Below, one piece after another: positions 1-64,000 of a DNA stretch of 64,000 nt. Every line of letters starts with the position of its first letter. The first letter of the stretch is position 1. This DNA is from an uncultured Chloroflexia bacterium (GTDB lineage Bacteria; Chloroflexota; Anaerolineae; Anaerolineales; E44-bin32): the NCBI GenBank assembly GCA_963789825.1, contig CAWBME010000006.1, positions 78,612 to 142,611 of the forward strand, in the 5' to 3' direction. The position numbers were made by a program, and so were the translations under genes. The notes beneath the pieces are model-generated. The model saw only the letters and a program-made list of their open reading frames with translations, did not search any database and had not been told where the DNA came from.

Positions 1-10606: not shown

Positions 10607-11353
10607 ACCGCCGGGGCGGCGATTCGAGTCTCGGAGCTGCTGACAGGATTCGACCTCCCCGCAGGATATCCATGCGGGACGTGGAGGCGGATGTCGATCA
10701 CACGGTGGCTCACACTGGCCGCCAGCCACTGGGCGTGCTCATGCTGCTCACGTCAGTACCTGCGCTGCGTTGACTCTCAGGTTGCCGACGAATCCCCTGC
10801 GTTGTGTTCGCAGAGCCGGTGCGTGGCTGGCAAGGGTCTGGGCGCGTCTCGCGGCAGGCGATGGGCTACCGATCACTCCGATCGGCGAAGCCCGGCCCCG
10901 CCGGCTGGCGGAGAGCAAGGCAACGCTTGGGTCGGCGTCGATCCACGCCGTGGCTCCAACCGGGTGGAGGAGGTCTCGCAGGCCGACCAGATCGGACGCT
11001 TCGGCACCTTCACCCATTTCTCGCCGGAAGCGAGATGCAGCGCGGGAGCGGGGCGTGCAGCCCGCTTCGGACTGCGCCCGAATGCTGTCGCTCTATTCGA
11101 CGCCCCCGGACCTCCGCGGGTGCTGGCGTTGACCGAAGGTGACGGCTGGAGCCAATCATCCGCCAGCCAGGCAGGGCGTGCGGTGCGCTTGCAGACGGGT
11201 ATTCGGAAGCAGTGGCGGGAGGTAGAGATCGGCCGGTGGCACGCGCTGGCGTATTCGCTCATGCGGCGGGCAGATCATCCCGGGGTTCGAGGGCGCGGTG
11301 CGCTCATGCGACTGGGCATGAGGTGGGTGCCCTGTCGCCTGGGGCCTCTTGGG

Positions 11354-12443
11354 TCAGCCGCCAACGGCTGAGAGCCGCTGCACGAGGCCGAGCAGGCTGG
11401 CGTAGCCGCACGCCAGCGGCTGCAGATCGATGCTTTCCATCAGGGTGTGGGCATTGCTGCCGGTCGTGATCCCGACGCAGATCGCAGGGTAGCCCAGGCT
11501 CAGTGGGAGGCTGGCATCCGTCGACCCCCCGGTGAGCCGTGCCGTGCCGCCGCAGGCCTCGGAGTGGACGCGGAGAGCTGTCTGCACCAGCGGGTGATCA
11601 TCGGCGATCGCTCCGTGCGGGCGGATCCCGATGACCTTCGCCTCGACGTTCACCCGCTCTGGCCACGGCCCCTTCAGCAGCCCTTCCACGCCTGCGGCGA
11701 CCTCGGCCAGCTGTGCGCCATCTTCTGAGCGGATCTCCAACTCCATCCATGCCTGGCGGGCAATGGCGTTGATCCCGGTCCCGCCCGCAGAGCTGGCCGA
11801 TGTTCAGCGTGGTCTTGGGATCCGACGGCAATGGCAGGTCGAGCAGTTGGCCTCCGAGACGGAGCAGTAGGTTGACGGCCGAAGGCCTGCCGGCGTGGAT
11901 CCAGGCGTGCCCCCCTTGCGTCTCGACCTGGACTCGGTAGCGGCGGACTGGATAGGCCCGGGTGTAGATGTGGCCGAGGGACATGCCTTCGACGGCGATG
12001 TAGGCCGCGGGCGCAGCGCCGAATCGCTCAACGACGCGAGCCATGCCGCCCAGGTTACCCAGACCCTCCTCTCCCACCGTGCAGACCAGCCACACCGCCC
12101 GTTCTGGCTCAGGATGCATGAGATCCACGCCCAGCTCGACCAGCGCCGCCAGGCCCAAGGCATTGTCACCGACGCCGGGGCCTACCCAGCGCTCGCGGCC
12201 CTGGGTCAAGCGCAGGTCGGTGCCCGAGGGGAAGACCGTGTCCAAGTGGGCGACGAGCACAATGGGCGATGGCCCGCTTCCGCGCCGGCCGTAGACGTTG
12301 CCAATCGAGTCGATCTCGACATCACTGAGACCTGCCTGGCGGAAGAGCTCCTGCATGGCAGCCGCCCGCTCAGCCTCACCGAAGGTCGGCGAGGGGATCG
12401 ACTGGATTGCTGCGCATCGATCGAGCAGGCTGGAGGTGTCCAT
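11354..12443 (-). CDS. M20-family metallopeptidase/deacylase (apparent +1 frameshift near 11795)
   Basis: LVAHLDTVFP, GVGDNALG, TVGEEGLGNLGG, then GGTGINAIA..GGSTDAS in the +1 frame. Confidence 0.8.
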
Positions 12444-12446
12444 GCG

Positions 12447-13466
12447 TCAGACCCTTCGTGCCTGGTCGCGCAATGCGTCCAGGCGGGCCCCGGCCAGGCC
12501 TGGCGTGGCGCCGAGCGGATACAGTGCGCCGAAGCCTTCAATCGCCAGCGAAGCTGAGACCGCTCCGCGCAAGGCGGCCTGCAGCGGATCGTCGGTGAGG
12601 GCCAGGCCGGCGACGAATCCGCCGCAGAAGGCATCGCCGGCCCCGAATCGGTCGCGTTCGGATGCTCCATAGGCCGGCACGTTCCAGCGCATGTGGGATG
12701 CCGCGTCCCAGACCCATGCGCCGAGCGCTCCGCGCTTGATCACAACGATCCAGGGTCCCAGGCCCGACAGCTCCTCGGCACACTCCCACAGGTCCGGTTG
12801 GCGAGGCCGGTGAAGCGCCAGGATCTCCTCCTCGCTGGGGAGGAAGGCGTGGAGTGAGCGCAGCACGGTGGCCAGTTCCATTCGCCGGCCGGGATCCATC
12901 AAACCTGCGGCCGGATCGAGGGTAATCCGGCGAATGCCCAGTTCCTGTAGCCTGGCGGGGAGAGTTGCCTGCGCGAAGTACTCCATCGCGGTCAAATGAA
13001 CCGCCTGCCAATGCTGCGTCCCAGGTGGCAGGTCCTCGGCTCGAGCCGTCAACTGCCCGGGGGGAGCGTCCAGGGGAGTGGTGCGATCGGGCATACGGAA
13101 GCCGAGCAGTTCTTTGGGGAGCGGGCGCCCAACCCGCAGGAACTGGGACGACGGGTTGGTTTCCTCGGCATCGCCTGAGGGACGCACGGCATGAAACTCG
13201 AGGTCCGTCTCATCCCCTGGGATGAGGCGGATGTGCGCTGGGTCAATCCCGTTCGCGGCGAGGGCGGGTAAGAGCGCCGATCGTGTGGCTTGGGTGGCTC
13301 TCGACAACACGGTCACCTTGTCGGCCCAGACCTTGGCGCCACCTGCGGCATAGAGGGCACTCCCTCCAGGTTGGGCAAGCTGGACAACTCCGTCGGATGT
13401 GATGCCATAGGCGACCCGCACCGGGCCGATCACGCCAAGGGTGGGTGCGGGAGGGGAGGGGGGCAT
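12447..13466 (-). CDS. PfkB-family carbohydrate kinase
   Basis: C-terminal GAGDAFCGGFVAGL PfkB signature; stop lies 3 nt from the M20 gene start (operon). Confidence 0.8.
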   Translation of the reverse strand: MPPSPPAPTLGVIGPVRVAYGITSDGVVQLAQPGGSALYAAGGAKVWADKVTVLSRATQATRSALLPALAANGIDPAHIRLIPGDETDLEFHAVRPSGDAEETNPSSQFLRVGRPLPKELLGFRMPDRTTPLDAPPGQLTARAEDLPPGTQHWQAVHLTAMEYFAQATLPARLQELGIRRITLDPAAGLMDPGRRMELATVLRSLHAFLPSEEEILALHRPRQPDLWECAEELSGLGPWIVVIKRGALGAWVWDAASHMRWNVPAYGASERDRFGAGDAFCGGFVAGLALTDDPLQAALRGAVSASLAIEGFGALYPLGATPGLAGARLDALRDQARRV

Positions 13467-13541
13467 GCTGTGGCAGCCTCACGCGGGGCGCGGTTTCGCC
13501 ACTGGAATTCTACGGCAGCGTGGGCAGATACCAAAGTCCCG

Positions 13542-13570
13542 TTCATCTGGAACAGGCTGGGCGTTATAAT
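13542..13570 (+). promoter_or_regulatory. candidate promoter for the response regulator gene
   Basis: TTCATC, 17 nt spacer, TATAAT (13565-13570). Confidence 0.3.
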
Positions 13571-13632
13571 CACTCTGCATCTCAGGCAGCCGATCGTTCA
13601 GCAAGCTGCGTCGCATCCTGCGGGGGTTTGTC

Positions 13633-14310
13633 TTGCCCGGTAGCCACATCCTGCTGATCGAGAGTCGGCGCGCGAGCGCTCCATCCTTCGCGCCGGCTCT
13701 GGAGAAGAAGGGATTCCTGGTCACTCGCCACACGCAGGTGCTGTCAGCACTGGCGGAGAGCGTCCAGAAGGCGCCAGATCTGATCGTCCTTGACGCGGCC
13801 TCGATGCAAACGAGCGGCGGCCGGATGTGCCGCACCGTGCGCTCCAAACTGGACGGGGTCCCCATCCTTCTGGTTGTGCCGCACGGGACGCCGGCGGATC
13901 CCGGGAGCGGGGCCAGCGTAACCCTCACGCATCCGCTGACCCCACGCAAGCTGATCAACCGTGTGGCGCGCGTACTCCCGGCCAAGGGCAACTACACCCT
14001 ACAAGTTGGACCGATTGCGCTAGACCTGGCGCAGCGAACGGTGCGCTGCCGCGGCAGAGAATCGCGGCTGACGCCCAAACAGACCAAGCTGTTGGAGACC
14101 TTCCTGCACAACCCGGGCCGGCTGATGACCCGGCCGGTGCTGATCCGCCAGGTTTGGCACACCGACTACACCGGAGACACCCGCACGCTGGACGTGCATA
14201 TGAGCTGGCTGCGTCAGGCCCTCGAGCCAGACCCGCGCCGGCCGATCTACCTTAAGACGGTGCGCGGCATCGGATATCGGCTCGACGTGGCGGAGCCGAA
14301 GCACGCCTAG
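13633..14310 (+). CDS. OmpR-family response regulator, orphan, atypical receiver
   Basis: Receiver plus winged-helix (LTPKQTKLLETFL..VRGIGYRL); phospho-Asp context LIVLDAAS is present, but the acidic pair reads ES and the conserved Lys position reads H (LTHPL); TTG start. Confidence 0.8.
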   Translation: MPGSHILLIESRRASAPSFAPALEKKGFLVTRHTQVLSALAESVQKAPDLIVLDAASMQTSGGRMCRTVRSKLDGVPILLVVPHGTPADPGSGASVTLTHPLTPRKLINRVARVLPAKGNYTLQVGPIALDLAQRTVRCRGRESRLTPKQTKLLETFLHNPGRLMTRPVLIRQVWHTDYTGDTRTLDVHMSWLRQALEPDPRRPIYLKTVRGIGYRLDVAEPKHA

Positions 14311-15614
14311 CCTCGGACGTCGGTCAGCGCAGCCGCCTCACCGGCTTCTCCCCGCATTGTGACAATCCGTACCTCGACCTGTTGCGTTCCCGCAGGAATG
14401 CTTGCGATTCGCAGCGGGAGGTCCGGCGATCGCCAGCGGCGGGGATGGGCGATCCGTGTCGGCGCCGCGCATCCCGTGGATTGCCAGCAAGCCTCCCACA
14501 GGACGACTTCGTCCGGGAAGGCGTGCCGACCGCCGCCGCGCAGCCCGAGCAGGTCGACGTGCGTGCCTTCCTGAGATGTGCCTAGCCTGGCGATAGGCTG
14601 CGGCCCCTGCGGCAGCGGCCGATCCTGCCACAGAGAGAGGGCGGGGGGTTCCGGAAGAAGAAGCAGGCGGCGGTAGCTCGTCCAGAAGGCGAGCGGGGAG
14701 CGATCGACACCGATCGCCTGACGTCCGGAGCGGGAGGCGACGGCCAGCGCGGTGCCCGAACCACAGAACGGATCGAGCACGATCCCCCCTGGCGGGCAGG
14801 AGGCGAGCACGATGCGCTTGAGCAGCGCCTCCGGCTTCTGTGTGGGATACCCCGTGCGCTCATTGTGCAGGCGGGCGACGACCGGGAAATACCACCAATC
14901 CTCCGGCACCTTGCCCCGCTCGAGGTCGGGCACCTTGCCGAAGCCGGCCCGGGGCGAATTGCGGAAGGTCCGCACGGTCGTCGGGTCGTAGGGCACGCGC
15001 ACCGCATCCGGATCGAAGTAGTAGTGCGGGGTCTTGGCGTAGACAAGGATCGTGTCGTGCTTCCGGTTGAAGGCGCGTCGGATCGGCGATGGGCCGTGAT
15101 ACGCCCAGATGACTTCGTTGAGCAGCGCCTCTCGGCCGAAGATTTGATCGAGCAGGATCCTGGCATAGGGGGCGGCGTGCCAGTCCAGATGCAGGTACAG
15201 CGTGCCGGTCGGGGCGAGCAGGTGATACATGGCCAACAGACGCGGCTCGAGCATCGAAAGGTAGTCCGGGAGCCCTTCCCAGCGGTCGGCGAAGCCGTGC
15301 TCGGTCCGCCAGGTGTCGGGATGGCGCGAGTCTTCCCCGGCGCCGACACGCACGGGGTAGGTGCGATCGGTGAAGAAGGGTGGGTCGGCGTAGATCAGGT
15401 CGATCCGGCCTTCGTGGCTGCCCAGCAGAGCCAGCATGGCGCCCAGGTTGTCGGAGAAGAGCAAGCGATTGTCGGGGAGGCGGTGGGTGCGGGCGGCGGC
15501 CGATGATCGGGAGAAGCAGGTTAGGTCGGTCGGCGCGCCGGGCTCGGCCTCCCAGCGGCCCTGCCAATCCAGCGTCGGCTCAGACGGCCGGGAGCGGCGT
15601 CCAGGCATGGCCAT
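14307..15614 (-). CDS. beta-class N4/N6 DNA methyltransferase, orphan, with ~130-aa C-terminal extension
   Basis: Motif IV LIYADPPFF precedes motif I VLDPFCGSGT (PF01555-type order); no endonuclease-like neighbour. Confidence 0.8.
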   Translation of the reverse strand: MAMPGRRSRPSEPTLDWQGRWEAEPGAPTDLTCFSRSSAAARTHRLPDNRLLFSDNLGAMLALLGSHEGRIDLIYADPPFFTDRTYPVRVGAGEDSRHPDTWRTEHGFADRWEGLPDYLSMLEPRLLAMYHLLAPTGTLYLHLDWHAAPYARILLDQIFGREALLNEVIWAYHGPSPIRRAFNRKHDTILVYAKTPHYYFDPDAVRVPYDPTTVRTFRNSPRAGFGKVPDLERGKVPEDWWYFPVVARLHNERTGYPTQKPEALLKRIVLASCPPGGIVLDPFCGSGTALAVASRSGRQAIGVDRSPLAFWTSYRRLLLLPEPPALSLWQDRPLPQGPQPIARLGTSQEGTHVDLLGLRGGGRHAFPDEVVLWEACWQSTGCAAPTRIAHPRRWRSPDLPLRIASIPAGTQQVEVRIVTMRGEAGEAAALTDVRG

Positions 15615-15687
15615 CCCTACCGCGGTGACCCAGGCGAAGCGATCGTCTTCTCCGCTGCGTGCCAGGCCAGCGCGGGCGGCACGTTGG

Positions 15688-17010
15688 CTAGACGCCGCCG
15701 AAGTGCCGGCGAAGCACGTCCTCTAGCGTCGGTGTGCCGATCTCCTGAAGCTCGTAGCGAACCCGCTGGGCGGGCTTGTTGATCTTCATCAGTCGGCCCA
15801 AGTCGATCGGCGTTCCGATCAGGACCAGATCTGCGTCCGAGCGGTTGATCGTGTCCTGCAGTTCCGTGATCTGCTTCTTCCCATAGCCCATGGCGGGAAG
15901 AACCCGGCCGACGGTTGGGTACTTCTGGTATACCCCGGCGATGCTGCCGCGGGCAAAGGGCCGGGGGTCGATCACTTCCGCCGCGCCGAGGCGCTGGGCG
16001 GCGACCCATGCGGCGCCATAGCCCATCTCGCCATGGGTGACGGTAGGGCCATCCTCGATCACCAGCACTCGCTTGCCGCGCACCTGCTCAGGGTGATCGA
16101 CGAAGATCGGTGAAGCCGCTTCGATCACGATGGCGCCGGGGTTCACGGCGGCAATGTTCCTGCGTACCTGCAGCACCGCCTGAGCGTCGGCCGAGTCGAC
16201 CTTGTTGATCACCACCACATTGGCGGAGAACAGGTTCATCTCCCCGGGATGGTAGCTGCGTTCGTGCCCGGGCCGGTGGGGATCGGCGACTACGATCTGC
16301 AGGTCGCTCTTGAAGAACGGGAAGTCGTTGTTGCCGCCATCCCACAGGATGACGTCCACCTCAGCCTCTGCGGCGCGCAGGATGCGCTCATAGTCGACGC
16401 CGGCATACACCACCACGCCCAAGTCGAGGTGGGGCTCATACTCCTCGCGCTCCTCGATGGTGCAGTTGTGGGCGGCCAGATCCTTGTAGTTGGCGAAACG
16501 CTGAACGGCCTGAGCCGCCAGATCGCCGTACGGCATTGGGTGGCGCACGGCAGCGACGCGCAGGCCCATCGTGCGCAGGATCGTCGCCACGCGGCGGGTC
16601 GTCTGGCTCTTGCCGCTTCCGGTTCGCACGGCGCAGATCGAGATCACGGGCTTGCTGGAGGGGATCTGGGTCGAGGCAGCGCCCATCAATCGGAAGTCTG
16701 CCCCAGCCGACAGCACCTGGGACGCCCGATGCATGACGAATTCGTGCGAGACGTCGCTGTAGGCGAAGACCACCTGGTCGATCTGGTGCTGGCGGAGCAG
16801 CGCCACCAGCTCGCTTTCGGAATGGATCGGAATACCGCGCGGGTACAGCCGTCCGGCCAGGCTGGCGGGGTAGAGCCGTCCCTCGATGTTCGGGATCTGG
16901 GTGGCGGTGAAGGCCACCACCTCATACTCCTGCCGCTCGCGGAAGTACACGTTGAAGTTGTGGAAGTCCCGCCCGGCTGCACCCATGATGATCACGCGGG
17001 TCCGATTCAT
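15688..17010 (-). CDS. COG2403-family P-loop protein (cyclic 2,3-diphosphoglycerate synthetase-like)
   Basis: RVIIMGAAGRDFHNFNVYFR N-terminus and Walker A VRTGSGKSQTT, characteristic of this family. Confidence 0.7.
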   Translation of the reverse strand: MNRTRVIIMGAAGRDFHNFNVYFRERQEYEVVAFTATQIPNIEGRLYPASLAGRLYPRGIPIHSESELVALLRQHQIDQVVFAYSDVSHEFVMHRASQVLSAGADFRLMGAASTQIPSSKPVISICAVRTGSGKSQTTRRVATILRTMGLRVAAVRHPMPYGDLAAQAVQRFANYKDLAAHNCTIEEREEYEPHLDLGVVVYAGVDYERILRAAEAEVDVILWDGGNNDFPFFKSDLQIVVADPHRPGHERSYHPGEMNLFSANVVVINKVDSADAQAVLQVRRNIAAVNPGAIVIEAASPIFVDHPEQVRGKRVLVIEDGPTVTHGEMGYGAAWVAAQRLGAAEVIDPRPFARGSIAGVYQKYPTVGRVLPAMGYGKKQITELQDTINRSDADLVLIGTPIDLGRLMKINKPAQRVRYELQEIGTPTLEDVLRRHFGGV

Positions 17011-17090
17011 TGTCGAGTCTCCTCCGTTGGAGGAGCGTGAGGCACGCCGGAGGTCGGCGTTCGGGGCGATGCCTCACGCCCGAGTCAAGG

Positions 17091-18894
17091 TCACATGCTC
17101 TCTGGCGCCTGGATGTCCAGCAGGCGCAGGCTGTTAGCGATGGTCTGGCGCGCGGCGGCGGTCAGGCGCAGCCGGGCGTCGATGGTCTCCGGCGTACCGG
17201 CCTGCAGCACCGGCACGGCGTGGTAGAAGGCATGGAAGGTACGCGCGAACTCATAGGCGTAGTTCGCCATGTGCAGCGGCTTGTAGTCCAACGCTGCCTG
17301 CTGCACCGCTGCTGGGAAGCGCGCCATCAGGTCGATCAGCTCGGTCTCGAGCGGTTCGAGGGGATGGGCGATGTCGGCGGTCAGCGGCATCCCGCCGGCT
17401 TTCTTCAGGATGCTGCAAGCCCGCACGTGGGCGTTCTGGATATAGGGGGCGGACTGCCCGTCGAAGCTCAGGGCGGTGTCCATGTCAAAGACGATGTCCC
17501 GGGTGTTGTCGACCGAGAGCATGGCGTAGGCCAGCGCTCCCAGCCCGACCTGGGTGGCGACCTGCTCGCGCTGGCCGGCGGGCAGGTGGGGGTTCTTCTC
17601 TTCGATCACCTCCAGCACGCGCCGGACGGCCTCGTCAGCCACATCCTTGAAGAAGACCACATTGCCCTTGCGGGAGGACATTGCCCCTGCTGGCAGGGAG
17701 ACGAAACCGAAGGCCAGGTGAAAGCACTTGGCGGCCTCGGGGAAGCCCCACAGTTCCAGGATCTTGAACACCTGCTGGAAGTGCAGGCTCTGCCGCACAT
17801 CGACGACATAGATCGAGCGATCGACGTGATAGTCCTCGAACTTGCGCTTGGCCAGGGCCAGGTCGTTGGTGAGGTAAAGCGTCGTGCCGTCGCTGCGCAG
17901 GATCACTGCCGTGCGGTACTTCTCCTTCTTGAGACCGAGCCGCTCGTCGATCTTGACGATCACCGGGCCGCCGGAAGGCCGCTCGTCCTCGGCGATCCCG
18001 AGGTGGATCAGCTCCTCGACGATCTGCTTGCCTTCGGCGGCGGCGTCACTCTCGAAGAAGAAGACGTCCATCTGGATGTCAAGCATGCGCAGGATGTCAT
18101 TCAATTCGTCCAGGCTCCACTGGCGGGTCTTCAACCAGAGCTGGCGCACCTCTGGGTCACCGACGTCCCAGCGGCGGTAGAGCTCGCGCCGCTCGGCGTC
18201 GTAGGCCTCGCGCTGCGCCCGTTCGGAGTCGGTCTCATCCTCTTTCAGCGATGAGGAGCTGGGTGGCCTCGGCGTAGATGTTGGCCAGCCAGCGCCCACG
18301 CTCGTGGATGCCGTCAGGTTCTTGCCCGGGATAGAAGCGCTGATAGGCCCACATGCAGGTGATCACGCCCAGCCCCATGTCGCCCGGGTAGGAGGCGCGG
18401 ATCGTCTCGAAGCCGGCAAACTGGACCAAGCGGGCGAGCGATTCGCCGAGCAGCGCCGCACGGGCGTGGCCGATGTGGATCGAATGATGGGTGTTCGGCT
18501 GGAAGTACTCGACCATCACCCGTTCGCCCTTGGGCTCACCACGACCGAACTCGTCAGCCTCGCCGAGCACCTGGTCGACCACGCGCCGGGCGAAGACCGC
18601 CGGATCGAGGTAGACATTGATGTAGGCCTTCTCGGCGGCGATGCGGGCCATCCCCGGGGGCAGATGGACGTCGACCACCGCCACCCGGGCGAGCTCCTCG
18701 GCGCGGCGCCCGACCTCGCCCTTGGCGTGGCGCGCTTCGGCCGCTGCAGCCTGAAAGCAGGTTGCTGTGCCGAAGCCCCATTGCCCGGCAAACGGGATGG
18801 GGATCCACTGGATCCGGTCGGGTGGGACGGAGCCATGCCGGCGAAGGGTCGCTCGAAGCTGCTCGCCGATCTGGTCGAGTTCGGTTTCGAACAT
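17091..18894 (-). CDS. argS: arginine--tRNA ligase (apparent +1 frameshift near 18255)
   Basis: N-terminal ORF carries the class I HIGH motif (NTHHSIHIGHARAALLG); C-terminal ORF carries TLYLTNDLA, MSSRKG (KMSKS-like) and the anticodon-binding DALR domain. Confidence 0.88.
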
Positions 18895-18902
18895 GCGCCG
18901 GG

Positions 18903-18911
18903 ATTATAGCA
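18903..18911 (-). promoter_or_regulatory. extended -10 promoter of argS (leaderless configuration)
   Basis: TGCTATAAT on the minus strand; only 8 nt between the -10 hexamer and the argS ATG; no SD. Confidence 0.5.
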
Positions 18912-18946
18912 TGCGGGTTGGGACGGCCCGAGGGCGGAAACAGCCG

Positions 18947-18973
18947 GGCGGCACCCCGCTTCAGGGTGCCGCC
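18947..18973 (-). terminator. hairpin downstream of rpsT
   Basis: Perfect 10-bp stem GGCGGCACCC/GGGTGCCGCC with 7-nt loop, 38 nt after the rpsT stop; weak T tract (CTGTTTCC). Confidence 0.4.
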
Positions 18974-19010
18974 GCGTTGGATCCCTTGAGTCAGTGCTGC
19001 GCAGGCTCTA

Positions 19011-19277
19011 CTACGGGTTCTTGGCCTGCTTGAGCAGCTTCAGCAGCCGGCTCTTGCGCCGGGCGGCGTTGTTGCGGTGGATGACGCCGCGCGAGACAGC
19101 TTTGTCCAGCTCGCGCAAGGCGGAGGCTGCAGCGGCGTCGGCGCTCTGGGCGTCGCTCTCGATCGCCTCACGGGCGTTCTTGACGAACGTCCGCGCTCGG
19201 GTTCGGATTCGCTTGTTGCGCATCTGGCGCTTCGGATTCTGGCGCATGCGCTTCTTCGCCGATTGGGTGTTCGCCAA
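19011..19277 (-). CDS. rpsT: 30S ribosomal protein S20
   Basis: MANTQSAKKRMRQNPKRQMRNKRIRTRARTFVKNA... canonical S20; TTG start with GGAGGA SD. Confidence 0.93.
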   Translation of the reverse strand: MANTQSAKKRMRQNPKRQMRNKRIRTRARTFVKNAREAIESDAQSADAAAASALRELDKAVSRGVIHRNNAARRKSRLLKLLKQAKNP

Positions 19278-19313
19278 GGTGTCCTCCGGACAAGGTGCAG
19301 ATCACAGACAGCC

Positions 19314-19342
19314 ATTCTACCCGGATCACGGATGTCTGTCCA
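19314..19342 (-). promoter_or_regulatory. rpsT promoter
   Basis: Minus strand TGGACA, 17 nt spacer, TAGAAT. Confidence 0.5.
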
Positions 19343-19513
19343 GCCACTGCTGAGCAGCCCGGTTGGGCTGACGCTGGAAACGGGATCCGCCTGGCAGGGA
19401 AGGGGGACGCCGGACCCAAAGGGCAGGGCTCCAAGTTGCATTGCGCATAGACACAGACAGACAGTGCGTGGGCCTTGCCTGCCTGGTGATAGGGAGGGAG
19501 GCTCGCCAGCCCG

Positions 19514-21445
19514 TTAGGGGGTGAGGTCAGTCGTGGGTGGGATCGAGGGAGTGGGGGTCGGCGTGCGCGTCGGAGTGCGGGGAATGGTCGCGGTCCGGCT
19601 AGGTGTTGCCGTCACCCCGGTGGCGGTTGCGCTCAGCGGCGTAGCCGCCGGAGTGCGGGTCCGGGTCGGGGAGGGTAAGGCGCCAGCGGGCTCGGTGGGA
19701 GCGCGCGTCGGCCGTCTTCCGGTGAGCTGGAAGAGGTGGTCCTCGGCCAGTGTGCGCGCTTCGGGCGAGGAGCCCTTCAGGTCGAGAATCCAGTACCAGT
19801 TGACGATGGCGTCCTCCGTCTGTGGGGGAGTGAGACTCTCATACACCAATGCCCGCAGGACGTAGCCTTCGGCAACCCGACGCTCGACCAGCGTCTCGCT
19901 GATCGACAGGTTGATCCACTTGAGCGCCTCGCTGGAGTTCCCGATCAGAGAGTATGCCTTGCCCAGTGCGTAATGGTTGGCGTAACTCTCAACCCCATAG
20001 CGCCGGGCATTGAGCAGATCATCGAGCGCATTCTGTCCTTCCCCGAGCTCCAGATAGGCGTAGGCGCGGGCGAGGTAGGCTAACGCATAGCGCTCTTTGA
20101 GGTCGAGTGAACGATTGGCCATCTCGATCGCCTGCTCGGGTTGGCCGTTCCCGGCCAGCGCCCGGGCGAGATAGGCCCAGCCGCGTGGATCCTCCTGGTT
20201 GTAGGCCACGTAGGTCTCCAGCGGCCACTGGGCGGAGGCGTACTGTTCGAGCTCGGTGTAGGCCCGGCCAACTGCCAGATAGCCCTCCAGCAAGGTGGGG
20301 TCGGCGCCACTCCCCGCCACGGCGCTGTCGAGGGCCTCTTCCAGTCGCTCGCGATTGATCTGCGCCTCGCTCAGCCGGACGTACACCAGCGGCGTTGCCG
20401 CCCCGGCGTCGATCGCCTGCTGCAGGGTATCCTCGACCGTCTTCCACAGCCGCCTGGCGGCAAGATAGTCGGACTTGGCAAGGTAGGCTTCGGTGAGCAG
20501 TGGATCGGCCTTGATTGCCTCGTCAAAGTCGACGGGGGGGCGATCGGGACGAAACTCGAGCATGGTGAGGGCGCGCCCAAGATAGGCCGGGGCGTAGCTG
20601 GAGAGCAGGATGGCGCGGTCGAAGGCGGGGAAGGCCCCGACCAGATCGCCCTGCCGCCGCCTGGTTTCTCCGAGAAGGTAGTGGGCGTCCGGCCAGTCCG
20701 GGTGCTGCTCGACCACGGCCTCCAGGTAATCCTGGCTGGCTTCGAAGTTGCCAGCGATGAAGGCTGTCAGCGCGGACTGATAGGCGGGATTGTCGGGCCT
20801 GGGTGTGGCGCCGAAGACCGGCGTGGGCGTGGGCGTCATTTCCACCAGGAACGCCAGCGGTGTGCCGGCGAGTTCCGTCGGCACAGCGGTACGGTTGACC
20901 AGGGTCGAAGCCGGAATTGGCGTCCACGTCGGCGGGCCGAACTTGGGTGTGCTAGACGGGGTGGGAGTGAGCGTGGCAAGTGCCGAGGCCGGGGCAAGGG
21001 CGCGCGGCCGGAGCAGGGAGGCTAGCGGCACAGCGATCACGCCCACCAGAACCAGCAAGATGCCGCCGACGGCGATCGCCGCCAGGAACCGCCAAGGAAT
21101 GGCAACCCGCCGCCCGCCGCCGCGCTGCGCAGGCGTCTTGGCCGCCGCCATCTTGCGCGGCAGGCGTGCCACCTGCTGGGCCTCCTTGCCTTCGGGCTTG
21201 CGCGCCCCCAGAATCACGAGTCCCCGCAACGCCGCTCGATTTGTCGGGTCGAGGCGCAGCGCCAACTCGAGGCAGTAGATTCGTTCCTTGTTGGTGTCGA
21301 CGACCGAACTGAGCCAGATCCAGTACTCGGCATTGGCCGAGTTGGAACGCACCAGGCGGGTGAACAGCTCCCGCGCCCGAGTGCGGTCTCCGGCTCGTGC
21401 CGCAGCAATGGCCTCGGTGAACATGGACTGCGGCGGCACGGTCAT
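19514..21445 (-). CDS. TPR-repeat protein with central transmembrane helix and Thr/Pro-rich C-terminus
   Basis: 643 aa; TPR-like N-terminus, hydrophobic span FLAAIAVGGILLVLVGVIAV, multiple TPR units, tail RTPTRTPTPTPSIPP. Confidence 0.75.
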   Translation of the reverse strand: MTVPPQSMFTEAIAAARAGDRTRARELFTRLVRSNSANAEYWIWLSSVVDTNKERIYCLELALRLDPTNRAALRGLVILGARKPEGKEAQQVARLPRKMAAAKTPAQRGGGRRVAIPWRFLAAIAVGGILLVLVGVIAVPLASLLRPRALAPASALATLTPTPSSTPKFGPPTWTPIPASTLVNRTAVPTELAGTPLAFLVEMTPTPTPVFGATPRPDNPAYQSALTAFIAGNFEASQDYLEAVVEQHPDWPDAHYLLGETRRRQGDLVGAFPAFDRAILLSSYAPAYLGRALTMLEFRPDRPPVDFDEAIKADPLLTEAYLAKSDYLAARRLWKTVEDTLQQAIDAGAATPLVYVRLSEAQINRERLEEALDSAVAGSGADPTLLEGYLAVGRAYTELEQYASAQWPLETYVAYNQEDPRGWAYLARALAGNGQPEQAIEMANRSLDLKERYALAYLARAYAYLELGEGQNALDDLLNARRYGVESYANHYALGKAYSLIGNSSEALKWINLSISETLVERRVAEGYVLRALVYESLTPPQTEDAIVNWYWILDLKGSSPEARTLAEDHLFQLTGRRPTRAPTEPAGALPSPTRTRTPAATPLSATATGVTATPSRTATIPRTPTRTPTPTPSIPPTTDLTP

Positions 21446-21515
21446 AGGCGGCAGCTAGGTCCCCCCTTCAGCCTGAATAGGATATCGCCAATGAGTGGGC
21501 CGCGCCACCCCACTT

Positions 21516-21524
21516 TGGTATAAT
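21516..21524 (+). promoter_or_regulatory. extended -10 promoter (leaderless configuration) for the LysM gene
   Basis: TGGTATAAT; 9 nt between the -10 hexamer and GTG 21534. Confidence 0.45.
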
Positions 21525-21533
21525 CTCCCGGCG

Positions 21534-22518
21534 GTGACCCGGATACGGCTCGTGGCGGCCTTGGCCGCCGTTCTCTTGCTGCAGGGGGGGTGCGCCCCTG
21601 TCTCCAGCGAGTCGGGGCAGCCGACCGCAACCCTGCGGCCGTTGCGGCTGGCCAGCGCCACGCCGACCCGGGGACAGCACACCCCTACCGTGCGGCCGCT
21701 GCCAACGGCCGGCCCCTCCCCGACCCCGTTCTCCCACATCGTGGGCGCCAATGAGACGTTGCTCAGCATCGCTTCCCGTTATGGCCTGACGCTGGATGCA
21801 CTGCAAGTCGCCAATCCGGGGATCAACCCCCGGCTGCTCAGCATCGGCCAGACGCTGGTGATCCCCGGACCGGAGGGAACGCCGGATCCCTTGGCGGCTG
21901 CGGTTGCAACTCCAGTGCCGCTTGCGCTCTCCGGCGTGCGGTGCTTCCGGCTGGTGACAGGGACGACCACCTGTCTGTTGGCGGCGCGCAGCGCCGCCAC
22001 GCGTCCGCCCGTCGAAGGGATGGTTGCCCTGGTAACGCTGCTGGACGCCTCGGGGAAGACCGGTCGCCACCCGCCCCGCCTATCCAGTGCTCAACCGGAT
22101 CGAGCCCGGCGGCACGCTGGTCCTGGTCGCCGACTTCCCTTCGGATGTCGGGAACTGGACGCAGGCTGAGGCCGGCCTGGACACCGCCTTTGAGGCCGAT
22201 CCGGCTGACGGAAGGTTCATCGATTTGGTCGTCACGCGGGCCACGCAGGATCCTGCCAGCGACCGCGGCAGCTGGCGCGTCACGGGCGAGGCCCGCTTGG
22301 CGGGTGCGCCCGCCAGCGGCGAGGCGCGGGTGACCATTGTGCTGGCCGCCCTGGACAGTGCGGGGGACGTGGTGGGCTACGCCATTTGGGAGCCCGCCAC
22401 CGCGTTTTCGGCGACCGAGGGCACCCCCTTCGACATCACCGTGTATTCCCTGGGGCCGGCGATCGCCGAGACGGTGTTGCTGACCGAGGCCCAAGCTCCC
22501 ATCGCTCAAGCCCCCTAA
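21534..22518 (+). CDS. secreted LysM-domain protein (apparent +1 frameshift near 22059)
   Basis: Signal-like (V)TRIRLVAALAAVLLLQGGC; LysM motif HIVGANETLLSIASRYGLTLDALQVANPGI..GQTLVIP; C-terminal domain continues in the +1 frame. Confidence 0.7.
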
Positions 22519-22622
22519 CTTCCTGCCGGACCGCGGCTGGATCCCAAGGCGGCGTGGGGCCACCGTGCGTGGCCCTGATCCTGCATCAGGCGCAGGTGCC
22601 TGATCGGGGCGAGGGGCGTGGA

Positions 22623-22652
22623 TTGTCCTTGCCTGTGCAGGGAGGGTAGAAT
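22623..22652 (+). promoter_or_regulatory. promoter (leaderless configuration) for the 22661 gene
   Basis: TTGTCC, 18 nt spacer, TAGAAT; 8 nt to ATG 22661. Confidence 0.45.
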
Positions 22653-22660
22653 AGCTGGCC

Positions 22661-23438
22661 ATGGCTGAGGTCAGGCGTATCTCACCCGCCGAGCGTGACT
22701 CGTTGGCGGGGTTGCTGGATCCTCGATCCGTTGCGGATGCGCTCCCCACCTACTACGCACTGACCCACCCCGCCGACCGGGTCACGCTCTACGGCTACTA
22801 TCACGCCCCGACCATTCCCTCCGGCTTCCTGGTCCTGGCGCGGACGGGCTTTGACCTCTTCCGCCCTCTGGCTGTCCCCTTCGTGGCGACGCCGGGAGGG
22901 CTCAGCCGCCTGCTGGCTGCCGGCATTGAAGCGGGGCGCCCGGTCATCCTGACCTTGCCGGTCGAGCAACGGGAGTGGGTACAGGAAGTTGCCGAGTTTG
23001 GCAGCCCGGTTGTGCTCGACCTGCTGCGCGTCGACGGTCGCTCCTACTCCCCCTTGCTCAACGTGCTGGTTGTCGAAGTGACCGCCCCTGGTGGGCTACC
23101 GCGCGTACGAGATCCGCTCGGGGGGCGTTGCCCACGCTGCCGCCGGCTTGAACTGGATCGGGGACCTGTACGCCGAGGTGTATTTGGAGACCAGCCCGGA
23201 GGCGGCCGGCAAACCGTACGGCAAGTCGGTCCTCTCTGCCATCACCGGCAGGCTGCTGGCGGAAGGCAAGGTGGCGCTGCTGCGTCTCGAGGAAGGCAAC
23301 GTCGCCGGCCATGTCGATGCCTACGAAATTGGATTCCGCAGAACAGGTGAGAGGAGCCTGGTTGGACAGGCGATGCTGAAAGACAGCTCTCCCATCCCGA
23401 GGACCGGTCTTGGCGCCGCCAACCTGGGCCTTTCCTGA
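22661..23438 (+). CDS. hypothetical protein with GNAT-like C-terminal half (apparent +1 frameshift near 23095)
   Basis: C-terminal GKPYGKSVLSAITGRLLAEGKVALL...NVAGHVDAYEIGF resembles the acetyl-CoA binding region of GNATs; the 3' end overlaps the GH1 start. Confidence 0.4.
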
Positions 23439-24771
23439 CAACTTCCTTTGGGGAACGGCGACGGCCTCCTACCAGGTGGAGGGGGACAATGCCAACAGCG
23501 ATTGGTGGCATTGGGAGGCGCAGCCCGGCCGCATCCGCGGCGGAGACCGCTCTGGCAAGGCCTGTGATTGGTGGGGCGGCCGCTGGGCGGAGGACCTGGA
23601 TCGGGCAGCCGATGCCGGGCAGAGGGCGCATCGCCTGTCGATCGAGTGGAGCCGGATCGAACCGGAGCCGGGCCGCTGGGATGAAGCGGCGCTGGTCTAC
23701 TATCGCGAAATGCTGCTCGGGGCACGCAGCCGCGGCCTTACCCCTCTCGTCACATTGCATCATTTCACCAATCCCCAGTGGTTGACGGAACGCGGTGGGT
23801 GGCTGAACGCCGATGTCGCCGCCCTCTTCGAGCGCTACGTCGACAAAGTCGTGACTGCACTGGGTGACCTGGCCGATCTGTGGATCACGGTCAACGAGCC
23901 CAATGTGCTGGCCTACTCCGGCTATGCTGCCGGGGACTTCCCACCCGGGCAGCGCAACCTGGGGCACGCCTTCCAGGTGATGGTGAACCTGACCCTGGCG
24001 CACGCCGCAGCTTATCACGCCATCCGTGCCCTCCGCCCGGCGGCACGCATTGGCCTGGCGCACCATGTGCGCGGCATGCAGCCGGCGCGGCGCTCCTGTC
24101 CGCTGGACCACTTGGTGGCTTGGGCCCGCTCCGCAGCCTTCAACGAGGTCTTTGCCCGGGCGGCACAGGACGGGATCGTTCGCCTGCCCGGGAGGCGGGT
24201 GTCGGTCCCGGAGGCCGTCGGGACGCAGGATTTCTTCGGCCTGAACTACTACACCACCGAGGTCGCTCACTTTGACCCTGGCGCCTGGAATGAACTGATG
24301 GCCCGCAGCCAGTTTCCTCCCGGCGCCGAGCTCAGTCCGAATGGGTTTCTGGCGAGTGTCCCGGCTGGCTTGTCGCATGCGTTGCGGTGGGCGCGGCGCT
24401 TCAAGCTGCCGATCATCATCACCGAGAGCGGCACCGAGGATCCTGGCGACGACTTCCGGCTGGGGTACCTGCTCGAACACCTTCACTGCCTGTGGAACGA
24501 GATCGATGACGGCGCTCCAGTCATCGGCTACCTGCATTGGACGCTGGTCGACAACTTCGAGTGGGCCGAAGGGTGGAGCCTGCGCTTCGGCCTGTGGGGG
24601 CTTGACCTCCGCACCCAGCAGCGCACACGCCGGCGCAGCGTTGACCTGTACGAGGAGATCTGCCGCTTGAACAGCCTGACGGCGGACATGCTGGAGCGGT
24701 ACGCCCCGCAGGTGCTCGAACGCGTTCTCGGCCGAGCGGAAATGCACGCCGCATCGAGAGGGCAGGCATGA
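23410..24771 (+). CDS. GH1 beta-glucosidase
   Basis: FLWGTATASYQVEG, acid/base WITVNEPN, nucleophile IIITESGTED, LVDNFEWAEG. Confidence 0.92.
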   Translation: MAPPTWAFPDNFLWGTATASYQVEGDNANSDWWHWEAQPGRIRGGDRSGKACDWWGGRWAEDLDRAADAGQRAHRLSIEWSRIEPEPGRWDEAALVYYREMLLGARSRGLTPLVTLHHFTNPQWLTERGGWLNADVAALFERYVDKVVTALGDLADLWITVNEPNVLAYSGYAAGDFPPGQRNLGHAFQVMVNLTLAHAAAYHAIRALRPAARIGLAHHVRGMQPARRSCPLDHLVAWARSAAFNEVFARAAQDGIVRLPGRRVSVPEAVGTQDFFGLNYYTTEVAHFDPGAWNELMARSQFPPGAELSPNGFLASVPAGLSHALRWARRFKLPIIITESGTEDPGDDFRLGYLLEHLHCLWNEIDDGAPVIGYLHWTLVDNFEWAEGWSLRFGLWGLDLRTQQRTRRRSVDLYEEICRLNSLTADMLERYAPQVLERVLGRAEMHAASRGQA

Positions 24772-25598
24772 ATGCCAGGCAGTGGGTGAGAGGCGCGCTG
24801 GCTGCCTTGACCCTGGGCACTGCAGCGCTCCTGCGCCCGATGCCCGGCGTGCCCGTTGGCGAAGCCGCAAACACCGGGCAATCCGCGCTGCCGTCGAGAA
24901 GCGCCACACGCCGGGAACTGCCCACTGCCGACGTGCCAACCCTGCAGCCCACCCAGACTCCCGTGCCGACCGCGCCCGTCGACGCCGGGCCCCCGTTTCG
25001 CCTACCTTTCGCCGGACCGCCCGGACCCAGCACCTGGCTGCTTACCCAGGCCTACGGCAATACCACCTTCGCCTACCGCGAACGCCTCCGGATCTACGAT
25101 GCCGGCCAGGGCCTGCATTTCGGGATCGATCTTGCCGCGCGCTGCGGAACTCCGGTGCTTGCTATCGGAGACGGCGTGGTCGTCCAGGTTGACAACATCT
25201 ACCATGGGGCTGGACCGCACAACGTGGTGATCAATCATCCGAACGGCTACGCCTCGCTCTATGGGCACTTGTTGGCGCGCTCGCATCTCCTTGAGGGCCA
25301 GACTGTGCGCCAGGGCGACCCGGTTGGCTTGAGCGGCGATCCGGACCTGACCTGTTCCTCGCGGCCTCACCTTCACCTGGAAATCCGCAGCGCTCCCTCG
25401 CATCGCAAGGCCTTCAACCCGATGCTGTTGATCGAGGCGGACTGGGACCGCATCGCGCTGGCCGGCGCTTCCGCGCTCGGCTTCGAGCAGGATCTGGCAG
25501 ACCCTCGGCAGTGGATCACGTGGGCGGACCAACCTGTGGTGATCTTTGGTCAGCCGCTGCTCAACGAGTACGAGTCGGCGTGGCCGCCGGATTGGTGA
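24768..25598 (+). CDS. M23-family metallopeptidase
   Basis: HFGIDLAA..GTPVLAIGDG, YGHL, HLHLEIR motifs; ATGA overlap with the GH1 stop. Confidence 0.85.
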   Translation: MNARQWVRGALAALTLGTAALLRPMPGVPVGEAANTGQSALPSRSATRRELPTADVPTLQPTQTPVPTAPVDAGPPFRLPFAGPPGPSTWLLTQAYGNTTFAYRERLRIYDAGQGLHFGIDLAARCGTPVLAIGDGVVVQVDNIYHGAGPHNVVINHPNGYASLYGHLLARSHLLEGQTVRQGDPVGLSGDPDLTCSSRPHLHLEIRSAPSHRKAFNPMLLIEADWDRIALAGASALGFEQDLADPRQWITWADQPVVIFGQPLLNEYESAWPPDW

Positions 25599-25605
25599 AA
25601 GCAGG

Positions 25606-26712
25606 ATGAGACTGGGCTTCCTACTGATCGCGTGGCTGATGGTGATCGCTGGACCGCTGGCGGGGCCCGCTGCAGCCAGCTTCGACGCCGAGCCCGGCCG
25701 ACCGCAGCCGGCCTCGACACCAAGCCCGCCGCCCGCGGGGAGTCCGAGCGGGGCGCTGCTACTCCCCGTCAGCCCGACCGGAACGCCTCCGCCCGGGGTG
25801 CGCGCACTGGTCCCCGAAGCAGGGTGCTGCACAGGTGTCTTCTGGTCACCGGATTCGGTGTGGGTGGCGTACGTCGCCAGGCCAAAGAGCGCGCGGGCGG
25901 CCGGCATCTACGGCGCGGCGGTGGATGGCACAGGCGTGCGGCGGCTATACTCGCGGGTTGGTTTGCTTTCCCCCGATTGGGCGCTGATGGCCTACCCCGA
26001 CGACGGCAAGACCATCCTGATGAGCACGGCGAGTGGACGCAAGTGGGTGGTGCCTGCCGCAGGCAATGCCGTGCGGTTCTCGCCTTCCAGAGACCGCATC
26101 ATCTGGGAGACAGGCTCGAGCACGTATGCCCATCTCGATCTGCGGCGCCGCGCCATCTGGATGGCGAACGTCGATGGCAGCCGGGCGATCAAAGCGGTGA
26201 CCACGTACGGCGGTGGGTTCATCGGATGGACCGCAGATGAAGCCAATCTGCTGGTCAGCGGCAGGCTGAGCGCCTACGACCCGCGCGGCGTATGGGTCAT
26301 CCCGCTCGACGCCAGCCCTCCCTGGCTGTTGTTCGCGGCTGACCAAATCCACGACCCGTTGCTCTCGCCGGATGGGGCGTGGCTGGCGTTCTACCAGGCC
26401 TTCGGCGCGGATGCCTCGCAGGACGGGCTGTGGATCGTGAAGACCGATGGCAGCCAGCAGCACCACTTGCCCTACTTCGGAGCCTACCGCTGGCGGTCGG
26501 GAGATCAGCTGCTGGTGATTGCCCAGGCGATGGAACCGGACGACCCGGAGCTGCTGCAGGTTGACGCCCCGAGCGGGGAGTCCAGGCGGCTAGCTGCTTT
26601 CGAGCAGGGGGCGTCGATTGCGGCCAATGACTGGCAGCCCTCGCCGGACGGTCGTTGGCTGGCATTTGTCTCGGCGGATGGCGGAGGCCTGATGCTGGCG
26701 CCGCTGCCCTGA
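25606..26712 (+). CDS. secreted TolB-like beta-propeller (PD40 repeat) protein
   Basis: Signal MRLGFLLIAWLMVIAGPLAGPAAA; repeated SPD(G/S)xW(L/V)A(F/Y) units. Confidence 0.7.
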   Translation: MRLGFLLIAWLMVIAGPLAGPAAASFDAEPGRPQPASTPSPPPAGSPSGALLLPVSPTGTPPPGVRALVPEAGCCTGVFWSPDSVWVAYVARPKSARAAGIYGAAVDGTGVRRLYSRVGLLSPDWALMAYPDDGKTILMSTASGRKWVVPAAGNAVRFSPSRDRIIWETGSSTYAHLDLRRRAIWMANVDGSRAIKAVTTYGGGFIGWTADEANLLVSGRLSAYDPRGVWVIPLDASPPWLLFAADQIHDPLLSPDGAWLAFYQAFGADASQDGLWIVKTDGSQQHHLPYFGAYRWRSGDQLLVIAQAMEPDDPELLQVDAPSGESRRLAAFEQGASIAANDWQPSPDGRWLAFVSADGGGLMLAPLP

Positions 26713-26731
26713 CGGCGCGAGACGGTTGGGG

Positions 26732-26740
26732 TGCTATAAT
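26732..26740 (+). promoter_or_regulatory. extended -10 promoter for tRNA-Ser
   Basis: TGCTATAAT, 33 nt upstream of the tRNA 5' end. Confidence 0.4.
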
Positions 26741-26773
26741 CCGTCTGCCCACTGGCAAGACGTTTGCCTGCAT

Positions 26774-26860
26774 GGAGAGGTTGCGTAGTCTGGTCTAACG
26801 CGCGCGCTTGGAGAGCGCGTGAGCCGAAAGGCTCCGTGGGTTCGAATCCCACCCTCTCCG
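26774..26860 (+). tRNA. tRNA-Ser (anticodon GGA)
   Basis: Hand-folded: 7-bp acceptor GGAGAGG/CCTCTCC, anticodon loop TTGGAGA, long variable arm GAGCC-GAAA-GGCTC, T arm GTGGG-TTCGAAT-CCCAC; no encoded CCA. Confidence 0.9.
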
Positions 26861-27006
26861 CCTGAACCCTGGCTGCCCGAAGTGCGGTAGTCACCCTCAG
26901 GACACGACCTATCGGAGATCTCCCCGGCCGATGGGAGTCCTGGACGGTGACCGCCGGACGTGAGGGCGGCCATTCGATTCTGGGCAGTCTCCAGGCTGGG
27001 ATTCCG

Positions 27007-27035
27007 TTGACACCTCCGGCGTCGGGCGGTATCCT
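27007..27035 (+). promoter_or_regulatory. promoter of the SRP RNA gene
   Basis: TTGACA, 17 nt spacer, TATCCT; predicted start ~7 nt downstream coincides with the 5' end of the SRP RNA helix. Confidence 0.55.
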
Positions 27036-27042
27036 CCGCTGC

Positions 27043-27148
27043 GTGCCCGGGCCTCCCGGCGCGGCGGAGCGCATCGAACCCCGTCAGGTCCGAGAGGAAG
27101 CAGCGGTAAGGTGAAGGCTCCGGGTGCCGCCGGTGGCGGCCCGGGCAC
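27043..27148 (+). ncRNA. ffs: small (4.5S-type) signal recognition particle RNA
   Basis: Conserved domain IV core GTCAGGTCCGAGAGGAAGCAGC (cf. E. coli GGUCAGGUCCGGAAGGAAGCAGCC), closed by 11-bp terminal helix GTGCCCGGGCC/GGCCCGGGCAC. Confidence 0.85.
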
Positions 27149-27177
27149 ATCTTGGTGGCGGGCCGGCAGTCCGGCTC

Positions 27178-27186
27178 TGGTATACT
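27178..27186 (+). promoter_or_regulatory. extended -10 promoter (leaderless configuration) for the YabE-like gene
   Basis: TGGTATACT; 9 nt between the -10 hexamer and ATG 27196. Confidence 0.45.
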
Positions 27187-27195
27187 CCGCCCGCC

Positions 27196-28600
27196 ATGCG
27201 CCAGCGATGGACGAGCATGCTGGGACACCTGCGGTCATGGCCGGCCGCCACCGGCATGCTCGCGGCTGCCCTGGGCCTGCTGCTGCTCCTGGGTGCGATG
27301 CAACGCCCATTCACCCTGGTTATCGATGGTGAGCCTCGCACGGCGTGGTCGCACGCCCGCACGGTCGCCGGCGTCGTGCGCAGCGCGGGCATCCGGCTGC
27401 AACTCGAGGACGAGACACTTCCCCACCGCGACGCACGCCTCGAGCCCGGCGACACGATCGTGCTCAGCCGGGCCCATCCGGTGGAGATCCACGCCAAACG
27501 TGGGTCGCAGATCATTGCCAGCCCCAGCCGGATCCCGGCGAATCTCCTGGCCTCAGCAGGGGTAAGCCCTGCTGCCAGGCGATCAGGTCTGGGTGGACGG
27601 ACTGAGGGTCATCGATCCGACTCAGCCTGTCGACTCCCGTGTCAGCCGCGTCCGGCACGTGGCCGCAGTCCCGATTGACTTGCGTCTCGATGGTGTACCG
27701 AGCGGAGCCAACACCGCGGCCGGTTCCCTTGCGCAGGTGCTCGAGGAGACGGGCGGGCGTTGGTACCAGGCCGACGACTTCGATGGGGATCCTTCGGGGA
27801 TCCTTCCGCCCGAAATCGACATCCGGCGCTCGCTTCCCATCACGGTCGAAAGCGATGGCGTTCGGCGGATCCTGCGTGCCATTGGCCCCACAGTCGCAGA
27901 TGCACTGCATCAGGCAGGCGTCGCGCTGCAGGGCCTCGACGTTGCCTCGCCTGCGGCCGAAGATCCGATCCCGCGCGACGGGGGGATCCAGGTCGTACGC
28001 GTACGAGATGAAGTGCTGATCGAGCAGGAGCCCATCCCGTACGAGACCGATTTCGAACCCGATCCCGAGGGACTGATCGACACCCAGACCATCCTTGATG
28101 CGGGCACCTTCGGAATCAAAGCCAATCGTGTGCGGGTCCGCAAAGAGGATGGAGTGGAAGTCGCTCGGCAGGTCGAGGGACAATGGGTCGCGCGCGAACC
28201 GCAGGCGCGAGTGCTTGGGTACGGCACGAAGATCGAGATCAAGACCATCGACACGGAGTACGGACCGCTGCAGTACTACCGTGCGGTTCCAATGTATGCC
28301 ACTTCGTATTCGCCCTGCCGCCTGGGCATCCCCCAGTGCGACAACGTCACGGCCAGCGGGGCGATCCTGAAGAAGGGGATCGCCGCGGTCCTGGTGCGCT
28401 GGTACCGCAACATGGTGGGCAGCCAGGTGTACGTCCCCGGCTACGGCATCGCCACGATTGCCGACACCGGCGGCGGGATCCCGGGCCGCTACTGGATCGA
28501 CCTGGGCTACGAGGATCACGACTACCAGTCGTGGCACGACTGGGTGACGGTGTACTTCCTGGCGCCGGTGCCAGCGAACCCGATGTGGGTGCTCAATTGA
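27196..28600 (+). CDS. YabE-like cell-wall protein (DUF348 repeats, G5, 3D/RlpA-like domain; apparent +1 frameshift near 27565)
   Basis: N-terminal TM, repeated DGEPRT/DGVRR-type DUF348 units, G5-like EQEPIPYETDF..G..RVRKEDG, C-terminal YATSYSPC..TASG...VPGYGIATIADTGG 3D domain. Confidence 0.75.
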
Positions 28601-28612
28601 CCCACAGGGCAG

Positions 28613-30002
28613 TTGCGCACCCGGACTGCCGTCGTGCCAGGTAGCCTGACCAACGCCCGAGAGCGTGTAGTCCAAGCTGCGGGCGGCGCCGTCTCTCGCC
28701 AGGGAGCGCGGGACTGGCTGCTGGCGGCGGCGGACCAGGGTCTGATCAGCCTCTCCAACTTCCTTGCCGGCGTGTATCTGGCGCGGATGCTCGATCCGAC
28801 GCAGTTCGGCGTCTATGCCGTCGGCTTTCTTCTGCTTCACGGCATCGGCGCTGTGCAGGAAGGGATCATCCTGCAGCCGATGAGTACCCTGGGCGCGATG
28901 CTGGGTGCTCCGCGCTTTGGGCGCTATCTGACGGCGACCGGCGTGATCCAGATTCTCCAAGCCTCGGCTTCGGCGCTGGCCGTGGCGGTCGGTGGGTGGA
29001 TCCTCACGCGCTTGGGCAACGACACGGCGGGGCCGGCCCTGTTCGGGCTCTGGTTCGTCTTCCTGGTGTGGCAACCGCAGGAGTACCTGCGCCGGCTGTT
29101 CTACCCGGCGCGCCGCATCCAGGATGCCGTCCTCAACACTGCCGTCGCCTCCGGCCTCAGGCTCGCCGCCCTGGTTTGGTACGGCAGCCGTGGCGAGTTG
29201 ACCGGGATCGCCGGCATGCATGCCATCGCCTGGGGCGCGCTGGCGGCGCTGCCGCTCGGCGTTTGGCAGGCACGCCAGTACTGGCAGCGAACCGCGCTCG
29301 AGCTGCGCGGCACCTGGCGGGAAAACTGGGCGTTCGGTCGATGGGTGTTGGGCGGGCAGCTAGCCGCCTGGGTCTCACTCGAGGTGTATCCGATCCTGGC
29401 GGCGGGGCTGATCAGCTTCGCAGCGGCGGGCGCCTACCGCGCCGTTCAGACGCTTGTCGCCCCGGTGCATGTCGTGATCGCGGCCCTGGATCCGTTCCTC
29501 ACCCCGCGTGCCGTGCGTGGCCGAGGCGCGCCTGGGCCGTGATGCATTGCGGCGGGTGCTGCGCCTGGCCTTCGTCTACCTCGTTGTGCCGGTGCTGGCC
29601 TACTTGCTGCTGGTCACGCTTGCCGCTCCGGCGCTGCTGGATCTGCTCTTCGGTGACAAGTACGTTGCCTACTCGCCGGCGGTGGGGCTCTTCGCCCTGC
29701 AGTACGGCCTGTGGTTCCTATACTTCCCCTTCCAGGTTGGACTGAAGGCCCTGCAGCGCACGCGCCCGATCTTCATCGCGCATGGGCTGGCCATCGTGGC
29801 TATGTTCACGCTGGGGATCGCCATGATCCGGCTGCTAGGGGTATATGGCGCGGTGTTCGGCCAAGTCTTGAATGCGCTGATCGCTTTGATCGTCATCGGC
29901 TTGGCGTGGAGGCGGGAAAGCCGGGCTGCAATTCCCGGGGCTGCCCCGGGGCCGGACGAGGCGCAGACGGGGAGTTTATCCCGGGGCCTAGAAGTTTGCT
30001 GA
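28613..30002 (+). CDS. polysaccharide flippase-like (Wzx/MOP superfamily) membrane protein (apparent +1 frameshift near 29520)
   Basis: About 12 predicted hydrophobic helices; N-terminal LISLSNFLAGVYLARMLDPTQFG typical of oligosaccharide flippases; TTG start uncertain. Confidence 0.6.
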
Positions 30003-30018
30003 AGAGGAAATGCACTTT

Positions 30019-30232
30019 CACTCACCCTCTGCCCCCTCTGCGCGGACGGCGCACGGGTACGGCATGAACCGGGGCGGAGAGGGGGACAAGACTCGGGGGT
30101 GGGGGGAGCCGAGCTCCCCCCACCCCCCAAGGAATATCCACCCCTTCCCCTGCGGACTCCTGCGAGTCGCGGATGTCGGCGGATGCAGGGGGAGGGCTAG
30201 GGGAGAGGGTCGGACGATCACACGGTGTTTTC
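30019..30232 (-). repeat. structured intergenic repeat, copy B (inverted relative to copy A), with a nested G/C palindrome
   Basis: Reverse complement aligns with 7064-7241; carries an extra palindrome GGGGGTGGGGGGAG/CTCCCCCCACCCCC at 30095-30127, absent from copy A. Confidence 0.8.
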
Positions 30233-30241
30233 AGCAGCCTG

Positions 30242-31457
30242 CTAGTCGCCCGGTCGGGGAGCGCGACGACGTCCGCGAATCTGCGCCGGCGTGAGGTGGC
30301 CGCGCCAGCCCGGCCGCCAGCGCCACCAGAAGACCACCAGGCAGGCCAACGTCACCAGCCAAAGATCGAACAACAGACTCGGCATGCTGGACGTAGAGTC
30401 GGTCTAGCCGCAGCTTCTGGCGCGGCGTGAGGTAGTAGTCGCCGGCGACCTGTGCCAGCCCAGCCAGGCCGGGCCGCACCTGGTGGCGGTCGGCATACTC
30501 CGGCATGACCCGCAGGTACTCCAGGACCAGGACCGTACGCTGCGGCCGCGGTCCGACAAAGCTCATGTCTCCGATCAGGATGTTCAGCAGCTGGGGCAGC
30601 TCGTCGAGCGCTGTCTTGCGCAGCCAACGGCCAACGACCAACGCACGGGAATCGTCCTCGCGGGCGAGCACGGGCCCAGAGGCGTCTTCCGCACCATGCA
30701 CCATCGTACGCAGCTTCCACTGACGAAACGTCCTTCCCCCCAATCCAGCCGAGTTCTTCACGAAGAATACCGGCCCCGGTTGCTCGAACCAGATGAACGC
30801 GGCGAGCAGCAACCACAGCGGTGCGGAGATCAGCAATCCGACGGCGGCGAGGGCGATGTCAAAGGCTCGCTTGGCAGGCGACAGGCGAGGGGTGGCCAGG
30901 CCCCTTGCGGCATGTGCCTGCTGCACCGCCACCCGGACGAGGGGCGTCGGCGGGTAGTTGTCCTCCAGCAGCCCCATTTGCAGCCAGGAGGCAGCCGCCG
31001 AGCCAAGGAAGGCGCCTAGGAATGCCGTTGTCGCCGTCAGCCAAGGGGCGGATTCGCTGACGAGAAGCATCCCCAGGCCGGAGACTGCGACGCCGCCGGC
31101 GATTGCCGCCCAGCGAAAGGAAGCTGGGCGTCTGGACCAACCGAGGCCACGCAGCAGGGGTTCAAAGGCGGCGCCCGCCGCTGCACCCGCGACGACCACT
31201 ACGAGCGCTTCGAGCAGGATGCGGGTTTGTGTCAGGCTGGGAGTGAGCGAGGCCAGGTCTCCCGGCAGGGCGGAAATCACGCCGAAAGCGGGCAGCACCA
31301 TCGCACCCGACACGTCATGCCTCTGGTTGTCACGGTCAAGCCAATTCATCCGGGAGGGTCTTCTCAGGCGAGCACGATCGGCCGCGGCGCGGGTGAGGGG
31401 GATGATAACCGGGGGCACAATCGTCGTCAAACACTGCGTGGTATACTCGCCCGTCAT
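30242..31457 (-). CDS. polyprenyl-phosphate sugar phosphotransferase (WbaP/EpsL-like initiating transferase; apparent +1 frameshift near 30390)
   Basis: AKRAFDIALA..PVFFVKNS.G..GRTFRQWKLRTM..DELPQLLNILIGDMSFVGPRP; terminal helix (SLLFDLWLVTLACLVVFW) is in the +1 frame; start uncertain (31457 or 31349). Confidence 0.8.
31439..31447 (+). promoter_or_regulatory. extended -10 promoter upstream of the LCP gene
   Basis: TGGTATACT, ~78 nt upstream of ATG 31525. Confidence 0.35.
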
Positions 31458-31524
31458 CGACTCCGGCCGAGCGGTTCGTCCGTACCGGAGCCCCCGCCCC
31501 GAGCTGGAGACGACTCACCTGATC

Positions 31525-32586
31525 ATGTCTATCCGTGTGTGCGTGTACCTGTTCGCCGGGTTGATGCTGGCTGGCGTCGCCTCGGCCTGCGGGATTGCCT
31601 CGCCGTTCGGCCCCAGCCTTGAGCTGGCGACCCACACGCCGCTGCCCGCTGCGACGCAGGCGCCAGAGACGCAGGTGGCACCGCCGGTGCTGGCGCAAGC
31701 AAGCCCGTCCCCTGCGCCGAAACCAGTCTGCGGTGGGCCCCCGTCAATGCTCATCCTGGCCATCGGCGCCGACAATCGAGACAACAGCTACCTGTATGGC
31801 CTGGCAGATGTCATCCGGATGGTCCGGGTGGACTTCGTCGACCCGCAAGTGACCTCACTCTCCTTTCCGCGAGACCTCTGGGTGCGCATCCCAGGGATCG
31901 AGTCCAATTACGGCATCACGCACGGCAAGCTGAATCAGGCCTACCTCTACGGCAACCCCGGCATGGGCTACTACAGCGGTCCAGGCGCGGGTCCCGGGCT
32001 GCTGGCGCGCACGCTGGACGAGAATTTCGGCGCGCAGCCTGAGCAGTATGTCGCCGTCAACATGCAGACGTTCGTCAAGCTGGTCGATGCCGTCGGCGGA
32101 ATCGACATCTACCTCCCGGAGGACGTTGACGGCCGGCCGGTGGATGACCGCACCGAGGATATGGGCTACTTCTCGGCTGGTCAGCACCACTTCGATGGAG
32201 ACCAGGCGCTGCGCTTCTCCCGCATCCGCAAAGTTGACAACGCTTTCAAGCGCGATGAGCGCCAATCGCAGGTGCTGTGCGCGCTGAAGGAGCGGCTGCA
32301 AAGCCCCGAGATCATCGCGCGGATTCCGGCGATCCTGGCCGCTTTCACTGGATCGTTCCTGACCGATCTTGGCCTGACACAGATGACTCAGCTGGCCTGC
32401 CTACTGCCCTACCTGGACAGTGAGGACCTCATCTTCGAGGGTGTTCCCGAATCCATTCTGGTCGGCGGAAGGAACGATCGCGGTTCCTACGTGCTTACGG
32501 CGGATGAGCAGGTGGTGCGCGAGCTTGTGACGTCGTTCGCCGCCGGTACCTGGCCCACCGAACCCGACGAACCCACCTGTCCGTAA
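31525..32586 (+). CDS. LytR-CpsA-Psr (LCP) family protein, copy 1
   Basis: Signal anchor MSIRVCVYLFAGLMLAGVASAC; ADVIRMVRVDF..SLSFPRDLWV..GKLNQAY..FVKLVDAVGGIDI..ALRFSRIRK. Confidence 0.85.
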   Translation: MSIRVCVYLFAGLMLAGVASACGIASPFGPSLELATHTPLPAATQAPETQVAPPVLAQASPSPAPKPVCGGPPSMLILAIGADNRDNSYLYGLADVIRMVRVDFVDPQVTSLSFPRDLWVRIPGIESNYGITHGKLNQAYLYGNPGMGYYSGPGAGPGLLARTLDENFGAQPEQYVAVNMQTFVKLVDAVGGIDIYLPEDVDGRPVDDRTEDMGYFSAGQHHFDGDQALRFSRIRKVDNAFKRDERQSQVLCALKERLQSPEIIARIPAILAAFTGSFLTDLGLTQMTQLACLLPYLDSEDLIFEGVPESILVGGRNDRGSYVLTADEQVVRELVTSFAAGTWPTEPDEPTCP

Positions 32587-32614
32587 TCCCGCCGTCGGGG
32601 CCTGGCGGGCAGCG

Positions 32615-33451
32615 GTGCGAGGCATGCGAGAACCGAACTGGCGCGATCTCCTGCGACGGCACGGCATCCGGCCGAACAAACGCCTCGGGCAACATTTCCT
32701 GCTTGACGGCCATCGCCTCGAATCGATCGTCGATGTGGCGGACCTGCCGCCTGGCTGCCGCGTGCTGGAGATCGGCGCCGGTGTCGGGACGCTCACCTGG
32801 CATCTGGCGCATGCCGGCCATCCGGTCGTGGCTGTTGAACTGGATGCGCGCCTCGCCCCTGCGCTGGACGAGACGGTCGCCGGACTGCCGGGCGTCCGTC
32901 TGGTGTACGGTGACATCCTGATCCTGCCTCTGGAAAGCTTGCACGGCGCGCAACCCTACGCCGTTGTAGCCAACATCCCCTACGGGATCACCTCGACGCT
33001 ACTGCGCCGGCTGATGGAAGCTGAAGCACCCGCGTTTCGCGTCGTGCTCACGGTGCAACAGGAGGTGGCAGAACGCGTAGTCAGCGGACCGGGGGACATG
33101 AACCTGCTAGCGCTCAGTGTTCAGGTGTACGGTACCCCGACGATCGCCGCCGTCCTGCCAGCGTCCGCCTTCTACCCGCCGCCAGAGGTCGACTCGGCTG
33201 TTCTGCGTATCGACCGCTACCCCCAGCCCCAGGTTCCAACGGAGCGCGTCCCGCTGTTCTTCGAGCTGGCGCGGGCCGGATTCGCGCAGCGGCGCAAGAA
33301 GCTGCGCAATGCGCTGGCCTCGACTTTGCCGGCGCCGACCGAGCGCGTCGAGGCCTGGCTCGCCTCAGCGGGCCTCCCCCAGGGCGCCCGAGCCCAGGAA
33401 CTGGCGATCGAGGACTGGCTTCGACTGTGCGAGGCCGCTGAGGGCGAATAG
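32615..33451 (+). CDS. rsmA: 16S rRNA (adenine1518/1519-N6)-dimethyltransferase
   Basis: LGQHFL, VLEIGAGVGTLT SAM motif, VVANIPYGITS; start GTG 32615 or ATG 32624. Confidence 0.9.
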   Translation: MRGMREPNWRDLLRRHGIRPNKRLGQHFLLDGHRLESIVDVADLPPGCRVLEIGAGVGTLTWHLAHAGHPVVAVELDARLAPALDETVAGLPGVRLVYGDILILPLESLHGAQPYAVVANIPYGITSTLLRRLMEAEAPAFRVVLTVQQEVAERVVSGPGDMNLLALSVQVYGTPTIAAVLPASAFYPPPEVDSAVLRIDRYPQPQVPTERVPLFFELARAGFAQRRKKLRNALASTLPAPTERVEAWLASAGLPQGARAQELAIEDWLRLCEAAEGE

Positions 33452-33555
33452 AGCGGGTGGGCGATGCCTCTGCGCATCGGCCGCGCCTCAAGCCAGAGGC
33501 GCCGATTGGCGGGTCTTCGGAGGAGTCTCCACTGTTGTCCGGTCGGCCGTGGCGG

Positions 33556-34300
33556 CTAGGGGGCGGCTCCGGTGAGCGGGCGCAGGCGGCGATGGGTCCG
33601 GGCAACCTGCCACACTCGCAAGGCGGCTTCCACCTGGATGCGCAGCGACATCTTCGAGCGGCCGTAGCGACGATCCTCGAAGTAGATCGGCAGCTCGACG
33701 GGCTTGAAGCCAAGCCGATCGGCGACGTACGCCATCTCGACCTGGAAGATGTAGCCATTCGAGCGGATCTGCTCCAGCGGCATCGCCGCCAGAGTCTCCC
33801 GCCTCCACACCCGATATCCCCCGGTCGTATCGAGGACACTCAGCCGCAGGATGGCGCGGCTGTAGACGTTGCCGAAGCGTGAGAGCATCCGGCGAGCCGG
33901 GGTCCAGCGCGGGTCCAGCCCGCCGCCGGGAACGTAGCGGGACCCGAAGACCATGTCGCAGCTCTCCAGCGCCTGGAGGAAGCCGGGAAGGTACTCCGGT
34001 GCATGGGAGAAGTCGGCATCCATCTGGCCAATGGCTTGTGCGCCCTCATTCAGCGCACGCCGGAAGCCCTCGATGTAGGCCGTACCCAGGCCGAGCTTGC
34101 CAGAGCGACGGAGCACGGCCACGCTTCCAGCATGCGCTTCCCCGCTGTGGGCGGCAGCGTCGGCGGTTCCATCCGGCGAGTTGTCGTCCACCACGAGCAG
34201 CCGCAGATCGGGGAGTCCCAGCCGGAAGAGGGCGTCAATCAGTGGGCCGATGTTGTCGACGTTCGTTGTAGGTCGGGATGACGATTGTGAGCTGGCGCAT
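33556..34300 (-). CDS. GT2 polyprenol-phosphate mannosyl/glucosyltransferase (Dpm1-like; apparent +1 frameshift near 34255)
   Basis: MRQLTIVIPTYNE then, in the +1 frame, DNIGPLIDAL..LLVVDDNSPDGT..GLGTAYIEGF..MDADFSH..GSRYV. Confidence 0.8.
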
Positions 34301-34370
34301 CAGCGATGGCATTTCGGAGGACGAGAGGCTGCGGTCGCAGGGCAGGGAAGAGCCTGCGGCTGCATGGGTG

Positions 34371-35003
34371 CTAGCTGGCCAGGGCAGGCTGGACGAGGAA
34401 GCGGCATTCCTCGGCGCCGGCCGCGAAGCACGCCGTCTCGGTCACCGTCCAGGTCCGCTCACCGGCCACCAGGTTGCACAGCTCCTCGAGCGCTCCGATC
34501 ATCGCGAAGCAGATCGGGTCGCTCGCCTGACGACCCCAACAGTGAGGACAGGGGCGAGTGGCCAGCTCCAGGTTCGCGGCGACGGGTTGCACCTGGAGGT
34601 TCTGGTCGGAGACCTGCGAGATCGCCTTGGCGTAGGAGGCCAAGGCGATGGCCAAGCGCTCGGCGGGCGCCCGAGGCTGCTGAGCCAGTGCACGCAGCGG
34701 ATCCAGCGCCCCGATGTCGGCAAGCAGCCCCGACTGCCCGGGCCAAGCCGAGCGGCGCGCCATGTTGCGGCCGGCGCGGACGCCATAGATCTCCTCCAGC
34801 GCAAGCTGCAAGGCCGCGACCTCAGAGAAGTCGATCTGCCGGTCTAGATTGTCTGGGGGGTAGTGATCGATCCAGGCCTTCAGGCCCGACAGGTTGAGCA
34901 CGGCGCTGACGCCGTTCTTGCCCATCAGATCCTCAAGGGCAAGCAGCTGGCCGAGCACGGCTTTGTTGGGATGCAGATAGCCGCTTCGGGCAATGGGCGT
35001 CAC
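34371..35003 (-). CDS. V4R (4-vinyl reductase) domain protein
   Basis: C-terminal CPHCWG...ICFAMIGALEELCNLVAG..TETACFAAGAEECRF matches the Cys-containing V4R pattern. Confidence 0.65.
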   Translation of the reverse strand: MTPIARSGYLHPNKAVLGQLLALEDLMGKNGVSAVLNLSGLKAWIDHYPPDNLDRQIDFSEVAALQLALEEIYGVRAGRNMARRSAWPGQSGLLADIGALDPLRALAQQPRAPAERLAIALASYAKAISQVSDQNLQVQPVAANLELATRPCPHCWGRQASDPICFAMIGALEELCNLVAGERTWTVTETACFAAGAEECRFLVQPALAS

Positions 35004-35019
35004 GCACGCGCCTCGGACG

Positions 35020-35418
35020 TCACAGGAGCGCCGCCAGGTCGTCTGTGGCGCGGCGCATCTCCAGGAACAGCAGGCCGAGTTGGGTCTCGGGTCGCGCCAT
35101 GACCGTCAGCACCGCCTCTCGGCCAATGGCCATCAGGATGACGAAGCCGCCCTCGCCCTTGATGTACACCTGGTCGAGCATGCCCCGGCCGAGCTCGTTG
35201 GCGATGCGTTCACCGAGTGACAGCATGGCGGCCGACATGGCGGCGACGCGATCCTCTTCGATATTCTGCGGCAGGGCGGAGGCCATCGTCAGCCCGTCGA
35301 CGCTGACGATCGCCGAAGCCTCGACATCCGGGGAGGATGCGCCGAGAATGCGCAGGCGCTCGACCATGGATTCGGTGCGGGTTCTTGTCACGATGGAATC
35401 ACCTGTGGCAGGCGCCAC
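35020..35418 (-). CDS. Roadblock/LC7 (MglB-like) domain protein
   Basis: VEASAIVSVDGLTMASAL....AAMSAAMLSLGERIANELGRG.LDQVYIKGEGGFVILMAIG typical Roadblock/LC7; GTG 35418 or ATG 35367. Confidence 0.75.
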   Translation of the reverse strand: MAPATGDSIVTRTRTESMVERLRILGASSPDVEASAIVSVDGLTMASALPQNIEEDRVAAMSAAMLSLGERIANELGRGMLDQVYIKGEGGFVILMAIGREAVLTVMARPETQLGLLFLEMRRATDDLAALL

Positions 35419-36481
35419 GCCAGGCTGGGGCAGGTCGGCGCAACTCTAGCACTGCGCCAGGGGGCTGTCAAGCACGCGCCAAGGTCCGAGCCTTGTGGGT
35501 CGTCCGGTGGCTCCTGCCGGCCTCGGGTGCAATCGGGAGCCTTCCTGGGGCGAGACGACAACCCTGCATCGAACTCTGCCCTCATGGCGCCTCGCCATGG
35601 GGAGAGTGGGCGGTCTCCCTGGTGGGTCGGCCTGGCATGGGCCTGGAGGCGTGCGCCGCGCCTGCGCTGGCAACTCGCCCCTGATCCCGTAGCGGTCGAC
35701 TCGCCGGCGCACCCAGCCACCCTGGCGACGCTTCCCGCGCCCGGCGAGATCCCACTCCGCGCCGCCATCGGGCGCGGGAGGGCTGAGGGCCGGTGCTCGA
35801 TTGCCCCCAGCCGCGGCGCACTTCCAGCGCAAACCTCGGCGTGGGCACACCGTACCGTGGGTCGAGCGCGCAACGAGTCACCACCGGGTGGCAAGCTGCC
35901 GCTCGCCAAAGGTCACTCCCCAATCCAGCCGTGTCACGGTGCCTGGCACGGGCCTGCCATGGGGGAACCTTGCGGAAGGCTCGCCGACGGCTGCCGCTTC
36001 CGGCGAAGTGATCCAGCCTGCAGCGTGACCTTTCTGCATGTCCGCGTCGCGCCGAGGGAAGCCAATCGAGGCACGCCAATTGCGCCGCGATCTCGGCCAC
36101 GTTCGCGCTGCCTTGTGCGGGAGGCTGAGTGATCGGCATCTACCGTTTCCCGTTGCCTCGGGTTGAGATCCGGAAGGAGGCGGATGCTCAGCGATCCCTG
36201 CCGGGTTGCGCCAGCGCCGCCTGGTGCTGGTCAAGCCCGTGCTCGCTGCGGCTCAGGTGGAGGATCTCGCGCGGGGCCGTCACTTCCCTCGGCTTGGCTC
36301 GGAATGCCGTGCCCTCGCAGCCGATGGCTTGCTTCGTCCAGTCTGCGCCCGCAACGCCGACCAGAACAGCAGCGCGACGACGGCCTGTCGAGGGAATCAG
36401 GCGGAATGGAGTGTGGCCGCATGCACGCAGGAAACCAGCGCTCATCGCCACGCTGTCAGGACTTACCCGAGGTACCGATGG

Positions 36482-37744
36482 CTACGGTTGTCCGGGGAGG
36501 ATTGTCACGCGCTCGATGACCAGCGGTGCGGGAAGGAGCAGGTCGGCCAGCGGATCGCGCGCCGGGAGCTGCTGCAGAAGCTCAAGACCTGAGACCACCC
36601 TTCCAAAGATGGTACGGGTCCCATCGAGCTCTGGCAGAGGTTGAAGGTTGATGAAGAAGTTCGCTCCGTTGGAGTCCGGGCCTTCACTTCGCAGCGCGAC
36701 CCTGCCAGCCTCTGCGAACGACAGCTCGCCGTCGAACTCGTCGGCAAAGCGGTAGGCAGGTCCTGCCAGGCCGGTGTGGGTCGGATCTCCAGTTTCGGCC
36801 ACAGCTCCAGGCACGACGCGGTGGAAGATCGTTCCGTCGTACCAGCCCTGTCGAGCCAAGTAGATGAAGCTGCCCACCGCCTGAGGGGCGGCCGCCAAGT
36901 CCAGCTCGATCTCGATCGGGCCAAGGGTGGTTTCCAGCACCGCACGGTAGACCTGCGCCGGATCAGCCGGAGCGGGTGGACCTTGAGGCAGGCCCTGCGC
37001 CTCGGCCCGCATCAGGCGCAACAAGGCCTCTAGGTTGGTCAGGCTGGGCTGCATGGCGACGAGCTTCTGGTTCAGGAAGACCGTCGGCACACCGGTCAAG
37101 CCAGAGGCGAAAGCGGTTTCGAAATCGCGCAGGGCCTCATCGGTGTAGGTCCCCGCCTCCATAGCCTGGTCGAAGGCCTGAGGCTCGAGCGGCAGGGTGC
37201 GTGCCGCCTGGCCGAGCCACTGCCGGAATTCCTCCGGGCTGAGGTCGACCCATTCGGCGAACGCGCCGAAGAGAAGGTCATGCATCGCCCAGAACTGGCC
37301 CTGTGCACCGGCGGCCTCGGCGGCCTGGGCTGCGATCAGTGCCTTGTCGTGGACTGGCCAGAGCGGATAGGGACGGAAGACGACCTGCAGGTCCTGCGGG
37401 TGGATCGCCTGCAGTTCAGCCAGCACGCCGGCCAGCCGGTGGCAGGCGGGGCACTGGAAGTCGGAGTACACCAGCAAGGTGAAATCGGCGTTGTCCGGCC
37501 CGCGGCGCCAATCCTCCGCGTTGGTAGGGGGAATCGGCGCGGCGGTCGGAGCCGGCGGAAGGAGGGTGGGAGCTGGCGCAGTCGGTGGGAGCGTGGATGT
37601 CGGCCCCAGTCTGGCAGGCTCGACGGATGGGCTGACGCTGGGTGCCGTCGCCGGCGCGCAGGCGCACAGCAAGACCACAAGTGCTGCCAGACCCGTAAGT
37701 CGGCTGACTGAGCCGAAGGGCGAAGCCCTGGACATTCCGAGCAT
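36482..37744 (-). CDS. lipoprotein fusing a DsbA/thioredoxin-like oxidoreductase to a cyclophilin-type peptidyl-prolyl isomerase
   Basis: Signal LAALVVLLCAC; YSDFQCPACH thiol-disulfide motif; C-terminal GPIEIELD...WYDGTIFHRVV..GD..G.G....F.DEF........G.VA......PDSNGANFFI cyclophilin; start moved to ATG 37744 because the longer ORF overlaps tRNA-Sec. Confidence 0.8.
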   Translation of the reverse strand: MLGMSRASPFGSVSRLTGLAALVVLLCACAPATAPSVSPSVEPARLGPTSTLPPTAPAPTLLPPAPTAAPIPPTNAEDWRRGPDNADFTLLVYSDFQCPACHRLAGVLAELQAIHPQDLQVVFRPYPLWPVHDKALIAAQAAEAAGAQGQFWAMHDLLFGAFAEWVDLSPEEFRQWLGQAARTLPLEPQAFDQAMEAGTYTDEALRDFETAFASGLTGVPTVFLNQKLVAMQPSLTNLEALLRLMRAEAQGLPQGPPAPADPAQVYRAVLETTLGPIEIELDLAAAPQAVGSFIYLARQGWYDGTIFHRVVPGAVAETGDPTHTGLAGPAYRFADEFDGELSFAEAGRVALRSEGPDSNGANFFINLQPLPELDGTRTIFGRVVSGLELLQQLPARDPLADLLLPAPLVIERVTILPGQP

Positions 37745-37874
37745 GGGGTACAAGCAGCGTTCTCCAGCCGGCTCCACGTTGATCGTTGAGCAGGATCCAT
37801 TGTAGCCGGATCTCGTGGCCCGAGACCGTGATCCTTGCCAGGCGTAGGTCTGCGCGGTATCCTTGCCCGCGTTC

Positions 37875-37968
37875 GGGGGTGGTTGGGTCCCGGTGGGCTC
37901 CCCGGTCTTCAAAACCGGCGGCGGGTCGCACAGCGGGCCGCGGTGGGTTCAACTCCCATCCATCCCCG
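37875..37968 (+). tRNA. selC: tRNA-Sec (selenocysteine, anticodon UCA)
   Basis: Hand-folded 8/5 structure: 8-bp acceptor GGGGGTGG/CCATCCCC, 6-bp D stem GGGTCC/GGGCTC with 4-nt loop CGGT, anticodon arm CCGGT-CTTCAAA-ACCGG, 8-bp variable arm with one mismatch, T arm GTGGG-TTCAACT-CCCAT, discriminator G. Confidence 0.8.
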
Positions 37969-37995
37969 CCTTTTCGTTCTCTGGAGAGAAACCGC

Positions 37996-39186
37996 GTGAG
38001 CGAAGTCCGCCCGGCATTGCCTGATGACCTGGTTGCACGACTTCTTCCTGTCGTGCAGCAGGGGATGCGCATCCATGACTCTACTGCCGGGTCGGGCAAA
38101 GGCGGATTCCTGGCGCGCTTCCGCGGCGACCTGATCCTTCCACCCGAGGAGGCGTACACCCGGATGTCAGGCGCCTTTGAGGCGCAGGGCGTGCAGCTTC
38201 TGACGCGCAACGAAGGCGGCCGCCCAGCGATCTTCGCGGTGGAGGCCCTCCCGGCCGTCAAGCGTTCGAACCCGTGGATCAACCTTGGCTTGTTCTCGCT
38301 GACCGTGTTCAGCATGTTGCTGGCCGGCGCGCTGTATGGCTACAGCGGGCCGCCGAACTTCGCCGGCGTTCTGCGGGCCTTGCCCTCTGGGATCCCGTTC
38401 GCGGCCAGCCTGCTGGCGATCCTGCTGGCGCACGAGTTCGGCCACTATCTGGCAGCCCAGGCTCACCGGTCTCCGGTTTCTCTTCCGTACTTCCTGCCGT
38501 TCCCAGGGAGCGCCTTCGGCACACTTGGGGCGTTCATTCGGCTCAAGCGTCCGCCGCGCAATCGCAATGTGCTTCTGGACATCGGCCTTGCCGGGCCGCT
38601 TGCGGGATTGGTGGTGGCGATCCCGGTGTTGCTCTACGGGCTTTCGGTCTCGGAGGTCGGGCCGCTGCCGGCCGACCCGGCGGCGCTCGGTGGGCTGGAG
38701 GGGAACTCGCTGCTCTATCTGGCGGCCAAGTGGGTGGTCACCGGCGCCTGGCTCCCGACGCCTCTGACCTATGGTGGGCTGCCCGCCGTGCTGTACTGGC
38801 TGCGCTACATCGCCGTCGGCCAGCCGCTGCCGCTGGGTGGAACCGACGTCTTCCTCAGCCCGATCGCCTGGGCGGGTTGGGCGGGGCTGCTCGTCACGGC
38901 GCTGAACCTGATTCCGGCGGGACAGCTGGACGGTGGACACCTGGTGTACGTGCTGCTGGGGGAGCGTGCCATCCGCCTGTGGCCCATCGCCGTGGGAGTG
39001 ACCTTGCTGCTCGGCCTGGTGTGGCCGGGATGGTTCCTGTGGGCGGCGATGCTCTTCTTCCTCGGGCGGGTCTACGCCACTCCGCTCGACGATCTGACCC
39101 CGCTCACTCCAGCGCGCAAGGCGCTGGCGATCTTTGGGATCGTGCTCTTCTTCCTGCTGCTCACCCCGGTTCCCCTGCGCGCCTAG
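37996..39186 (+). CDS. M50-family site-2 protease (membrane metalloprotease)
   Basis: HEFGH zinc motif in a TM helix (LLAHEFGHYLAAQ), second motif GQLDGGH, multiple TM helices; GTG start with GGAGAG SD. Confidence 0.85.
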   Translation: MSEVRPALPDDLVARLLPVVQQGMRIHDSTAGSGKGGFLARFRGDLILPPEEAYTRMSGAFEAQGVQLLTRNEGGRPAIFAVEALPAVKRSNPWINLGLFSLTVFSMLLAGALYGYSGPPNFAGVLRALPSGIPFAASLLAILLAHEFGHYLAAQAHRSPVSLPYFLPFPGSAFGTLGAFIRLKRPPRNRNVLLDIGLAGPLAGLVVAIPVLLYGLSVSEVGPLPADPAALGGLEGNSLLYLAAKWVVTGAWLPTPLTYGGLPAVLYWLRYIAVGQPLPLGGTDVFLSPIAWAGWAGLLVTALNLIPAGQLDGGHLVYVLLGERAIRLWPIAVGVTLLLGLVWPGWFLWAAMLFFLGRVYATPLDDLTPLTPARKALAIFGIVLFFLLLTPVPLRA

Positions 39187-39420
39187 CACCAGCGAATTCA
39201 AGCTGTGCGCGGCACTGCAGAGTCATAGCCACTGCTCGACCTGGGCCGAGTGCCTTCAGCGTGGGGCATCTGCGCCGGCCGGGACACCCCCGCACCTTCG
39301 CCCCCCAGCCGAGTCCGCCACCTTGGCCCCCCGCAGGAGACTGCGCCCGGGCTGGAGCGAGGCGTTGGATGGCTGCGATACGACCGGTCTGGGCCGACCG
39401 GGCAATTGGGTTGGGCGTCC

Positions 39421-39843
39421 TCATCCGGCGGGGGAGGCGGCTCGCGGCTGGATGAGATCCCACTTGTTCCCGTAAAGATCCTCGAAGACCGCGACGGTGC
39501 CGTAGGCCTCTTCTCTCGGGTGCTCAAGGAACTTCACACCGGCGGCCTCCATCCGGGCATGGTCCCGGACAAAGTCGTCCGTGTGGAGAAACAGGAACAC
39601 ACGGCCTCCGGCCTGGTTGCCGATGCATGACTCCTGCTCAGGCGTCGAAGCCTGAGCCAGGAGGAGGCTCAACGGCGACTCCTGCGACGGGGCAACCAGG
39701 ATCCAGCGCTTGCCCTCGCCAAGAGGCGTGTCTTCGACGAGGCTGAAGCCCAGGCATCCGGTGAAGAAGGCAATCGCCTCGGCGTACTCCCTGACGAGGA
39801 ATGTGACGTGCGCAAGGTTGCGGTTCACGGGCGCGCCGGCCAT
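39421..39843 (-). CDS. VOC/glyoxalase-bleomycin resistance family protein
   Basis: 140 aa; HVTFLVREYAEAIAFF..LGF and ..FEDLYGNKWDLIQ typical of the VOC fold. Confidence 0.75.
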   Translation of the reverse strand: MAGAPVNRNLAHVTFLVREYAEAIAFFTGCLGFSLVEDTPLGEGKRWILVAPSQESPLSLLLAQASTPEQESCIGNQAGGRVFLFLHTDDFVRDHARMEAAGVKFLEHPREEAYGTVAVFEDLYGNKWDLIQPRAASPAG

Positions 39844-39931
39844 TCGAGTCCAATCTGGGTGCAGTTCGCTCGAGCCGGTCGCCGAGCATCCACCCGGAGC
39901 AGCCTCACGTCTGACAAAAGCCGGCGTGGGC

Positions 39932-40614
39932 TCAGACGCCGTCCTCGGGCAGCGGACTCTCCGGCGCAGGCTTCGCTGCCGGCCGCAGTCGATGCAGGAG
40001 GAGTTCGTAGCCGACAGGCATCACGGAGATCAGGATGATGGCGATCACCACCAGGCCGAAGTTGTCGCGCACGATCGGGATGTTGCCGAAGAAGTAGCCG
40101 GCGAAGATGAAGACAGGGCCGTCCAGGTAAACGCGCCGACGACGTTCCACATGATGAACTTGCTGTAGCGCATCGTCCCGACACCGGCGACAAAGGGAGC
40201 GAAGGTGCGGATGATCGGGATGAAGCGGGCGAGGAAGATCGTCTTGCCGCCGTGCTTGTCGTAGAAGCGCTGGGTGCGCTCGAGGTACTCGCGCTTGAGA
40301 AAGCGCACGTCCTCCTGGAACACGCGCGGGCCGATCCGGTTGCCGACCCAGTAGTTGACCGAGTCCCCGACCACGGCCGCCACGAACAGCAGGATGAACA
40401 GCACCCACACGTTCAGCGCGCCGGTTGCGGCGAAGGCGCCGGCGGCGAACAGCAGCAAATCGCCCGGCAGGAAGGGCATGACGACCAGCCCGGTTTCCAT
40501 GAAGATGATGGCGAAGAGAATCGAGTACGTCCAGTAGCCGTAGGCTGCGATGATCTCGCCCAGGTGCTTGTCGATGTGCAGGATGAAGTCGAAGAGCTGT
40601 ACCAGAAGCTGCAT
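39932..40614 (-). CDS. DedA-family membrane protein (apparent 1-nt deletion near 40130)
   Basis: MPFLPGDLLLFAAGA, VGDSVNYWVGNRIG, GGKTIFLARFIPIIRTFAPFVAG; last helices (VYLDGPVFIFAGYFFG) are in another frame. Confidence 0.8.
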
Positions 40615-40639
40615 GGGGTCTCGGGTGTCTCCGTGGGTC

Positions 40640-41119
40640 TTAGCCCGAAGCCTCGGCTCCGAGCAGGTCGGCCAAGATCTGGGCGCTGTGCCCTTCCGGC
40701 TTGACGTTCTCATAGATGCGCAGCAAACGACCGTCGGGGCCGATCAGGAAAGTGGTCCGCAGCACGCCTTCGTAGTTGCGCCCCATGAAGGTCTTCGGCC
40801 CCCAGACGCCGTACGCCGAGGCCACGGCATGCCCCTCGTCGGCCAGCAGGGGGAAGGGCAGAGAAAACTTATCGCGGAACTTGGCATGCGAGGCCACGCT
40901 ATCAGGAGAGATGCCGAGCACCTGCACCGCGTTCTGCCGATAGTCGGCGTATGCGTCGCGAAAGCCGCAGGCTTGGGTGGTGCAGCCTGGCGTATCGTCC
41001 TTGGGGTAGAAGTACAGCACGACCGGACGCCCGCGCAGGTCCGCAAGGCGGATCTCGTTGCCGTGATCGTCGTGCAGGGCGAAGTCGGGGGCCGGATCCC
41101 CGACGCGCGGCAGGCTCAT
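40640..41119 (-). CDS. bcp: thioredoxin-dependent peroxiredoxin (Bcp type)
   Basis: GDPAPDFAL..VVLYFYPKDDTPGCTTQACGFRD. Confidence 0.92.
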   Translation of the reverse strand: MSLPRVGDPAPDFALHDDHGNEIRLADLRGRPVVLYFYPKDDTPGCTTQACGFRDAYADYRQNAVQVLGISPDSVASHAKFRDKFSLPFPLLADEGHAVASAYGVWGPKTFMGRNYEGVLRTTFLIGPDGRLLRIYENVKPEGHSAQILADLLGAEASG

Positions 41120-41212
41120 CGCTGCGGAACCCTCCTGGGTGGTTGACAGGAAGGCAATCCTACCACGGCTGGGAGCACCGCTAGGTTATCGCTGAGTTCC
41201 CGGCGGCGGGCG

Positions 41213-41241
41213 TTGCCCTTTGCCGGAAGAGCGCCTAGAAT
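41213..41241 (+). promoter_or_regulatory. promoter of the atypical regulator gene
   Basis: TTGCCC, 17 nt spacer, TAGAAT; AGGAGG SD follows before ATG 41275. Confidence 0.45.
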
Positions 41242-41274
41242 GCGGCGGCAGAGGCGCAGGAGGCGCCGCTTCCG

Positions 41275-41967
41275 ATGCAGGCCTTTGTGATTGCCGCCGA
41301 CCCCGACGAGCGCGACCTGATCTCGTTCGCCCTGCGTCACACGGGACTAGCCGTGGCGCCCGGCTCGGAGCTGCGCCGCATCTTGACCAGCTGGCAGGAG
41401 AATCCGGCCGACGTGGTGATCCTGGCCGCCGAGGAAACGGCGAGCCTGCAGTCCGACATCACCGCCCTGCGGGCGGTGACCGATGTGCCGCTGATCGTGA
41501 TGGTGGACCCGGCGGGCGAAGCGCAGCTGGCTGCCTGGGTGCGCACCGGCGCCGACCTGGTGATGGAGCGGCCGGTGTCGTTGCGGCTGTTCTCGGAGTA
41601 CGCCCTGGGTCTGATGCGCCGCAGCGGGGCCACCGCCTCCTTCAGCATGCCGCGCCTCGAGTTGGACGGAATCACGCTCGACCCGGCGACGCGCACCGTC
41701 AGCGTGGAGGGCAAAGACCCCCGCCGCCTGACCCAGCTCGAGTTCCGCCTGCTGCACGTGCTGGTCGCCAATCGGGAGCAGGTGGTCCCGACCGAGGCCA
41801 TCGTCGAGCGCGTCTGGGGGTACTCCGGCGAAGGGGACCGCGACTTGGTGCGCGGCCTGGTGAGTCGGCTTCGGCACAAGATCGAGCCAGACCCGGAGAA
41901 GCCGCGCTTCATCCAAACGATTGCCGGCGTCGGATACCAGTTCACCCTGGCACAACCACCCGCCTAG
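41275..41967 (+). CDS. OmpR-family transcriptional regulator with degenerate (pseudo-)receiver domain
   Basis: Winged helix LTQLEFRLLHVL..IAGVGYQF; the receiver lacks the phospho-acceptor Asp (VVILAAEE), the acidic pair reads AD, the Thr/Ser position reads V/M, the Lys position reads R. Confidence 0.8.
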   Translation: MQAFVIAADPDERDLISFALRHTGLAVAPGSELRRILTSWQENPADVVILAAEETASLQSDITALRAVTDVPLIVMVDPAGEAQLAAWVRTGADLVMERPVSLRLFSEYALGLMRRSGATASFSMPRLELDGITLDPATRTVSVEGKDPRRLTQLEFRLLHVLVANREQVVPTEAIVERVWGYSGEGDRDLVRGLVSRLRHKIEPDPEKPRFIQTIAGVGYQFTLAQPPA

Positions 41968-42085
41968 CCGTTGCCGGCCAGGCAGTCAGCCGCCAGCCAG
42001 CCGGCAGGAGTGCGGGGCGAGTGTCGGTCGGCGGGCACAACCTCGCTTGCCAGCAGTGGTCGCCAAGCACTTCCCGCTTGCACGC

Positions 42086-42156
42086 CTTTGCCACATCTGG
42101 GGCAGTTCTACCACTCCTCTGCCACATCTGGTGCAGTAGAATTGCGCATAATTGCG
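42086..42156 (+). promoter_or_regulatory. direct-repeat operator-like elements in an AT-rich intergenic region
   Basis: TGCCACATCTGG(G/T)GCAGT at 42089-42106 and 42120-42137 (31-bp period); AATTGCG at 42140-42146 and 42150-42156 (10-bp period); TAGAAT at 42137-42142. Confidence 0.5.
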
Positions 42157-42211
42157 GTAATTTTAGCCCTGGTATGGGAGAAATTGGCCTTGGAACGAAA
42201 GGAAAGCGCCG

Positions 42212-42421
42212 ATGCTGCAAGGAACCTGTCCTGAGTGTGCCGGTCCGCTGCACTTCGTTCGTCCGCCAGCTCTCGGCCAGCGGGCCCGCTGCCCGAAGTG
42301 CGGTGCGCGGCTGGAGGTCGTCCGCGCCGATCCGATCGAGTTGGATTGGGCCTTCGAAGGGCCGCTCGGCACGGGCTGGAAGATGGGAGAAGTCTTGACC
42401 GAAGATGAGCTGGAAGGTTGA
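42212..42421 (+). CDS. LysW-like zinc-ribbon protein with acidic C-terminus (candidate amino-group carrier protein)
   Basis: 69 aa; GTCPECAGPL....RCPKCGARLEVVRADPIELD parallels Thermus LysW GTCPECGAEL....VCEDCGAELEVVGLDPLRLE; C-terminus TEDELEG. Confidence 0.65.
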   Translation: MLQGTCPECAGPLHFVRPPALGQRARCPKCGARLEVVRADPIELDWAFEGPLGTGWKMGEVLTEDELEG

Positions 42422-42526
42422 CGGGCGGAAACCAAGCAACACGACCGCAAGGATCTGAGTGCTAGCTCCTCCAAGGGCTCGGCGCTCGGTCTTGCAGGTA
42501 CGACGTCAGAGAATGGAGAACAGGGA

Positions 42527-43732
42527 ATGCGCGACTACAGTTCGATGAAGCTGCACAACAAGAAGCCTCCGAGTCCGATCCTCAGCAGGCCCCCGTGGCG
42601 GATCGCGCTGGTGGCCAACCTGAAGGACGAGATCGATTGGGGGCCTGAAGCTCCTGCCGACGCCGGCTCGGAGTTCGACCGGCGGGAGACGATCGAAGCT
42701 CTGGCTGCGGCGCTGGAGGAGGACGGCCACTGGGTGACGTTCTGCCGGGCCGACAGCACGCTGCCGGAGGCGCTGCTCAACCTCCGACCGCATATCGCCT
42801 TCAATATCGCCGAGGGTCTGGGCGGCGATGGACGCGAGGCACAAGCGCCTGCGGTGTTCGAGCTGCTGGGAATCCCCTACACGGCTTCGCGCGTGGTGGC
42901 CAATGCCATCTCGCTTGACAAGACCCAGACCAAGCGCATCTGGCAAACCCTGGGCTTGCCGACACCCAAATTCCTCGAAGCGCGGGTCCCCGAAGACGCC
43001 AGCCTGTGGAAACGCGGCTATCCGGCTTTCGTCAAGCCGGCGCGCGAGGGGACGGGGATGGGCATCGATACCATGGCCGTGGTCCAGGATGAAGCGGAGC
43101 TGCGCGAACGCATTGCCTGGCTGGTTGAGAGCTACCATCAGCCTGCTCTGGTGGAGGAGTTCCTTCCCGGACGAGAGTTCACCGTGGGCTACCTCGGTAA
43201 CGCCGGCCCGTCCGCCGGGCGGCGCCGCCCCTGGCTCTACGACCGCAACGGGTATCACTTCTTCCCGGTCCTCGAGCTGGATAACCAGGCCAGCGTCAGC
43301 CCCGGTGTGTATGGGCATGACGCCAAGAGCTTCGATATCGGCGCGGTGGGCGCCCCTGGCTACCTGTGCCCGGCCGACATCCCCCGCTCGCTGCAGTCCA
43401 AGATGCTGCGCATTGCTCGACAGGGGGCGGAAGCCTTGGGGGCAGCGGACGTCTCGCGCCTCGACTTCCGCATGGGCGCTGACGGCCAACCCTATCTGAT
43501 GGAAATCAATACGCTGCCGGGGATGAACTCGGAAATCAGCGATCTGTGCATCATGGCCGCCTCCGAGGGCATGCCCTACCAGGATCTGATTTCCGAGATC
43601 CTGTATCTGGGCGCCGAGCGCTTCGGCTTGCCTTACGATGCGCTCGTTCCAACGCCGGCTGCAGCGAAGCGCAGCGTGCAGACGCTGCTGCAGCGGGCGC
43701 CGGCGGTGAGGGTGACCGGCAACGCTGGGTAA
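42527..43732 (+). CDS. ATP-grasp ligase of the D-Ala-D-Ala ligase-like family
   Basis: GLGGDGREAQAPAVFELLGIPYTAS, DKTQTKRIW, FVKPAREGTGMGI, ALVEEFLPGREFTV, RLDFRM..GQPYLMEINTLPG; lacks the GGxSxE N-terminal motif of housekeeping Ddl. Confidence 0.8.
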   Translation: MRDYSSMKLHNKKPPSPILSRPPWRIALVANLKDEIDWGPEAPADAGSEFDRRETIEALAAALEEDGHWVTFCRADSTLPEALLNLRPHIAFNIAEGLGGDGREAQAPAVFELLGIPYTASRVVANAISLDKTQTKRIWQTLGLPTPKFLEARVPEDASLWKRGYPAFVKPAREGTGMGIDTMAVVQDEAELRERIAWLVESYHQPALVEEFLPGREFTVGYLGNAGPSAGRRRPWLYDRNGYHFFPVLELDNQASVSPGVYGHDAKSFDIGAVGAPGYLCPADIPRSLQSKMLRIARQGAEALGAADVSRLDFRMGADGQPYLMEINTLPGMNSEISDLCIMAASEGMPYQDLISEILYLGAERFGLPYDALVPTPAAAKRSVQTLLQRAPAVRVTGNAG

Positions 43733-43841
43733 CCTGCGGCTCGAACGCGCGAGGTGAACGAGCACGGGGTGCACCCCCGTTCGCGTGACGCGCGGCATCG
43801 GCTCAACTGCCGTGGTACACTCACGATTCACTGAGGTGCCC

Positions 43842-45248
43842 ATGACCAAGCGACCCTTCACATCCCGCCGTGCGCCGGCCTATGCCGATGTCCCCGAGGC
43901 GAAATGGAATGACTGGCGCTGGCAGCTCAGCAACCGCCTGAACTCGGTCGAGGAGATCGAGCGCGTCTTCCCTCTGACCGATAGCGAGCGGCGTGCCCTC
44001 TCGGCGCCCGGCTTGTTCCGGGTCGATGTCACGCCCTACTTCATCTCCCTGATCGACCCCGACGACCCGCACGATCCGATCCGCCAGCAGGTGATCCCCA
44101 CCGCCAGCGAGATGGTTCCGTTCACCGGGATGATGGAGGATTCACTCTCGGAGGACGCGCATTCCCCCGTGCCGGGGCTCGTCCATCGCTATCCCGACCG
44201 GGTGCTGATGCTGGTCACGACGCAGTGTGCCTCCTACTGCCGCTACTGCACGCGCTCACGCATCGTCGGCGATCCCAAGGAGCAGTTCTCGCGCGCCGAA
44301 TTCGAGCTCCAGCTGGACTACCTGCGCCGCACGCCCCAGGTGCGTGACGTGCTGCTCTCCGGCGGCGATCCGCTGACCCTTGCCCCTAAGCTGCTGGAGG
44401 AACTGCTGCGGCGGCTGCGCGAGATCGAGCATATCGAAATCGTGCGCATCGGGTCGCGGGTTCCGGTCTTCATGCCGATGCGCGTCGACGATGAGCTCTG
44501 TGAGATGCTGGCCCGGTACCACCCGCTGTGGATGAACATCCACGTCAACCACCCGCACGAGATCACCGCCGAGCTCGCCGAGGCCTGCGACCGCCTGAGC
44601 CGGGCGGGCGTGCCGCTGGGCAATCAGTCGGTCTTGCTGGCGGGCGTCAATGACTGCGTTCACCTGCAACGCCAACTGGTGCAAGAGCTGGTGCGCATTC
44701 GTGTGCGGCCGTACTACCTGTATCAGTGCGACCTGGTCGACGGTTCGGGCCAGTTCCGCACCCCGGTCGCCAAAGGCATCGAGATCATGGAGGGCCTGCG
44801 CGGCCACACCTCTGGCTACGCCATCCCGGCCTATGTGATCGACGCGCCCGGCGGTGGCGGGAAGATCCCGGTCATGCCCAGCTACCAGCTCAGCGCCTCC
44901 GATCACAAGATCGTGCTGCGCAACTTCGAGGGATTCGTCACCACCTACGAAGAGCCACTCTCCTATACGCCTCACGATGCGGACACCTGCGAGTTCTGCC
45001 GGGGGAAGCGGCCCGAACCCGGGCAGACCGGCGTGACCGGGCTGTTGGACGGCGAGAGCATGGTCATCACGCCAGAGGGCTTCGATCGGGTGCACGAACG
45101 CGGGGGTACGCAGCATCGCTTGCGCGCCGATGCGGCCAAGTGGCAGCCACTCGGGATCGGGCCATCCCAGGAATCGGACGCGGCTGGGGAAGGGCAGGCG
45201 GAACCGGATCCGGCGCCCAAGGCGAAGGCTGCCGTCCCGGAGAAGTAG
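43842..45248 (+). CDS. KamA-family radical SAM aminomutase (lysine 2,3-aminomutase-like)
   Basis: WNDWRWQLSNRL, radical-SAM cluster motif CASYCRYCTRS, LLSGGDPL, YYLYQCD; start taken at ATG 43842 (GAGGTG SD). Confidence 0.88.
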   Translation: MTKRPFTSRRAPAYADVPEAKWNDWRWQLSNRLNSVEEIERVFPLTDSERRALSAPGLFRVDVTPYFISLIDPDDPHDPIRQQVIPTASEMVPFTGMMEDSLSEDAHSPVPGLVHRYPDRVLMLVTTQCASYCRYCTRSRIVGDPKEQFSRAEFELQLDYLRRTPQVRDVLLSGGDPLTLAPKLLEELLRRLREIEHIEIVRIGSRVPVFMPMRVDDELCEMLARYHPLWMNIHVNHPHEITAELAEACDRLSRAGVPLGNQSVLLAGVNDCVHLQRQLVQELVRIRVRPYYLYQCDLVDGSGQFRTPVAKGIEIMEGLRGHTSGYAIPAYVIDAPGGGGKIPVMPSYQLSASDHKIVLRNFEGFVTTYEEPLSYTPHDADTCEFCRGKRPEPGQTGVTGLLDGESMVITPEGFDRVHERGGTQHRLRADAAKWQPLGIGPSQESDAAGEGQAEPDPAPKAKAAVPEK

Positions 45249-45274
45249 CCGCCCGTTGTTCACCATCCTCGTAA

Positions 45275-45305
45275 GGGCCTCCCGCAACGGAGGCCCGTTC
45301 TGTCT
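45275..45305 (+). terminator. rho-independent terminator after the aminomutase gene
   Basis: Perfect 8-bp stem GGGCCTCC/GGAGGCCC, 6-nt loop, then GTTCTGTCT. Confidence 0.6.
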
Positions 45306-46173
45306 CCTGCGGGGTCCTAGCTCCTTCCGTGTGTGCGAAGGTTCGCGCCGAAGGAATGGACTACGCGCAACCCCGAGGAATTCGCCTCATGTGCGCGTAG
45401 TCACGAGGCTGGTGGGATGCGGGGATTTGACGAAGCCCGTGGGCCGCGCCTGCTCTCGGGCGGCGCCTGCGGCTGTGAGCGCTGCAAGGTGCAGGCCGGA
45501 GGCTGAACGCTGAGAACGGGTCCTGTCTGGGGCCGGGATGGGCATGTGGAGGTCACCCACAAGCGACCAATGCGGTGGGAGCATGGTGGGAGGCACCGAG
45601 AACATCTCTCGCTTCCCCTCCGCTTCGCTGCGGGGCAGGCGCTCGCAATGACAGTCCCCCCCGCATGATGTCATCCCGAGGCGGCCCTTTCGCCGAGGGA
45701 TCTGCTTGTGGGTCTTGAGTTCGTCCTGGGGCAAGATGGCCAGGGCCGGTGGCGATCCCAGCGGCCTTCCCTCCGATCCCGCGCGTTCTCTCGAAAGTCC
45801 TGTCGATTCCCCATGCGGTTCCGCACGTGCTCGTCTCGGTCGTATCCGTGCTCGAGCCGATCTGCAAAGCCGGCGAACCGCTCGCACCGCGCTGGATCCT
45901 CATGGAGGTATGCATGCACACGCTCGTCGCCAGACTTGCGGCAGGACGCAGCGTCCTGATGATCGCTGAGGCATTGCTCCAACGCGGCGGCAGCGTGCCC
46001 TGCGGAGGGCACGCAGTGGGTAAGAGGGCCGGGGAGCTGCATGGCGTCGGCTGAAGGGAAACCTCCTTGGCGCGAATCGGTCGCCTCGACGGCGTGACCG
46101 CCCCGGGAGACGCGAACGTGTCGCAGGAGGACAGGCTTGAGCCGCTGGCTGAGCCGACCGGGTGGGGGTTGCC

Positions 46174-48106
46174 CTAAGGGCCCACCACCTGGAGGACTTG
46201 CCCGATCTCAGGCAGCGCATACCCGGGCAGCGCCAGGATGGCGCGGTGCAAGTCGGCATCGGCCAGCACGTCAAGCACGGGCTGGAATACCGGGCTGCGG
46301 AAATGCTCCTCCGGCACGACGAGGTCATAACGCTCCTCGAGCGAGCGGGAGGAAATCCAGCCCATACTGCGCAGCGGCGGCTTCGATGCCCATGCCGCAG
46401 TCGACCTGGCCGGCAGCGACGGCGGCCGCGGCCGTCAGGTGGGTGTAGGTCTCTTGCGTGTAGCCACGAACGGATGCCGAGGCGATGCCCTCTTGCGCCA
46501 GTAGATGGTCGAGCAGCACGCGTGTCCCGGCGCCCCGCTGGCGATTGACAAACGCTACGTCAGCGCGCGTCAGGTCGCCGAGACCGCGGATGCCCTTGGG
46601 GTTGCCGGAGGCGACCAGCAGGCCCTGCGTGCGCCGGATGAAACCCAACAAGACGACCTTGCGCCCGGGCAGGTAGCGCCGCACGAAGGGAAGGTTGTAC
46701 TCCCCGGTTTGCGGGTCAAGCAGGTGACATCCGCCGAAATGCGCCTCACCCCTTGACAGCGCGATCAGTCCCCCCAGGCTTCCCACGTTGGCCGAGGTCA
46801 GCCGGCGACCGCGCGCCGGCAGCCGTTCGGCAATCAGATCCAGCGTCAAGTCGTGGGAACCCAGGGCGACGATGGTGCGCTCGACCCAGGACGGATCGAG
46901 GTACAGCCGGACCTCCACCCGGTCGCCGGCGTCGAGCCCCTGAGTGCCAGCCGGGATCAGGACGATCCCATCCGCCCGCACGAGAGAAGTGATCACGCCG
47001 GCGCCGCGTGAGAGCGGCGCGGCCACGACCCGCTCGCCGACCCGGCCAACTGCCACCCGCAGGTACTCGTCGTCGCCGGCCGAAGAATGTACTTTGCGCG
47101 TCAGCGTCGCCGACAGCCGAGGCGGGTCCGGCGGGATGACGCCAAGCCAGCGCGCCAGCAGCGGCTCGACGAAGATTTCCCCGGTGAGCGCCGCCGAGAC
47201 CGGGAAGCCCGGTACGCCGATCACCGGCACGCGCCGGGCTTGCGCATCGATCATCCCCAGGATGACGGGGTGACCGGGCCTCACGGCGACTCCATGCACC
47301 AGCATCCGTCCGATCGACTCCACCACCTCAGCCGTGAAGTCTTCGGAACCGGCCGACGAACCAGCGTTGACCAGTACCAGGTCATGGTCGAGGCTGGCCT
47401 GCAGCACGGCCTGACGTAACGCAGCGCGTTCGTCCCGCACGATGGGCAGGCGCGTCGCCACGCCTCCCCAGGCCTCGACCTGCGCTGCAAGCACCAGGCT
47501 GTTCGATTCGATGATCTCGCCTGGGCGCGGCGCCTGGTCAATCGGCACCAGTTCGTCTCCCGTCGGCAGAACTGCCACTCGAGGCCGGCGCCATACCCGA
47601 AGCGAGGTCGTCCCGCTGGCGGCCAGGGCGCCGAGGTCGACTGGCCGCACGCGGTGACCGGAGGGAAGGACCAGGTCCCCGGCGGCGATGTCCTCGGCCA
47701 CCGGACGCAGGTTCGTCCACGGGGGGATCGGCGCGCGCAGGCGGATGTGCTCGGGAAGAACCTCGACGACCTCGATCGGCGCTACTCCGTCCGCCCAGAG
47801 CGGCAGCGGATCGCCGGTGTCCACGTAAATCGCCTCATGCTCCAAGCCGAGCTCGACGGGGGCCCGGTCGCTTGCCTGCTGTGTGGCTGCCGTGCGAATG
47901 GCGTAGCCATCCATGGCGGCCGACGTCGCGGCCGGTGACGAAAGGCGCGCCCACACCGGCTCGGCCGTCACGCGGCTCAGAGCGCGATCGAGGGGAACGG
48001 ACTCGGCCTCGAGCGGGCCCCACAAGCCAGCCTGCTCGAGCGCCTCCTGAAAGCGATTGCGCGCCGCAGGCAGGGCGACGTCATGCAAGTACATCCCGCG
48101 GTTCAT
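46174..48106 (-). CDS. moeA: MoeA-type molybdopterin molybdenumtransferase fused to a C-terminal PBP-like domain (apparent +1 frameshift near 46350)
   Basis: AMDGYA, LPTGDELV, NAGSSAGSEDF, PGFPVSA; C-terminal ~230 aa periplasmic-binding-protein-like (GSHDLTLD...FVNRQRGAGTR...), with its last ~60 aa in the +1 frame. Confidence 0.8.
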
Positions 48107-49383
48107 CCGTCGCTCCCGATGGGCGCCGGCCAGGCCAGTCCACCGGGAAACAAGTGGACCTGCACCGGTGCGCCGGCTCGCAGACCCGTCACCTCCGGCG
48201 GTATGCGCAGGAAGCCGTCGGCGCGTATCAGCGTGAAGATCAGGTTGGAGCGCCCGTGCACCGGCACCGCCTGCATCCCGTTCGAAACGGGCTCGAGCGC
48301 CACCGGGACAAAGTCCTCCCGGCCGGCCTCCGAAGGTACGTTCTCGCTCAACCTGGCTGGCACGGCGGGCGCGATCATCGACCGCTTGACGCCGAGCATC
48401 GCCTGGATCATCGGAACCGCCAGGCAGTGCGCCACGATCAATGCGCTGACGGGGTTTCCCGGCAGCCCCAGCACGGGGACTTGGCCGGCGACGGCCAGGA
48501 TCGTCGGCTTGCCCGGCTTGACACGCAGTCCGTGCACCAGCAGGCCTGGAGGGCCGAGGCGGCGGATGACCTCGGCCGTTGCGTCACGCGTGCTCACCGA
48601 TGAGCCGGCCGTGACGATCACCAGCTCATTCTCGGCCACTGCCTGCCGCATCGCTTCCTCGAGCCGGTCGGGATCGTCGGGCACGATGCCGTAGCTTGTC
48701 GCCTGGCCCCCGGCCAGCTCGATCAGCGCGCGGAGCGTGCCTTCGTTGACGTCCCGCACCTGGCCCGGCGCAGGCTCCTGCACGGCGGGGACGACCTCAT
48801 CGCCGGAGGACAGAAGCCCGACTCGCACACGCCCGCGGCACTTGACGCGCTCGATACCGAGCGCCATCAGCCCGCCGATCTCTTGCGGCCTGAGCGGCGA
48901 GCCTGCCCGAAGCGCGACCTCTCCTCGACGGACGTCCTCGCCCTGCTGCAGGACGTTGGCTCCGACTTGCACCGGACGCAACACTTCGATCTCCGCCTCA
49001 CCCACCGGCTGGGTGTCTTCGAGCATCACCACCGCATCCGCCCGTGCGGGCAGCATGCCGCCGGTGTGGATCAGCGCCGCCGATCCAGGCTGCAGATCGA
49101 GTACAGCGGCAACCCCCATCGCGATCTCGCCCGACAGGTGCAAGTAGGCGGGCAGGCTGGCGCTGGCGCCGAAGGTGTCGGCGGCGATCACGGCATAACC
49201 ATCGACGGTCGAACGACGGAAGGGTGGAAGGTCGCCGGTGGCGCGGACATCATCGGCAAGGATCCGCCCAAGTGCTGCCTGAGTCGGGATCTCTTCGGGC
49301 TCGGCGCGCGGCAATGGCTGCGTCGCCTCGAGCCAGATTCGAAGTGCCTGGGAGAGATAGGCCAGCTGCAGAAACTCAGGCAT
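48103..49383 (-). CDS. moeA: MoeA-type molybdopterin molybdenumtransferase (second paralog)
   Basis: STVDGYAV, LSSGDEVVP, TAGSSVSTRDA, LPGNPVSA; ATGA overlap with the downstream MoeA-PBP gene; start ATG 49383. Confidence 0.85.
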   Translation of the reverse strand: MPEFLQLAYLSQALRIWLEATQPLPRAEPEEIPTQAALGRILADDVRATGDLPPFRRSTVDGYAVIAADTFGASASLPAYLHLSGEIAMGVAAVLDLQPGSAALIHTGGMLPARADAVVMLEDTQPVGEAEIEVLRPVQVGANVLQQGEDVRRGEVALRAGSPLRPQEIGGLMALGIERVKCRGRVRVGLLSSGDEVVPAVQEPAPGQVRDVNEGTLRALIELAGGQATSYGIVPDDPDRLEEAMRQAVAENELVIVTAGSSVSTRDATAEVIRRLGPPGLLVHGLRVKPGKPTILAVAGQVPVLGLPGNPVSALIVAHCLAVPMIQAMLGVKRSMIAPAVPARLSENVPSEAGREDFVPVALEPVSNGMQAVPVHGRSNLIFTLIRADGFLRIPPEVTGLRAGAPVQVHLFPGGLAWPAPIGSDG

Positions 49384-50297
49384 CAGGAGAGCACGTACCC
49401 GACGAGCACGACATAGATCCCCAGTCCGAACAACCCCATTGCGTTCCAATGGAGCAAGCGCCACGCCGGGGGAAAGCCCTGCCGGATGCGGAACAGCTGC
49501 CAGGCTTGCACGAGCCCCAGCGGCAGCAGGAGCAGGGAGCCTGCCGGCAGCCGCAGGGGAACGCCCTGCAGCAGGGCCAGGCCAAACAGCAGCCCGGCCG
49601 CAACCAGGGCCAAATCGTGCAGCCTCATTGCGTCCCGCCATCCGATGCGGACCATCAGGTTGCGGCGCTTCTGTGCCGTGGCGGCGGAGAAGTCCTGCAG
49701 CTGCAGCGCGAGCAGCATCGCGAAGTGCAGCGCAACCAACGGTGCCGCGCTCACCATTACCAGGCGGTGGGACTCGCCCGTCTGCAGCGCGAAGGCATAC
49801 GACGGGACGAGGAGGGCGAGAGCGAAGGAGGCCAACAGCTCGCCATATCCCGAGTAGCGCAGGCTGAGCGGAGGGACGGCGAGCCAGAAACCGGTGAGGA
49901 AGATCAGCAACAGCAGCACCCAGGCCAGCAGGGGCGGGGAACTGGTGATCAGCTGCCCGGTCGTTACCACGGCCAGCAGACCGCCACTCACAATCGCTGC
50001 CGAGAGGGGCGTCGTGCGCGAGAAGGCAGGCGCCCGTTCATCGACCTTCGCCGGATCCGCAGACGCCGGGGCAGGCGGCGGGCGGAAACGCCAGTCGTCC
50101 AGCGCCAGGAGGTAGTGGGTGGTCAGCTGCACCAGCCAGATCGCAGCCAGGCCGGAGACAGCGTCGTTGGCGGCGATCGACAGACCCAGATAGTCCGCGA
50201 CCGCCAGGCCACAGGCGTAGAGCCCCGCGCCAGCCGCGAGATACGCCGGTCGGCTGATGCGAGCGAACTCCACCAGTGCGCTGCGCCGGCCGGTCAC
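49383..50297 (-). CDS. polytopic membrane protein, divergent UbiA-prenyltransferase-like
   Basis: About 8 hydrophobic helices; UbiA-like landmarks are degenerate (QLTTHYLLALDDW for NxxxDxxxD; YSGYGELLASFA; LQDFSAATAQKRRNLMVRIG); GTG start overlaps the cupin stop (GTGA); stop overlaps the moeA ATG (TGATG). Confidence 0.5.
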   Translation of the reverse strand: MTGRRSALVEFARISRPAYLAAGAGLYACGLAVADYLGLSIAANDAVSGLAAIWLVQLTTHYLLALDDWRFRPPPAPASADPAKVDERAPAFSRTTPLSAAIVSGGLLAVVTTGQLITSSPPLLAWVLLLLIFLTGFWLAVPPLSLRYSGYGELLASFALALLVPSYAFALQTGESHRLVMVSAAPLVALHFAMLLALQLQDFSAATAQKRRNLMVRIGWRDAMRLHDLALVAAGLLFGLALLQGVPLRLPAGSLLLLPLGLVQAWQLFRIRQGFPPAWRLLHWNAMGLFGLGIYVVLVGYVLS

Positions 50298-50731
50298 CAG
50301 TCCTCCGGCCAAGGCAATTCCGAACCCACGGACTTGCCTTCTGGCTCGTGCGTGCTCAACCGAATGAGCACGCAAGGCTGGCTGCAGCGCATCCCGAAGG
50401 CTACCCCGAAGGGAACAAGCCAGAGCAAGGGAGGCAGGGCCCGCCATCGGTGCTCACCGCCGCGCGTGGGGGAGCCGCGGCGCTCGTCGCGCCAGAACAG
50501 GTCCGCTGCCCCGGATTCGAGCACCCAGGCATCATCGGCGACCGGCTGCAGGCGCGGACCGAAGGTGGCGCCGGCTGGCAGGCGGATGAGCTCCGCCACG
50601 CCGAAGCGGCGCATCAGATGGTCAGAATGAGCCAGCAGGCGCAGATGGGCGGCGCCGCCCTCCAGGTTGGTCTCCAGGGGCCGGAGGTACAAGTCGTGGA
50701 TTGGGTAACGGGGACGGTCACCCAATTGCAT
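50294..50731 (-). CDS. cupin-fold protein (RmlC/dTDP-sugar-epimerase-like)
   Basis: 145 aa; LRLLAHSDHLMRRFGVAEL...LLWLVPFGVAFGM resembles the RmlC-like cupin core. Confidence 0.5.
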   Translation of the reverse strand: MQLGDRPRYPIHDLYLRPLETNLEGGAAHLRLLAHSDHLMRRFGVAELIRLPAGATFGPRLQPVADDAWVLESGAADLFWRDERRGSPTRGGEHRWRALPPLLWLVPFGVAFGMRCSQPCVLIRLSTHEPEGKSVGSELPWPEDW

Positions 50732-51041
50732 CGGATCTCCAGCACCTGCGGGCGATCCCCCCGTTCGCCTCGCGACCGGCCATTGCGGCCTCATGCTTGC
50801 CAGCCTGACGAACCTCAGGTTGTTGGGCAGTTCGAGAGCGTCGACCCGGCAATGCGCCTCGACCCCCTAGTATTCGGTGACAAGATACAGCCGGCCCATG
50901 GGAGCAGGTGAGCCTGCCCAGCCTCGCGCTGGCGATGGCCAGGGGCCTCGGCCACACCGGCCAGCAACAGACACGGCCAGGCGGTGTGCCTGACGTCGGC
51001 CTTGGCAAGGCCAAGGCGAGCGAAGGCGGGCCGGTCCGGCA

Positions 51042-51579
51042 TCAGGCGCCTCCTGGCGCTCCATCCCGTGGCGGGAGGCTGCTTTCTGCCGGAAGCGGGG
51101 ACCCCGAGGCGAGGACTTTGCGGATATCGCGTTGGTGCAGCTGGTTGTGGCGGTGGATCAGCTTCAGCATCTCGCCGATCGCAATCTCACCGAACCATGG
51201 ATGGCGGCCGCGTTGGATCAAGTCCTCGGGTCGAAGCCGCCGCGCCAACTCGATCGTGCTGGCGCGGGCAGCGGCGAATGCCTGCAAGAGCGCCTCTGCG
51301 GCCTGGCCGTGCAAGGCGCCAACCTCTGCCTCGTTGAAATGATCGATGTCGAATCCGAGTGGCGCCCCTCGGCCACCGGCCAGCACGTCTTCCAGCAGGG
51401 CCTGGAAGGCGACCTCGGCGGAGGTGAAGTGGGCCAGGATGTCACGAATGTGCCAGCCAGACCCCGTCGAATAGACCTGCGCCTCCCAGGCCGATTTCGG
51501 GCAGTGAGCGAAAGAACTCGAGGCTCTTGTCGCCTTCCTGCTCGAGGCGCTGTGCCAGGTGCTGGACCTCTTCGGTCAC
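51042..51579 (-). CDS. DinB/YfiT-like metal-dependent four-helix-bundle protein (apparent +1 frameshift near 51475)
   Basis: WHIRDILAHFTSAE..., MLKLIHRHNQLHQRDI His-rich DinB-superfamily pattern; GTG start with GAGGAG SD. Confidence 0.6.
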
Positions 51580-51589
51580 GCTGTGCTCC

Positions 51590-52318
51590 TCAGGTGAGCG
51601 TGTCGCCGCCATCGACGACGATCGTCTCGCCGGTGATGAAGTCGTTCTCCGCCAGGAACAGCACGGCCTGGACAACGTGCTCAGGCCTACCGGCCCGGCG
51701 AAGCGGCAGCGCTCCGCCAATCTGCTCCCAGCGCGCGGCGGGCATGGCTTCGGGCTTGAGCACAGGGCCGGGAGCGATGCCATTCACCCGCACATCGGGC
51801 GCAAGCCGCAACGCGGCCACCCGGGTGAGCATGTCCACACCGGCCTTGCTGATGGCATGGATCGGGAATCGCGACCAGGGCCGCTGACCGGCGAGGTCCG
51901 AGATGTTGATGACCACGCCGCCACGCGCTTGCATGCGCAGGGCTGCCTGCTGCAAACAGAAGAAGGCGCCCTTCAGGTTCAGCGCCATGGTGCGCTGCCA
52001 GTCGTCCTCGGTCGCCGTCAGAAGATCGACGGCCTGCATGATCGCCGCCGAGTTGACCAGAAGGTCAAGCTGAGGGAAGCAGCCGTCGAAGGACTCGTAC
52101 AGCTGGTGGACCCCCTCGAGCCGGGAGAGGTCAGCCTGGGCAACGTGGGCCTGCACGCCGAGGGCATTGGCCCGGCGGGCGATCTCGGTGGCCGGCTTCG
52201 GGCTGGCGTGGTGGTGGATGAGCAGATTGCAGCCGCGGCCGGCCAGCCCCTCGGCGATGGCCGCGCCCAGCCGGTGCCCGGCGCCGGTGACGATGGCGGT
52301 CTTCCCCTGCAGCAGCAT
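51590..52318 (-). CDS. short-chain dehydrogenase/reductase (pteridine-reductase-like)
   Basis: TAIVTGAGHRLG, LVNSAA, INISD; the catalytic YxxxK position reads HAISK. Confidence 0.8.
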   Translation of the reverse strand: MLLQGKTAIVTGAGHRLGAAIAEGLAGRGCNLLIHHHASPKPATEIARRANALGVQAHVAQADLSRLEGVHQLYESFDGCFPQLDLLVNSAAIMQAVDLLTATEDDWQRTMALNLKGAFFCLQQAALRMQARGGVVINISDLAGQRPWSRFPIHAISKAGVDMLTRVAALRLAPDVRVNGIAPGPVLKPEAMPAARWEQIGGALPLRRAGRPEHVVQAVLFLAENDFITGETIVVDGGDTLT

Positions 52319-52386
52319 GCGGCTCCTCGGCCGGACGGGCCGGCTCGCCGGAGATTGTACCCGCGCGCAACCGCCTGGCGGGACGA

Positions 52387-53346
52387 TCAGCCGCGCAAAT
52401 AGTTGGAGAGGAAGAACCACACGTTCGCCGGCCGCTCGGCCAGACGCCGCATGAAGTACGGGTACCAATGCGTCCCGTAGGGAACGTACACCCGCACGGG
52501 ATAGCCGGCCTGCGCCAGCGCCAGTTGCAGGTCGGTCCGTATGCCGTGCAGCATCTGGAACTCGAGCGCCGACTTGGGGAGGCCGACCTGCGCGGCGTAG
52601 CGTCGGGCGAAGTCGATCCGCTTCTCGTCGTGGGAGGCGATAGCCGGGAGCGCCGGCATCTTACCGTCGGCAGAGGCGGGCGGGGCGCCTTGGGCGAGTG
52701 CGCCGTCCACCAGCATGGCGGCAAGCGTGTCGAAGTTCAGGTCGACGTCCGCTTTGCGCGGGAAGGCGAGGTGCGCCGGCTCGCGGTAGGCGCCTTTGCA
52801 CAGGCGGATCCGGGTCGGCGCAACCAGCAGCGATTGAACATCGGCCTGGCTGCGAAACAAATAGGCCTGGATGACCAGGCCGGTGTTCTTCAATCCCTCG
52901 CCCCGCAGTGTGCGGAAGATGTCCAGCGTCCGGTCGACGCTCGAAGAATCCTCCATGTCGACACGAACGAACACGCCGCACTTGGCGGCCTTGCGCAAGA
53001 TGCGGCGCAGGTTGCCCAGGCACAAGGCATCGTCCAGCCCCAGCCCGAGCTGGGTGAGTTTCAACGAGGCGTTGGATCGGACGCCCGAGGCGCAGATGCG
53101 GTCGATGATCTCGAGATAATCGTCCGCTGCTCGCCGGGCCTCGTCGGGGGTCGTCACGTGTTCCCCGAGGTGGTCGAGCGTTGCGAAAAGCCCCTGCTGG
53201 TTCAGTTTGGCCACTGCCCGGATGGCGTCCTCCAGCCCTTCACCGGCGATGAAGCGCGCCGCCGCCCGGCGGGAGAAGCCCCAGCGCATAATGAGGTCTT
53301 TGGCCCAGGTTGCCTGGGACAGGTACAGGAAGAAGGCTCTCAGCAC
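52387..53346 (-). CDS. proline dehydrogenase (monofunctional)
   Basis: ATLDHLGE, VRVDMEDS, GLVIQAYL, RLCKGAY, ASHD, EFQMLHG, YVPYG..WYPYFMRRLAERPANV; start approximate (GTG 53346). Confidence 0.88.
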   Translation of the reverse strand: MLRAFFLYLSQATWAKDLIMRWGFSRRAAARFIAGEGLEDAIRAVAKLNQQGLFATLDHLGEHVTTPDEARRAADDYLEIIDRICASGVRSNASLKLTQLGLGLDDALCLGNLRRILRKAAKCGVFVRVDMEDSSSVDRTLDIFRTLRGEGLKNTGLVIQAYLFRSQADVQSLLVAPTRIRLCKGAYREPAHLAFPRKADVDLNFDTLAAMLVDGALAQGAPPASADGKMPALPAIASHDEKRIDFARRYAAQVGLPKSALEFQMLHGIRTDLQLALAQAGYPVRVYVPYGTHWYPYFMRRLAERPANVWFFLSNYLRG

Positions 53347-53552
53347 GGCAAGACTCCGCAGGGGGACTTCCAGCTGGCAGCCCGGATCGGCCGCCAGGTC
53401 GTGTCCAGGGACGCGGTACGGTCGACGCCGGGACGCACCTGCTGGCAAGCAGACCGCGCCCATTGTATGTCGGCGCAGGGAGGGGGCAACTGCCGGACGG
53501 CAGGCGGGTGGCTGCAGGTCTTCCGGCCTGGCAAGGCATGCCGGGGGCCAGG

Positions 53553-53561
53553 TGGTACACT
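53553..53561 (+). promoter_or_regulatory. extended -10 promoter (leaderless configuration) for LCP copy 2
   Basis: TGGTACACT; 9 nt between the -10 hexamer and ATG 53571. Confidence 0.4.
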
Positions 53562-53570
53562 TCCGCCCCC

Positions 53571-54485
53571 ATGTCTACGGATCCGCGTGCCTACCAGCCC
53601 TACCTGCAGGGCGTCGTCAATTCCTTCGATTCGACTCGGCCGCATCGGGTGCCGGCGCGGGCCCGGCGGGGTTGGGGCCGAGTTGCGGCTGCAGCCCTCG
53701 GCCTGGTTCTGGGCCTCTCGCTGGCGGTGTACCTGTTCCTGCCGCTTCGGTCGAATATCCTGCTGCTCGGTATCGACAGCCGGCCCCAGGAGACCCAGGT
53801 CTCTCGCACCGACACCATGGTCCTGACGACGGTGTTGCCCCCCCAGCCCTACGTCGGCATGCTCTCGATACCGAGGGATCTGTGGGTGACCATCCCAGGC
53901 GTCGGCGAGAACCGCATCAACACGGCGCATTTCTTCGCCGAGAACGCCTCGCCGGGGACGGGGCCTGCGGCGGCTAAGCAAGCCGTAGCTCTGAACTTCG
54001 GCGTCAATGTGCCCTACTACATGCGGATCCGGTTCGAAGGGCTGGTGCAGTTCGTCGACGCGCTGGGGGGGGTGGAAGTCGATCTGTCTGCGCCCATGTC
54101 CGGGTACGAGGCCGGGCGGCACCTGCTGGACGGCAAGCAGGCGCTGGCCTTCGTGCGCGACCGCCAGGGGACCGATGACTTCTTCCGCATGCAACGCGGC
54201 CAGATGTTCTTGCAGGGCGTGATGCGTCGGGTGCTCAACCCGGTCACCTGGCCACGCCTGCCGGCTGCAACTGCGGTCCTGGTGGCGTCCGTAGACACGG
54301 ACCTGCCGGTGATCCTCTGGCCACAGATCGGCGTCGCAATTCTGCGCGCAGGTCCGGAGGGCATCGACGGGCGGACGATTACGCGCGAGATGGCCCGTGG
54401 TTTCACCACCGCCGGGGGGGCGGCGGTCTTGGCGCCGCAGTGGCAGGCGATCAATCCAGTGCTGCTGGAGATGTTTGGACAATAG
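53571..54485 (+). CDS. LytR-CpsA-Psr (LCP) family protein, copy 2
   Basis: TM anchor, RTDTMVL..MLSIPRDLWV..NRINTAH..LVQFVDALGGVEV..ALAFVRDRQG. Confidence 0.85.
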   Translation: MSTDPRAYQPYLQGVVNSFDSTRPHRVPARARRGWGRVAAAALGLVLGLSLAVYLFLPLRSNILLLGIDSRPQETQVSRTDTMVLTTVLPPQPYVGMLSIPRDLWVTIPGVGENRINTAHFFAENASPGTGPAAAKQAVALNFGVNVPYYMRIRFEGLVQFVDALGGVEVDLSAPMSGYEAGRHLLDGKQALAFVRDRQGTDDFFRMQRGQMFLQGVMRRVLNPVTWPRLPAATAVLVASVDTDLPVILWPQIGVAILRAGPEGIDGRTITREMARGFTTAGGAAVLAPQWQAINPVLLEMFGQ

Positions 54486-54656
54486 CCCGGGCGTTGAGAT
54501 CGGGTTGAGACTGAGCGGGCAGACTGAAGGTGGCTAGGAGGGCTGCGGCTCAGGGGGACGGACGCGAGCCTCCGGCTTTCCTGGCCACCCTTGCGGCAGC
54601 TCCGGGCGGGAGCTCCCTTGCGACGACATAGCCACCTCCAAGGTGCCCGGTAGAGC

Positions 54657-54687
54657 ATCGCCCCGACCACCTGCCGGTCGGGGCGAT
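54657..54687. terminator. strong hairpin between convergent genes
   Basis: Perfect 12-bp stem ATCGCCCCGACC/GGTCGGGGCGAT with 7-nt loop; no clear U tract on either side. Confidence 0.35.
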
Positions 54688-54744
54688 CGATTCGCCGGGC
54701 AACGGATAGCGCCCCGGATGGAGGTTCGCTATGTCCTCGATCGC

Positions 54745-55299
54745 CTACCCGACGAGGCGATAGAACTCATGCGATCCGTGGGAGGCGCAGGTCAGCAGCC
54801 GCTGGAACCATGCCTGGAACACCGGGCCCCCGAACATCTGTTGGCGGTGCTCGTCCCAGGCTCGCAGGCCCGCTGTCTCGACCTCGAGCACGGCGCTGAA
54901 CATCCGGCCGCTGGCGTCGGTCAAGACCCGCGGACGGGTGGCGACGCCACAGTCCGCCAGCATGGCGCCATGGTCCTTCAGCAGGCTCACGGTCTCATGC
55001 ACCCGCCACTCCAGCGCCCGGAAGCAGCTGCGCACGACGATCGCGCCTGGGCCAGACCAGCCGTCGATATCTTGTTCGACGTGGAAGAACTCCCGCTCGC
55101 CATCCTCGACGAACTGCTCCCTGTCCTTGAACCAGGCATCGTTCTCGGGGCGGGCGAACAGCGAGTGCAGGCCGTCCTCCCAGGTCTGGTTTGACGGAAA
55201 GTGCAGCGCCTGGCGCAGTGTGCACATCGGGCCGGACGGATCGGCAAGCAGCTCGGAGCGCATGCCGCCGGGAAAGAAGTCCGCCGGTGCAGCTTCCAT
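54745..55299 (-). CDS. hypothetical protein
   Basis: 184-aa ORF with coding-like composition and acidic/aromatic-rich globular sequence; no motif I can name. Confidence 0.45.
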   Translation of the reverse strand: MEAAPADFFPGGMRSELLADPSGPMCTLRQALHFPSNQTWEDGLHSLFARPENDAWFKDREQFVEDGEREFFHVEQDIDGWSGPGAIVVRSCFRALEWRVHETVSLLKDHGAMLADCGVATRPRVLTDASGRMFSAVLEVETAGLRAWDEHRQQMFGGPVFQAWFQRLLTCASHGSHEFYRLVG

Positions 55300-55523
55300 C
55301 AGACGTTCAGACGTTGGAAGTGTTTGACCGCGCCGTCGATTCTGCCGAAACGGATGTGGAGGGTGCCGCGCACCTGGATCCTAGGCAAACCCTCTCCGGC
55401 TGCGGGATGGGCGGACCAACGGCGTGTTGGAAACCTGCTCAGTTCCGACAAGCACCGTGCGGAGCGCGGATTTCCATGGCAGCAGAATTCCCCGTGGCCC
55501 GCGGCTCCCTGGCTGCAGTGCCT

Positions 55524-55551
55524 TTGCCGCGCAGCGTGGGGCTGGTATAAT
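55524..55551 (+). promoter_or_regulatory. promoter of tRNA-Lys
   Basis: TTGCCG, 16 nt spacer including TGG, TATAAT (55546-55551); the tRNA starts 11 nt downstream. Confidence 0.5.
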
Positions 55552-55561
55552 GGCAAGCGTT

Positions 55562-55638
55562 GGCCCACTAGCTCAATTTGGCAGAGCAGCTGACTCTTAA
55601 TCAGTTGGTTGAGGGTTCGAGTCCCCCGTGGGTCACCA
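55562..55638 (+). tRNA. tRNA-Lys (anticodon CTT), CCA encoded
   Basis: Acceptor GGCCCAC/GTGGGTC, D arm GCTC..GAGC, anticodon loop CTCTTAA, T loop TTCGAGT, 3' ACCA; one A-C mismatch in the T stem. Confidence 0.85.
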
Positions 55639-55642
55639 CCTG

Positions 55643-55660
55643 GGCCCCCGCAAGGGGGCC
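55643..55660 (+). terminator. hairpin immediately after tRNA-Lys
   Basis: GGCCCCC-GCAA-GGGGGCC, followed by TGATCTGCT. Confidence 0.45.
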
Positions 55661-55790
55661 TGATCTGCTCCCTGGAGCACCGGCGGCGGAGAGTAACTTC
55701 TACGGTGCGACAGGGTTGTCAATTAGTGCCGTCGGATTCATCCGGATTTCGCATAGCCGCTACAGAACAAAACTGGAGGGAATACCGCAC

Positions 55791-56153
55791 ATGGGTCCAA
55801 TTCTTGGCTTCATCGTCTGGCTCGTCGTCGCCGCTGTCGTTCTGCTTATCGTCGATCGCTTGAACATGGGGATCAAGGTCGGCAACTTCACCAACGCCGC
55901 GCTGGCCGCTATCGTCATCGCCATTGTCGCCGCCGTGGTCGAGTGGTTCCTGGGGTCGCTGCTGGGACTTGCGCTGCCCGGTGGTTTTCTGGGCGCGATC
56001 GTGGCGTTGCTCGTGGCTGCCGTCGTTCTGTTCTTCGCCGCACGCATCTTCAAGGGCATGACCGTTGACGGCTTCAAGGGGGCCTTCATTGGCGCCATCG
56101 GCATCGCCGTCGTCGGCTGGGTCCTGAACTGGCTGGTTGGCCTGATCTTCTGA
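55791..56153 (+). CDS. small four-helix membrane protein (YvlD/DUF360, 'phage holin family 4'-like)
   Basis: 120 aa, four hydrophobic helices, VDGFKGAFIGAIGIAVVGWVLNWL C-terminus; GGAGGG SD. Confidence 0.65.
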   Translation: MGPILGFIVWLVVAAVVLLIVDRLNMGIKVGNFTNAALAAIVIAIVAAVVEWFLGSLLGLALPGGFLGAIVALLVAAVVLFFAARIFKGMTVDGFKGAFIGAIGIAVVGWVLNWLVGLIF

Positions 56154-56522
56154 GTTGAGTGTCCGGTTCCCTGGGCCGGCGGCGCACTGATCCCGGAACC
56201 GGTACGCACATTGCGGGAGGCACATCGCCTCCCGCAGTTGATTCCAGGTGGGGCCCTCGGAGCCGTCAAGGGCTGCCACTGCACGGGAGCGCCGACGCCG
56301 CCGGTTCGACAAGGCTCGCGAATCCACCGGATGCTCCGCGTGGACATCGCGCAGGAATGGCCGTGCAACAGCCGGCTGGCTGGAATGAAGCGACTTCCTA
56401 CTTCGCAAAGCGCTCCGGAGCACCTGACCCCGGGGCAAATCACCGAAGCGGATAGAGTGCGCAGACTGGGACAGGCTTGCAAGCCACGGCGGGTGGGGTA
56501 TTGCCCGATCCCGGCAACGAAG

Positions 56523-56550
56523 GCGCCCCCTCCGCCAAGGGAGGGGGCGC
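56523..56550 (-). terminator. terminator hairpin downstream of the 56587-57492 gene
   Basis: Perfect 11-bp stem GCGCCCCCTCC/GGAGGGGGCGC, 6-nt loop, 37 nt past the stop; CTTCGTT follows on the minus strand. Confidence 0.5.
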
Positions 56551-56586
56551 AGGCAACCAGTTGAGGCAGGTGCCGGCCTGGAATGG

Positions 56587-57492
56587 CTATCCCGGCAGCG
56601 GTATGGCGACCTCTGCCAGCGCAGCCGCCCCGGCGGCTTTGCCGGTCAGCCGTCGGTAGGTGAGCGTCCAGGCGCCATTGATGAACGTCTGCAGCACCGC
56701 GTTGACAAGCAGCAGGATCGGGAAGTAGCCGAGGAAGCATAAGCCGCTCACCAACAGCCCGGCGGTGATGCTCGGCTGCTCGCCGCTGGCGAGGGCGAAG
56801 AAGAGCGGCATCATCAGTAGCAAGATCGGCAGCGCCAGGATCAATCCAATCACCAGCCCTCCGCCGAGTAGGATTAGCCCCATCAGCAACACCGGGCCGG
56901 GCTTGTTGCGCAGCACCTCCCAGCCGCGACCGAAGCTCCCCAGTGTCCTCTGGTCGTCATCGATGAGCGAGATCTGTGCCAGCGACACATAGACTCCGAG
57001 CAGGAAAGCCGCAGGCAAACCGATACACAGGATGGGCACCAGGCAGATGCCCAGGCTGCCGATGGCGGCGACGAAGATCAGCGCCGCGGCCACGATGCCG
57101 AGAAGCAAGAGCAGCAAGCGGAAGCCAAGCAGGCGCCAGAAGTACTTCGTCCCCAAGCGGAAGGCATGACCGAGGCTGATGTCCTTACCCTCATCCGCCT
57201 GCCGGAAGCCAGCAATCAGCCCCCCGGTGCCGATGACCCCGAGCACGAAGAAGACCAGAATCAGGATCAGGGCCGACACGGCGACGAGCACCCATACCCA
57301 GACAGGGATCTGCCCGATGACCTGCTCGATCTGGCCGTAAGACTGCGGTCCAGTACCTGTAGGCGAAGGACCTCCGCCACCGCTGCCCCCCCCGCCGCCC
57401 GTTCCGCAGCCGGCCAACAAGCCGAGCACCCAAAGGCCCTTGTAACGCCAGGTGATTTGCCAGGTCCGTGTTAGGACCTCACCGAAGTCCAT
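56587..57492 (-). CDS. polytopic membrane protein with N-terminal Gly-rich loop, function unknown
   Basis: MDFGEVLTRTWQITWRYKGLW..., GGGGGSGGGG loop, ~6 hydrophobic helices; GGAGGGAAGG SD before ATG 57492. Confidence 0.6.
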   Translation of the reverse strand: MDFGEVLTRTWQITWRYKGLWVLGLLAGCGTGGGGGSGGGGPSPTGTGPQSYGQIEQVIGQIPVWVWVLVAVSALILILVFFVLGVIGTGGLIAGFRQADEGKDISLGHAFRLGTKYFWRLLGFRLLLLLLGIVAAALIFVAAIGSLGICLVPILCIGLPAAFLLGVYVSLAQISLIDDDQRTLGSFGRGWEVLRNKPGPVLLMGLILLGGGLVIGLILALPILLLMMPLFFALASGEQPSITAGLLVSGLCFLGYFPILLLVNAVLQTFINGAWTLTYRRLTGKAAGAAALAEVAIPLPG

Positions 57493-58331
57493 CCTTCCCT
57501 CCTCGGCCGGCTGCCGCATCGATCTGTGGGTCCGGGAGCTCTCCCGATCGGCTTTCGAGACCGATTGGCCACCGCCATCAGTGACTATACTATGCGCCAA
57601 TACACGGCGGGCGCCTGACCTTTTTCGCCTTGAATCGCTGACGGTCCGACATCAGCCGGGCGAGACCGACTGCTGGCGGGATCGCAAGCGCATTGCCGGC
57701 GCCGAGCAACGTGGGTCGGCAGGAGGGCGTTGCGAAGCGGGGGGGCGCCGGGATTGGCATGCGGTCCGTCCGGGGGCCGGGATTGGGGTGTGGCCCGGCC
57801 AAGCAAGCCAGTACCGCAGCGGCTGTATACTGGGGACGCTTCCATGCTTGGGTATGGCCGGGCGCTCTCCCTTGGCGGTTCTGCCTCGGCTGAGGCGAGC
57901 CAGGAGCGGCGTGAGTGGCAGGTTGCCGCCGCCAGCCTCGGCAGGCTGCGCATAGGCAGACCACATCGGGGGCTTCGAAGATGGAACCTACCGGCGAACC
58001 ACGCTCACGCATTCGTTGCGCCGTCGCACGTGCCGCCGGCTCCGCAGCGCGGCGGGAACGGCGAGTATGACCCAGGGGCCAACCTCGCGCGCAGGGCTGG
58101 AAACCGTGCGCTCAATCCTGGGGCCCATAGTCCACCTTGACCACAGCGCCGACGAGACGCCAGCCGCCCACCGCCGGCTGGGGGCAGAGGTCGGGGATCA
58201 GGCACGCGCCTTCGTCCTGAGTTCGGATCCTGACACGGCCTGCCGATCACTTCCAGTCTGAGTTACTGCGCGCCCGCCAATGCGCAGGCGAATGCCAGCG
58301 GCGGCTGGCTGCGGGCCGGGTACCAGGACCG

Positions 58332-59234
58332 GTGCGCCATGCCTTGGAGGTCTACCTGACAAGCCTGCAGGCTTGGGCGGAAGGGGCCTGCCTGGGTGAC
58401 CTGGCTCTGCAATCGATGGGGGATCTGCGGATCGAGGGTGGCAGGGTCACTGCAACCGATCTGGCGTTTCTGCTGCAGGCTGAGACGGTGGGATGCCAGA
58501 CGGGGATGTTGCGGGATCGCGATGGCGGGGTTCACCTCTGGCACACCGAGGAAGACCGGGACTGGACATCCGGCCCCCGCTTCGATCGGCTGCGGCTGTT
58601 CACCTGCAAGGCCTCTCCAGAGGCCCAATCGAAGACGATGACGGGCTTCATCTACCCCGACTTGTTGCCTGGCCCCGCCTTCGGCTGGTCCGGTCCCGGC
58701 TACGCCCAGGCAGTCGACGCCTTCTACCTGCAGCCGGGCATCGGGGCGCCAGGAGTCCCAGCCAACGCCGTCACCTGGGTCTGCCTATTCCTCGGGGGCG
58801 TGATCCCAGCCGCGCAGGTTGCCCAGTCCCTTGCTCCGATCCAGTCTGGCTATGCTCTCTCCAGCCTCACCCGACGGGCGGACGGGATCCTGGCAGGAGT
58901 GACGGAGTTCGTGGGAGAGTTCATCCATACGTCCGATCTGGAGCCAGCGCCCGGAGCGTGGACCTTCACCGTCAATCTGCTCTCGCCGCGTGCGGCGAAG
59001 GCTGCGCCCGGCCGAGAAGACCTCGAGCCGGAGATGCGTGGCGCCCTGGACGCCCGAATGCGGCGAGTCCACCGGGCGATGAGTCTGGTCACGCAAGGAG
59101 CCGGCGACTGGGGCGAGGCACTGCGGAGGCTGCTGGCATTTCGCGTGGGCGGCGATTTCGCCACCTCGAACCCGTCGGTCAAAGCCACCTTCCTGGGGCG
59201 CATCGCGTCGGGGGGCAGCTCCTACGCGAGTTGA
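58332..59234 (+). CDS. hypothetical protein, possibly Ntn-hydrolase/peptidase C45-like
   Basis: 300 aa; ETVGCQTGMLRDRDGGVHLWHTEEDRDW loosely resembles the nucleophile-Cys region of C45 acyltransferase-like proteins; frame is open upstream to 58221. Confidence 0.4.
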   Translation: MRHALEVYLTSLQAWAEGACLGDLALQSMGDLRIEGGRVTATDLAFLLQAETVGCQTGMLRDRDGGVHLWHTEEDRDWTSGPRFDRLRLFTCKASPEAQSKTMTGFIYPDLLPGPAFGWSGPGYAQAVDAFYLQPGIGAPGVPANAVTWVCLFLGGVIPAAQVAQSLAPIQSGYALSSLTRRADGILAGVTEFVGEFIHTSDLEPAPGAWTFTVNLLSPRAAKAAPGREDLEPEMRGALDARMRRVHRAMSLVTQGAGDWGEALRRLLAFRVGGDFATSNPSVKATFLGRIASGGSSYAS

Positions 59235-59950
59235 TCCCGGCCCGGCGCTCAGGCCGTCGGCGGATCCCGCAAGCGTCGACGGCGGTTATCGGCTCGACGA
59301 GTGAAGGGAGGCTCGCTCCCCAGCCGCGGTCCCTTGTGGCCCAGGCACAGAGCCTCGGCCGCCGGGCCATCCCGTAGGGGAGCCACCCCGGTCGGTGAAG
59401 ACCAGGCTCCCGCAGAAGCGGGCGACCGAATGGCCTCTGGACGCCATCCTGGTCAAGGGCTCCCCCTTGCTCCCACCGAACACCCCTCGTCATCCAATGC
59501 GCCATTTGTGGCAGCTCCCCTCGCGTGGTACCGCCATATGTAGGCATTCATGCAGGAATCGGGGCTTCCCATCGCAGGGGTAGGCAACTCGCGGTATACT
59601 CAGTCAGGCTTTCGCCGGCAGCCACCCAGGCAACCGCCCGGCGGCTCCTCCGGGGGCAGTGGGGGCGCCAGCGGGGTTCGGGGCTGCTTCAAGAGCACGC
59701 CAGCGGTCTGTCGATCGTCCCTTGCCAACGGTAGCAGTACCGAGCTCTTCCTCTCGGCATGTCCTCCCAACGTGGAGGAGCGGGATGCAAGAGGGACGGA
59801 CGAGTCGTGGACTCCTGGGCGGGACTCGGACTGAGCCGGAGACGGCTGTGTCCCGCCTCGCAGCCTGAGTCTCCCACAGCACCGACCCTGCTTGGGGCAG
59901 TGGCCGGCCCAGGGGATCCTGCACGGCAAGAGAGCCTTCGGAGTGTGGGT

Positions 59951-61817
59951 ATGGATCCAATTCTTGTCAAAGAGGAACGCCACGGCTGGCCCAGCCAGCC
60001 GCTGCCCAAGCCCCGCAGGGCTCTGCCCGACCCGTGGTCGGTGGAGCTCTTGCTGGGCGTCTTGCATGTACGCCACCACGCCCTTTCCCCCGATGGCACG
60101 CGGCTGGCCTTCATCTGGGACCGCGAGGGCAACAGCGATCTATGGGTGATGCCGGCGCGTGCGTCCGGTTGGCCGGAACGCCTGACTTTCGACCGCCCGG
60201 CGATCGCCCCCTGGAGCGACATCGCGCCGCGCTGGAGCCCCGACGGCAAGTACCTGGCCTACGTTTCCCGCGACGAGATCTGGATCGTGCCGGCCGAGGG
60301 CGGGCGCGCCCGCAAGCTGACCGACCACGGCCACGAGAGCACCGATCCCATCTTCAGCCCTGACAGCCAGCGGATCTACTACATCAGCAAGCGCGGAACC
60401 TATGGCAACCTGGCCGCAACCACCCCGGCGGGCGACTGGCCGGTTGCCCTCACCCGGTTTGATGGCGATGTCAGCGATCCCAGGCCCTCCCCGGATGGTC
60501 GGCGGATCGCGTTCGTCTATCACCCGCCGTCGGACCTGAACCGGTCCGAGATCTGCCTGGTGCCCGCCGTCGGTGGAGAAGTGCGCCACCTGACCGGCCA
60601 GCCCGGCGTGTGGGACGTCCGGCCGCGCTGGGCGCCGGACGGCAGCCGACTGGCCTTCGTCTCGAACCGCAGCGGCTACCGCGAGCTCTATCTGCTCGAT
60701 CCCGAATCCGGCGAGAGCCTGCAACTGACCGCCGGCATGGCGGATATCCAGGCGTACGACTGGAGCCCGGACGGCACCCGGTTGGTGCATGTCGCCGACC
60801 ACAATGGCGCCGGCGACCTGCATCGGGTGACGCTTGCCACGCGCGAGGATCGGCGGTTGCGCGGGGATTCCGGCTGGCACTCGCTTCCACAGTGGTCGGC
60901 TGACGGCAAGGCCGTCTTCGTCGGCTTCGAGAGCCCGCTGGATGCGCCGGACTTGTGGAAGGTGGACGCCGAGAGCGGCGAGGCCGAGCGCCTGACCTGG
61001 TCGATGCCACCGGCGCTCGGCAAAGCCTCGCTGCGCGCGCCGCAGTTCATCCGCTATCCGAGCACCCGCGCGGCAACCATCCCGGCCTTCCTGTACCGCC
61101 CATCCGCCGCCTCCGCCGAGCGGCCGTGCCCGGCGATCGTCTATCCCCATGGCGGACCGACCTCCGAGTACGTGCTGGACTGGGACTTGATGGCGCAGTG
61201 GCTGGTCGCCAAGGGCTATGCCGTGCTGGCGCCCAACTACCGCGGCAGCACCGGCTATGGCCTCGATCACCAACATGCACTGCACGACCAGTGGGGCATC
61301 GTCGATACGGAGGACATGCTGGCGGCGGCCGACTACTCTGCGGGGCTTGGATTGGGTCGACGGGGACCGGCTGGGCATCCTGGGATTCTCCTATGGGTCG
61401 TACCTGGCGCTGCTCGCTCTGGCGCGCGATCCCGATCCCAAGCCTCGCTTCAAGTGCGGCGTGTGTATCTTCGGCGACTGCGACATCCTGACCTCCTGGG
61501 CTCAAGGGGACCGCGTCGGCCGCGAAGACCTCGAACGACAGATGGCCGATCCCTCGCAGAACCGGGCAGGCTACCTCGCCGGCTCGCCGGTGTACGATGT
61601 CGAGAACATCCGCTATCCGCTGCTGATCTTCCATGGCGACGAGGACAAGCGCGTCAACCCACTGCAAAGCGAACAGCTGACGGAAGCCTTGAAGCGCCAT
61701 GGAAAGACCTATGAGTACTTCGTCTATGGCGGCGAGGGCCACGGCTTTCTGCAGGACGCCAGCCAGCTACACTTCCATGCCACCGTCCAGCGTTTCCTGG
61801 ACTGGTACTTGATGTGA
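59951..61817 (+). CDS. S9-family prolyl oligopeptidase/dipeptidyl peptidase with N-terminal beta-propeller (apparent +1 frameshift near 61337)
   Basis: PD40-type repeats (SPDG.RLAF), then GDRLGILGFSYGSYLAL (GxSxG), FHGDEDKRV, GEGHGF in the +1 frame. Confidence 0.85.
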
Positions 61818-61920
61818 GGTAGCCCGGGCGCCATCTGGCGGACGTGCAGGCCGGCTCCAACTCGCCACTGGTTGGCGCCCGGCCTGGTGCAGAGCGTGAG
61901 GCGATGTGCCTTGAGGTGAC

Positions 61921-63048
61921 GTGAGCGTCTCGTTGTACGCCGAGTTGAGCTGGCCGCAAATCGCGGCCCTCCCACGCGACGTCCCGCTCTTGGTCCCGCT
62001 GGGCCTGGAGGACGAAGAGAGCCGCCGCGTCGCCCGCTCCTTCCCACAGGACACGGTCCTTCTGCCGGCAGTACCCTACGGCTTTGCCGCGCCCGACGAC
62101 GAGGCCTCCGGCCCGCTCAGGCTTCCGCGCGCGCTCATGCGCCGGGTGCTGCGTGCAATCCGGCGCAGCCTTGCAGCTCAGGGATTCACTCAGGTGCGCT
62201 TCATGGATCCTTGCGGTGTCGAGGCGCAGGTGGCGCCTTCGTCGCTGGTCTTCTCACCGGTCGCCGCCCGGTTCCCCGCTCGCTTCGAGTGGCCGTCCGA
62301 TGTGGCAGGTCGCGTAGTGCTGGTGAGCACCGGCCACACCGAGCAGCATGGGGTTCACCTGCCGAGCGGGGTCGATACGATGATCGCCGAAGCCATTGCG
62401 GCCGGCGTAGCCGCCCAGGCGCCGCAGCAGGTCGTGTGCCTGCCCACTTGGCCGTACGGCGCCAGCACGCATGTGCGTGAGTTCCCCGCCACGCTCAACC
62501 TCGGCGGACGCCTGTTGGAAGACCTGTTCGTCGAGGTGGTCGGCAGCCTGGTGCGCCAGGGCGCGCGACGCATTCTGTTCTCGAACGCCCACGGCGGCAA
62601 TCACTCCTACCTGGTCAACGTCGTCAAGGCCGCCGGCGAACGCTGGCCGCAGGCCTTCACCGCCCTCGAGTTCCTGCACACCACCGGGACCGGCGCTCGA
62701 GCGCTATCGGCAGAGCAAGCGCGGGGGAATGGGCCATGGCGGCGAGCTTGGAGACCAGCTATATGCTCCATCTCCGCCCCGATCTGGTGGACATGAGCCG
62801 GGCAACGACCGAGATCGACTTCATCGCCACGCCCAACTACTACATGGACTGGATCGAGGGCGGGCGACTGATCGCCAACCCGCCCTGGAGCGATGACACG
62901 CAGACCGGCATCTATGGGGACGCGACCCTGGGCGACGGCGGAGAAGGGTCGACTGTGGCTGCAGGCGGCGGTGAGCGAGAAGCTCGAAAGCATCGCCGAG
63001 GTTCAAGAGCAGCAGCGGCGGCGGACGGAACGCAGGACGGCGCGCTGA
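61921..63048 (+). CDS. creatininase-family amidohydrolase with a degenerate N-terminal half-domain (three apparent +1 frameshifts near 62690, 62750, 62930)
   Basis: VLVSTGHTEQHGVHLPSGVDT, FSNAHGGN, GGMGHGGELETSYML; residues 1-~125 repeat the pattern (LSWPQIAALPRDVPLLVPLGLEDE...) without the metal ligands. Confidence 0.7.
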
Positions 63049-63075
63049 CGAGCCACCGCACGCTCCCTGCCCCTG

Positions 63076-63104
63076 TTGACAAGCGGGACCAAGGGTGCTA
63101 CACC
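63076..63104 (+). promoter_or_regulatory. promoter preceding a ~215-nt leader of the ABC substrate-binding gene
   Basis: TTGACA, 17 nt spacer ending in TGC, TACACC. Confidence 0.5.
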
Positions 63105-63326
63105 CGCCGTATCCGCATCCCTTGGGACTACGGGCCGAGCTGGCCTAGAGGGGCACCCGAGTTTGCCCGAAAGCGGCGCCACTGCAACGCCCGAACCTGC
63201 CTGCCGCATCGGAGCGCGATTGCATCGGAATCCCCTGGCTCGCGGGTTCCCTACCCCTGGCTCAATCTGCTGGCCGTCTTGTCGGTCCTTCCGCCCCTCG
63301 CCCCACCGATCGAAAGGAGACACCGC

Positions 63327-64000
63327 ATGACACGCAGGACCTGGTTTCGCGCACTGCTCGCATTGGCCGCGCTCAGCTTGCTGATCGCCGGTTGCGCCAC
63401 GGGCGCAACGCCTGCTGCCGAGGAACCGGCCGCCCCCGGATCTCCCGCAGAACCGATCGTTCTCCGCGTCGGCCTGCCCGGGTTTCCGGATTCTCAGAAT
63501 CCCGGGAACGCCTGGCTCGACCGAGGCGACCGACCTGGTCGAGCTGGTCTACAGCTCGCTGGTCAAGATGGATTTCGCCGGCAACTACTATCCCGACCTG
63601 GCGCAGAGCTGGTCTGTCTCCGACGATGGTTTGGCCTGGACCTTCGTGCTCGAGCCGGAGGCCGTGTGGTCGGACGGCACCCCGGTCACCGCCGCGGATG
63701 TCGCCTTCACCCTGCTGGCGTACAAGGACTGGGCCGATTTCGGCTACATGAGCGGCTACACCACCCACATGGCCGATGTCCAGGCAACCGACGAGCACAC
63801 CGTGGTGATCACCTTGGACATACCCGTTCCCAACTTCGAGAGCCAGGTGATGTACACCTACATCCTTCCCAAGCACATCTGGGAGCCCTTCGCCGGCGAC
63901 CTGGATGCGGCGGTCGCATTCCAGAACGAGGCCATGATCGGTTCCGGCCCCTTCCGCCTGAAGGAGTTCCAGCAGGGAGAGTACTACCGCCTGAGCGCCA
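63327..64000 (+). CDS. ABC transporter substrate-binding lipoprotein, family 5 (peptide/nickel type); 3' partial (apparent +1 frameshift near 63515)
   Basis: Lipoprotein signal LLALAALSLLIAGC; AAAGGAGA SD; after the shift VELVYSSLVKMDFAGNYYPDLAQSWSVSDDGLAWTFVL...GSGPFRLKEF; runs off the window. Confidence 0.8.
   Translation, partial: MTRRTWFRALLALAALSLLIAGCATGATPAAEEPAAPGSPAEPIVLRVGLPGFPDSQNPGNAWLDRGDRPGRAGLQLAGQDGFRRQLLSRPGAELVCLRRWFGLDLRARAGGRVVGRHPGHRRGCRLHPAGVQGLGRFRLHERLHHPHGRCPGNRRAHRGDHLGHTRSQLREPGDVHLHPSQAHLGALRRRPGCGGRIPERGHDRFRPLPPEGVPAGRVLPPER

Follow-up and report, generated by a model that had tools for sequence, protein, structure and literature searches.

The roles of SerRS, of SelA together with SelD, and of SelB in the bacterial selenocysteine (Sec) pathway are established, and the combination of a 6-bp D stem and a 4-nt D loop is the element of tRNA-Sec recognized by SelA in the SelA-tRNA-Sec complex. 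In E. coli K-12, the map positions are 3.836 Mb for the tRNA-Sec gene selC, 3.758 Mb for selAB and 1.847 Mb for selD. E. coli selC is also an insertion site for genomic islands, and another locus of this species, thrU-tyrU-glyT-thrT-tufB, is a tRNA-mRNA operon. Several tRNAs that resemble tRNA-Sec have been described as well: allo-tRNAs and selC* carry 8/4 or 9/3 acceptor/T helices, selC* tRNA-Cys having a U73 discriminator and CysRS identity, and (8/4) variants of tRNA-Sec occur in Actinobacteria and Chloroflexi (PMC5389517). The rule for serine identity, a long extra arm plus G73, is quoted in the same work (PMC5389517). For the Anaerolineales, single-cell genomes with Sec-type formate dehydrogenases and SelB have been reported, and Anaerolinea thermophila UNI-1 has SelB (PMC4959059). 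Among prokaryotic selenoproteins, DsbA (UxxC) and Prx (TxxU) are established families (PMC2398784).

The tRNA-Sec gene studied here lies in 64 kb of DNA from an uncultured bacterium of the Anaerolineales (Chloroflexota); this whole stretch is called the window below. Three tRNA genes were called in the window by ARAGORN, and one of them is a tRNA-SeC with anticodon tca at 37875-37970 on the plus strand. The Rfam tRNA-Sec model RF01852 matched positions 37875-37967 over its entire length (1-91 of 91), with a score of 70.7 bits vs. a gathering score of 47 and an E-value of 1.9e-12. On the basis of ARAGORN, Rfam and covariation, the gene was delimited as 37875..37968 (+), that is 94 nt. The first-pass annotation of this DNA, made from the letters alone, had folded the same 94 nt by hand into the bacterial 8/5 tRNA-Sec architecture. 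All the structural details that it gave hold on the sequence, ARAGORN named the locus a tRNA-SeC(tca), and the covariance model RF01852 accepted the fold above its threshold.

All elements of the cloverleaf are on the plus strand. The acceptor stem pairs 37875-37882 with 37960-37967 (GGGGGUGG/CCAUCCCC, 8 bp, one G-U), and a UU connector, read off the sequence, joins it to the D arm at 37885-37900 (GGGUCC-CGGU-GGGCUC). This arm has a 6-bp stem and a 4-nt loop, and the SelA recognition element is thus present. The anticodon arm at 37902-37918 (CCGGU-CUUCAAA-ACCGG) presents a 7-nt loop with TCA at 37909-37911. It is followed by the extra arm at 37921-37941 (GCGGGUCGC-ACA-GCGGGCCGC), with 9 stacked positions including a central G-G mismatch, and by the T arm at 37943-37959 (GUGGG-UUCAACU-CCCAU, 5 bp). 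The window tRNA-Sec therefore has the 13-bp acceptor/T helix in the 8/5 arrangement. The discriminator is a G at 37968 (G73); CC follows at 37969-37970 and then a T, the terminal A of CCA not being encoded. The long extra arm and G73, which are the serine-identity features, are both present, and G73 was also found in the window's own tRNA-Ser(GGA). The free energy of the cloverleaf was -48.7 kcal/mol vs. -53.6 kcal/mol for the unconstrained minimum free energy (MFE) structure, which is not a cloverleaf and whose z of -3.3 is uninformative for a tRNA. As the MFE fold is not the cloverleaf, the fold is supported by covariance models and covariation, not by thermodynamics.

The alignment of tRNA-Sec orthologues comprised 66 sequences, 53 of them distinct. 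Mean column identity was 94%, whereas the flanking protein is just 47-62% identical. In the 8/5 cloverleaf, 96.6% of the alignment cells pair, vs. 48-53% after a shift of the 3' partners by 1-3 columns. Double-sided changes were observed in 15 of the 33 pairs; shuffling gave 3.4 ± 1.2, and none of the 500 shuffles matched the observed value on any measure. The acceptor stem was 99.1% paired across the orthologues, with 3 pairs changed on both sides, and the D stem 100% paired, with compensatory changes in 4 of its 6 pairs. Compensatory changes were also present at 6 of the 9 stacked positions of the extra arm, which in one relative (L070) has a wholly different sequence and the same stem. The T stem was 100% paired, its opening G-U pair included, and invariant or nearly so. 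The 5-bp T stem and G73 were invariant in the 53 distinct orthologues, and in the anticodon loop C33-A38 was invariant in 66 of 66 sequences, the seventh position being A in at least 90%. With a covariance model built from the 66 orthologues, the window tRNA (73% GC) scored 108.6 bits. The compensatory changes found across the order indicate that selC is under selection and unlikely to be a relic. The Anaerolineales selC described here is thus genuine, intact and under selection, but ordinary.

The central G-G mismatch of the extra arm (37925/37937 in the window, columns 51/63 of the alignment) was kept in 49 of the 53 distinct sequences. Judging from this alignment, it may be a structural or recognition feature specific to the lineage.

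Pfam scans agree with the first-pass annotation on the flanking genes, which had been read as a foldase lipoprotein and an M50 protease. The divergent neighbour at 36482..37744 (-) encodes a lipoprotein in which a DsbA-like thioredoxin domain (C-P-A-C) is fused to a cyclophilin prolyl isomerase. On the other side, at 37996..39186 (+), a gene with a GTG start encodes a Peptidase_M50 protein, a site-2-protease-like membrane metalloprotease with an HEFGH motif. The tRNA is separated from the M50 start by a spacer of 25 nt (37971..37995, +), with a T-rich 5' end and a ribosome binding site (RBS), GGAGAG, at 37983-37988. The possibility that selC serves here as an insertion site for a genomic island was rejected, as no integrase domain was found in the Pfam scans of the window and the M50 gene comes directly after the tRNA. 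Further genes of the window encode a glyoxalase, a DedA/VTT protein, a Bcp-type peroxiredoxin with T-P-G-C (40640..41119, -; mentioned as context, outside the tRNA unit), a lysine-2,3-aminomutase and two MoeA paralogues. The latter are adjacent at 46325-49383 (-), and the first is fused to a C-terminal PBP-like solute-binding domain. MoeA is a molybdopterin molybdenumtransferase, and the two paralogues point to molybdo- or tungsto-enzymes in the organism. Among bacterial selenoproteins the most frequent is formate dehydrogenase, but the tie is only circumstantial. A well-scoring gene of 440 aa at 15688-17010 (-) (MNRTRVIIMGAAGRDFHNF...) had no Pfam match at E ≤ 0.001.

In GTDB contigs representing one genome per species, all the relatives of the M50 protein belonged to Anaerolineales, Anaerolineae or Chloroflexota MAGs, with 59-62% as the highest identity. 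This indicates that the window comes from an Anaerolineales species without representation in that genome collection. The sole close relative, with 95% identity in M50, was found among metagenome contigs (L084, Ga0209254_10085498, 2670 nt); this contig begins inside the M50 gene, and the position of the tRNA is outside it. A tRNA-SeC(tca) on the same strand and directly 5' of the M50 gene was called by ARAGORN in 65 of the 80 genome loci. This number rises to 68 of 80 once the covariance model adds three, located at a contig end (L076), at an N run (L009) and at an NN gap (L013). Among the 80 metagenome loci, selC was found upstream of M50 in 60, 3 of these being cut by contig ends, and ten of the metagenome loci without selC have less than 150 nt of upstream sequence. 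Complete relatives include OY969772.1 and CP070785.1, which carry selC at the same place, and OY969938.1, from which it is missing. The selC-M50 pair is kept in about 85% of the informative loci. The other neighbours of the window are seldom syntenic: of the 80 loci, 9 have the DsbA-like/cyclophilin gene and 5 have Bcp, and none of the remaining neighbours occurs in more than 8. Since they are shuffled, selC followed by M50 is a specifically retained pair. No description of a selC-M50 linkage was found in a literature search.

Four M50 loci without selC (L027, L029, L048, L064) share a tRNA-Thr/Tyr/Thr cluster about 5 kb upstream. A tRNA-Trp is also present in L027 and L029, and a tuf-like gene stands beside the cluster in L027, L029 and L048. 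These four loci probably represent a single clade, with loss or relocation of selC.

A sigma-70-type promoter-like site, TTGCCA-17 nt-TATCCT, was found at 37835..37863 (+), ending 11 nt before the 5' end of the tRNA; this is 1 site upstream of the tRNA vs. 0.0 expected in shuffles. Most relatives present a TTGnnA-17-TAT(C/G/A)(C/A)T site 6-28 nt 5' of the tRNA, often within GCGGTATCCT or GGTATAAT. A match of at least 8 of 12 was obtained in 53 of 64 loci, whereas about 7% of 60-mers drawn at random from these loci reach it. No terminator was predicted in the spacer ahead of M50, and the distance from the 3' end of the tRNA to the first possible M50 start, with a median of 45 nt in the relatives, is 25 nt in the window. 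This spacing and the lack of a predicted terminator, which are our sole basis for co-transcription, suggest that M50 is probably co-transcribed with the tRNA. In the simplest reading, the promoter of the tRNA would drive a joint tRNA-mRNA transcript that includes M50, and tRNA-processing nucleases would excise the tRNA from it. We also considered that selC and M50 could form a conserved co-transcribed unit across the Anaerolineales, by which expression of the protease would be tied to both transcription and processing of the tRNA-Sec; this proposal is tentative and, in our opinion, rather doubtful. If it were true, either a simple shared promoter or a regulatory coupling would be possible, the latter for example by partial termination at the T-rich trailer or by cleavage-dependent mRNA stability.

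The genes of the window were called with a codon-usage model and then scanned against Pfam, and no SelA, SelB or SelD domain was detected among those called in the 64 kb. Also, tblastn of the E. coli SelA, SelB and SelD proteins vs. the window gave no matches. No TGA of the window has a coding signal in the same frame on both sides, except the one at 28598 (+). This TGA was rejected as a Sec codon, being the stop of a G5/DUF348 gene. A gene for a polysaccharide-biosynthesis membrane protein starts in the same frame 12 nt after it (28598-28612), and together the two genes mimic a read-through ORF of about 660 codons. The earlier observation that the 64 kb contain neither selA, selB or selD nor a gene with an in-frame TGA was thus confirmed by Pfam, tblastn and the TGA scan. 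When 160 related selC or M50 loci were searched by tblastn with the E. coli queries, selA, selB or selD was found within 10 kb in none of them, and the only SelB matches were cross-hits to EF-Tu (tuf). The absence of these genes near the window selC is therefore uninformative. It is usual in this lineage, and in bacteria such as E. coli, for selC to stand at a distance from selA, selB and selD.

TGA ends 31 of the 55 predicted genes of the window and is the commonest stop, which indicates that UGA is an ordinary stop here and that the tRNA cannot be a general UGA reader. By way of its long extra arm and G73, the tRNA would be charged with serine by SerRS. SelA, which reads the 6-bp D stem and the 4-nt D loop, would then convert Ser to Sec with selenophosphate made by SelD, and SelB, not EF-Tu, would read the 13-bp acceptor/T helix and deliver the product to a UGA followed by a SECIS hairpin. 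The genes for SelA, SelB, SelD and the selenoproteins would lie elsewhere in the genome. We infer that the organism of the window most likely uses Sec, with both machinery and targets encoded elsewhere.

A Sec/Cys homology scan, which by design selects for TGAs aligned with Cys, was applied to the window and to 80 loci (1.28 Mb). The first scan was swamped by conserved off-frame and antisense ORFs of the GC-rich DNA. Filtering vs. better-scoring overlapping frames left 12 candidates, two of which are credible, in the loci L002 and L046. The ten others, in which the in-frame TGA corresponded to gene boundaries or to upstream non-coding sequence, were discarded. Both L002 and L046 carry the same selC.

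The gene in L002 (7674-8690, -, TGA at 8625-8627) is an ortholog of the DsbA-like/cyclophilin gene of the window, with 51% identity. It reads F-Q-[TGA]-P-F-C vs. F-Q-C-P-A-C in the window, so that the TGA stands at the first Cys of the CxxC motif, with 118 conserved codons before it and 320 after. From this alignment, the L002 gene, which adjoins selC, is a candidate for a Sec-containing DsbA-cyclophilin fusion. Other orthologues present CPYC, CAYC, CQPC, CDLC, CAPC, SPPC, ALGC or AAQS at this site. Since some of them have Ser or Ala in place of the first DsbA Cys, the TGA of L002 could be a nonsense mutation. Among close relatives, the residue at the catalytic position of this lipoprotein seems to alternate between Cys, Sec and Ser/Ala. 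The second gene, in L046 (about 6211-6951, +, TGA at 6343-6345), encodes an AhpC/TSA peroxiredoxin fused to a glutaredoxin, with the TGA at the peroxidatic Cys: T-P-I-[TGA]-T vs. T-P-G-C-T in the window Bcp and in four others. The window Bcp is 37% identical to this fusion. The L046 gene, a selenoprotein candidate, is located about 3.4 kb upstream of its selC. The hairpins following the TGA were no more stable than shuffles (z of -0.1 for L002 and -0.2 for L046). As far as can be judged from the reading frames, the TGA genes of L002 and L046 support the use of Sec in this clade, for which the SelB and Sec-type formate dehydrogenases published for other Anaerolineales (PMC4959059) are independent evidence.

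Alternative readings of the locus have to be weighed with these data. The window selC could be an orphan, selA, selB, selD and the selenoproteins having been lost and the tRNA gene being a leftover or kept for another reason; a relic was also one of the alternatives named by the first-pass annotation. Such a reading would account for a window without sel or selenoprotein genes, and bacteria have lost the Sec trait repeatedly (PMC1794560). In addition, selC is missing ahead of M50 in about 11 of the 80 related loci, and one locus has a decayed copy. This copy, at L019:9844-9939 (DUEG01000004.1, Anaerolineae bacterium G519), is a tRNA-Sec remnant at the syntenic position upstream of M50 that scores only 25 bits end to end, with 44% GC, a broken anticodon stem and a loop that is now CUUUAAA; a recent loss of the Sec trait is probable in this lineage. 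Besides L019, eleven genome loci gave no selC match at the syntenic position, and together with this relic they indicate that loss of selC does happen within the order. However, all helices and identity positions of the window copy are intact, this copy scores 108.6 bits vs. 25 for the real relic, it keeps a promoter of the conserved type, and its helices changed by compensation among the relatives. The absence of sel genes, for its part, says nothing when 0 of 160 related loci have them nearby. A relic is thus not supported, and we regard it as improbable. That the organism keeps selC without selA, selB and selD is also less likely than the selC-M50 unit discussed above.

The first-pass annotation had likewise mentioned the tRNA-Sec-like families. 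In that case the gene would be a look-alike, namely an allo-tRNA, a selC* tRNA-Cys or a general opal suppressor, inserting Ser or Cys at UGA without the Sec machinery. Such tRNAs have been found in metagenomes, and 8/4 variants of tRNA-Sec were reported from Chloroflexi (PMC5389517). However, the window tRNA combines the 8/5 arrangement with G73, both invariant in the 53 distinct orthologues, and free suppression would be harmful where TGA ends 31 of 55 genes. Because its T stem has 5 bp, not 4 or 3, it does not belong to the allo-tRNAs, and with G73 instead of U73 and 8/5 instead of 8/4 it is not a selC* tRNA-Cys either. This alternative was therefore not supported, and it seems highly improbable. 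Finally, the fold could have arisen by chance in GC-rich DNA, or the region could be an upstream extension of the M50 frame. An ORF at 37786-39186 does overlap the tRNA, the window (67% GC) is full of spurious ORFs, and the unconstrained MFE structure is not a cloverleaf. Against this stand the Rfam E-value of 1.9e-12, tRNA columns 94% identical vs. 47-62% for the flanking protein, the compensatory nature of the helix changes, and, for the M50 frame, an RBS and a GTG start downstream of the tRNA. The Rfam match, the conservation and the covariation refute this explanation, to which we give practically no chance. The reading that we prefer is that the feature is a functional and canonical selC of an Anaerolineales bacterium, with sel genes and targets elsewhere in the genome, and we consider it very probable.

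Several genes of the window are split over two frames, at 17091-18894 (-), 4593-5776 (+), 59759-61817 (+) and possibly 11354-12440 (-). For the ArgRS catalytic domain, one ORF matches positions 3-70 of the profile and a second ORF positions 108-348. DinB has its IMS and IMS_C domains in separate frames, and an S9 peptidase is divided likewise, with 6-56 of the profile in one frame and 59-210 in the other. The sequence quality of the window is therefore imperfect. A frameshift in the essential ArgRS suggests indel errors of the assembly rather than real pseudogenes. Whether indel errors or pseudogenes, these split genes leave the tRNA call unaffected. The GC content of the window is 65-70% throughout.

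Taken alone, the window selC is one more orthologue and of little importance. The conserved selC-M50 pair and the variation at the catalytic site of the DsbA-like/cyclophilin protein are the only points that are new, and only mildly so. Nevertheless, about 125 tRNA-Sec sequences of Anaerolineales now document the features of the lineage, which are the 8/5 fold, the G-G mismatch of the extra arm and the invariant T stem. Also, the adjacency of selC and M50 can be used as a synteny marker to find selC and to score the loss of the Sec trait in MAGs of Anaerolineae. The DsbA-like/cyclophilin neighbour, as it appears, offers a small natural example of Sec/Cys exchange.

Compared with E. coli selC (b3658), the window gene has the same 8-bp acceptor stem, 5-bp T stem with a G-U on top, 6-bp D stem, D loop CGGU, anticodon loop CUUCAAA, long extra arm and G73, and the E. 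coli gene is likewise distant from selAB and selD. The primary sequences of the helices differ, and the T loop is UUCAACU in the window vs. UUCGACU in E. coli selC and in most relatives. Unlike the tRNA-Sec of E. coli and of RF01852, that of the Anaerolineales has the central G-G mismatch of its extra arm in 49 of the 53 sequences, and the window gene has its CCA end only partly encoded (GCC, then T) and is found directly upstream of an M50 protease gene. The thrU-tyrU-glyT-thrT-tufB operon is similar in that a tRNA gene that has a promoter of its own precedes a protein gene of the same orientation, with a short spacer and no terminator in between. However, the window associates a tRNA-Sec with a membrane protease, and co-transcription is here deduced from the gene arrangement. 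We know of no link between the M50 membrane protease and translation. Among the related loci, L027, L029 and L048 themselves have their tRNA-Thr/Tyr/Thr cluster beside a tuf-like gene.

The (8/4) tRNA-Sec variants, the allo-tRNAs and selC* share with the window tRNA a long extra arm, an 8-bp acceptor stem and, in some of them, the UCA anticodon, and they were reported from metagenomes of Chloroflexi (PMC5389517). They have a T stem of 4 or 3 bp and a 12-bp helix, whereas the window tRNA has 5 bp and 13 bp. In other bacteria, selC can be nested in, or adjoin, selB or selAB (for example PMC8124441). The neighbour in the window differs in not being a sel gene, but the situation is alike in that selC has a fixed neighbour specific to the lineage.

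Follow-up and report, generated by a model that had tools for sequence, protein, structure and literature searches.

A conserved Chloroflexota gene set combining a LysW-like zinc-ribbon protein, a Ddl-like ATP-grasp ligase, a lysine-type aminomutase and a pseudo-receiver regulator

Results

Organisation of the locus

The window (i.e., the whole 64,000-nucleotide stretch of DNA analysed, from an uncultured Chloroflexia bacterium) carries the features listed in Table 1. An initial annotation had described three co-oriented plus-strand open reading frames (ORFs) between a repeat-rich regulatory region and a terminator, and each of these elements was found where it had been placed, the regulatory region containing two direct repeats before the first gene. 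A fourth member, an OmpR-family regulator, had been overlooked.

Table 1. Features of the gene set, in window coordinates
Feature	Position	Strand	Basis
OmpR/PhoB-family regulator, 230 aa, winged-helix + pseudo-receiver	41275-41967	+	Trans_reg_C, 79.5 bits
Two 27-nt direct repeats	42081-42107 and 42112-42138	+	sequence read directly
LysW-like zinc-ribbon protein, 69 aa	42212-42421	+	Pfam, profile, fold and codon evidence
Conserved RNA hairpin, 26 predicted pairs	42441-42506	+	folding and comparison
ATP-grasp amide ligase, D-Ala-D-Ala-ligase branch, 401 aa	42527-43732	+	profile, PDB and fold matches
Lysine 2,3-aminomutase, radical-SAM + PLP, KamA/AblA type	43842-45248	+	profiles, PDB match
Terminator-like hairpin closing the operon	45275-45306	+	GGGCCTCC-CGCAAC-GGAGGCCC then GTTCTGTCTC

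The zinc-ribbon protein

The small protein ("ribbon" hereafter) contains CPEC and CPKC knuckles, and its proposed kinship with LysW was borne out by profile search and predicted fold. It scored 41.2 bits against Pfam Zn_ribbon_LysW (PF21344; cut-off 27) and 32.6 against TIGR01206, under the cut-off of 53.2; the family profile matched Thermus thermophilus LysW (3wwl_A) with E=1e-12, and the top six PDB fold matches of the ribbon model were all LysW chains (best 5eio_C, 49% identity, rmsd 0.7 Å), with identities of 44-49% between the globular domain and T. thermophilus LysW. PDB entries 3vpb and 5k2m were also listed among the profile and fold matches, and orthologues go under the name "lysine biosynthesis protein LysW" in one source. 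The globular domain comprises residues 1-47, ends in the family motif ELDWAFE-P, and is followed by an acidic, low-confidence tail (GPLGTGWKMGEVLTEDELEG) with TEDELEG as its C-terminal end; in the AF2 model, pLDDT was about 80 for residues 1-48 and <50 for 49-62, with block means under 50 up to the C-terminus. The start codon is preceded by a Shine-Dalgarno-like GGAAAG. As had been supposed, this is a real coding gene, since orthologue differences fall mainly at third codon positions (27 synonymous versus 11 non-synonymous codon differences from L085), a pattern of purifying selection at the codon level.

The ribbon lacks the defining feature of LysW attachment, namely a tail of EDWGE type with Glu at its C-terminus, and family members end in different residues (G, A, W, V, K, D, L, S, Y). 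Family tails are nearly always acidic with interspersed W/Y/F, like LysW, and those of one window-type subclade have a net charge of about 0. Across the family the N-terminal domain is conserved and the C-terminal tail hypervariable; within the close orthogroup of the window, the tail is conserved to the same degree as the globular domain. The family-defining ELDWAF is kept in ribbons with and without a ligase. Loci L033, L040 and L163 have two or three ribbon genes in tandem, and tandem-domain family members adjoin genes for MscS, an Na+/H+ exchanger and a CLC channel.

The ATP-grasp ligase

The second protein belongs to the D-Ala-D-Ala ligase (Ddl) branch and not the RimK/LysX branch, in keeping with the initial annotation. 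It scored 98.7 bits against Dala_Dala_lig_C, its nearest PDB sequences are Ddl (E=2e-28), and the top 50 PDB fold matches of its AF2 model (pTM 0.80) are all D-Ala-D-Ala or D-Ala-D-Lac ligases, at 19-28% identity; it nonetheless falls under every NCBIfam Ddl cut-off (158.8 versus 243). Alignment to the Ddl models begins at residue 57, leaving the N-terminal motif region unmatched, in agreement with the reported lack of GGxSxE. Ddl residues K144, R255, D257, E270, N272 and G276 are kept as K170, R311, D313, E326, N328 and G332, whereas H63, Y216 and S281 are replaced by E96, S268 and D339, the last with a 2-residue insertion. Judged by these residues, the ligase is catalytically intact, with its catalytic machinery conserved and its substrate-site residues altered.

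A clade-specific basic patch, RRRPW, occupies residues 231-235, just before the omega-loop region. It is present in 26/26 ribbon-adjacent window-type ligases (as a run of at least three Arg in most, and as RSRP, RMRP or RHRP in five) versus 0/30 orphan group-B ligases, a correlation reflecting essentially one evolutionary split. A conserved Glu/Asp motif, E49-F-D51, placed from predicted secondary structure in a region that the profile alignments do not reach, lies where Ddl Glu15 would bind the donor amino group, and hints at a free amino acid, not a protein carboxylate, as the acyl donor. With or without a nearby ribbon, the ligases are acidic proteins too, their median pI being about 5.2.

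Every signature residue of the window-type ligase is also found in groups B and C; no ribbon lies within 8 kb of group B ligases, and it is missing in 21/30 group C cases. Distant clusters of KamA, two ligases and a GNAT acetyltransferase never include a ribbon. Ribbon-less pairs of KamA and a ligase with the same active-site signature are common, occurring in many phyla and often with a GNAT, and other such ligases stand alone; the basic chemistry of the enzymes therefore does not depend on the ribbon.

The aminomutase

The KamA ORF extends from 43785, its upstream-most start being a GTG at that position; the ATG at 43842, preceded by GAGG and yielding 468 aa, is the likelier start. The protein is full length and contains CASYCRYCTRS, both as first described. 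It matches C. subterminale LAM (2a5h) with E=3.7e-163, scores 355.6 against the KamA family model TIGR00238 (cut-off 199.2) and 524.3 against TIGR03820 AblA (cut-off 525.4), and lies far under the cut-offs of the glutamate and arginine aminomutase models. The CxxxCxxC motif, Asp293 (YQCDL), Asp330 and Lys337 (DAPGGGGK) of C. subterminale LAM are kept, the latter three also in 48-49/54 neighbouring KamA genes. On the choice between Lys and Glu types posed by the initial annotation, these residues assign the aminomutase to the lysine type, not the glutamate type, and it should turn free L-lysine into β-lysine. The two Asp residues are those that bind the ε-ammonium, and the Lys is the PLP Lys; with these kept, formation of β-lysine from free lysine would therefore precede any ligation.

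The regulator and noncoding elements

The regulator aligns full-length to MtrA/RpaB/KdpE-type regulators, and a Pfam search gave no match to Response_reg at E<=1e-5. Its phospho-acceptor Asp is replaced by Ala (KdpE "IILDLG" aligns to "VILAAE"), as are the conserved Thr/Ser and Lys by other residues; in the blocks read from 55 aligned family members, Asp never occupies the fifth position of the phospho-acceptor block, which instead holds Ala, Ser, Thr, Ile or Val.

The direct repeats, 31 bp apart with the core TGCCACATCTGG(G/T)GCAGT and located about 131 and 100 nt before the start codon of the ribbon gene, are a candidate operator to which the adjacent regulator may bind. Their position and spacing are the same in orthologues L089, L090 and L091, and in L008 a repeat of different sequence again has a 31-bp spacing. 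In a set of 91 regions upstream of ribbons, enrichment is confined to the spacing of 31 (9 cases, versus 2 at spacing 31 and 0-3 at any spacing in a single shuffle of the same regions).

The 105-nt spacer between the ribbon and ligase genes contains a hairpin with a 54-nt core of -27.9 kcal/mol, the whole spacer reaching only z=-1.5 against shuffles. An alignment of the window with four close orthologues shows the structure kept in all five sequences, 3 of its pairs having changed on both sides, and other window-type loci have a hairpin of different sequence in the same place with the same GAGAGCC...GGCUCUC design. Lacking a U tract, the hairpin does not qualify as a canonical terminator; it may instead be an attenuator or mRNA-stabilising element that sets the ribbon-to-enzyme expression ratio. 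The hairpin after kamA has an 8-bp stem (45275-45296) with 7 G-C pairs, and no second terminator-like site was found in 41200-45500.

Conservation of the neighbourhood

The triad of ribbon, ATP-grasp and kamA genes proved to be a conserved neighbourhood in a co-occurrence check across loci: dozens of independent contigs carry this gene set, far more than chance would give. The ribbon lies directly upstream of the window-type ligase in 30/30 loci, KamA follows in 19/25 window-type ligase loci, and the regulator is present in 21/21 window-type loci. When loci are anchored on the ribbon, a regulator homologue lies upstream in 45/51; among the 34 testable ribbons, 23 have a Ddl-like ligase downstream, 19 have KamA nearby, and in 11 the regulator and ribbon have no ligase within 3 kb. 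The regulator is thus the most faithful neighbour of the ribbon, ahead of ligase and KamA, and some regulator-ribbon pairs stand alone, some with convergent flanking genes. The four components recur in two gene orders (ribbon-ligase-kamA and ribbon-kamA-ligase), and a third ligase architecture found behind ribbons is a methyltransferase-Ddl-like fusion.

Discussion

The module described here is a conserved, uncharacterised Chloroflexota gene set that encodes a LysW-like zinc protein, a Ddl-like ligase, a β-lysine-making enzyme and an unusual regulator. Our literature searches found no published description of it, in line with the earlier statement that no characterised system of such composition was known. 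The other LysW-pathway genes had likewise been reported missing, and LysX/Z/Y/J/K-type proteins numbered 0 among the 30 window ORFs, i.e., the larger ones, that were scanned against Pfam. The best explanation is that the four-gene module joins regulated β-lysine synthesis to an ATP-dependent amide ligase working on, or with, a LysW-derived protein.

Within this framework, we tentatively propose that, under the control of the regulator, KamA makes free β-lysine, which the ligase then attaches to carboxylates in the tail of the ribbon. The OmpR-type regulator, not phosphorylatable at the usual Asp, would bind the 31-bp-spaced repeats and control the ribbon-ligase-kamA operon. Conversion of free L-lysine to β-lysine by KamA is very probable given the conserved catalytic and ε-amine-binding residues. 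The Ddl-derived ligase would then form an acyl-phosphate, followed by an amide bond involving β-lysine, its likely substrates being suggested by the KamA linkage and by the change to acidic residues at the two substrate sites. For the window-type clade, the globular LysW-like domain would dock on the ligase such that the acidic tail meets the RRRPW patch, and one of the β-lysine amino groups would be coupled to a tail carboxylate, be it a Glu/Asp side chain or the C-terminal carboxylate; docking and tail coupling are proposed on the model of LysW-LysX and of tail modification by RimK/TTLL enzymes, and the ribbon-ligase interaction and ribbon modification are predicted on this basis. As a stoichiometric substrate, the ribbon would be expected in excess over the enzymes, which the hairpin after its gene could permit. 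Since neither LysZ/Y/J/K-like enzymes nor a release hydrolase are encoded in the window, the pathway would end in a β-lysylated small protein, not a released amino acid.

In favour of ribbon modification, we count the location of the ribbon gene in the enzyme operon, downstream of the candidate operator and with a conserved hairpin after it; LysW kinship, the 30/30 ribbon linkage, the two gene orders and the acidic tails; and the clade-specific RRRPW patch and the KamA residues for free lysine. Counted against it are the missing C-terminal Glu, the variable last residue and the tail subclade of net charge about 0; the ribbon-less group B/C ligases, the E49 hint and the acidic ligase pI; and a regulator more constant than the ligase, with RRRPW representing essentially a single evolutionary split. 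The carrier-protein model of the initial annotation finds partial support: LysW kinship and an altered Ddl-type ligase speak for it, and the missing C-terminal Glu and the enzyme pairs without a ribbon speak against it.

The main alternative, possible though less likely than not, is that KamA and the ligase make a free β-lysine amide or dipeptide (e.g., a compatible solute akin to Nε-acetyl-β-lysine, or oligo-β-lysine), with the ribbon serving not as substrate but as partner or effector of the pseudo-receiver regulator; its acidic tail might, for example, be a binding site for the regulator or a sensor of cations or ionic strength, the two proteins together controlling the operon. The tight regulator-ribbon linkage (45/51, versus 23/34 for a downstream ligase) and the stand-alone pairs open this regulatory reading of the ribbon, and a regulator family without the phospho-acceptor Asp would need a non-phosphoryl input. 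A free product also fits the ribbon-less ligase-KamA pairs of many phyla, often accompanied by a GNAT as in AblA/AblB, the best KamA score being to the osmolyte-pathway AblA model; E96 and D339 in the two substrate sites, plus the conserved E49, would suit small cationic amino acids. Channel and exchanger genes beside tandem-domain ribbons, and ELDWAF kept regardless of ligase presence, point the same way. However, the window-type ligase is always accompanied by the ribbon (30/30) and has its own basic patch, the ribbon is transcribed with the enzymes and not with the regulator, three different Ddl-like ligase architectures lie behind ribbons, and we know of no regulatory role for any LysW-like protein.

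It is improbable that the system is RiPP-like, with the zinc ribbon as leader or recognition element and the tail as core or scaffold on which a β-lysine product is built and then released by an enzyme encoded elsewhere. The conserved N-terminal domain with its hypervariable tail, the tandem ribbon genes, an M20 amidohydrolase at L033 and a hairpin after the small gene, as in precursor-enzyme operons, would accord with such a scheme; but protease, exporter and release hydrolase are all absent next to the module in the window, the M20 enzyme was seen at one locus only (best match a CpsA-type carboxypeptidase, under cut-off), graspetide ligases are RimK-like rather than Ddl-type, and the tails are low-complexity acidic sequences, not defined cores.

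We consider it very doubtful that the ATP-grasp enzyme is the housekeeping D-Ala-D-Ala ligase of the organism, incidentally adjacent: despite its Ddl-like best sequence and fold matches and intact catalytic residues, it is under all Ddl cut-offs, has the H63, Y216 and S281 equivalents replaced and the N-terminal motif region unaligned, is linked to ribbon (30/30) and KamA (19/25), and has no murein-synthesis genes beside it in the window. That the genes are a relic or a variant form of the usual LysW-dependent α-aminoadipate lysine/arginine pathway, as suggested by the 44-49% identity to T. thermophilus LysW and the "LysW" naming, is effectively refuted by the sub-cut-off TIGR01206 score (32.6 versus 53.2), the missing C-terminal Glu, the Ddl-type partner, the absence of LysX/Z/Y/J/K from the scanned window ORFs and the annotated parts of related loci, and a linked KamA that consumes lysine rather than making it.

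Comparison with known systems

LysW acts as a handle that the enzymes of its pathway recognise, an ATP-grasp ligase among them, and is to our knowledge the sole characterised use of this zinc-ribbon domain. The LysW/ArgW carriers and LysX/ArgX ATP-grasp enzymes act in α-aminoadipate lysine and arginine biosynthesis in Thermus, Sulfolobus and Thermococcus. The window shares with them the zinc-ribbon globular domain, a flexible acidic Trp-containing tail and a gene adjoining an ATP-grasp amide ligase; it differs in a longer, variable tail without the C-terminal Glu/EDWGE, a Ddl-type rather than RimK/LysX-type ligase, the lack of LysZ/Y/J/K enzymes, and the presence of a lysine-consuming aminomutase and a dedicated pseudo-receiver regulator. 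AblA/AblB form the pathway for the osmolyte Nε-acetyl-β-lysine in methanogens and some bacteria. The window KamA has the lysine-type residues and misses the AblA equivalog cut-off by about 1 bit; a GNAT acetyltransferase is also part of related clusters in other phyla. However, these GNATs match no AblB model (best RimI-like, under cut-off), and the window has an ATP-grasp ligase in place of an acetyltransferase as second enzyme.

With Ddl and the Ddl-like L-amino-acid ligases (e.g., BL00235, BacD/YwfE), the window ligase shares the fold and the catalytic Lys/Arg/Asp/Glu/Asn set, and an acyl-phosphate mechanism is therefore expected; it departs from Ddl in its Glu, Ser and Asp substitutions, its genomic partners, a roughly 25-residue structured insertion bearing the basic patch, and an N-terminal insertion instead of GGxSxE. 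The ATP-grasp ligases RimK and TTL/TTLL modify acidic C-terminal protein tails by adding amino acids. The putative likeness lies in an ATP-grasp enzyme joining an amino acid to a carboxylate of an acidic disordered tail; those enzymes belong to other ATP-grasp branches, add α-amino acids (Glu, Tyr, Gly) and not a β-amino acid, and perform a known tail modification, whereas that of the window is predicted. In EF-P β-lysylation by EpmA/EpmB, a KamA-family aminomutase likewise supplies β-lysine for attachment to a protein; EpmB represents a separate KamA subfamily (the window KamA scores 256.8 on the EpmB model, cut-off 369.3), and the EF-P ligase EpmA is a lysyl-tRNA-synthetase paralogue rather than an ATP-grasp enzyme, with a Lys side chain of EF-P as acceptor.

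Genes of the module

The three plus-strand open reading frames (ORFs) that the initial annotation had described were found exactly where it had placed them, in a window with a G+C content of ~67%; these encode the LysW-like ribbon, the Ddl-branch ligase, and the KamA aminomutase. A further ORF, overlooked in that annotation, encodes a full-length OmpR/PhoB-family regulator immediately ahead of them, and the four genes are here treated together as the module.

Coordinates of the module and of other features discussed (L numbers denote related loci from other genomes or metagenomes; GNAT, acetyltransferase-type family name as annotated)
Locus	Feature	Position	Strand
Window	Arginyl-tRNA synthetase, two overlapping ORFs	17091-18894	-
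Window	Arginyl-tRNA synthetase ORF with DALR domain	17091-18299	-
Window	Arginyl-tRNA synthetase ORF, catalytic domain	18235-18894	-
Window	Regulator (pseudo-receiver protein)	41275-41967	+
Window	Ribbon, 69 aa	42212-42421	+
Window	Ligase, 401 aa	42527-43732	+
Window	KamA	43842-45248	+
Window	Terminator-like hairpin, 3' of KamA	45275-45296	
Window	ORFs without Pfam match only	45300-46320	
Window	Two consecutive MoeA genes	46325-49641	-
L033	Richest module	3796-11373	
L056	Orphan ligase	7953-9158	
L079	KamA, two Ddl-like ligases, and GNAT	6733-10476	
L118	Ribbon, then long ORF	4116-6119	
L119	Ribbon, then long ORF	6407-8410	
L134	Ribbon, then long ORF	2788-4818	
L163	Ribbons, then long ORF	3019-4911	
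L169	Tandem-domain ribbon	4240-4656	
L170	Tandem-domain ribbon	2303-2860	

A predicted LysW paralogue with an acidic tail

The ribbon ORF is taken to be a real gene because it matches its family model (Pfam PF21344, Zn_ribbon_LysW; 41.2 against a gathering cut-off of 27), is preceded by a Shine-Dalgarno-like sequence, has orthologues of the same 69-aa length at 67-96% identity in which the tail GWKMGEVLTEDELEG is kept too, and differs from these by nucleotide changes that cluster at third codon positions. Its scores fall below those of the NCBIfam LysW equivalogs (TIGR01206, 32.6 vs 53.2; NF041070, 20.7 vs 75). Searched against the PDB, a profile of the ribbon family recovered the LysW proteins of T. 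thermophilus (3wwl_A, E=1e-12) and Thermococcus (5k2m_E, 1.6e-9). The AF2 model of the ribbon, confident at residues 1-48 and of low confidence in the tail, likewise had LysW chains as all six of its best PDB fold matches, the closest at 49% identity and an rmsd of 0.7 Å. As judged by profile and predicted fold, the globular domain is a close LysW paralogue, in keeping with the zinc ribbon with two CxxC knuckles and LysW homology that had been read from the sequence initially.

The C-terminal Glu of LysW (an EDWGE-type end, in which the γ-carboxylate carries the substrate) is absent; i.e., the window ribbon ends in ...TEDELEG and its orthologues in G or V, with the last residue unconserved across ~100 ribbon-family members. 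Tails are nearly always acidic, with W, Y, or F scattered between, and carry a net charge of about -3 to -8 in window-like gene order (one subclade being near neutral) and of -25 to -38 in loci with kamA before the ligase gene.

A word-indexed search for homologues of the 69-aa protein gave 11 matches, all close orthologues, and the wider family was reached by an exhaustive profile search, which yielded 961 representative clusters at E<=1e-3, a number that may include true LysW. Many of the profile-matched proteins contain two or three tandem ribbon domains, some of these having basic tails and unrelated contexts adjoining ion channels and exchangers. At L169 and L170, for instance, proteins with two or three LysW-like domains and basic tails neighbour genes for MscS, a Na+/H+ exchanger, and a CLC channel, or for a YitT membrane protein, and neither a regulator nor a ligase gene lies close by.

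A predicted lysine 2,3-aminomutase

KamA, for which the ATG at 43842 is the likelier start, aligns end to end with the lysine 2,3-aminomutase of C. subterminale (2a5h, E=3.7e-163) and retains the CxxxCxxC motif (CASYCRYC), the PLP-binding Lys337, Asp293, and Asp330. In the structure of the latter enzyme, Asp293 and Asp330 bind the ε-ammonium of lysine, and both are replaced in glutamate 2,3-aminomutase. The choice between lysine- and glutamate-type substrates, which the initial annotation had left to these residues, thus falls to the lysine type, and both Asp residues recur in 48-49 of the 54 KamA genes of related loci, the rest being truncated or off-pattern. The protein scores 355.6 against the KamA family cut-off of 199.2 and stays far under the glutamate, arginine, and EpmB aminomutase cut-offs; against the AblA equivalog TIGR03820 it reaches 524.3 vs 525.4 (1.1 bits short), as scored on a 487-aa ORF that includes 19 probable non-coding N-terminal residues. 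By its sequence, the enzyme is a lysine 2,3-aminomutase, probably of AblA type, and its predicted conversion of free L-lysine to β-lysine is firmly supported.

Conservation of the gene neighbourhood

A ligase-anchored sample of 80 genome loci, together with L001-L004, falls into four groups according to how closely the ligase resembles that of the window. In group A (>480 bits), a ribbon gene always lies directly upstream. Group B consists of orphan ligases in Anaerolineae, which share their M50 peptidase neighbour with the window and have neither a ribbon nor a regulator nor KamA within 8 kb; the group includes the cultured Anaerolinea thermolimosa, whose strain IMO-1 (L056) has the orphan ligase and peptidase in window-like synteny and could be used to probe ribbon-independent ligase activity. 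In group C, kamA lies immediately 5' of the ligase gene; a GNAT and another Ddl-like ligase are often found there too, and 9/30 have a ribbon. Group D is distant, coming from Bathyarchaeia, Desulfocapsaceae, Nitrospirae, Sedimentisphaerales, and Lentisphaeria; KamA adjoins the ligase(s) in about half of its loci, and those examined also have a GNAT plus a second Ddl-like ligase. No ribbon accompanies the group-D ligases of this genome sample, and the group-D sequences that do occur near a ribbon are second ligases of group-C loci or methyltransferase-ligase fusions.

In a ribbon-anchored sample of 80 metagenome loci, built from a narrower alignment and biased toward ribbons with a P[VIL][ED]LDWAF motif, 45 of 51 testable loci have an OmpR-type regulator immediately ahead of the ribbon. 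A Ddl-like ligase follows the ribbon in 21/34, to which two methyltransferase-ligase fusions are added, and KamA is found in 19/34; eleven of the regulator-ribbon pairs lack a ligase within 3 kb. Pooling of window-type loci gives 30/30 for the ribbon, 21/21 for the regulator, and 19/25 for KamA, counts in which near-duplicate loci from different samples overstate independence somewhat. The triad is thus conserved as a neighbourhood, as the initial proposal presupposed, and it is firmly supported that the window-type ligase is obligately tied in genomes to a LysW-derived, acidic-tail protein. A functional tie of the ligase to β-lysine is also firmly supported, since KamA accompanies the enzyme in groups A and C as well as in roughly half of the loci of group D.

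Other arrangements were also seen. Clusters of KamA, two Ddl-like ligases, and a GNAT without a ribbon occur at L079, as well as at L063, L065, L077, L080, L081, and L083 (composition confirmed with Pfam for L079 and assigned by homology clustering for the others), in Desulfocapsaceae, Nitrospirae, a delta-proteobacterial MAG, Sedimentisphaerales, Lentisphaeria, and Bathyarchaeia; we know of no described product for them. A kamA-ligase cluster is also carried by the cultured Thermoflexus hugenholtzii. At L118, L119, L134, and L163 (the last with three ribbon genes in tandem), a long, weakly ligase-like ORF stands behind the ribbon in place of the window-type ligase, without KamA. Only the 667-aa ORF of L118 was scanned, and it has an N-terminal SAM methyltransferase fused to a Ddl-like ATP-grasp. 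The richest module, L033, combines three tandem ribbons, an apparently frameshifted KamA, two Ddl-like ligases, a GNAT, the regulator, and an M20 amidohydrolase. The latter, the sole M20 hydrolase seen, was rejected as a LysK-type release enzyme, being CpsA/amidohydrolase-like and non-recurrent.

A putative amide ligase of the Ddl branch

The ligase contains the Ddl C-terminal ATP-grasp domain and scores far below every Ddl cut-off (best Ddl model, 158.8 vs 243). Its nearest solved sequences are all Ddl-type, as are the best 50 PDB fold matches of its model (pTM 0.80; 19-28% identity), with no LysX or RimK among them, which upholds its earlier placement on the Ddl rather than the RimK/LysX branch. 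Equivalents of Ddl Lys144, Arg255, Asp257, Glu270, Asn272, and Gly276 are conserved; K170, R311, D313, E326, and N328 of the ligase are invariant, and G332 is nearly so (invariant in groups A-C). The housekeeping-Ddl motif is lacking, as had been noted: Ddl models give no alignment over the N-terminal motif region (GGxSxE/Glu15), and the D-Ala-binding residues His63, Tyr216, and Ser281 are replaced by Glu96, Ser268, and Asp339, the last with a two-residue insertion. These signature residues are all common to groups A to C. With catalytic residues kept and substrate residues changed, an active amide ligase that would make something other than D-Ala-D-Ala is firmly supported. Both substrate sites have acidic residues in place of neutral ones and would suit a cationic substrate such as β-lysine.

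A basic RRRPW-type patch (window residues 231-235), located in a well-modelled insertion just ahead of the omega-loop region, is present in 26/26 ribbon-adjacent window-type ligases and gone from 30/30 orphan group-B ligases. Overall electrostatic complementarity did not discriminate: ligases are acidic with or without a ribbon nearby, and those near a ribbon are no more basic (median pI 5.1 vs 5.2).

Pseudo-receiver regulator and operon signals

The regulator has a winged-helix domain (Trans_reg_C, 79.5 bits) and aligns over its full length with KdpE, MtrA, and PrrA. Its phospho-acceptor is absent, 'IILDLG' of KdpE being aligned with 'VILAAE' (Asp to Ala), and the conserved Thr/Ser and Lys positions hold Val/Asp and Arg. 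Homologues show Ala, Ser, Thr, Ile, or Val at the acceptor site, with no Asp seen there in the blocks read from 55 aligned sequences, and no partner histidine kinase gene adjoins the regulator in the window or in Pfam-annotated related loci.

The regulator-ribbon gap is never <111 nt (median 184) and contains direct repeats, which makes the ribbon the first gene of a regulated operon. In the window, two 27-nt direct repeats lie 31 bp apart upstream of the ribbon, corresponding to the repeat-rich region reported earlier; this spacing is the only enriched distance among 91 ribbon upstream regions, the repeat sequences themselves being lineage-specific. The terminator proposed to follow the triad was recovered as a terminator-like hairpin. 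That ribbon, ligase, and KamA form a regulated operon is firmly supported. In the 105-nt spacer 3' of the ribbon gene, a hairpin of 26 pairs is preserved across five aligned sequences, with compensatory changes at some pairs, and other window-type subclades have a spacer hairpin of the same design and different sequence; this suggests that the ribbon transcript is made or kept in excess. A lysine or other riboswitch was sought in the leader and spacers and rejected, since 41000-46400 gave only a chance snoRNA match against Rfam at E<=1.

Flanking genes

Downstream of the module, the first of the two MoeA genes is fused to a PBP_like/phosphonate-binding-type domain, and the same pair follows the module in L001 and L085, so this flank is syntenic. 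The ~1 kb between operon terminator and MoeA contains only ORFs without a Pfam match, and L001 has integrase (rve) fragments at the equivalent place. Further upstream, the arginyl-tRNA synthetase ORF at 18235-18894 covers catalytic-domain profile positions 3-70, and that at 17091-18299 covers positions 108-348 plus the DALR domain, a split that suggests a frameshift or assembly error.

Readings of function

We tentatively favour a reading in which the ligase would couple β-lysine to carboxylates of the ribbon tail, because of the LysW ancestry of the ribbon, the 30/30 linkage, the three ligase architectures found behind ribbons, the RRRPW patch, and the place of the ribbon in its operon with a hairpin following. 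The initial proposal of the ribbon as a carrier linked to a β-amino acid stands in part; ancestry and linkage speak for it, whereas the C-terminal Glu to which LysW attaches its substrate is missing.

In the main rival reading, somewhat less likely, a free β-lysine amide would be the product of the enzymes, and the ribbon would instead work with the pseudo-receiver regulator. The regulator is indeed the most constant partner of the ribbon, and stand-alone regulator-ribbon pairs occur; ligase-KamA pairs without a ribbon show identical signatures, and a conserved acidic residue near the Ddl Glu15 position would bind a free donor amine. Returning to coupling on the tail, an improbable extension is that the ligase reversibly β-lysylates the ribbon, with tail charge as the input to a phosphorylation-independent OmpR-type regulator; if true, this would be a new signalling principle, with protein β-lysylation in place of phosphorylation reporting lysine, nitrogen, or ionic status. 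Three further readings are less probable or in effect ruled out: a RiPP-like or scaffold role, the ordinary LysW pathway, and a housekeeping Ddl.

The ribbon family is large and has non-LysW tails; its genomic partners are another ligase branch, the formation of β-lysine, and a non-phosphorylatable regulator. Were the ribbon β-lysylated, carrier or tail-modification chemistry would extend to β-amino acids and Ddl-type enzymes; were it the partner of the regulator instead, the pseudo-receiver family would gain a function. Either way, a testable role is provided for thousands of Chloroflexota proteins annotated "D-alanine--D-alanine ligase", and the module does the same for widespread clusters of KamA and Ddl-like ligase, many with a GNAT.

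Comparison with known systems

A full-text literature search (LysW, aminomutase, β-lysine, ATP-grasp, Chloroflexi) returned no description of this gene combination, in agreement with the first impression that no characterised system has such a composition; the one Chloroflexota paper naming LysW concerns the ordinary pathway only. To our knowledge, the only role described for LysW so far is that of a carrier arm, in the biosynthesis of lysine/arginine and in a few Streptomyces secondary-metabolite pathways.

In the AblA/AblB pathway to Nε-acetyl-β-lysine, an AblB-type GNAT stands beside the aminomutase, whereas the window module has no GNAT; those of distant related clusters reach no AblB model. 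With Ddl, the ligase shares the fold and the catalytic and Mg/ATP-binding residues but fails the substrate-residue tests. With LysW/ArgW, the ribbon shares the zinc-ribbon globular domain but differs in attachment residue, curated score, and partner enzymes: a Pfam scan of 30 window ORFs bore out the absence of lysX/Z/Y/J/K, LysX/ArgX and LysZ/Y/J/K were likewise absent from Pfam-annotated related loci, and the ligase adjoining the ribbon is Ddl-type. Ultimately, the module would work most like LysW-LysX or the tail modification carried out by RimK/TTLL enzymes.
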